Shown: positions 1 through 11,279 of the stretch, in pieces | Layout of the letters: every line of letters starts with the position of its first letter | Numbering within the stretch: position 1 is the stretch's first letter | IMG/VR virus record: IMGVR_UViG_2778261535_000008 | Location: 1 to 11,279 of that record | Origin: a virus | Lineage: Duplodnaviria; Heunggongvirae; Uroviricota; Caudoviricetes | Strand: one strand, 5' to 3' | DNA length: 11,279 bases | Notes under the pieces: generated by a model | Database searches by the model: none | Seen by the model: only the letters and a program-made list of their open reading frames with translations | Told to the model about the DNA's origin: nothing | Position numbers and translations under genes: made by a program

Positions 1-1056
1 AAATATCAGGTCAGTCAGGGCGAATTATCAACCCTGTCAGAAGCGCAGAAAAAAACGCTTTTACAGAATGCGGCACTCATCGACCAGAAAAAGATTCGTG
101 AGCAGCTTGCCGCGTATGAAAGCAGTCTGGCGGACAGTAATGCCAGTGCCCGTGCATCTGACGACGCGCAGTTGCTGGGATATGGTGAAGGCTCACGGAT
201 GCGTGAACGACTCCAGGAAATGTGGAGTATCCGGCAGGCGTTTGAGCAGAAAAATAACGAGCTGCTGAGACAGTATCAGACCGGAGAAATTGAAGAAGCC
301 CTGTGGAAACAGGAAAAATCGCTGAATGAAAAATATCTGGAAGAGCGTCTCAGCGATCAGCAGGATTATTATGCAAAGGCTGATGCTTTACGCAGTAACT
401 GGAATGCCGGGCTCAAAGAGGGGCTGACGAACTGGGCAGACAGTGCCACTGATTATGCTTCGCAGGCGGCAGATGCTGTCGTTTCCACTATGGACGGGCT
501 GGTATCAAATATTTCCGATGCACTGGCCGGGAATGTTGTGGACTGGAGAAACTGGGGGAGTTCAATTCTCCAGGAAGTTTCAAAAATCCTGATGAACGCG
601 GCAATTGTTAACGGGCTGAAATCACTCTCCGGGACAATGTCGGGAGCGGGGGGATGGATTGGTAGTGTTGGCGACTGGCTTTCCGGTGCAGTAGCGAACG
701 CAAAAGGCGGTGTTTACACATCGGCAAATCTGAGTGCTTACAGTAACACCATTGTGGATACGCCGACGTACTTTGCTTTTGCGAAAGGTGCCGGGCTGAT
801 GGGGGAAGCCGGACCTGAAGCTATCATGCCGCTTACGCGGGCAGCGGACGGTTCTCTTGGGGTCAGGGCTATTGGCAATGTGAATGGTGGTGGCGGATTT
901 GTCTATTCTCCCGTGTATCACATCAATATTCAGAATAAAGGGAGCAATGGCGAGATTGATACGCAGTCAGCCAGGGGGCTGGTGGATCTGATCGACAGCA
1001 GGGTTGTGTCAATTATGCAGTCATCACGTCGGGACGGAGGATTATGCAGTGCCTGA
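1..1056 (+). CDS. H: Tail tape measure protein, C-terminal portion (5'-truncated by the window edge)
   Basis: Frame 1 is open from base 1 to the TGA at 1054-1056; the ORF track reports only the part from the first Met at 172. Gly/Ala/Ser-rich C-terminal region immediately upstream of M-L-K-I-J, as in lambda. Function assigned by position and synteny. Confidence 0.85.
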   Translation, partial: KYQVSQGELSTLSEAQKKTLLQNAALIDQKKIREQLAAYESSLADSNASARASDDAQLLGYGEGSRMRERLQEMWSIRQAFEQKNNELLRQYQTGEIEEALWKQEKSLNEKYLEERLSDQQDYYAKADALRSNWNAGLKEGLTNWADSATDYASQAADAVVSTMDGLVSNISDALAGNVVDWRNWGSSILQEVSKILMNAAIVNGLKSLSGTMSGAGGWIGSVGDWLSGAVANAKGGVYTSANLSAYSNTIVDTPTYFAFAKGAGLMGEAGPEAIMPLTRAADGSLGVRAIGNVNGGGGFVYSPVYHINIQNKGSNGEIDTQSARGLVDLIDSRVVSIMQSSRRDGGLCSA

Positions 1057-1390
1057 ACCTGAAGTTTTTAACTGGATCCCCCGCGAGGGGATGGAGACGA
1101 CACGAAAGCCATCTGTTATTACAGTAAAGTTCGGTGACGGATATGAACAGCGACGGGCTGGTGGTCTGAATGCGGATCTGAAAACCTTTAAACCGGTATT
1201 TCGTGTCACAGATGAATATTCCCGCGCCGCGCTGGACAGTTTTTTATCCCGTCATGCCGGGATGCGTGCTTTTTTGTGGCGCCCGCCAAAACACAACAGG
1301 ACTGTCAGGGTTGTCTGCAGGGAGTGGAGTACTTCGGATAATGCCATGTATACCGATTTTAACTGTACCTTTGAAGAGGTCACTCACTGA
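1049..1390 (+). CDS. M: Minor tail protein M
   Basis: Translation (VPEPEVFNWIPREGMETTRKPSVITVKFGDGYEQR...) matches the lambda gpM family, including the conserved VxFGDGY and FLWxPP segments. Proposed start is the GTG at 1049, 8 nt after a GGAGG at 1036-1040 and overlapping the H stop; the TTG at 1004 given by the ORF track is less likely. Start codon is the uncertain part. Confidence 0.8.
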   Translation: MPEPEVFNWIPREGMETTRKPSVITVKFGDGYEQRRAGGLNADLKTFKPVFRVTDEYSRAALDSFLSRHAGMRAFLWRPPKHNRTVRVVCREWSTSDNAMYTDFNCTFEEVTH

Positions 1391-2088
1391 TGCAGGATAT
1401 ACAACAGGAAACACTGAATGAGTGTACAAAAGCGGAGCAATCCGCACTGGTCGTGCTCTGGGAAGTCGATCTGACAGAAGTCGGTGGCGAGCGTTATTTT
1501 TTCTGTAATGAGCAGAACGAAAAAGGTGAGTCAGTCACCTGGCAGGGGCGGCAGTATCAGGCGTATCCCATTCAGGGGAGCGGATTTGAGATGAACGGCA
1601 AAGGAGCCAGTGCCAGACCAACACTGAAGGTATCTAATCTGCACGGTATGGTCACTGGTATGGCGGAAGATCTGCATAGTCTGGTCGGCGGAACGGTGGT
1701 CCGGCGTAAGGTTTACGCCCGTTTTCTGGATGCGGTGAACTTCGTCAACGGAAACAGCGAAGCCGATCCGGAGCAGGAGGTGATCAGCCGCTGGCGCATC
1801 GAGCAGTGCAGCGAACTGAGCGCGGTCAGTGCCTCTTTTGTGCTGTCCACACCGACGGAAACGGATGGTGCTGTTTTCCCGGGGCGCATCATGCTAGCTA
1901 ATACCTGCACCTGGACCTATCGCGGTGATGAGTGCGGTTATAACGGTCCGGCTGTCGCTGATGAATATGACCAGCCGACGTCCGATATCACGAAGGATAA
2001 ATGCAGCAAATGCCTGAGTGGCTGTAAGTTTCGCAATAATGTCGGCAACTTTGGCGGCTTCCTTTCCATTAACAAACTTTCGCAGTAA
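1390..2088 (+). CDS. L: Minor tail protein L
   Basis: 232-aa product MQDIQQETLNECTKAEQSALVVLWEVDL...GGFLSINKLSQ matches lambda gpL nearly end to end as I recall it, including the C-terminal Cys cluster (CSKCLSGC). ATG overlaps the M stop (TGATG at 1388-1392). Confidence 0.92.
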   Translation: MQDIQQETLNECTKAEQSALVVLWEVDLTEVGGERYFFCNEQNEKGESVTWQGRQYQAYPIQGSGFEMNGKGASARPTLKVSNLHGMVTGMAEDLHSLVGGTVVRRKVYARFLDAVNFVNGNSEADPEQEVISRWRIEQCSELSAVSASFVLSTPTETDGAVFPGRIMLANTCTWTYRGDECGYNGPAVADEYDQPTSDITKDKCSKCLSGCKFRNNVGNFGGFLSINKLSQ

Positions 2089-2093
2089 ATCCC

Positions 2094-2837
2094 ATGACAG
2101 AGACAGAATCAGCGATTCTGGCGCACGCCCGACGATGTGCGCCAGCGGAGTCGTGCGGCTTCGTGGTGAGAACACCGGAGGGGAAAAGATATTTTCCCTG
2201 CGTGAATATCTCCGGTGAGCCGGAGGAGTATTTCCGGATGTCGCCGGAGGACTGGCTGCAGGCAGAGATGCAGGGTGAGATTGTCGCGCTGGTCCACAGC
2301 CATCCCGGTGGTCTGCCCTGGCTGAGTGAAGCCGACCGGCGGCTGCAGGTGCAGAGTGATTTGCCGTGGTGGCTGGTCTGCCGTGGGGAGATTCATAAAT
2401 TCCGCTGTGTGCCGTATCTCACCGGGCGGCGCTTTGAGCACGGGGTGACGGACTGTTACACGCTGTTCCGGGACGCTTACCATCTGGCGGGGATTGAGAT
2501 GCCGGATTTTCACCGCGAGGATGACTGGTGGCGTAACGGTCAGAATCTCTATCTGGATAATCTGGAGGCCACAGGGCTGTATCAGGTGCCGTTGTCAGCG
2601 GCGCAGCCGGGCGATGTGCTGCTGTGCTGTTTTGGTTCATCGGTGCCGAATCATGCCGCCATTTACTGCGGCGACGGCGAGCTGTTGCACCATATTCCTG
2701 AACAACTGAGTAAACGAGAGAGGTATACCGACAAATGGCAGCGACGCACACACTCCCTCTGGCGTCACCGGGCATGGCACGCATCTGCCTTTACGGGGAT
2801 TTACAACGATTTGGCCGCCGCATCGACCTTCGTGTGA
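2094..2837 (+). CDS. K: Tail tip assembly protein K, long form (N-terminal MPN/JAMM domain plus C-terminal NlpC/P60 domain)
   Basis: 247-aa ORF. A JAMM motif HSHPGGLPWLSEAD (HxHx7Sx2D) is encoded at about 2295-2336. NlpC/P60-type Cys (GVTDCYTLF) and His (HAAIYCGDGELLHH) lie downstream. The in-frame ATG at 2238 corresponds to the shorter 199-aa form annotated in lambda. The 3' end overlaps I by 103 nt. Confidence 0.9.
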   Translation: MTETESAILAHARRCAPAESCGFVVRTPEGKRYFPCVNISGEPEEYFRMSPEDWLQAEMQGEIVALVHSHPGGLPWLSEADRRLQVQSDLPWWLVCRGEIHKFRCVPYLTGRRFEHGVTDCYTLFRDAYHLAGIEMPDFHREDDWWRNGQNLYLDNLEATGLYQVPLSAAQPGDVLLCCFGSSVPNHAAIYCGDGELLHHIPEQLSKRERYTDKWQRRTHSLWRHRAWHASAFTGIYNDLAAASTFV

Positions 2838-3382
2838 AAACGGGGGCCGAAGCCATCCGGGCGCTGGCCACGCAGCTTCCGTCGTTTCGCCAGAAACTGA
2901 ATGAGGGCTGGTATCAGGTGCGCATTGCCGGGCGTGATGCAGGCGAAAATGAATTATCTGCCCGTCTTAATGAACCGCTGGTAAACGGCGCAGTGATCCA
3001 CATCGTACCGCGTCTGGCGGGAGCTAAAAGTGGCGGTGTTTTTCAGGCAGTGCTGGGTGCGGCGCTGATTGCGGTGGCATGGTGGAACCCTGTGGGCTGG
3101 CTGGGTGCCGCGGCTGTATCGGGCATGTATGCGGCAGGGGCCAGTATGATCCTGGGCGGTGTGGCTCAGATGCTGGCACCAAAAGCCAGAACTCCCCGCA
3201 CACAGACAACGGATAACGGTAAGCAGAACACCTATTTCTCCTCACTGGATAACATGGTTGCCCAGGGCAATGTCCTGCCTGTTCTGTACGGTGAAATGCG
3301 CGTGGGGTCGCGGGTGGTTTCTCAGGAGATCAGCACGGCAGACGAAGGGGACGGTGGTCAGGTTGTGGTGATTGGTCGCTGA
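2735..3382 (+). CDS. I: Tail tip assembly protein I
   Basis: 215-aa product MAATHTLPLASPGMARICLYGDLQRFGRRIDLRVKTGAEAIRALATQLP...GGQVVVIGR matches the lambda gpI family, with a ubiquitin-like N-terminal region and a hydrophobic Gly/Ala-rich centre. Starts inside the 3' end of K in a different frame, as in lambda. Confidence 0.9.
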   Translation: MAATHTLPLASPGMARICLYGDLQRFGRRIDLRVKTGAEAIRALATQLPSFRQKLNEGWYQVRIAGRDAGENELSARLNEPLVNGAVIHIVPRLAGAKSGGVFQAVLGAALIAVAWWNPVGWLGAAAVSGMYAAGASMILGGVAQMLAPKARTPRTQTTDNGKQNTYFSSLDNMVAQGNVLPVLYGEMRVGSRVVSQEISTADEGDGGQVVVIGR

Positions 3383-3400
3383 TGCAAAATGTTTTATGTG

Positions 3401-3428
3401 AAACCGCCTCCGGGCGGTTTTGTCGTTT
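3401..3428 (+). terminator. Hairpin followed by a T-rich tract between I and J (possible weak terminator or attenuator)
   Basis: aaaccgcc (3401-3408), loop tccg, ggcggttt (3413-3420), then tgtcgttt. Perfect 8-bp stem but the U-tract is interrupted. It sits 15 nt upstream of the J start. Confidence 0.3.
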
Positions 3429-3442
3429 ATGGAGCGTGAGGA

Positions 3443-6400
3443 ATGGGTAAAGGCAGCAGTAAGGGGCATACCCCGCGCGAAGCGAAGGACAACCTGAAGT
3501 CCACGCAGTTACTGAGTGTGATTGATGCCATCAGCGAAGGACCGATTGAAGGTCCGGTGGATGGATTAAAAAGCGTGCTGCTGAACAGTACGCCGGTGCT
3601 GGACAGTGAAGGGAATACCAACATCGCCGGTGTCACGGTGGTGTTCCGGGCAGGTGAGCAGGAGCAGACACCGCCGGAGGGTTTTGAATCCTCCGGATCC
3701 GAGACGGTGCTGGGTACGGAAGTGAAATACGACACGCCGATCACCCGGACCATCACGTCTGCAAACATCGACCGTCTGCGCTTTACCTTCGGTGTGCAGG
3801 CTCTGGTGGAAACCACTTCAAAGGGGGACCGGAATCCGTCGGAAGTCCGCCTGCTGGTTCAGATACAGCGTAACGGTGGCTGGGTGACGGAAAAAGACAT
3901 CACCATTAAGGGCAAAACCACCTCGCAGTATCTGGCCTCGGTGGTGGTGGATAACCTGCCTCCGCGCCCGTTCAATATCCGGATGCGCAGGATGACGCCG
4001 GACAGCACCACAGACCAGCTGCAGAACAAAACGCTCTGGTCGTCATACACCGAAATCATCGATGTGAAACAGTGCTACCCGAACACGGCACTGGTCGGCG
4101 TGCAGGTGGATTCGGAGCAGTTCGGCAGCCAGCAGGTGAGCCGTAATTATCATCTGCGCGGGCGCATTCTGCAGGTGCCGTCGAACTATAACCCGCAGAC
4201 GCGGCAATACAGCGGTATCTGGGACGGGACGTTTAAGCCAGCATACAGCAACAACATGGCCTGGTCTCTGTGGGATATGCTGACCCATCCGCGCTACGGC
4301 ATGGGGAAACGTCTTGGTGCGGCGGATGTGGACAAATGGGCGCTGTATGTCATCGGCCAGCATTGCGATCAGTCGGTGCCGGACGGTTTTGGCGGCACAG
4401 AGCCGCGCATCACCTGTAATGCGTACCTGACCACACAGCGTAAGGCGTGGGATGTTCTCAGTGATTTCTGCTCGGCGATGCGCTGTATGCCGGTATGGAA
4501 CGGGCAGACGCTGACGTTCGTGCAGGACCGACCGTCGGATAAGGTGTGGACCTATAACCGCAGTAATGTGGTGATGCCGGATGATGGCGCGCCGTTCCGC
4601 TACAGCTTCAGCGCCCTGAAGGACCGCCATAATGCCGTTGAGGTGAACTGGATTGACCCGAATAACGGCTGGGAGACGGCGACAGAGCTTGTGGAGGACA
4701 CGCAGGCCATTGCCCGTTACGGTCGTAACGTCACGAAGATGGATGCTTTTGGCTGTACCAGCCGGGGGCAGGCACACCGCGCCGGGCTGTGGCTGATTAA
4801 AACGGAGCTGCTGGAAACGCAGACCGTGGACTTCAGCGTGGGCGCAGAAGGGCTTCGCCATGTACCGGGCGATGTCATTGAAATCTGTGATGATGACTAT
4901 GCGGGTATCAGCATCGGCGGGCGCGTACTGGCGGTGAACAGCCAGACGCGGACACTGACGCTCGACCGTGAAATCACGCTGCCATCCTCCGGCACCACGC
5001 TGATAAGCCTGGTTGACGGACAGGGGAATCCGGTCAGCGTGGAGGTCCAGTCCGTCACCGACGGCGTGAAGGTGAAAGTGAGCCGGGTTCCTGACGGCGT
5101 TGCTGAATACAGCGTGTGGGGGCTGAAGCTGCCGACGCTGCGCCAGCGCCTGTTCCGCTGTGTGAGTATCCGTGAGAACGACGACGGCACGTATGCCATC
5201 ACTGCCGTGCAGCATGTACCGGAAAAAGAAGCCATTGTGGATAACGGGGCGCACTTTGACGGCGACCAGAGCGGCACGGTGAATGGTGTCACGCCGCCAG
5301 CGGTGCAGCACCTGACCGCAGAAGTCACCGCAGACAGCGGGGAATACCAGGTGCTGGCGCGCTGGGATACGCCGAAGGTGGTGAAGGGCGTGAGCTTTAT
5401 GCTTCGCCTGACCGTGGCAGCGGATGACGGCAGTGAGCGGCTGGTCAGCACGGCCCGGACGACGGAAACCACATACCGCTTCAGGCAGCTGGCTCTGGGA
5501 AATTACAGTCTGACAGTCCGGGCGGTAAATGCGTGGGGGCAGCAGGGCGATCCGGCGTCGGTATCGTTCCGGATTGCCGCACCGGCAGCGCCATCGCGGA
5601 TTGAGCTGACGCCGGGCTATTTTCAGATAACCGCCACGCCGCATCTTGCGGTTTATGATCCGACTGTACAGTTTGAGTTCTGGTTCTCGGAAAAGCGGAT
5701 TGCGGATATCAGGCAGGTTGAAACCACAGCCCGCTATCTTGGCACGGCGCTGTACTGGATAGCTGCCAGTATCAATATTAAGCCGGGTCATGATTATTAT
5801 TTTTACGTTCGCAGTGTGAACACCGTTGGCAAATCGGCATTCGTGGAGGCTGTCGGTCGGGCGAGCGATGATGCGGAAGGTTACCTGGATTTTTTCAAAG
5901 GCCAGATAACCGAATCCCATCTCGGCAAGGAGCTGCTGGAAAAAGTCGAGCTGACGGAGGATAACGCCAGCAAACTGGAGGAGTTTTCGAAAGAGTGGAA
6001 AGACGCCAACGATAAATGGAATGCCATGTGGGGCGTCAAAATTGAGCAGACCGAAGACGGCAAACATTATGTCGCGGGGCTTGGCCTTAGTATGGAGGAT
6101 ACGGAGGAAGGCAAACTGAGCCAGTTCCTGGTTGCCGCTAACCGTATCGCGTTTATTGACCCGGCAAACGGGAATGAAACGCCGATGTTTGTGGCGCAGG
6201 GCAACCAGATATTCATGAACGAAGTGTTCCTGAAGTATCTGACGGCTCCCACCATTACCAGTGGCGGCAATCCTCCGGTATTTTCCCTGACACCGGACGG
6301 GCGGCTGACGGCGAAAAATGCCGATATCAGCGGTAACGTGAATGCGAACTCCGGGACGCTCAACAACGTCACGGTAAATGAAAACTGTACGATTAAGGGC

Positions 6401-6856
6401 ATGCTGGAGGCGAACCAGGTCAGAGGTGACTTCGTTAAAGCTGTATCCAAATCATTCCCGAAACAGGCTGGTACGTGGGGTAACACGGAAACACCAAACG
6501 GGACGGTTACAGTCACCATCAGCGATGATCATAACTTTGACCGTCAAATCATTATTCCGCCCATTATCTTTAACGGAATAGCGTATAGCGATCCGGGAAG
6601 TGGTAATAACCCGGGAGGTACAAGATACACGGGTTATGGTTTTGAAGTTCGCAAAAACGGTGTATTAATCGCATCCAGAGAAACTAAAGGGGCCATTCCC
6701 GGTAGCTACAGTGCGGTTATTGATATGCCGAGTGGCAGGGGAAGCGTCACTCTGGAGTTTAAGGTTTTCCATAAAGGCAATCAGTGGGCAGGTAATATCA
6801 CCGACTGTACGGTGATTGTGACCAAAAAAGCCGCTTCCGGCATCAGTATTCGTTGA
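3443..6856 (+). CDS. J: Host specificity protein J (central tail fiber / tip attachment protein)
   Basis: 1137-aa ORF with GGAG at 3431-3434. The N-terminal ~980 aa ([54 protein letters not shown]...) closely match lambda gpJ as I recall it. The C-terminal ~150 aa are divergent (see findings). Confidence 0.95.
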
Positions 6857-6877
6857 AATTGTTATAACCCATATAAG

Positions 6878-6901
6878 GGCACCAGAAATGGTGCCTTTTT
6901 T
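6878..6901 (+). terminator. Rho-independent terminator downstream of J
   Basis: Stem ggcacc (6878-6883), loop agaaat, stem ggtgcc (6890-6895), followed by six T (6896-6901). Confidence 0.6.
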
Positions 6902-6925
6902 ATTGCAGAAAAGCGAGAGGTAATT

Positions 6926-7525
6926 ATGCGTAAACTTTATGCCGCCATTTTTTCCGCAGCCATCTGTCTGGCCGTATCCGGTGCGCCTGCATGGGCATCT
7001 GAACATCAGTCCACGCTGAGCGCGGGGTATCTTCATGCCTCGACGAACGTTCCCGGCAGCGATGATCTTAACGGGATTAACGTGAAATACCGTTATGAGT
7101 TTACGGACACACTGGGGCTGGTGACGTCATTCAGCTATGCAGGAGACAAGAATCGCCAGCTTACCCGTTACAGCGATACCCGCTGGCATGAAGATTCCGT
7201 GCGTAACCGCTGGTTCAGCGTGATGGCGGGGCCGTCTGTGCGCGTGAATGAATGGTTCAGCGCGTATGCGATGGCGGGTATGGCTTACAGCCGTGTTTCG
7301 ACTTTCTCCGGAGATTATATCCGCGTAACTGACAACAAGGGGAAAACGCACGATGTGCTGACCGGAAGTGATGACGGTCGCCACAGCGACACGTCTCTGG
7401 CATGGGGGGCTGGCGTGCAGTTTAACCCGACCGAATCCGTGGCCATTGATATTGCTTATGAAGGTTCCGGCAGTGGCGACTGGCGCACTGACGGTTTCAT
7501 CGTTGGTGTCGGTTATAAATTCTGA
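6926..7525 (+). CDS. lom: Lom, outer membrane beta-barrel protein of the Ail/Lom/PagC family (moron)
   Basis: 199-aa product with an N-terminal signal peptide ([24 protein letters not shown], AxA cleavage motif), alternating amphipathic beta-strand pattern and a C-terminal aromatic residue (GVGYKF). Located between J and stf as in lambda. RBS GAGAGG at 6915-6920. Confidence 0.9.
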
Positions 7526-7551
7526 TTAGCCAGGTAACACAGTGTTATGAC

Positions 7552-7578
7552 AGCCCGCCGGTTCAGGCGGGCTTTTTT
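7552..7578 (+). terminator. Rho-independent terminator downstream of lom
   Basis: Stem agcccgcc (7552-7559), loop ggttca, stem ggcgggct (7566-7573), followed by a T-run (7573-7578). Confidence 0.6.
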
Positions 7579-7589
7579 GTGGAGTGGAT

Positions 7590-9986
7590 ATGGCAGCAGT
7601 AAAAATCTCAGGTGTGCTGAAAGATGGTGCGGGAAAACCAATACAGAACTGCACTATTCAACTGAAGGCAAAGCGTAACAGCACCACGGTACTGGTCAAC
7701 ACAGTGGCCTCTGAAAATCCGGACGAAGCCGGGCGTTACAGCATGGATGTTGAGTATGGCCAGTACAGCGTCACCCTGCTGGTTGAAGGTTTTCCGCCTT
7801 CACATGCCGGGACCATTACCGTCTATGAAGGTTCCAGACCAGGTACGCTGAATGATTTTCTCGGTGCCATGACGGAAGATGATGTCATGCCGGAGGCATT
7901 GCGTCGTTTTGAGGAAATGGTGGAAGAAGCGGCACGCAACGCCGAAGCCGCCTCTCAGAGCGCAACGGCGGCAAAGAAATCCGAAACTGCAGCGGCATCA
8001 TCGAAGAACGCGGCGAAAACCTCAGAAACGAATGCAGCTAATAGTGCACAGGCGGCAGCGGCCTCGCAGACTGCATCGGCAAACTCCGCGACAGCAGCCA
8101 AAAAATCAGAAACCAACGCGAAAAACAGCGAGACAGCCGCAAAGACGAGCGAAACCAACGCAAAGTCCAGCCAGACGGCAGCGAAAACCAGCGAAACGAA
8201 TGCCAAAGCCAGTGAAACTGCAGCGAAAAATAGCCAGAATGCAGCAGCCGAAAGCGAGAGCGCGGCAGCCGGTTCTGCGACTTCAGCAGCCGGATCAGCA
8301 ACTGCTGCGGCTAACAGTCAGAAAGCAGCGAAGACGAGCGAAACCAACGCAAAGTCCAGCCAGACGGCAGCGAAGACCAGCGAAACGAATGCTAAAGCCA
8401 GCGAAACTGCGGCGAAAAACAGTCAGGATGCAGCAGCCCAAAGCGAGAGTGCCGCAGCTGGTTCTGCAAGTGCGGCGGCTGCTTCTGCCACTGCATCAGC
8501 CAACAGTCAAAAAGCTGCAAAAACCAGTGAAACCAATGCAAAGACAAGCGAGACTGCAGCGGCGAAATCGGCGCAAGCATCGGCAGCAAGCCAGACAGCA
8601 GCTAAAGCAAGTGAAGACGCAGCCAGGGAGTATGCAAGCCAGGCTGCAGAGCCGTATAAACAAGTTTTGCAGCCCCTGCCTGATGTGTGGATACCGTTTA
8701 ACGATTCACTGGAAATGATTACTGGTTTCGCTCCTGGTTATAAAAAAGTAACTATCGGTGATGATGTTATTACTTTTCCATCAGAGAAAGTTGTATCTTT
8801 CACCCGCTCCACTTCTGCAACGTATATAAATAAATCAGGTTCATTTACTTTTGCAGAAATTAATGAACCGCGCTTTGAAAAGGAAGGTTTATTAATTGAA
8901 GGTCAGAGGACAAATACATTTACGAATAGCAACAATCCTTCATTATGGAACTATGACGACAAGAATATAGAAATAACCACATCGGTTGATGAATATGGTT
9001 TTAAATATGGGTTGTTCGATGTAAAGGAAACATCAACCACTGAAAGGGCGACGATAATATCTACTGGATACAGCAGGGTTATTGATGTTGCTGCAAATGA
9101 ATCTGTTACCTTGTCCTGTAGGGTTAAGAAGATAAATGGAGAAGGTATTATAACGTTAAGACCCAGAATATCTTTCGTTAACGATAACGGCACAAGCAAC
9201 ACGCTGGTAGCTGGTTCCTACATAGATTGCGAAACTGGTGATGTTTTAGGTTTTTCTGGTGGAGATGCTGTAAATCATGTCATATACAGAGAAGCTAACG
9301 GATGGTTACGCGTCGAATTTACATATAAATCACCAGATGCAAAAAGTATGTATGGGCGCTTTGAAATGGGAGCAGATAAAAGGGCGATCAAAAAAGGCGA
9401 TCAGATAATGTTTACTACGCCACAATTTGAAAAAGGATCGTGTGCATCATCATTTATCGTTACATCAGATGTGGCAGTTACACGGGCTAGTGACGTGGTA
9501 ATAATGCCAATAAGACTGAACTGGTCAACGCCTCCGTTAAGCGTTCTTATGGAAGTTAATATCAACTGGGACAAAATGCCAAACAGTGAAGGTTCAGCAA
9601 GGCTTCTTAACGTGTCAATAACTGGCGCAACAACGGATGTTGCTGATGAAAGTTATATGTATTTTGGTTTTACCTCTGGAGGCGCGCGCTCAATTATAAC
9701 TAACGGAAAAGGAACAAAGACCGAGTATAAAGCCTACTGTAACAGGACAACCCGCAGGTTTATTGCTGGATTTAAGTTTACAGAGCAGAAAGAATTGCGT
9801 GCTGTTATAAACGGTAACTTTGGCGCTGTTGGTGTATCACAACACACAAGACAACGTTATACAGAAGGGCCAATAAATATAGGCGGTCAATCAATATCAG
9901 GTAACAGGCATTTATTTGGACACGTACGCAATTTACGTATCTGGCATAAGGAACTGACAGATGCACAAATGGGAGAAAGAATATAA
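7590..9986 (+). CDS. stf: Side tail fiber protein (Stf-like): conserved N-terminal anchor, Ala/Ser/Thr/Lys-rich repeat shaft, divergent distal module with a LamG/ConA-like C-terminus
   Basis: ATG at 7590 is preferred over the GTG at 7584 used by the ORF track; GGAG at 7581-7584. N-terminus MAAVKISGVLKDGAGKPIQNCTIQLKAKRNSTTVLVNTVASENPDEAGRYSMDVEYGQYSV...HAGTITVYE matches the lambda Stf N-terminus as I recall it. The C-terminal motif LFGHVRNLRIWHKELTDAQM resembles the terminal strand signature of Laminin_G_3 / concanavalin-A-like jelly-roll domains. Confidence 0.85.
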   Translation: MAAVKISGVLKDGAGKPIQNCTIQLKAKRNSTTVLVNTVASENPDEAGRYSMDVEYGQYSVTLLVEGFPPSHAGTITVYEGSRPGTLNDFLGAMTEDDVMPEALRRFEEMVEEAARNAEAASQSATAAKKSETAAASSKNAAKTSETNAANSAQAAAASQTASANSATAAKKSETNAKNSETAAKTSETNAKSSQTAAKTSETNAKASETAAKNSQNAAAESESAAAGSATSAAGSATAAANSQKAAKTSETNAKSSQTAAKTSETNAKASETAAKNSQDAAAQSESAAAGSASAAAASATASANSQKAAKTSETNAKTSETAAAKSAQASAASQTAAKASEDAAREYASQAAEPYKQVLQPLPDVWIPFNDSLEMITGFAPGYKKVTIGDDVITFPSEKVVSFTRSTSATYINKSGSFTFAEINEPRFEKEGLLIEGQRTNTFTNSNNPSLWNYDDKNIEITTSVDEYGFKYGLFDVKETSTTERATIISTGYSRVIDVAANESVTLSCRVKKINGEGIITLRPRISFVNDNGTSNTLVAGSYIDCETGDVLGFSGGDAVNHVIYREANGWLRVEFTYKSPDAKSMYGRFEMGADKRAIKKGDQIMFTTPQFEKGSCASSFIVTSDVAVTRASDVVIMPIRLNWSTPPLSVLMEVNINWDKMPNSEGSARLLNVSITGATTDVADESYMYFGFTSGGARSIITNGKGTKTEYKAYCNRTTRRFIAGFKFTEQKELRAVINGNFGAVGVSQHTRQRYTEGPINIGGQSISGNRHLFGHVRNLRIWHKELTDAQMGERI
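8142..8519 (+). repeat. In-frame tandem duplication, 2 x 189 bp (63 codons), within the stf shaft
   Basis: Unit 1 (8142-8330) and unit 2 (8331-8519) both begin aagacgagcgaaaccaacgcaaagtccagccagacggcagcga and stay roughly 90% identical by eye. They encode AKTSETNAKSSQTAAKTSETNAKASETAAKNSQ...SQKA twice. Degenerate shorter copies of the same motif flank both sides (about 7960-8600). Confidence 0.8.
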
Positions 9987-10267
9987 TGCGAGACTTAACC
10001 CTCAAATTCATAAACAAGGCCGACTTTTCGGCCTTTATGGATAGCATTGGTTATGACGATGACGAGGTGATGCAGAACAATGTTCTCATTGATGTGATAG
10101 GTAACGTGTACAAAGAAACCGGAGAAATTACTGAAGATGGCGAGCCGGTATGTGTTAAGGAAGACGGATATTTTGTAAACGTGCGCATCATTAATGATGT
10201 GAAAACACCGTCAATATTCGATGAATACGCGGTTGTTGTTGAGCATCAACTTCGTGGCTGGATGTGA
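9986..10267 (+). CDS. Hypothetical small acidic protein, translationally coupled to stf (possible fiber accessory or assembly factor)
   Basis: 93-aa ORF whose ATG overlaps the stf stop (TAATG at 9984-9988). Asp/Glu-rich; I recognise no family. It occupies the slot where lambda has tfa but shows no resemblance to lambda Tfa. Confidence 0.5.
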   Translation: MRDLTLKFINKADFSAFMDSIGYDDDEVMQNNVLIDVIGNVYKETGEITEDGEPVCVKEDGYFVNVRIINDVKTPSIFDEYAVVVEHQLRGWM

Positions 10268-10276
10268 GGGAGACAA

Positions 10277-10966
10277 ATGGCTACATCGACAGTAATTCCA
10301 GGAGATATCACCACGCTAAAGGGAGATGTCAGTAAAACTAAGGAAGATATTTCCTCAATTAACGGAAAAGTATCAACGCTTCAGATTGATATGACCAGTG
10401 CAAAGCAGGATATCAGCACCAGATACACAAAAACTGAAGTTGATAATAAGCTGAAAAACAAAGTGGAAGCGAACGATCTGGAAAGCGGTCGTTATGGCGG
10501 TGATTTTTACCCGCTGACAGGTCGTGAAGCGTTTTATTTATGGAATTTGGCCACGACTACAGCGGCGGCAAACCTTTATCTTAATCCTGACCCCGCAATT
10601 TCGTCTGTACTGCGGTCAACATCGTCTATTCGCTATAAACATTCAGTAGAGACGATAGATTCAGAGCACGCCGATCTCATTTTCAAGATGCGCCCTGTGT
10701 GGTACAGGTCGCAATGCGAAAATGACAGGCGTGACTGGGGATTCTACGGGTTGATTGCCGAGGAAGTAGGAGAAATTGCCCCTCAGTTTGTACACTGGCG
10801 ACCAGCTAACGAGAATGATGCTCCTGAAGCTATTTCCAGCAATGGCCTTGTAGCCGAAGGTGTAATGTACGAACGTCTGGTTGTTCCACTGATTCACCAT
10901 ATCCAGAAACTGACTGAAAGAGTTGAAGAACTTGAGTCAGAATTAAAGTTGTTATCAACTTCCTGA
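10277..10966 (+). CDS. Short fiber-like protein with N-terminal coiled-coil region and C-terminal intramolecular chaperone (peptidase S74-like) auto-processing domain
   Basis: 229-aa ORF with GGAG at 10269-10272. N-terminal 70 aa are heptad-like and Ser/Thr/Lys-rich. The C-terminal 110 aa (SSIRYKHSVETIDSEHADLIFKMRPVWYR...WGFYGLIAEEVGEIAPQFV...EGVMYERLVVPLIHHIQKLTERVEELESELKLL) match the conserved pattern of the chaperone-of-endosialidase domain: Ser...Lys dyad, GxIAQEV-like core, Y-x-x-L-V/I-P-L-I and a terminal coiled coil. Confidence 0.65.
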   Translation: MATSTVIPGDITTLKGDVSKTKEDISSINGKVSTLQIDMTSAKQDISTRYTKTEVDNKLKNKVEANDLESGRYGGDFYPLTGREAFYLWNLATTTAAANLYLNPDPAISSVLRSTSSIRYKHSVETIDSEHADLIFKMRPVWYRSQCENDRRDWGFYGLIAEEVGEIAPQFVHWRPANENDAPEAISSNGLVAEGVMYERLVVPLIHHIQKLTERVEELESELKLLSTS

Positions 10967-10991
10967 AGCGATATCGGATAAAGGAGGAGTA

Positions 10992-11279
10992 ATGGATATA
11001 AGCCCCTTACTTCATGCGCTTTGTGCTGTGGCTGCGCAGGTACTGATTGGCCTTTTTACCGGAAACTGGGCTTACGGTGCGATAGCTGGTTGTTCGTTCT
11101 TCATTGCGCGCGAACACACCCAGGCAGAATATCGCTGGATTGAAATGTTCGGACATGGCAAGCGTATGAATATGCCGTGGTGGGGCGGTTTTGATCCACG
11201 CGCGTGGGATGTAGCAAGTCTGATGGATTTTTCTGTGCCGGTGGTGGCGTGTATTCTGGTCTGGCTGTTGATCCGTTGA
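10992..11279 (+). CDS. Hypothetical small membrane protein, possible lipoprotein (candidate moron)
   Basis: 95-aa ORF with a strong RBS AAGGAGG at 10981-10987; the stop is the last codon of the window. Two hydrophobic segments (residues about 5-38 and 80-94). A lipobox-like IAGC motif at residues 31-34 follows the first segment. No family recognised. Confidence 0.45.
   Translation: MDISPLLHALCAVAAQVLIGLFTGNWAYGAIAGCSFFIAREHTQAEYRWIEMFGHGKRMNMPWWGGFDPRAWDVASLMDFSVPVVACILVWLLIR

Follow-up and report, generated by a model that had tools for sequence, protein, structure and literature searches.

A 434-type (h434) receptor-binding region on an otherwise lambda-like J protein, with OmpC as its probable receptor

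Here we analyzed a stretch of phage DNA of 11,279 nt (referred to as the window), which carries a complete gene J. Judged by its sequence, the segment 6395-6856 is the 434-type allele of the gpJ receptor-binding domain, and it is joined to a J protein that is otherwise lambda-like. The determinant of phage 434 has been characterized experimentally, and from the 95% identity of the window allele to it, OmpC is probably the receptor of this J protein; we put the probability at roughly 0.85. That lambdoid phages exchange the C-terminus of J, and that the 434 allele redirects them from LamB to OmpC, has belonged to textbook phage genetics since 1978. The tip of the window J is this classical h434 host-range determinant, i.e. 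it was known already and does not constitute a new receptor-binding domain. The result carries little weight as a discovery, and structures of homologous domains are available now.

Gene J in its tail-gene context

The + strand of the window encodes the distal genes of a tail cluster like that of lambda (Table 1), and the window is colinear with lambda as well as with 434. The gene order (H)-M-L-K-I-J-lom-stf is present, which places J at the position of the gpJ gene, and the annotations along the cluster follow in the order Phage_min_tail, Phage_tail_L, NLPC_P60, Lambda_tail_I, J, Ail_Lom and phage_tail_N. Using hmmscan, six Pfam families were detected in the J translation, i.e. FNIII-A_GpJ, Phage-tail_3, Ig_J, Ig_J_second, Phage_Tail_Tip and Ig_GpJ_C. 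All of them scored above their gathering scores and occurred in the canonical order, which corresponds to the architecture of gpJ. The last of these, PF12421 (Ig_GpJ_C), was matched across the whole domain (profile positions 1-134 of 135) with E = 9.2e-26 and 91.0 bits against a gathering score of 26.2.

Table 1. Features of the window that are considered in the text. Positions are counted from the first nucleotide of the window, residues are those of J unless stated otherwise, and the last column gives the basis of the assignment.
Feature	Position	Strand	Basis
Tape-measure gene, end only	upstream of M	+	ORF list
M	between tape-measure end and L	+	ORF list; neighbour annotations, Phage_min_tail first
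L	1390-2088	+	
K	2094-2837	+	
I	2735-3382	+	
J, complete; tip attachment / central tail fibre protein, 1137 aa	3443-6856	+	ORF translation, Pfam
Lambda-like body of J, residues 1-984: hub domains, FNIII domains, helical shaft, beta-prism fibre	3443-6394	+	lambda alignment
434-type (h434) receptor-binding region, residues 985-1137 plus stop codon	6395-6856	+	434/lambda comparison
Pfam PF12421 Ig_GpJ_C domain, residues 1001-1136	6443-6850	+	hmmscan
Intrinsic-terminator-like hairpin and T-run between J and lom	6875-6904	+	terminator scan
lom, 434-type allele, 199 aa	6926-7525	+	PF06316 Ail_Lom, E = 3e-119
Side-tail-fibre gene	7584-9986	+	
Three small ORFs downstream of side-tail-fibre gene			ORF list

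Two independent NCBI draft assemblies, GCA_020296055.1 and GCA_002511955.1, encode exactly this J protein; in one of the two, the contig starts a single base ahead of the window. The whole window at high identity was found neither among phage records nor among complete E. coli genomes, indicating that the flanks of the tip represent a different mosaic. The best phage record for the whole window was PhiR49_1_star with 67% coverage and 93.9% identity, and the best complete genome was that of E. coli AVS0655 (94% coverage, 95% identity), in which J is longer and different.

Divergence from lambda and membership in the 434 type

Comparison with lambda was based on gpJ of J02459, which was globally aligned with the window J at the protein level and evaluated in bins of 50 residues. 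As far as residue 950 the bins are 92-100% identical, and then identity drops to 74%, 42%, 30% and 30%. Over residues 1-984, 950 of the 984 positions are shared with lambda (96.5%); in residues 985-1137 this applies to 57 of 142 aligned pairs (40%), and five indels are required for the alignment. At the nucleotide level, J and its lambda counterpart are 86-99% identical per 100 nt through 6342 and 73% identical in the last bin (6343-6442). Dense mismatches begin at approximately 6394, so the start of divergence at 6395 (codon 985, K), which had been proposed in an earlier note on this DNA, is essentially exact. The same note had described the first ~980 residues as near-identical to lambda gpJ and the remainder as divergent with recognizable islands. 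Both descriptions are borne out by the global alignment, in which the conserved islands of the tip pair with lambda VTDDHPFDRQIVV and IVDMPAGRGNVILTF. Identity to lambda J over the last 150 aa is ~40% and not above 90%.

The five indels adjoin lambda residues 1011/1012, 1043/1044, 1078/1079, 1099/1100 and 1109-1114. In a set of 1207 natural J homologues, hot spots of indels and variation have been located at positions 1012, 1049, 1077 and 1107 within a specificity region spanning residues 960-1132 (PMC6646904). Hence, the indels of the J tip sit at or near published hot spots of the specificity region. With this degree of identity and number of indels, and with blastn homology ending at 6412, assignment of the tip to the lambda-type LamB-binding domain was rejected.

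Phage 434 (OL657226) provided the match. Its J protein has the same length as the window J, and residues 985-1137 are identical at 145 of 153 positions without a single gap, which places the tip in the 434 class. The eight substitutions (window to 434) are N991T, S1004A, Q1008K, A1009V, N1019D, S1049D, R1099G and W1115R. In nucleotides, 34 of 462 differ, and of the codons concerned 21 differ synonymously and 8 non-synonymously. Besides J length and J tip, phage 434 has the J-lom spacer, the terminator and a Lom protein that is 97.5% identical in common with the window, and both 434 and the h434 hybrids use OmpC as receptor. The differences from 434 are the eight residues in the receptor-binding region and the side tail fibre beyond ~7945.

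When 6395-6856 was used as DNA query against phage records, 74 of them were retrieved, each matching at 91% identity or more. Two records of phage 434 and the lambda h434 imm21 hybrid (OM418627) matched at 92.6%; in this hybrid the host-range allele is the 434 segment (PMC9119081). The long-tailed Stx1a/Stx2c prophages of O157:H7 and phages PhiR49_1, Perceval, ev099, IdasGreatGrand and cdtI are 99.1-99.6% identical over this interval (99.6% in case of PhiR49_1), but only ~96-97% identical over the wider interval 5800-7000. The amino acid sequence of the receptor-binding region is 99.3% identical in the Stx1a/Stx2c prophages, ev099 and IdasGreatGrand. When phage records were searched with the translated segment, 74 matches had at least 90% identity and 169 less than 60%, with none in between; the groups below 60% lay near 45%, 42% and 41%, and that of lambda at 36%. 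Since J tips fall in discrete classes, 6395-6856 is a member of the 434 type rather than a new variant.

The J tips of lambda, A8 and 1A2 did not belong to this class. The lambda domain, solved on LamB (PDB 8XCJ, 8XCK), belongs to the same Pfam family, occupies the same position at the end of the fibre and has the core motifs in common with the tip of the window J, but it differs by ~40% identity, five indels, a GC content of 55.5% versus 47.8%, its receptor LamB and its rarity (98 versus 2111 genomes, see below). The gpJ domain of A8 (PDB 9WCA, 9WCB) is homologous, its use of OmpC has been shown experimentally, and it was solved with EDL933 OmpC; however, at only 43-44% identity it represents a separate receptor-domain class, and membership of the window J in the A8 type was rejected. 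The sequence of the 1A2 gpJ chimera, taken from the OCR-noisy supplement of PMC11338833, is not 434-type and was discarded as a candidate for the window allele. Protein-motif searches of the supplements of the gpJ-chimera paper for the window allele gave no match.

Sequence comparison with solved gpJ domains places the tip in the same family. The 153-residue segment matched the gpJ domains of A8 (9wca/9wcb; E = 1.7e-29, the best sequence match in the PDB) and of lambda (8xcj/8xck; E = 3.6e-20), both over the full length. A large protein search with these 153 aa returned sequences of the same type only, apart from ORFs that were truncated or chimeric, with unrelated N-termini attached. As no diverse alignment was obtained in this way, the AlphaFold2 model, built on a shallow alignment of 12 clean members, was of low confidence (mean pLDDT 57.7, pTM 0.53). 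It is all-beta, and its four best Foldseek matches in the PDB are 8xck, 9wca, 9wcb and 8xcj (TM ~0.55, E ~5e-10, a score that draws on sequence too); because of the low confidence of the model, this fold match is supportive only. By its sequence, the J tip belongs to the family of gpJ C-terminal receptor-binding domains. The view of the earlier note that it is homologous to the lambda domain and yet distinct from it is sustained by the PF12421 match, the alignment with solved domains over their full length and the low identity to lambda.

Base composition and extent of the exchanged block

The tip had also been regarded as more AT-rich than the rest of J, and a compositional difference exists. 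In 6395-6856, GC is 47.8% and GC3 48.1%, as compared with 57.7% and 70.0% in 3443-6394 (Fisher test, p = 8e-5 for GC and 2e-7 for GC3); the equivalent segment of lambda has 55.5% GC and 62.4% GC3. However, part of the drop starts upstream of the tip, as GC falls from ~0.60 to ~0.52 near 5600 already, in window J and lambda J alike. Measured against the adjoining 792 nt (5603-6394), GC3 of the tip is still lower (p = 0.004), whereas its total GC is not significantly below that of this interval (p = 0.16). We also considered amino acid composition as cause of the shift and rejected it: GC falls from 70% to 48% at third codon positions, but rises from 44% to 48% at second positions. An AT shift that peaks at third codon positions does not result from amino acid content. 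GC3 is low throughout the 434-type cassette, which fits a history apart from the GC-rich J body, with recombinational exchange in the conserved stretch of approximately residues 960-984.

The AT shift could also be a sign of relaxed selection, if the tip were a decaying remnant within a defective prophage and no longer served adsorption. The window stems from a bacterial draft assembly and hence from a prophage, and many of the database matches to the domain are truncated or chimeric ORFs. However, the frame of 1137 codons is intact, all six J domains score above the Pfam cut-offs, two independent assemblies encode the same protein and the differences from 434 are mostly synonymous. Moreover, viable phages such as 434 carry the same cassette at 92.6% nucleotide identity, indicating that the cassette as such is low in GC and that decay of the window prophage is not the cause. 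Taking intact frame, recurrence and synonymous differences into account, decay is very unlikely.

The block that distinguishes the window from lambda is larger than the J tip. With blastn, the window and the lambda locus gave one alignment at 1370-6412 (91.6%), a match of 59 nt inside lom, and then an alignment at 7398-7942; apart from these 59 nt no homology to lambda was detected by blastn over 6413-7397. The alignment with phage 434 is unbroken from 1432 to 7945 (92.7%). Since lambda homology stops at 6412 and resumes at 7398 and 434 homology is continuous, the unit exchanged with respect to lambda is ~1 kb. It spans ~6395-7397 and includes the J tip, the terminator and ~80% of lom. The divergent block is therefore not bounded by the J stop codon at 6856, as had been assumed, since lambda-unlike sequence runs on to ~7397. 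The left junction of the cassette lies in the conserved stretch of approximately residues 960-984, within which gpJ chimeras have been grafted, at lambda residue 964 (PMC11338833). On the other side of the stop codon, the J-lom spacer matches the 434 sequence exactly and differs from that of lambda, and in the 434 record a terminator is annotated at the same offset. Lom is identical to 434 Lom at 194 of 199 residues (97.5%), as opposed to 94 of 196 for lambda Lom.

Receptor use and prevalence of the 434-type tip

According to two papers (PMC3509688; PMC11101478), both of which cite Hantke 1978 and Fuerst & Bingham 1978, specificity is set by the C-terminus of J, and 434 J in place of lambda J leads to binding to OmpC, the receptor of 434, and not to LamB. 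Because the tip of the window J is identical to that of 434 at 145 of 153 residues and 434 J switches lambda from LamB to OmpC, OmpC is strongly favoured as its probable receptor. The earlier note had taken the divergence from lambda to imply altered receptor use, which agrees with the close match to the J protein of an OmpC-using phage, but it had also held that the receptor could not be read from the sequence. The latter judgement was too pessimistic, as the match to 434 favours OmpC.

Alternatively, binding to LamB may have been kept as in lambda, with the divergence reflecting neutral drift. The tip has the fold family and the core motifs DDHxFDRQI and DMPxGRG in common with lambda, and the lambdoid phage 21 natively uses LamB (PMC11336670). 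However, identity to lambda is only 40% and the five indels lie at specificity hot spots. Moreover, the near-identical 434 homologue uses OmpC, lambda equipped with 434 J binds OmpC, and receptor-domain types are discrete classes without intermediates. Class structure and indels render retention of LamB binding very unlikely.

In lambda, cryo-EM revealed that the trimeric Ig-like domains put four bottom loops into trimeric LamB, whereupon the bottoms of the domains are seen to be spread apart; the change passes up the beta-prism fibre and the helical shaft, and the tail tip opens (PMC11101478). For the window J, with OmpC as the probable receptor, the most likely trigger mechanism can be modelled on the lambda and A8 structures and on the conserved fibre above the tip. 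The three Ig-like domains at the end of the trimeric central fibre would reach with their distal loops into trimeric OmpC from the cell exterior and, as lambda J does on LamB, would move apart at their bottoms upon binding. Spreading would twist the beta-prism fibre, flip the helical shaft and release the FNIII strings, and the tail tip would open for ejection of DNA.

The eight residues that distinguish the window J from 434 need to be considered in this context. Tentatively, they might adapt the tip to certain OmpC alleles or permit the use of a further porin. In lambda and phage 21, single substitutions in J are known to confer an additional porin or alter porin use, and one to four of them suffice for use of a new porin (PMC11336670; PMC6646904); related gpJ domains distinguish OmpC alleles, as the chimeras A8 and 1A2 accept different ones (PMC11338833). 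Several of the eight positions (1049, 1099 and 1115) are polymorphic within the 434 type, in which variable sites cluster at 1004-1019, 1049-1061 and 1097-1115. In addition, the nearest relatives, at 99.3% amino acid identity, are the Stx1a/Stx2c prophages of O157. An actual shift of specificity through these substitutions appears unlikely, however, be it to another receptor or a wider set (e.g. OmpF, or OmpF together with OmpC) or towards certain OmpC alleles, e.g. the O157 type. The window J tip is 95% identical to that of 434 and free of indels, and the ratio of 21 synonymous to 8 non-synonymous codons points to conserved function. Phages with a 434-type tip were grown on K-12, MC1061 and ECOR13 according to their records, which suggests a broad rather than an O157-restricted use. 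Enrichment of the variable sites of the 434 type in loops, as assigned from the low-confidence model, was not significant (21 of 31 versus a background of 83 of 153, p = 0.11). A search of a literature library for a paper on the PV340xxx set of PhiR/mEp phages, possibly holding receptor data for PhiR49_1, found none. If specificity had been shifted in this manner, the 434-type class would comprise several sub-specificities, and these would influence among which E. coli lineages such prophages, Shiga-toxin prophages included, are exchanged.

Recognition of OmpC by a 434-type tip remains the favoured reading, and this tip is widespread. Of 5426 complete E. coli genomes, 2111 (~39%) carry the 434-type module and 98 the lambda-type tip; laboratory strains such as BL21(DE3) and K-12 derivatives are among the matches listed for the latter. 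Thus, the 434 type is the common allele in sequenced E. coli and the LamB-type of lambda the rare one, contrary to the earlier impression that the segment is unusual. For annotation, the central fibre of this prophage can be labelled 434-type and, as judged from its kinship with 434, probably OmpC-dependent. The allele frequencies bear on the prediction of prophage host range, Stx phages included, and on the choice of gpJ modules for engineered delivery particles.

The J tip and lom

The segment without nucleotide homology to phage lambda is not confined to the 434-type receptor-binding tip of the tail attachment protein J, as it passes through the J stop codon and the terminator and includes ~80% of lom (table). 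Lom of the window shares 97.5% identity with Lom of phage 434, but is only 48% identical to lambda Lom. The J tip and lom are therefore co-inherited as a single cassette of ~1 kb.

Coordinates of features in the window and in the source contigs
Feature	Position	Size	Assignment
Block without nucleotide homology to lambda	6413-7397		J tip to lom
Side-tail-fibre ORF	7584-9986	800 aa (start at the listed GTG) or 798 aa (gene call of the source assemblies)	PF08400 (N-terminal domain)
ORF after stf	within 9986-11279	93 aa	no Pfam match
ORF after stf	within 9986-11279	229 aa	Peptidase_S74 domain (intramolecular chaperone of endosialidase)
ORF after stf	within 9986-11279	at least 95 aa	no Pfam match
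Flagellin region, contig L005	11343-16857		
Flagellin region, contig L004	17900-23414		

The side tail fibre and the ends of the window

The N-terminal domain of the side tail fibre is lambda-like and is followed by ~250 aa of Ala/Ser/Thr/Lys-rich repeats (SETNAK.S.TAAKT...), which give positions 7950-8550 an AT skew of 0.5-0.7. The C-terminal ~400 aa lie beyond the final nucleotide match to lambda or 434 and gave no match in Pfam; from ~8700, the GC content of the corresponding DNA falls to 35-42%. In lambda, stf is followed by tfa, whereas three ORFs occupy this place in the window, none of which (0/3) matched a tail-fibre-assembly family in Pfam.

At the left end, homology to lambda and 434 begins only at ~1370-1432, i.e. 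at the M/L boundary, which marks a second mosaic junction of the window. The end of the tape-measure gene and M, located upstream thereof, are of a different type from those of lambda and 434. The tape measure encoded in the source contig comprises 1080 aa and carries an HK97-type TLTM domain, as compared to 853 aa in lambda.

Just beyond the right end, in both L005 and L004, bacterial draft contigs carrying a prophage with the same J protein, the prophage tail genes are directly followed by a flagellin gene (428 aa) that lies on the opposite strand. Next come genes for an ASCH-domain protein, the reverse transcriptase of a group II intron and a transposase of the IS3 family. This region adjoining the prophage could be a non-fliC flagellin island.

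Prevalence of J tip types in E. coli

Among 5426 complete E. coli genomes, 2111 carry the 434-type J tip, with a maximum of seven copies in one genome. The LamB-type tip of lambda was present in only 98 of these genomes, with each match at 99% identity or higher, and the listed carriers include laboratory strains.

Follow-up and report, generated by a model that had tools for sequence, protein, structure and literature searches.

The window analysed here, a stretch of 11,279 nucleotides of tailed-phage DNA, carries a 93-codon gene directly after the side tail fibre gene (stf). Its product, p93, obligately co-occurs with one type of fibre end, in which a GTA-spike-fibre domain is followed by a ConA/LamG-like domain. 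Our preferred, though tentative, reading is that p93 is a fibre-tip assembly factor or cap dedicated to fibres ending in this way, because it persists where the distal fibre encoded downstream is absent.

Gene organization

Coordinates of all features are provided in Table 1. The stop codon of stf (TAA, 9984-9986) and the start codon of p93 (ATG, 9986-9988) overlap as TAATG at 9984-9988 (junction sequence gaaagaataTAATGcga); the first ends and the second begins at 9986, so one base is common to the two genes, which are read in different frames. A Shine-Dalgarno sequence for p93 (GGGAG, 9971-9975) lies within the stf coding sequence. The protein contains 19 Asp and Glu residues against 8 Lys and Arg (pI 4.19, net charge about -11). 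Exactly 93 codons are found in 80/80 close relatives from IMG/VR and the pairwise dN/dS is about 0.32; given both observations, p93 is a real gene under purifying selection, and the reading that it is not a gene was rejected on these grounds. It is not a 'moron' either, as it also occurs in strictly virulent phages. Coordinates, composition and the 80 relatives thus confirm the first-pass annotation on this point, namely an acidic 93-aa open reading frame coupled to stf through TAATG.

Table 1 Features of the window around the stf/p93 junction
Feature	Position	Strand	Basis and remarks
Intrinsic-terminator-like hairpin	7552-7573	+	3' of lom, 5' of stf
stf, side (proximal) tail fibre, 800 aa	7584-9986	+	PF08400, phrog_1419, NF048003
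Left conserved arm, stf shaft/head junction	8630-8950	+	66-82% nucleotide identity, all lineages compared
Hypervariable stf receptor-binding cassette	8951-9908	+	27-48% aa identity where flanks are 80-95% identical
Conserved junction island	9909-10341	+	84-95% nucleotide identity to IdasGreatGrand, 2G7b and Nonagvirus ESCO3
p93 gene, 93 aa	9986-10267	+	ATG start; open reading frame list, PHROG 1361 match
Short distal fibre protein, 229 aa	10277-10966	+	PF13884; matches C-terminal ends of long fibre PHROGs
Peptidase_S74 (IMC) domain, distal fibre aa 116-172	10622-10792	+	PF13884, 27.6 bits, cut-off 22
Membrane protein, 95 aa, last operon gene	10992-11279	+	phrog_1443 / FIG00639861, PHROG match

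The listed start of stf is a GTG at 7584, but the true start is more likely the ATG at 7590. An N-terminal phage_tail_N domain (Pfam PF08400, E 6e-67) is followed by an Ala/Ser-rich repeat shaft and a C-terminal receptor-binding module; the PHROG match is phrog_1419. Within the module, residues 437-635 match the NCBIfam model GTA_spike_fiber (NF048003, E 2e-20), and stf also matches the RcGTA head spike fibre Rcc01080 (PDB 6TB9, E 1e-6). The end of stf had been called LamG in the first-pass annotation; Laminin_G_3 (PF13385) matches the last ~65 residues, though below threshold (22 bits, with a gathering score of 27.6 and E 2e-4). Independent support is provided by the BASEL paper, in whose AlphaFold model the equivalent T5-like fibre ends in a galectin-like domain.

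No tfa gene follows stf in the window; what remains after p93 is a fibre protein with an intramolecular chaperone (IMC) and a membrane protein, and no terminator-like site is found on the + strand from stf to the window end. The distal fibre consists of an N-terminal motif (MATSTVIPGDITTLKGD), a coiled coil and the C-terminal Peptidase_S74 IMC. Its gene begins 9 nt past the p93 stop with its own Shine-Dalgarno sequence (GAGGGAG). The first-pass annotation was correct as to the coupling of stf and p93 but incomplete, since the closely spaced distal fibre gene makes this a three-gene module. The prophage in the nearest E. coli genome extends for another ~1 kb, up to yodB/zinT.

Family and predicted structure

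The p93 protein matches PHROG 1361 over its full length (E 1e-43; residues 1-93 align to positions 1-92 of the 92-position profile). This family, also SEED FIG00639828, is always annotated 'hypothetical' and has neither a Pfam or NCBIfam model nor a solved structure. Its members occur in hundreds of sequenced phages, phage 21 included, and in thousands of E. coli contigs, for which reason the statement that the family was unknown proved too strong. Named members are CPT_21_23 of phage 21, bas05_0030 of PeterMerian, mar004NP2_00161 and the ORF136 slot of AKFV33; with the same position and coupling, the gene of the window is an ordinary member. Nearly invariant in the family are the N-terminal strand MxDLxLKF, DxIG, DGYFVNxR and the C-terminal PxRxW(A).

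A Pfam search of p93 at E<=1 returned no family, hence no Caudo_TAP (PF02413), and no match to Peptidase_S74 (PF13884). NCBIfam gave no match, and a phmmer search of the PDB at E<=10 yielded weak GAPDH noise only. Using an alignment of diverse representatives, AlphaFold2 predicted a compact alpha/beta domain with a pLDDT of 87 (close homologues alone gave 58). Comparison of this model with known folds revealed no analogue, nor did it match the solved Tfa structures. The structure prediction that had been suggested as a check thus leads to no characterised fold, and the earlier claim that the coupled gene is not a lambda-type Tfa holds at the level of Pfam, NCBIfam, meaningful PDB matches and fold. 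Model confidence is lowest in the nearly invariant C-terminal RxW tail, as would be expected for a segment that becomes ordered on a partner.

Linkage to the fibre end

Homologues of p93 are located directly 3' of a lateral or side tail fibre gene in lambdoid phages, Drexlerviridae, Dhillonvirus, Nonagvirus, T5-like phages and some Vequintavirus; in GenBank, the same combination of fibre end and small gene is present in six phage lineages. Aeromonas, Cupriavidus, Pseudomonas and environmental phages also have homologues (for example after the fibre of an Aeromonas T5-like phage, HMM E 4e-13), which retain the motifs, the size and the position behind the fibre beyond nucleotide similarity. Repeating the homologue search with the diverse alignment brought up hardly any sequences beyond the ~120 close E. 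coli ones recovered at first.

Loci were gathered by single-protein scans, and genomes were scanned with the trimmed alignment. At 135 loci we compared the start of the p93 homologue with the stop of a large + strand open reading frame: the offset is -1 or -4 (TAATG or ATGA), or the two lie within ~10 nt. Where the upstream protein was at least 300 aa, and the locus thus usable, it carried the C-terminal 330-aa module of the window's stf product in 122/122 cases (jackhmmer, 77-447 bits). Conversely, 222 phage records contain the module and 187 contain p93, and the two sets break down by host in nearly the same way. RcapMu58 and RcGTA Rcc01080, whose GTA-spike-fibre domain comes without the LamG-like end, have no p93-like open reading frame after the fibre. 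In rV5 the fibre module is absent, and its proteome is therefore irrelevant to p93. Previously, p93 had been proposed as a partner specific to the LamG-type end and a survey of co-occurrence had been suggested; the homologues do stand directly behind LamG-like-ended fibres at every usable locus and are missing behind the two fibres lacking that end.

Published work offers little on the gene itself. The Eligo preprint on lambda-Stf engineering, the Hf4s preprint, the lambdoid co-transfer paper and the genome announcement of phage 21 are silent on it. The published virion proteomes of mar004NP2 (8 proteins) and AKFV33 (4 proteins), obtained by mass spectrometry of low sensitivity, include the proximal fibre and neither p93 nor the distal fibre.

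A conserved island between two variable cassettes

The left conserved arm extends its nucleotide conservation over lambdoid, T5-like, Drexlerviridae, Dhillonvirus and Nonagvirus fibres. It is followed by a cassette comprising the GTA-spike-fibre-like domain and the body of the LamG-like domain, and then by the junction island, which starts ~25-30 codons before the end of stf, spans all of p93 and runs ~21-25 codons into the distal fibre gene. Hypervariable receptor-binding cassettes thus flank the island on either side. Across lineages the last 30 residues of stf (RIGGQ..G.RHLFGH.RN.RIWHK.LTD.Q) are 63-83% identical, against 24-40% for the LamG body. Among 941 pairs with p93 at least 90% identical, the LamG body is less than 50% identical in 663. 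There is thus no co-variation between p93 and the LamG-like body; p93 is a constant element that is not tuned per receptor-binding variant.

The position of this island might be taken to mean that p93 is a passenger: a recombination linker between exchangeable cassettes without a role in fibre assembly, or a protein with some other late function (transient masking of the tip against debris, regulation, exclusion). Its place within a nucleotide-conserved arm flanking both variable cassettes, the missing co-variation with the receptor-binding domain and the lack of a known fold analogue are all in line with such a role, and for other fibres it has been suggested that chaperones act as transient caps (PMC10579305). 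We nevertheless regard it as improbable. Conservation of the protein reaches Cupriavidus, Pseudomonas, Aeromonas and environmental metagenome phages, far past nucleotide similarity; its dN/dS is about 0.32, and over the whole range its start still overlaps the stop of the fibre gene. A passive linker would not show this pattern, and masking of the tip would really be a variant of tip binding.

The same island can also be read as a joint. According to this alternative, p93 would be a structural virion adaptor seated at the C-terminus of the proximal fibre, a platform on which the IMC-bearing distal fibre would dock by its N-terminal peptide (MATSTVIPGDITTLK being the candidate docking peptide). 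By analogy with the T4 gp35/gp36 and DT57C LtfA-LtfB junctions, it would be the constant hub of a two-part fibre, either branched or extended. Several observations point this way. One conserved island unites p93 with the end of stf and the distal N-terminus, and p93 identity correlates best with the 25 N-terminal residues of the distal fibre (Spearman 0.57, against 0.26-0.38 for other segments). In the 941 pairs, the docking peptide falls below 70% identity in just 33, versus 434 in which the distal body falls below 40%. A distal N-terminal motif, M[AV]T.T[VN]IP.DIT.LK, is common to lambdoid, T5-like, Drexlerviridae, Dhillonvirus and Nonagvirus phages despite unrelated bodies; it occurs in 62 phage records and lies 9-18 nt after the p93 gene in 19/19 with cross-checked coordinates. 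Moreover, the 9-nt spacing is fixed in 78/80 close relatives, with the downstream gene scored as IMC-bearing in 74.

The distal fibre is, however, not a constant companion. Phage 21 and ev017 have the order stf, p93 homologue, membrane protein, without distal fibre; in the Vequintavirus CarlMeissner a hairpin reading as a terminator lies directly 3' of the small open reading frame; and environmental relatives mostly have small membrane proteins (holin-like by eye) or other genes in its place. In all of these, as in related lambdoid phages, p93 is intact. In addition, the accessible part of the BASEL paper presents a model of the IrisVonRoten proximal and distal fibre complex without mention of a small protein there, and gene linkage alone could yield the correlation of p93 with the adjoining 25 codons. 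A docking platform is the main rival reading, though less likely than a tip assembly factor or cap. Unlikely, in our estimation, is its fullest version, in which p93 would be a new virion hub: a constant plug of the proximal fibre that takes interchangeable, IMC-matured distal receptor-binding fibres via a ~20-residue N-terminal docking peptide, and that forms with the invariant fibre tail a universal 'socket' letting six unrelated coliphage lineages (lambdoid, T1-like, T5-like, Dhillonvirus, 9g-like and some rV5-like) swap two receptor-binding cassettes independently.

Comparison with known systems

Like lambda/Mu/P2-type Tfa, p93 is small and acidic, is encoded directly after and coupled to a side tail fibre gene, and is expected to act in assembly of the tip; Tfa remains bound to the Mu fibre tip (cited in PMC11990801). 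The two nonetheless differ: they share no sequence similarity, p93 is about half the size, its compact alpha/beta fold does not match Tfa, and its client fibre ends in globular lectin-like domains whereas that of Tfa has a Tfa-type tip.

T5-like two-part fibres (LtfA/LtfB of DT57C, Gp22/Gp24 of IrisVonRoten) resemble the window in having a tail-anchored proximal fibre that bears an IMC-type receptor-binding fibre, and IrisVonRoten-type and mar004NP2-type loci even have the same three-gene order. DT57C differs in that ltfA and ltfB are numbered adjacently (gp108 and gp107) and LtfA is of a different fibre type; as the DT57C papers describe no open reading frame between the two genes, they give no direct precedent for p93. 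Rcc01080 and the RcapMu58 fibre are homologous to the central part of the stf C-terminal module but differ in the missing LamG-like domain and p93-like gene. Adsorption to cells that display the capsular polysaccharide receptor requires Rcc01080.

In Alteromonas phages V22 and A5 a small gene likewise stands right after the fibre gene, and the small IMC-like proteins it encodes have been proposed as chaperone and temporary cap. These chaperones resemble the Peptidase_S74 IMC, which p93 does not; in the window the IMC is found in the next gene. It might be argued that the downstream 229-aa protein is the true Tfa substitute, its S74 domain chaperoning stf in trans and p93 being incidental. The BASEL annotation of the Drexlerviridae homologue (PeterMerian, KarlJaspers) as 'putative lateral tail fiber chaperone', the separately encoded chaperones of the Alteromonas phages and the short mature part left to the 229-aa protein (just ~115 aa) would fit. 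We consider this highly improbable, given that homologues of 346-573 aa have full receptor-binding domains before the IMC and are thus fibres themselves. The stf product ends in globular domains and is not of the fibre type that IMCs, such as those of endosialidase and T5 pb1, are known to fold. Furthermore, many phages have stf and p93 without the 229-aa gene; phage 21, with no IMC gene, suggests a functional Stf, and p93 would be left unexplained.

Proposed role of p93

For p93 as a tip assembly factor or cap, the following course may be envisaged. Through the stop/start overlap p93 is co-produced with the fibre, and it would bind a part of the fibre tip that does not vary. For this site the conserved last ~30 residues of stf are the best candidate, contacted probably via the conserved termini of p93. 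There p93 would help the tip to fold or assemble and may stay on it as a cap, filling the functional slot of lambda Tfa with an unrelated fold. From the linkage and conservation described above we infer that p93 binds the fibre physically, where it does so, and that it serves in assembly or as a cap.

Fibres of the stf type are thought to bind surface glycans: O-antigen in the case of T5-like lateral fibres, capsule in that of the RcGTA spike fibre. Lambda-based delivery particles and therapeutic phages are re-targeted mainly by way of such side and lateral fibres. Should folding or completion of the fibre depend on p93, any chimeric Stf protein built from this widespread module will need the cognate p93, as lambda-type chimeras need Tfa. 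Positions 8630-8950 and 9909-10341 offer practical splice points, being the arms that nature appears to use for exchange of receptor-binding cassettes. A single three-gene fibre design is common to phage 21 and to T1-like, T5-like and 9g-like phages, and a family that is annotated 'hypothetical' in thousands of E. coli contigs now has a testable function.

Gene order and identity of the coupled ORF

The window forms the right-hand end of a lambdoid prophage of E. coli, where tail genes are followed by gpJ, lom, stf (the side, or proximal, tail fibre gene) and three small genes on the + strand. The first-pass annotation had described an acidic 93-aa ORF, here called p93, coupled to stf by TAATG, and this is confirmed: the ATG is preceded at 10 nt by GGGAG within stf, the protein is acidic (D+E 19 against K+R 8; pI 4.2), exactly 93 codons are retained in 80 of 80 close relatives from IMG/VR and pairwise dN/dS is about 0.32. 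p93 is a real gene. Its description as 'unrecognised' holds for Pfam, NCBIfam and the PDB sequence set, which give no match, but not for PHROG 1361, whose profile covers the full length (E 1e-43); p93 is an ordinary member of this catalogued but uncharacterised family. The absent matches also rule out a Tfa/Caudo_TAP identity. As no tfa occurs further on either (the prophage of the closest genome ends ~1 kb further, at yodB/zinT), stf is indeed not followed by a lambda-type Tfa.

Features of the window and their coordinates
Feature	Position	Strand	Remarks
gpJ	3443-6856
674-aa antisense ORF	4043-6067	-	within gpJ
lom	6926-7525
stf	7584-9986	+	proximal fibre
279-aa alternative-frame ORF	7879-8718
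stf shaft repeats	7900-8650		aa ~110-350
Conserved island 1	8630-8950		nucleotide-conserved, window against other phages
Hypervariable cassette	8951-9908		receptor-binding; between the islands
Conserved island 2	9909-10341		last ~25-30 codons of stf, whole p93, first ~21-25 codons of distal fibre gene
p93	9986-10267	+	93 aa; ATG shares one base with stf stop (TAATG, 9984-9988)
Distal fibre	10277-10966	+	229 aa; N-terminal coiled coil, C-terminal Peptidase_S74 intramolecular chaperone
Membrane protein	10992-11279	+	95 aa; phrog_1443 / FIG00639861; final gene of the operon, where the prophage ends

The distal fibre gene, absent from the first-pass annotation, is preceded by its own GAGGGAG and begins 9 nt past the stop of p93. 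Its product scores 27.6 bits for Peptidase_S74 (cut-off 22) and aligns with long tail-fibre PHROGs at their C-terminal ends; that this intramolecular chaperone protein would be the true chaperone in trans is very improbable. A terminator-like hairpin lies upstream of stf and no terminator-like site was found on the + strand from stf to the window end; therefore stf, p93, the short distal fibre gene and the membrane protein gene are regarded as one unit. The membrane protein, to which the phage 21 annotation assigns two transmembrane segments, could serve in lysogenic conversion or exclusion. Its gene is 93% nucleotide-identical to the versions of phage 21 and ev017, where it lies directly 3' of the small ORF. 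The antisense ORF in gpJ is almost certainly non-coding, because the J annotation on the + strand is strong.

The fibre end and its companion

The stf protein starts with the N-terminal domain typical of prophage tail fibres (PF08400), and over its last ~430 aa it shows homology to Rcc01080, the head spike fibre of RcGTA (NF048003, E 2e-20; PDB 6TB9, E 1e-6). Calling its end 'LamG-type' is reasonable, although support from the profile score is weak (a sub-threshold Laminin_G_3/ConA-like match). For Gp22, the equivalent proximal fibre of the T5-like phage IrisVonRoten, the relevant passages of the BASEL paper (PMC11990801) describe a protruding galectin-like domain at the end. The shaft consists of near-identical Ala/Ser/Thr/Lys-rich repeats (AAKTSETNAKSSQTAAKTSETNAKASETAAKNSQ, for example, is present twice), of which the 279-aa ORF is a by-product. 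In the closest complete genome, E. coli AMSCJX02 (NZ_CP031105.1; locus L139, 6007-8403; 97% identity), stf is broken into a pseudogene and fragments, with the p93 and distal fibre genes intact.

The p93 family occupies little sequence space: a set of 1.84 billion proteins yields only 57 representatives at 50% identity, and many of these are fragments. In E. coli prophages the family is nevertheless very common. With tblastn it was found in 187 GenBank phage records. Annotated carriers are lambdoid phages, Drexlerviridae, Dhillonvirus, Nonagvirus, Tequintavirus and a subset of Vequintavirus, and in the annotated examples of each lineage the gene lies directly 3' of one labelled tail fibre or tail protein; in classical phage 21 it is the 'hypothetical protein' CPT_21_23. 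Remoter members come from environmental viral contigs, from a T5-like phage of Aeromonas and from genomes of Buttiauxella, Cupriavidus and Pseudomonas.

Among 135 fetched loci, nearly all have the start of the small ORF either overlapping the stop of a large ORF upstream (by 1 or 4 nt) or within ~10 nt of that stop. The proposed survey of homologues and their tail fibres gave a uniform outcome: the 330 aa that form the C-terminal module of stf in the window recur in all 122 upstream proteins of at least 300 aa. The reverse search finds this module in 222 phage records, whose hosts are distributed almost as those of the p93 records. RcapMu58 and Rcc01080, in contrast, share only the GTA-spike-fibre part with stf, and neither is followed by a small gene. 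Thus p93 is a specific companion of fibres having the complete end module, in line with the earlier suggestion of a partner specific to the LamG-type distal module.

Some records deserve a separate remark. The small-ORF and fibre sequences of 'Campylobacter phage' C15, A12a, C2 and A116 (MG065654, MG065666, MG065655, MG065676) and 'Listeria phage LM 4-11-1' (OR847733) are either the same as those of coliphage Vequintavirus or T5-like phages or related to them; mislabelled hosts or contamination of the records probably account for this. Phage 2G7b carries, ~2.3 kb downstream of its stf/p93/distal fibre module, two short ORFs (66 and 44 aa; locus L002, 7664-7962) annotated 'Phage tail fiber assembly protein', apparently left over from an older fibre locus of the Tfa type. 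An 866-aa fibre-like repeat protein (P0166) has four stretches with weak similarity to the p93 profile (E 1.4e-4), which is probably spurious and due to its repeats.

Published record

No paper discussing a p93 family protein was found in the literature. Virion mass spectrometry of mar004NP2 identified only 8 proteins, with the proximal fibre among them and the small protein and distal fibre both missing. For AKFV33 (Niu et al.; 4 proteins identified by mass spectrometry) ORF137 and ORF135 were named as the two fibre proteins, with ORF136 unmentioned, and the DT57C LtfA/LtfB papers describe no ORF between the two genes. The relevant passages of PMC11990801 model the proximal and distal fibres without discussing the small protein, and give the IrisVonRoten proximal fibre two different numbers, Gp22 and Gp23 (Fig 12 legend against main text). 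Because homologous T5-like loci hold a p93 member between the proximal and distal fibre genes, the IrisVonRoten protein is probably the overlooked gene between Gp22 and Gp24.

A constant element in a mosaic locus

Lambdoid, T5-like, T1-like, Dhillonvirus and 9g-like phages all keep the nucleotide sequence of both islands, which look like natural recombination arms for exchange of the cassette between them. Over 58 non-redundant three-gene modules, mean identity is 86% for p93, 80% for both the last 30 aa of stf and the N-terminal 25 aa of the distal fibre, 58% for the GTA-like domain and the distal body, and 48% for the LamG body. Among 941 pairs with p93 at least 90% identical, LamG bodies are below 50% identity in 663 and distal bodies below 40% in 434; the stf tail has diverged in 11 and the docking peptide (the conserved distal N-terminus) in 33. 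Conversely, mar004NP2 and PeterMerian have LamG bodies 91% identical and small proteins only 50%. Given these comparisons, p93 is a constant element that tracks phage lineage, not receptor specificity.

Role of p93

p93 is very probably a dedicated partner of this fibre class, an assignment we consider well supported; how it acts we infer. We tentatively favour a tip assembly factor or cap, which would recognise an invariant feature of the fibre end, because no partner but the upstream fibre is universal, the stf-p93 coupling has survived very deep divergence and p93 is retained where a distal fibre is missing. The INDEPENDENCE of p93 from the distal fibre is seen in phage 21 and ev017, which carry stf, p93 and the membrane protein and no distal gene. 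In CarlMeissner the small ORF is directly followed by a GC-rich hairpin and a run of T, taken by eye for a terminator, and in most environmental relatives small membrane proteins (holin-like, by eye) or other genes come next; p93 is intact in all of these.

The main rival, somewhat unlikely in our estimate, is a virion hub on which the conserved N-terminal peptide of the distal fibre would dock. Distal proteins of five siphovirus lineages share the N-terminal motif M[AV]T.T[VN]IP.DIT.LK, with unrelated bodies behind it; it was detected in 62 phage records and lies 9-18 nt past the p93 gene in 19 of 19 with cross-checkable coordinates. This exclusive adjacency and the conserved island around p93 argue for the hub. 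The tip factor or cap is compatible with it if p93 stays on the tip. A non-assembly role or a passive linker is improbable.

p93 would belong to the same functional class as known tail-fibre accessory proteins, differing from them in its unrelated fold and in the kind of fibre end it serves. The finding is useful for fibre engineering and annotation.

What the first reader, a model, noticed from the sequence alone, without database searches (positions are those of the whole stretch)
10277..10966. Stand-alone short coiled-coil protein carrying an intramolecular-chaperone (S74-like) self-cleaving domain
The C-terminal ~110 residues carry the hallmarks of the auto-proteolytic chaperone domain found at the C-termini of endosialidase tailspikes and phage T5 L-shaped fibers. 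There is a candidate Ser/Lys dyad in SSIRYK (Ser116/Lys121, spacing 5), a GLIAEEV core and a terminal coiled coil. The mature part upstream would be only ~115 aa, mostly coiled coil, so this is not a full tailspike. It could be a fibritin or whisker-like appendage, a second tip protein docking on Stf, or the remnant of a replaced fiber gene that kept its own start (RBS plus ATG are intact).
Basis: partly seen in the sequence, partly recalled or inferred. Interest (0 to 1): 0.7.

Follow-up and report, generated by a model that had tools for sequence, protein, structure and literature searches.

The report
Minimal self-cleaving side-fibre tip protein
This is a real and very common prophage gene for a short three-stranded coiled-coil protein ending in a self-cleaving "intramolecular chaperone" domain, most likely a stripped-down outer segment of a two-part side tail fibre. 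It belongs to a known family, but its exact job has not been tested.

Summary
ORF 10277-10966 (229 aa) has its own Shine-Dalgarno sequence and ATG. It matches Pfam Peptidase_S74 above the curated cut-off at residues 116-172. Its AlphaFold model hits only solved S74/ICA chaperone domains. Ser116 and Lys121 are invariant in 27 homologues.

It is not a one-off remnant. The ORF93+ORF229 pair is intact in 719 of 5,426 complete E. coli genomes and in about 47 phage records, including lytic T1-like phages.

It is the third gene of a mobile cassette: an Stf shaft with a lectin-like C-terminal domain, then a 93-aa protein, then an S74 protein. The cassette occurs in lambdoid, N15-like, T1-like, Nonagvirus and T5-like phages.

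Its first 15 residues are shared with much longer alleles. One of these is the 574-aa "T-shaped" distal fibre Gp24 of phage IrisVonRoten, which published models dock onto the Stf homologue.

ORF229 therefore looks like a minimal distal-fibre allele with no receptor-binding domain: anchor, six-heptad coiled coil, a small beta cap, then the chaperone. The third gene is optional, because phage 21 lacks it.

Self-cleavage, virion incorporation and docking are inferred, not shown. Verdict: new member of a known kind, modest interest.

The parts
10277..10966 (+). ORF229, the short S74-domain protein (229 aa, 25.7 kDa; end includes the stop codon)
10266..10272 (+). Shine-Dalgarno-like GAGGGAG, 4 nt before the ATG; overlaps the last two bases of the ORF93 TGA stop (10265-10267)
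   Evidence: read directly from the sequence
10277..10321 (+). N-terminal anchor, residues 1-15 (MATSTVIPGDITTLK). It is conserved in alleles that differ in everything between the anchor and the S74 domain.
   Evidence: invariant M1 T3 T5 I7 P8 D10 I11 L14 K15
10295..10414 (+). Six-heptad alpha-helical coiled coil, residues 7-46 (modelled helix 10-47; shorter helices continue to about residue 69)
   Evidence: weak similarity to P22 gp26 needle and DT57C LtfA coiled-coil repeats
10532..10621 (+). Conserved pre-cleavage segment, residues ~86-115 (FYLWNLATTTAAANLYLNPDPAISSVLRST S). It travels with this S74 subfamily and is probably the small trimeric beta cap on which the chaperone acts.
   Evidence: most library matches start at query residue 77-98
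10622..10639 (+). Catalytic motif S116-S-I-R-Y-K121 (Ser/Lys dyad, spacing 5)
   Evidence: S116, Y120, K121 invariant in 27 sequences
10622..10963 (+). S74 / intramolecular chaperone domain, residues 116-229 (Pfam-matched core 116-172 = 10622-10792; C-terminal helix 198-228 = 10868-10960)
9986..10267 (+). ORF93, a small protein of unknown fold. It followed the lectin-like fibre C-terminal domain in every locus examined. Its start overlaps the stf stop by 1 nt.
7584..9986 (+). stf, the proximal side tail fibre (the real start is probably ATG 7590): phage_tail_N domain, Ala-rich shaft, then a lectin-like C-terminal domain from about 8673 (PLPDVW...)

Best explanation
ORF229 is the distal, third-gene subunit of a bipartite lambdoid side tail fibre, in a minimal form that has no receptor-binding domain. 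It is made from the same late transcript as stf and ORF93. Three chains are brought into register by the C-terminal S74 intramolecular-chaperone domain (116-229), whose terminal helices bundle. This templates the small conserved beta cap (about residues 86-115) and lets the six-heptad coiled coil (7-46) form towards the N-terminus. Ser116, activated by Lys121, then cuts the chain just before itself. That releases a 13.2 kDa chaperone and leaves a 3 x 12.5 kDa trimer. The conserved 15-residue N-terminal anchor fixes this trimer to a partner that travels in the same cassette. The most likely partner is the distal end of the Stf shaft, where the three lectin-like C-terminal domains splay out, possibly with ORF93. 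The result is a short axial stub of about 6-8 nm. Shown here: the ORF, the domain, the fold, the conserved dyad, the synteny, the shared anchor and the wide intact distribution. Inferred: trimerisation, cleavage, docking and presence in virions. What the stub contributes (stabilising the fibre end, or weak surface contact) is unknown.
For: Structural rather than purely chaperone role: the anchor MATSTVIPGDITTLK is shared with 333-574 aa alleles that carry large inserted domains (2G7b, ESCO3, PhiR46_1, JenP2, HMD-P4, PhiR11_1, IrisVonRoten Gp24). IrisVonRoten Gp22, Gp23 and Gp24 correspond to window Stf (40% identity), ORF93 (40%) and ORF229 (anchor plus chaperone). PMC11990801 models Gp24 attached to the proximal fibre Gp22, which has a galectin-like C-terminal domain. 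The anchor is conserved across lambdoid, N15-like, Drexlerviridae, Nonagvirus and Tequintavirus phages whose Stf N-terminal attachment regions differ in part, so its partner should lie inside the cassette.
Functional gene: intact in 719 of 5,426 complete E. coli genomes. One 90% cluster holds 2,928 member sequences. About 47 phage records cover at least 80% of it. dN/dS is 0.23-0.39, and dS is saturated against the T1-like copy while dN is 0.25-0.35 in all three regions. No terminator-like site lies between stf and ORF229.
Precedent for short N-terminal anchors in branched fibres: DT57C LtfB and phiEco32 gp15 (PMC4728585; PMC10713586).
Against: There is no direct evidence of docking, cleavage or virion presence. 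Complex modelling was not available, and the monomer model is poor for residues 58-125. The third gene is dispensable for the cassette: phage 21 has Stf, ORF93 and then the membrane protein with no S74 gene, and roughly two thirds of phage records with ORF93 showed no anchor match (182 versus 71 records). There is no room for a receptor-binding domain, so what a distal subunit would add is unclear. Some lytic T1-like phages carry a frameshifted copy. ORF93's role is unknown.
Confidence: 0.6

Rival explanations
1. Trans-acting assembly chaperone. ORF229 is not a virion component. It helps the Stf protein, which has no S74 domain or Tfa of its own, to trimerise or fold, and is then discarded. 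This is the reading implied by the database names 'putative lateral tail fiber chaperone' and 'chaperone of endosialidase'.
For: Depositors' annotations in KarlJaspers, PeterMerian, KurtStettler, HMD-P4, SECphi27 and JK16. The window Stf has no S74 or Caudo_TAP hit and no classical tfa gene follows it. ORF229 has no receptor-binding domain.
Against: Phage 21 and many other phages keep the same Stf C-terminal domain plus ORF93 without any S74 gene, so Stf does not need it. The cleavage dyad is invariant, which matters only if a mature N-terminal product is released. The anchor is shared with alleles that carry large inserted domains; one of them, IrisVonRoten Gp24, is described as bearing two receptor-binding domains and modelled as a distal fibre. 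All characterised S74 domains act in cis on the chain they end (established knowledge of endoNF, T5 pb1, GA-1 gp12 and MyRF; structures hit).
Confidence: 0.15
2. Independent mini-fibre or whisker. The mature trimer attaches somewhere other than Stf (tail tip, collar or head) and acts like a fibritin-type whisker or sensor.
For: The architecture, a short coiled coil plus a C-terminal trimerisation nucleus, is formally like T4 fibritin. Nothing here shows where the anchor binds.
Against: The anchor is conserved across five phage lineages whose Stf N-terminal attachment regions differ in part, while the only proteins shared in these loci are the Stf shaft with its C-terminal domain and ORF93. The gene always sits directly after those two.
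Confidence: 0.08
3. Functionless leftover. It is the C-terminal end of a former single-chain S74-type Stf that stayed translatable after the fibre gene was replaced.
For: Residues 37-229 are 56-59% identical to the C-terminal ~190 aa of single-chain lambdoid Stf proteins (P0180, P0185: phage_tail_N ... S74). PHROG 3299 aligns the whole ORF to the last ~240 positions of a 1385-position profile. Frameshifted copies exist in some lytic phages.
Against: The same short architecture is kept in lambdoid and T1-like phages at 56-63% identity with saturated dS. It is intact in 719 complete genomes. It has acquired a specific anchor (residues 1-24) that is absent from the listed long fibres. Catalytic residues are invariant.
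Confidence: 0.05

Closest known systems
Distal lateral-fibre subunit of the Stf-type cassette, e.g. 'T-shaped' fibre Gp24 of Tequintavirus IrisVonRoten (Bas32; PMC11990801)
   Same: Same gene position: proximal fibre with a lectin/galectin-like C-terminal domain, then a ~92-aa protein, then this gene, with the same 9-nt spacing. Same 15-residue N-terminal anchor. Same C-terminal S74 chaperone with the Ser/Lys motif.
   Different: Gp24 is 574 aa and carries two receptor-binding domains (Gp12-like and T5-like) between anchor and chaperone. ORF229 has only a coiled coil and a ~50-residue linker/cap there.
Short homologues in Drexlerviridae, e.g. KarlJaspers bas06_0035 'putative lateral tail fiber chaperone' and SECphi27/JK16 'chaperone of endosialidase'
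   Same: Same length class (about 221-231 aa), same architecture along the whole protein, 56-63% identity, same cassette.
   Different: They sit in lytic T1-like genomes and the coiled coil has a different number of heptads. Their function is equally untested; the names are predictions.
C-terminal intramolecular chaperone domains of endosialidase endoNF (3GW6), T5 pb1, GA-1 gp12 (3GUD) and DT57C LtfA; Peptidase S74
   Same: HMM match, fold, Ser-x4-Lys dyad at the start of the domain, C-terminal helical bundle, position at the extreme C-terminus of a trimeric fibre.
   Different: In those proteins the chaperone ends a polypeptide of hundreds to more than a thousand residues that bears an enzyme or receptor-binding domain. 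Here the mature part is only 115 residues.
Branched fibres built from two proteins: DT57C LtfA/LtfB and phiEco32 gp14/gp15 (PMC4728585, PMC10713586)
   Same: The second fibre protein is attached through a short conserved N-terminus to the first, and both ends of the system use S74 chaperones.
   Different: No sequence similarity between the anchors was tested or seen. LtfA has its own S74 domain whereas the window Stf does not. LtfB is a proven receptor-binding protein.
Single-chain lambdoid Stf proteins ending in the same module (P0180 735 aa, P0185 958 aa)
   Same: 56-59% identity to ORF229 residues 37-229, down to the same C-terminal ...ELESELKLLSTS ending in P0185.
   Different: There the module is fused to phage_tail_N, the shaft and globular domains. 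In the window it is a separate gene with its own anchor.

Membership tests
Peptidase S74 / intramolecular chaperone (ICA) domain | Sequence match to PF13884 above the curated threshold | tested here: met
   27.6 bits against a cut-off of 22, residues 116-172 to profile positions 1-57 of 58
Peptidase S74 / intramolecular chaperone (ICA) domain | Ser/Lys catalytic dyad (Ser-x4-Lys) at the first residue of the domain | tested here: met
   S116 and K121 align with SGIEYK of DT57C LtfA and are invariant in 27 homologues
Peptidase S74 / intramolecular chaperone (ICA) domain | Chaperone fold with a C-terminal helical bundle | tested here: met
Peptidase S74 / intramolecular chaperone (ICA) domain | Located at the extreme C-terminus of a trimeric fibre or spike chain | tested here: met
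   The domain ends the protein and is preceded by a heptad coiled coil. In the listed library relatives the match is also at the C-terminus.
Peptidase S74 / intramolecular chaperone (ICA) domain | Autoproteolytic release, and dependence of trimer folding on the domain | not testable with these tools
   Needs expression of wild type, S116A and K121A proteins
Distal subunit of the two-part lateral/side tail fibre (IrisVonRoten Gp24 type) | Gene directly downstream of the proximal fibre (lectin-like C-terminal domain) and the ~92-aa protein | tested here: met
   Window stf, ORF93, ORF229; the same order in 10 other loci
Distal subunit of the two-part lateral/side tail fibre (IrisVonRoten Gp24 type) | Conserved N-terminal anchor M-x-T-x-T-x-I-P-x-D-I-x-x-L-K | tested here: met
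   Invariant M1 T3 T5 I7 P8 D10 I11 L14 K15 across six alleles of 229-574 aa
Distal subunit of the two-part lateral/side tail fibre (IrisVonRoten Gp24 type) | Receptor-binding domain(s) between anchor and chaperone | tested here: not met
   ORF229 has only a coiled coil and a short linker/cap where long alleles have 100-350 extra residues. Hence it is called a 'minimal allele', not a typical member.
Distal subunit of the two-part lateral/side tail fibre (IrisVonRoten Gp24 type) | Physical attachment to the proximal fibre; presence in virions | not testable with these tools
   Only published AF-Multimer models of the homologous pair exist (PMC11990801).
Tfa / Caudo_TAP-type separate tail fibre assembly chaperone | Homology to Tfa/gpU/gp38-type chaperones | tested here: not met
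   No such Pfam, NCBIfam or PHROG hit for ORF229 or ORF93
Fibritin-like whisker (T4 wac) | Foldon-type C-terminal nucleus and collar-binding N-terminus | tested here: not met
   The C-terminal nucleus is an S74 domain, not a foldon. No fibritin hit appeared in any library.

The most novel reading that the evidence does not exclude
The RBD-less mini-subunit is not a degenerate fibre tip but a dedicated cap. Its chaperone-driven trimer would use the anchor to clamp, or set the register of, the far end of the Stf shaft. This would be an intermolecular use of an intramolecular chaperone. Alternatively it occupies the docking site so that RBD-bearing distal subunits encoded by co-resident prophages cannot attach, which would tune host range in polylysogens (up to 5 copies per genome).
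Probability: 0.12. Interest if true: 0.6.

Novelty: new member of a known kind. Interest (0 to 1): 0.3.

Why it matters
Side and lateral tail fibres set the first contact between coliphages and their hosts, and they are being swapped deliberately in engineered phage particles. This work makes three practical points.

- A widespread cassette (Stf shaft with a lectin-like domain, a 93-aa protein, and an optional S74 protein) moves as a unit between lambdoid, N15-like, T1-like, Nonagvirus and T5-like phages.
- The database name 'lateral tail fiber chaperone' for the short third gene is probably misleading. The protein has the anchor of a structural distal subunit.
- About 13% of complete E. coli genomes carry a version with no receptor-binding domain, and its contribution to adsorption is unknown.

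It is also an unusually small (229 aa) natural substrate for studying S74 chaperone-driven trimerisation and self-cleavage.

Tried and rejected
- **ORF93 structure.** The AF2 model from 18 close homologues had mean pLDDT 43.8 and was unusable for fold search. ORF93 also has no Pfam or NCBIfam hit and no PDB sequence relative even with a 7-sequence profile. Its role stays open.
- **Literature.** Searches for experimental work on the short S74 protein (virion proteomics, lambdoid Stf plus intramolecular chaperone, Peptidase_S74 plus lateral fibre) found only annotations and the BASEL descriptions. The Eligo Stf-engineering preprint does not mention it.
- **dN/dS on close pairs.** It rests on few substitutions. 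The coiled-coil region gives 0.6-0.8 from 8-11 changes, so region-specific claims are weak.
- **MAFFT register.** The alignment of short with long alleles put S117 rather than S116 under the SDR serine. This was rejected in favour of S116/K121 because of the HMM and phmmer alignments and the wider alignments.
- **Promoter and terminator scans.** They gave nothing above shuffled expectation inside the stf-ORF229 stretch.
- **Antisense ORF 10661-10900 (79 aa).** It has no support and was ignored.

Full report
**Context.** The window is a lambdoid tail module. It holds the end of the tape-measure gene, then M, L, K, I and J (3443-6856), lom (6926-7525), an 800-aa side tail fibre gene stf (7584-9986), a 93-aa ORF (9986-10267), the target ORF229 (10277-10966) and a 95-aa membrane-protein ORF (10992-11279). 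Terminator-like hairpins follow J and lom, but none lies between stf and ORF229. The stf stop overlaps the ORF93 start by one base. ORF229 starts 9 nt after the ORF93 stop, behind GAGGGAG. The three genes therefore look co-transcribed and tightly coupled.

**Checking the observation.**
- Pfam Peptidase_S74 matches residues 116-172 at 27.6 bits, above the curated cut-off of 22. Profile position 1 falls on Ser116.
- A sequence search of the PDB finds the S74-bearing fibre LtfA of phage DT57C (8hqz, E 1.4e-7), with SSIRYK aligned to SGIEYK.
- An AlphaFold2 model built on 27 homologues is confident for residues 131-229 (pLDDT 77-94). It shows a helix at 10-47 and is poor for 58-125, as expected for a segment that folds only as an intertwined trimer.
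- In an alignment of 27 homologues down to 30% identity, S116, Y120 and K121 are invariant and S117 nearly so.
- Residues 7-46 keep one heptad register, and the C-terminal helix 198-228 is heptad-like too.

**Is it a live gene or a leftover?**
- The ORF93+ORF229 DNA is present at 80% coverage or more in 719 of 5,426 complete E. coli genomes. RefSeq calls the product 'tail fiber domain-containing protein'.
- One 90%-identity cluster alone holds 2,928 sequences.
- tblastn finds it at 80% coverage or more in 47 phage records, mostly lytic T1-like Drexlerviridae, at 56-63% identity along the entire length.
- dN/dS between lambdoid copies is 0.23-0.39. Against the T1-like copy dS is saturated while dN is 0.25-0.35 in all three regions.

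This is a maintained gene with a stable short architecture, not a decaying fragment. The closest long relatives are single-chain lambdoid Stf proteins (phage_tail_N ... S74; 735 and 958 aa) whose last ~190 residues are 56-59% identical to ORF229 residues 37-229. Only residues 1-24 are peculiar to the stand-alone form.

**The cassette.** The same three-gene order recurs in several phage groups:
- lambdoid phages (IdasGreatGrand, PhiR49_1, PhiR55_1, 2G7b, PhiR11_1);
- an N15-like phage (PhiR46_1);
- Drexlerviridae (KarlJaspers and others);
- Nonagvirus (ESCO3, JenP2);
- T5-like Tequintavirus (HMD-P4, IrisVonRoten).

The shared part of the first gene is the Ala-rich shaft plus a ~430-residue C-terminal domain. 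That domain begins PLPDVWIPFNDSL and ends GGQ..G.RHLFGH.RN.RIWHK.LTD.Q. NCBIfam calls it a head-spike-fibre domain, it matches the RcGTA head spike fibre 6tb9, and the BASEL authors describe it as galectin-like. The N-terminal virion-attachment parts differ in part between lineages: KarlJaspers and IrisVonRoten do not share the window's N-terminus. G+C drops from about 0.55 to about 0.39 at roughly 8600 and stays low into ORF229, which marks the mosaic boundary. ORF93 homologues followed this C-terminal domain in every locus examined, including a 1479-aa Vequintavirus fibre.

**The third gene is optional and modular.** Phage 21 has Stf, ORF93 and the membrane protein with no S74 gene between them. 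ORF93 is found in 182 phage records, but the anchor peptide in only 71. Where the third gene exists, its first 15 residues are conserved (M1 T3 T5 I7 P8 D10 I11 L14 K15 invariant) while the rest varies widely. Alleles run from 229 aa here through 333-351 aa to 574 aa in IrisVonRoten Gp24, and even the S74 domains are only about 28% identical. IrisVonRoten Gp22, Gp23 and Gp24 correspond to Stf (40% identity), ORF93 (40%) and ORF229. PMC11990801 describes Gp24 as a 'T-shaped' distal fibre with two receptor-binding domains and a C-terminal intramolecular chaperone, modelled by AlphaFold-Multimer as attached to the proximal fibre Gp22. [quoted passage not shown] Short conserved N-termini that dock a second fibre protein onto a first are also the accepted explanation for DT57C LtfB and phiEco32 gp15 (PMC4728585; PMC10713586).

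**Most likely mechanism.** ORF229 is the minimal allele of this distal subunit: anchor (1-15), six-heptad coiled coil (7-46), a linker, a conserved pre-cleavage segment (about 86-115, where most library matches begin) and the chaperone (116-229).
- By analogy with endoNF, T5 pb1, GA-1 gp12 and MyRF, the chaperone trimerises first and templates the adjacent beta cap.
- The coiled coil then forms.
- The chaperone is released by Ser116/Lys121, leaving 3 x 12.5 kDa.
- The anchor is conserved across phages whose virion-attachment parts differ in part, so its partner must travel with the cassette. That partner is the end of the Stf shaft with its C-terminal domain, or ORF93.

The domain, fold, residues, synteny and distribution are shown. 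Trimerisation, cleavage, docking and virion presence are inferred. I put 0.6 on this reading.

**Rivals.**
- *Trans-acting Stf chaperone (0.15).* This is what several depositors' names imply. It is weakened by phage 21-type loci that keep Stf and ORF93 without it, by the invariant cleavage dyad, and by the anchor shared with long alleles carrying large inserted domains, one of them described as a receptor-binding distal fibre.
- *Independent whisker elsewhere on the virion (0.08).* Not excluded, but it does not explain why the anchor is conserved in phages whose virion-attachment parts differ.
- *Functionless leftover (0.05).* Contradicted by the distribution and selection data, although frameshifted copies in a few T1-like phages grown on K-12 show the gene is dispensable in the laboratory, as lateral fibres generally are.

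**Comparison and novelty.** The protein meets every testable criterion for an S74 intramolecular-chaperone protein. It meets the positional and anchor criteria for the distal-fibre family but lacks a receptor-binding domain. Homologues are already annotated and the long alleles have been described, so this is a new, minimal member of a known kind. What remains open, and mildly interesting, is why a distal subunit without a receptor-binding domain is so common. It could stabilise the fibre end. The bolder reading (about 0.12) is that it acts as a chaperone-built clamp, or as a cap that blocks other distal subunits in polylysogens.

Noticed in passing
window 9986-10279: ORF93 and ORF229 are in the same reading frame, separated only by TGA plus GGG AGA CAA. 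The same in-frame layout occurs in most related loci (L001, L003-L009, L014) but not in KarlJaspers (L002). Stop-codon readthrough would give an ORF93-ORF229 fusion. This is probably just shared descent.
   Followed up: partly
L015 (phage orkinos) 3033-3061; also AV105, ityhuna, JLBYU10, JLBYU19: In several T1-like phages the short S74 gene appears split into two ORFs or two match pieces. In orkinos an extra C in a C-run (tacccccctaac) at the GSFYPLTG codons causes the split. This could be a homopolymer sequencing error, a real inactivating mutation, or a slippery on/off site. The window has tac ccg ctg with no run.
   Followed up: partly
window ~8600-10600: G+C falls from about 0.55 to about 0.39 inside stf, at the junction between the shaft and the C-terminal domain, and stays low through ORF93 and the first half of ORF229. 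This marks a horizontally exchanged cassette shared by lambdoid, N15-like, T1-like, Nonagvirus and T5-like phages.
   Followed up: partly
window 9986-10267 (ORF93): A 93-aa protein (phrog_1361) followed the lectin-like fibre C-terminal domain in every locus examined (182 phage records hold a homologue, including Vequintavirus and phage 21). It has no Pfam, NCBIfam or PDB relative, and its AF2 model is unusable (pLDDT 43.8). It is an uncharacterised, very widespread fibre accessory protein.
   Followed up: partly
window 10992-11279 (ORF95): A complete 95-aa predicted membrane protein (phrog_1443; annotated in phage 21 with a signal sequence and 2 TMDs). It closes the fibre operon in lambdoid phages and follows ORF93 directly in phage 21. 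It may be a moron or exclusion gene.
   Followed up: no
window 7584-7592: The mechanical ORF call starts stf at GTG 7584 (MDMAAVK...), but all homologues start MAAVK, so the real start is probably ATG 7590.
   Followed up: no
window 7900-8650 (stf shaft): The Ala-rich shaft is built of repeats such as AAKTSETNAK/SSQTAAKTSETNAKASETAAKNSQ. Repeat number differs between otherwise near-identical Stf proteins (IdasGreatGrand lacks about 63 residues), so fibre length varies by repeat gain and loss.
   Followed up: no

Follow-up and report, generated by a model that had tools for sequence, protein, structure and literature searches.

The open reading frame at the end of the analysed stretch of DNA (the window, 11,279 nucleotides in length) is a real gene under purifying selection, and its 95-aa product is a member of PHROG 1443, an uncharacterised protein family. 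The protein is predicted to be an integral cytoplasmic-membrane protein with three helices, the first two of which form a hairpin, and it is not a lipoprotein. We hold this assignment, that is, the identity, the class and the rejection of a lipoprotein taken together, with high confidence. The gene is the last one of a late (tail) operon and constitutes a discrete mosaic module at the 3' flank of receptor-binding-protein genes, remaining constant while those genes change. Concerning its function, we tentatively propose that the protein may be membrane cargo that benefits the lysogen, most likely by exclusion.

The gene and its surroundings in the window are as follows.

7584..9986, + strand: stf, the side tail fibre gene (800 aa), from the annotation in a 96.8%-identical E. 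coli locus
9986..10267, + strand: gene of a 93-aa acidic protein (PHROG 1361), the start of which overlaps the stf stop
10277..10966, + strand: short tail-fibre-like gene (229 aa) with a Peptidase_S74 intramolecular chaperone domain (PF13884, E 3.5e-06)
10981..10987, + strand: Shine-Dalgarno sequence AAGGAGG, 4 nt before the ATG (direct sequence reading)
10992..11279, + strand: CDS of the 95-aa membrane protein (PHROG 1443; UniRef name 'Ybl63')

The 95-codon frame is opened by the ATG at 10992, and its TGA stop forms the final three bases of the window. The Shine-Dalgarno sequence is found 14 nt beyond the stop (10964-10966) of the preceding 229-aa gene, which is separated from the ORF by a gap of 25 nt. 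The GC content of the ORF is 0.521, to be compared with 0.445 for the 229-aa gene, 0.422 for the 93-aa gene and 0.401 for the C-terminal half of stf. An earlier note on this DNA had reported a 95-aa ORF with a strong AAGGAGG ribosome-binding site and a shift in GC (here from 0.40-0.445 upstream), and both are indeed present. The base composition deviates in the way looked for in a moron, with the GC step accompanied by a mosaic junction at 10980. Namely, homology to phage 21 and to wild lambda-like phages starts at this window position, which means that the ribosome-binding site and the ORF travel as a single mosaic module. No Rfam families were found within the window.

The PHROG 1443 profile matches the protein with an E-value of 2.2e-56 (residues 1-95 against profile positions 1-95 of 97). 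Only one other PHROG, phrog_34165, was matched at E <= 0.1, and both are of unknown function. The Pfam, NCBIfam and PADLOC scans returned nothing significant (no Pfam match below E 0.09), a sequence-profile search of the PDB gave 0 matches at E <= 10, and a Foldseek fold search against the PDB and BFVD gave nothing below E 0.5. Literature searches found no paper on the PHROG 1443 or 'Ybl63' protein; one candidate link, the svsR sRNA paper (PMC12803456), turned out to have no relation to the gene.

A protein search yielded 562 homologues, and a profile search of 1.84 billion representatives yielded 428 clusters at 50% identity, all of ca 60-146 aa; in the latter, only small stand-alone homologues and no fusions to known domains were seen. 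A sequence identical to the 95-aa protein is deposited in NCBI E. coli records under the label 'hypothetical protein', and the genes found in the corresponding place of phage 21, of wild lambda-like phages and of the Rac prophage of BL21 are 92-94% identical. The phage 21 counterpart is CPT_21_24, annotated 'putative membrane protein'. Compared with 40 distinct Escherichia alleles, the ORF has a mean dN/dS of ~0.17. The gene occurs in 1900 of 5426 complete E. coli genomes (35%), with a median of 2 copies and up to 7.

We now consider the structure of the protein. The AlphaFold2 model has a mean pLDDT of 94 and a pTM of 0.76, and contains helices at residues 4-23, 26-52 and 74-94. The segments are encoded as follows.

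11001..11060, + strand: helix 1, residues 4-23, predicted transmembrane (AlphaFold2), holding His8 (97% conserved) and Gln16
11067..11147, + strand: helix 2, residues 26-52 (AlphaFold2), with a hydrophobic first half, 26-39, that includes IAGC
11109..11210, + strand: conserved extramembrane segment, residues 40-73, with G-x-G-K-R-x-N-M-P-W-W-G-G-F-D-x-R-x-W (alignment conservation)
11211..11273, + strand: helix 3, residues 74-94, the most hydrophobic (AlphaFold2 and hydropathy), with Ser76, Asp79 (90%) and Pro83 (98%)

The two hydrophobic segments described previously can be recognised at ca residues 4-39 and 74-94. The fallback reading that the earlier note attached to them, a two-helix inner membrane protein, stands as far as the membrane is concerned, but the number of helices has to be corrected to the three given by AlphaFold. 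The second half of helix 2 is polar (R40-E41-H-T-Q44-A45-E46-Y47-R48-W49), with R40, E41, Q44, A45 and E46 conserved at 97-100%. The stretch that joins helices 2 and 3 is polar, rich in Trp and invariant, and can be written as R40-E41...QAEYRW...NMPWWGGFD...W72...D79. The conservation of this loop is very strong, and gamma-, beta- and alpha-proteobacterial copies are 45-65% identical.

The orientation in the membrane was assessed from the distribution of Lys and Arg. The variable K/R residues of the homologues have a mean of 0.93 in the turn between helices 1 and 2 and of 2.5 in the C-terminal tail, where there are up to 7 (the tail of the copy in the window is a single Arg), and the K/R residues of the loop are the conserved R40, R48, R58 and R70. 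If every K/R is counted, the loop has 5.4 K+R, which renders the in/out orientation ambiguous. Judged by this distribution, residues 40-73 probably face the periplasm, such that the N-terminus would be outside and both the helix 1-helix 2 turn and the C-terminus would be cytoplasmic. Together with the geometry of the hairpin, this topology would place His8, Arg40/Glu41 and Asp79 together at the periplasmic boundary of the membrane. The phage 21 record carries a TMHMM note for its copy.

It is important to discuss here the lipoprotein reading of the earlier note, which was based on the IAGC motif; Cor-type factors were given there as a speculative parallel. The motif is present (I31-A32-G33-C34, encoded by 11082-11093) and fits the lipobox [LVI][ASTVI][GAS]C, but this is the only lipoprotein feature that the protein displays. 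The N-terminus is M-D-I-S-P, there is no K or R in residues 1-39, and 33 residues precede the Cys; a positively charged n-region before an h-region of 7-22 residues is thus missing. In alignment A1, Asp2 is invariant, and the putative signal region is conserved, with His8 at 97% and Gln16, Gly20 and Trp26 at >90%. Cys34 itself is found in 30 of the 61 species-level loci and is replaced in the other 31 (Ser 16, Ala 8, Ile 4, others). Given the position of IAGC within membrane helix 2, the lack of any K/R ahead of the Cys, the conservation of the putative signal peptide and the variability of Cys34, we conclude with high confidence that the protein is not a lipoprotein. As a candidate, the lipoprotein or Cor-type identity failed on three of the four sequence features considered.

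We next describe the position of the gene, which lies just past the fibre cluster and encodes a small, hydrophobic and non-structural-looking protein, all in agreement with the earlier note. The 800-aa protein is annotated in the 96.8%-identical E. coli locus as 'prophage tail fiber N-terminal domain-containing protein', and the 229-aa protein also matches the C-terminus of phrog_3299 and, with residues 1-32, phrog_4563. A PHROG 1361 gene is the immediate predecessor of the membrane-protein gene in phage 21, the wild lambdas and BL21 Rac; its 93-aa product in the window has a weak similarity to the product of the gene upstream of the Comamonas homologue.

In phage 21, ca 21 kb into the genome, the order is stf, a 92-aa gene and the PHROG 1443 gene, followed by a strand switch, and in E. 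coli AVS0501 the gene is the last one of the prophage, followed by zinT. Among P22-like phages, the copy of JEP4 overlaps the tailspike stop and has int next to it, while 611R6 has the order tailspike, O-acetylase, fibre remnant, PHROG 1443 gene, int. The homologue starts immediately past a 939-aa S74 fibre in a P2/HP1-like Leclercia prophage and immediately past the tailspike in a Desulfovibrio prophage. In Comamonas prophages it comes after a J-like protein and a small protein, and overlaps the start of a multi-TM holin-like gene, behind which lie the genes of a probable endolysin and of an Rz-like spanin. Aeromonas jumbo phages have an intact copy beside the terminase gene and not beside a fibre. 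Clustering of the neighbours over the 61 species-level loci gave no partner gene common beyond local groups. Fibres with the S74 chaperone adjoin several of the copies, but other copies occur without them.

The gene is also found in decayed prophages and at chromosomal sites. In the cryptic Rac prophage of BL21 it is intact and adjoins truncated fibre genes. Silvania has an intact orphan between a PP-loop (ttcA-like) gene and ompN-nifJ; the latter genes flank Rac in BL21, and the Silvania site is probably a former prophage site. In Leclercia tamurae the gene adjoins bor, and in Aeromonas it occupies a conserved non-phage chromosomal site. Lipid A acyltransferase genes are located near the Aeromonas copies, which may be a coincidence. 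The copies of Sphingomonadales are situated among housekeeping genes, in three genomes directly after ligA. The 'chromosomal' copies of Enterobacteriaceae look like prophage relics, the E. coli copies that were examined are all in prophage contexts, and a motif scan of the E. coli species-representative genome gave no homologue. Conversely, phages 6947 and KFSST3 (a Kuttervirus), both apparently virulent, have only decayed remnants, which are located behind intact tailspike/fibre genes.

The fixed place behind the receptor-binding genes of unrelated phages and the survival of orphans suggest a selectable function at the cell envelope. We propose that the PHROG 1443 protein may be a non-structural cargo that acts in the inner membrane of the host to the benefit of the lysogen. 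The likeliest action would be to stop incoming phages at a membrane step irrespective of their receptor, and hence superinfection exclusion at the inner membrane, in which the conserved periplasmic surface would bind a conserved component of the envelope or of the phage. The retention of orphans where prophages have decayed, along with the decay of the gene in two apparently virulent phages, makes an accessory role that benefits the lysogen plausible, and we consider the chances of this part of the proposal to be about even. The observations counted for a benefit to lysogen or host are the Rac copy, the Silvania orphan, the bor neighbour, the Aeromonas site, the decay in virulent phages and the prevalence in E. 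coli. There are also analogies: T4 Imm, P22 SieA and HK97 gp15 are small inner-membrane proteins that block genome entry, and cor and llp are accessory envelope genes that adjoin receptor-binding genes.

Superinfection exclusion specifically is our best guess for the role, but a doubtful one. None of the annotated exclusion PHROGs and no PADLOC model was matched by the protein. A crude consensus scan of the + strand found no promoter-like site or terminator in 9983-11279, and no terminator-like site in ca 890 nt past the stop in the 96.8%-identical locus L002; no signal exceeded the shuffled expectation, and a sigma-70-like promoter or an intrinsic terminator around the gene is thus not seen in these scans. 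The 25-nt gap to the upstream gene implies expression with the late operon, unlike what a prophage-expressed exclusion gene needs. In addition, the very strong conservation of the loop looks more like that of an enzyme or of a subunit of a conserved machine than that of the fast-evolving exclusion proteins. The terminase-side copy of the Aeromonas jumbo phages, the housekeeping context in Sphingomonadales and the ambiguous orientation also count against exclusion.

A more far-reaching version of the proposal is that PHROG 1443, or 'Ybl63', represents a new and widespread single-gene exclusion or defence family, which would hinder the entry of phage genomes, or another conserved step at the envelope, in a generic way that does not depend on the receptor. 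Such a family would form a three-helix inner-membrane class with an invariant His/Arg/Glu/Asp cluster and a Trp-rich surface predicted to be periplasmic. Its intact copies stand behind receptor-binding genes in lambda-like, P22-like and P2/HP1-like phages, the Kuttervirus remnant is in that place too, and bacteria retain the gene after the prophage is gone. We regard this version as unlikely. Roughly every third complete E. coli genome carries the gene, frequently in multiple copies, the laboratory strain BL21 and phage 21 have it as well, and 'Ybl63' is its sole name. Were it to act in exclusion, E. coli would have in it a widespread determinant of phage susceptibility that is easy to test, with a bearing on host-range prediction in phage therapy and on the annotation of prophages. 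Even without such a role, the result guards against annotating the protein as a lipoprotein or as Cor-like, which would be a tempting error.

A number of other explanations have to be weighed against exclusion. One is that phages carry here a copy of some general membrane protein of bacteria, whose activity would alter the physiology of the host envelope and would not be directed at other phages in particular; it could be a mini-enzyme, a small protein that binds metals or ions, or part of a conserved machine of the envelope. The near-invariance of His8, Arg40, Glu41, Glu46, Asp79 and the Trp-rich loop from gamma- to alpha-proteobacteria would fit such a protein, as would the compact and very confident AlphaFold model and the non-phage chromosomal contexts in Aeromonas and Sphingomonadales. 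However, the searches of Pfam, NCBIfam and the PDB gave no similar family or fold, and conserved neighbours that would indicate a pathway are absent. The prophage-like character of the Enterobacteriaceae copies, with the examined E. coli copies all borne by prophages and the representative genome having no homologue in the motif scan, also speaks against it, and we judge this explanation to be improbable. CPBP/CAAX protease, PAP2 and BacA-like proteins were compared and set aside, as their motifs do not fit.

Another option is lysogenic conversion, in which the protein would disturb or modify a step involving lipid-linked glycans (O-antigen, LPS core or ECA) on the periplasmic side of the inner membrane. 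The segment between tailspike and int, occupied by the gene in P22-like phages, is the classical slot for conversion genes; the 611R6 copy is located ca 470 nt downstream of the O-acetylase gene, with the short fibre remnant in between; and in several morphotypes the gene follows LPS-binding fibres or spikes. The predicted periplasmic location of the conserved loop would agree with this, and so would the nearby acyltransferase genes in Aeromonas, if these are more than coincidental. On the other hand, neither GtrA (PF04138) nor other Pfam families were matched, 95 aa is too small for a transferase alone, and the O-antigen machinery is hypervariable, whereas the protein is highly conserved and stays constant as the adjacent fibre changes. 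A role in conversion appears quite unlikely to us.

The gene could also be a passive hitch-hiker that does nothing important of its own in this phage, a conserved flank used mainly to anchor, by homology, the exchange of fibre cassettes. The recombination junction does fall exactly at the ribosome-binding site, and truncated remnants accompany the 3' ends of tailspike/fibre genes into unrelated phages. A mere anchor would not hold a conserved frame open, however, and the dN/dS of 0.17 and the intact ORFs across about 1900 E. coli genomes and in the relics therefore argue against this scenario, to which we assign a low probability.

The possibility of a late-expressed lysis-associated membrane protein, either class-I-holin-like or a regulator of the holin, was considered as well. 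The length of ~95-100 aa, the three helices with a predicted N-out/C-in arrangement and the basic C-tail of many homologues are all holin-like, the 25-nt gap implies late-operon expression, as does the scan, in which no promoter was found, and the Comamonas homologues precede lysis genes directly. Yet these are the only homologues that adjoin lysis genes. Neither the copy in the window nor that of phage 21 is located at a lysis cassette, the latter ends the tail genes, and lambdoid and P22-like phages have complete lysis cassettes elsewhere. Moreover, orphan copies persist without lysis genes, the long invariant loop of 34 residues is unlike known holins, and the gene has decayed in two apparently virulent phages. 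A lysis function is therefore very unlikely.

An assembly factor of the virion or tail fibre, acting on the fibre encoded just upstream, would suit this location, which is the usual coding place of fibre chaperones. In four phage morphotypes the gene comes directly after a fibre or spike gene, in many cases with translational coupling to it. Against this, AlphaFold gives a polytopic membrane protein, the same sequence is found beside unrelated fibres, copies persist without any fibre gene, and in 6947 and KFSST3 the gene has decayed behind tailspike/fibre genes that are intact. The chances of such a factor are slim, and a fibre chaperone in particular was dropped because the protein is a membrane protein and is independent of the type of fibre. 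Finally, an outer-membrane-directed lipoprotein of the Cor/Llp type that masks an outer-membrane receptor, the lead of the earlier note, has in its favour the lipobox pattern, the neighbourhood of receptor-binding genes shared with cor and llp and the 29-aa SignalP signal sequence given for the phage 21 copy in its record, but it is largely refuted and almost certainly wrong, given the missing positive n-region with its invariant Asp2, the conserved His8 and Gln16 within the supposed signal peptide, the Cys34 present in just 30 of 61 loci, the AlphaFold placement of IAGC halfway along the second of three bundled helices, the second strongly hydrophobic helix at the C-terminus and the lack of HMM similarity to annotated exclusion families.

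It is instructive to compare the protein with the known systems. Cor (phi80, N15, T1) and Llp of T5 are receptor-masking exclusion proteins encoded beside receptor-binding genes, and both act on FhuA. They share with the present protein that they are small non-virion proteins of the envelope whose genes lie beside tail-fibre or receptor-binding genes. However, Llp is a lipoprotein, while the 95-aa protein has neither a usable signal peptide nor a conserved lipobox Cys, and their action is on FhuA in the outer membrane, while the 95-aa protein is predicted to cross the inner membrane several times. It also differs in showing no HMM similarity to annotated exclusion families and in remaining constant beside a changing fibre. 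The suggested relation to Cor is not upheld, as no PHROG other than 1443 and 34165 and no Pfam, NCBIfam or PADLOC entry was matched.

Small membrane conversion genes are known after tailspike genes, namely gtrABC of P22 and the polymerase inhibitors of epsilon15 and D3. The PHROG 1443 gene occupies the same slot between tailspike and int in P22-like phages, in one case near an O-acetylase gene, but it has no GtrA or other Pfam match, and its conservation across hosts far exceeds that of factors specific to the O-antigen. With class I holins, such as lambda S105, the protein shares a size of ~100 aa, three membrane helices, the predicted N-out/C-in topology and, in many homologues, basic C-tails, and the Comamonas homologues head a holin-endolysin-spanin cluster. 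It differs from them in the 34-residue invariant loop, in the large distance of the gene from the lysis cassette of lambdoid and P22-like phages and in the existence of orphans free of lysis genes.

As to T4 Imm, P22 SieA and HK97 gp15, there is no relation in sequence, and the 95-aa protein is set apart by its three helices and its long invariant loop. Furthermore, these systems are expressed from the prophage or early, whereas no promoter was found for the PHROG 1443 gene in the scan. Shared features are the small size, the coding by phages or prophages and the integral location in the inner membrane, the last of which is predicted for the 95-aa protein; in addition, HK97 gp15 has a chromosomal homologue, YebO, just as PHROG 1443 has chromosomal copies.

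The window covers the right end of a lambdoid late operon, with the following genes:

3443-6856, J
6926-7525, lom (Ail/Lom match, E 3e-119)
7584-9986, + strand, stf, the side tail fibre gene
9986-10267, + strand, gene of a 93-aa protein, PHROG 1361
10277-10966, + strand, gene of a 229-aa short fibre-like protein with a Peptidase_S74 chaperone domain
10992-11279, + strand, ORF95, a 95-codon ORF directly after the 229-aa gene, from the ATG at 10992 to the TGA at 11277-11279, the end of the window

The product of ORF95 is MDISPLLHALCAVAAQVLIGLFTGNWAYGAIAGCSFFIAREHTQAEYRWIEMFGHGKRMNMPWWGGFDPRAWDVASLMDFSVPVVACILVWLLIR. What the earlier note observed in this ORF is confirmed. The ribosome-binding site AAGGAGG lies at 10981-10987, 4 nt 5' of the ATG and 14 nt 3' of the preceding stop, and the GC content shifts to 0.521, as compared to 0.445, 0.422 and 0.401 in three upstream coding stretches. 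Also present are the IAGC motif (residues 31-34) and hydrophobic stretches at both ends of the protein, the N-terminal one being long.

The protein matches PHROG 1443 (function unknown) from end to end with an E value of 2.2e-56. A search of 5.8 billion proteins gave 562 homologues, every one named 'hypothetical' and none with a Pfam domain, while 428 of 1.84 billion cluster representatives match the ORF95 profile, all those listed being stand-alone proteins of ca 60-146 aa. Of 5426 complete E. coli genomes, 1900 have ORF95 with its ribosome-binding site at 90-95% DNA identity, with a median of 2 and a maximum of 7 copies per carrier. The gene is also found in 59 records of Escherichia phages, among them phage 21, mEp460 and numerous wild lambda-like ones. 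The mean dN/dS against 40 distinct Escherichia alleles is 0.17; ORF95 is a real, conserved gene under purifying selection. NCBI holds the identical protein sequence as an E. coli hypothetical protein, and the sole name that any source attaches to a relative, 'Ybl63', was found in no paper in a literature search. ORF95 is thus a member of an already catalogued, but uncharacterised family.

We now turn to the protein itself. The AlphaFold2 model, built with an 86-sequence alignment, is very confident (mean pLDDT 94, pTM 0.76) and has three helices, at residues 4-23, 26-52 and 74-94, the last being the most hydrophobic segment. The two-residue turn G24-N25 joins helices 1 and 2 into a hairpin, helix 2 is hydrophobic through A39 and thereafter polar (R40-E-H-T-Q-A-E-Y-R-W-I), and residues 53-73 form a structured loop. 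For a protein of this size, the conservation in the aligned sequences is striking: in the broad set (n=214) it amounts to 97% for H8, 100% for R40, 99% for E41, 97% for Q44, 98% for A45, 98% for E46, 90% for Y47, 93% for R48, 93% for R58, 88% for P62, 98% for W72, 90% for D79 and 98% for P83, and in the closer set (n=86) the stretch N60-M-P-W-W-G-G-F-D68 is near-invariant. By the geometry of such a hairpin, His8 would face R40/E41 and D79 would enter the membrane from that same side, an arrangement in which these residues should form a single polar cluster at one membrane boundary.

By its total of Lys and Arg (5.4 K+R), the 40-73 loop is more basic than any other segment, which on its own would suggest that it is cytoplasmic. 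The basic residues of this loop are, however, the conserved R40, R48, K57/R58 and R70. Variable ones are found in the turn between helices 1 and 2 of the homologues (mean 0.93; for example LKWRRW, ITRGRW or LRNW) and in their C-terminal tails (mean 2.5, maximum 7; for example RAGRTRQSRRRR or NRRRPRRR). With the variable residues placed in the turn and tail and those of the loop conserved, a topology with the N-terminus out, the turn in, the loop out and the C-terminus in is favoured. A TMHMM remark in the record of phage 21 ('2 TMDs, N-in, C-in') would fit a cytoplasmic C-terminus and, depending on the segments called, also a periplasmic loop.

The lipobox-like motif had led to the proposal of a lipoprotein, which did not hold. 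Of the four features that define such a signal, the bare lipobox pattern alone is present. The n-region consists of M-D, Lys and Arg are absent from all positions before residue 40, and Asp2 does not vary among the sequences of alignment A1. The putative signal peptide holds the conserved polar residues His8 and Gln16, and conserved polar residues are not a feature of cleaved signal peptides. Cys34 is found in 30 of 61 species-level loci and is replaced by Ser in 16, Ala in 8 and Ile in 4, and in the model the motif lies in the middle of helix 2.

In Escherichia lambdoid phages and prophages, ORF95 is the final late-strand gene. The order in phage 21 is stf, a 92-aa gene, the ORF95 homologue and then, on the opposite strand, sitABCD; this complete iron/manganese ABC transporter (locus L001, 5399-8848) abuts the homologue and makes up a large block of cargo in the b region. 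The five-gene order of the window recurs in IdasGreatGrand and E. coli AVS0501, the host gene zinT following in AVS0501, and the cryptic Rac prophage of BL21 has both the 92-aa gene and the homologue in intact form, flanked by a fibre gene and tfa, each of them truncated. At the DNA level, the homology of the window with the phage 21 type starts at 10980, at the ribosome-binding site, so that ORF95 is a mosaic module of its own behind a fibre cassette that varies. Elsewhere, the homologue overlaps the tailspike stop in the P22-like Lederbergvirus JEP4, with int next, while 611R6, also P22-like, has the order tailspike, O-acetylase gene, fibre remnant, homologue, int. In a Leclercia P2/HP1-like prophage its first base directly follows the stop of the gene for a 939-aa tail fibre of the S74 type; it starts one base past a tailspike gene in a Desulfovibrio prophage and lies near a tail-fibre gene in Halomonas prophages. 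Aeromonas jumbo phages have an intact 87-aa copy between an apparent intein-bearing terminase gene and a fibre gene. In phage ACP1 (locus L004, 530-3907), the 1125-aa product upstream is annotated as carrying an intein splicing domain and looks like an intein-interrupted terminase large subunit.

Two apparently virulent phages have mere decayed, unannotated pieces right after the tailspike or fibre gene: a 51-aa ORF in E. coli phage 6947 (L005, 3965-4120) and a 41-aa ORF ending at the Cys34 position in Salmonella Kuttervirus KFSST3 (L162, 4980-5105). To this decay in apparently virulent phages, the intact copy of the Aeromonas jumbo phages is an exception. The position of the two remnants suggests that the gene was dragged along in an exchange of receptor-binding gene 3' ends and decayed afterwards.

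As to the neighbouring genes, stf has an imperfect tandem array (8090-8561; period 189 nt, 2.3 copies, sub-periods of 21 and 42 nt) that encodes Ala/Ser/Thr/Glu/Lys-rich repeats (…AAKTSETNAKSSQT…) with a very strong AT skew of up to 0.66. Near 8600 its GC content drops from ca 0.55 to ca 0.40, an apparent mosaic junction where a conserved N-terminal part meets a receptor-binding part of low GC. The acidic 93-aa protein, whose gene start overlaps the stf stop, has no Pfam match, belongs to a PHROG of unknown function and may be a fibre chaperone. A PHROG 1361 gene is directly 5' of the homologue in phage 21, wild lambdas and the BL21 Rac. The 93-aa protein is weakly similar (pairwise BLASTP E 2e-4) to the product of a 95-aa gene upstream of the Comamonas homologue, so that the 93-aa gene and ORF95 may move together as a pair. 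In the window these two are separated by the inserted mini-fibre gene. Its product consists of a 32-residue tail-fibre N-terminus (phrog_4563), a coiled-coil-like stretch and the Peptidase_S74 domain (residues 116-172), seemingly with no receptor-binding domain between the N-terminus and this intramolecular chaperone; the E. ruysiae counterpart has 346 aa. Two further ORFs are long but are taken as by-products of composition and repeats and not as genes: one (4043-6067, - strand; 674 aa) lies antisense to J, and the other (7879-8718, + strand; 279 aa) reads the stf repeats in an alternative frame rich in Arg, Gln, Lys and Pro.

Copies are also found outside phages. A scan with one genome per species gave 70 loci in gamma-, beta-, alpha- and delta-proteobacteria. 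Four Aeromonas species have the homologue away from any phage genes: it follows a pirin gene, and polB and genes for a RIO1 kinase and lipid A acyltransferases lie around it. Sphingomonadales copies have heterogeneous housekeeping neighbours (ligA upstream in 3 genomes), and in Leclercia the downstream genes are conserved and the upstream ones variable, with a bor homologue adjacent in one species. Three Silvania genomes (L091, L100 and L103; ca 6449-12933 of L091) have an intact homologue with an extended basic C-terminal tail, flanked by a dbpA-like and a PP-loop gene, taken from its sequence as ttcA, on one side and by ompN-nifJ on the other. The OmpN product is 82% identical to that of BL21; ompN-nifJ adjoin Rac in E. 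coli B, and Rac lies between ttcA and this region. Since the site resembles that of Rac, the Silvania homologue is probably the last remaining gene of a lost prophage. The C-terminal tails of orphan copies are longer and more basic than those of phage copies.

ORF95 thus encodes a conserved small protein, predicted to be a membrane protein, and is a discrete module behind receptor-binding genes, in a family that persists without the rest of the phage and has decayed in two apparently virulent phages. In view of these remnants, lytic growth as such probably does not depend on the gene, and the fact that it is kept in cryptic prophages and as an orphan speaks for a benefit to the cell. The best overall fit would be a protein that blocks a membrane step of incoming phages, as do the small phage-encoded inner-membrane proteins T4 Imm, P22 SieA and HK97 gp15. 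Since ORF95 is constant beside changing fibres, the target would be receptor-independent. We propose this tentatively, as a possibility that is itself doubtful: no promoter belonging to ORF95 itself was detected in a consensus scan, the loop is conserved to a degree that is more typical of an enzyme, a metal site or a subunit, and the housekeeping-like contexts in alpha-proteobacteria and Aeromonas are a further counter-argument.

These same contexts would suit a general envelope or physiology protein, which we consider rather unlikely. An accessory of glycan conversion, with the O-acetylase neighbour in 611R6 to its credit, is improbable, and slightly more so is a passive hitch-hiker, for which the remnants would speak and the low dN/dS would not. 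A lysis-associated protein has little probability. It would be in keeping with Comamonas, Acidovorax and related prophages, where a J-like tip protein and a small protein precede the homologue, whose stop overlaps the start of a multi-TM holin-like gene (125-132 aa). A second membrane protein (99 aa), a probable endolysin (phrog_3108, 183 aa, or alternatively a 283-aa protein with a lysozyme-like N-terminal motif) and an Rz-like spanin follow (L161, 6300-7521; L104, 7491-9036; L116, 7296-8508). A fibre or virion factor, for all the fibre genes next door, is very improbable: we infer that the protein is neither a virion nor an assembly component, because it is predicted to be polytopic, is independent of fibre type and persists alone. 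The Cor-type lipoprotein of the earlier note can practically be dismissed, as no similarity to Cor, Llp or an exclusion model was found in the PHROG exclusion families, Pfam, NCBIfam or PADLOC.

Fold and sequence searches gave no informative relative, and we rate ORF95 as a phage accessory membrane protein: common, conserved and easily testable, yet with nothing surprising so far. It is like the accessory envelope genes of the cor, llp and gtr type, which also lie beside receptor-binding genes, in position only; by sequence and by lipoprotein criteria it is outside these families. Class I holins are similar to the protein in size and predicted helix count but differ in genomic position.
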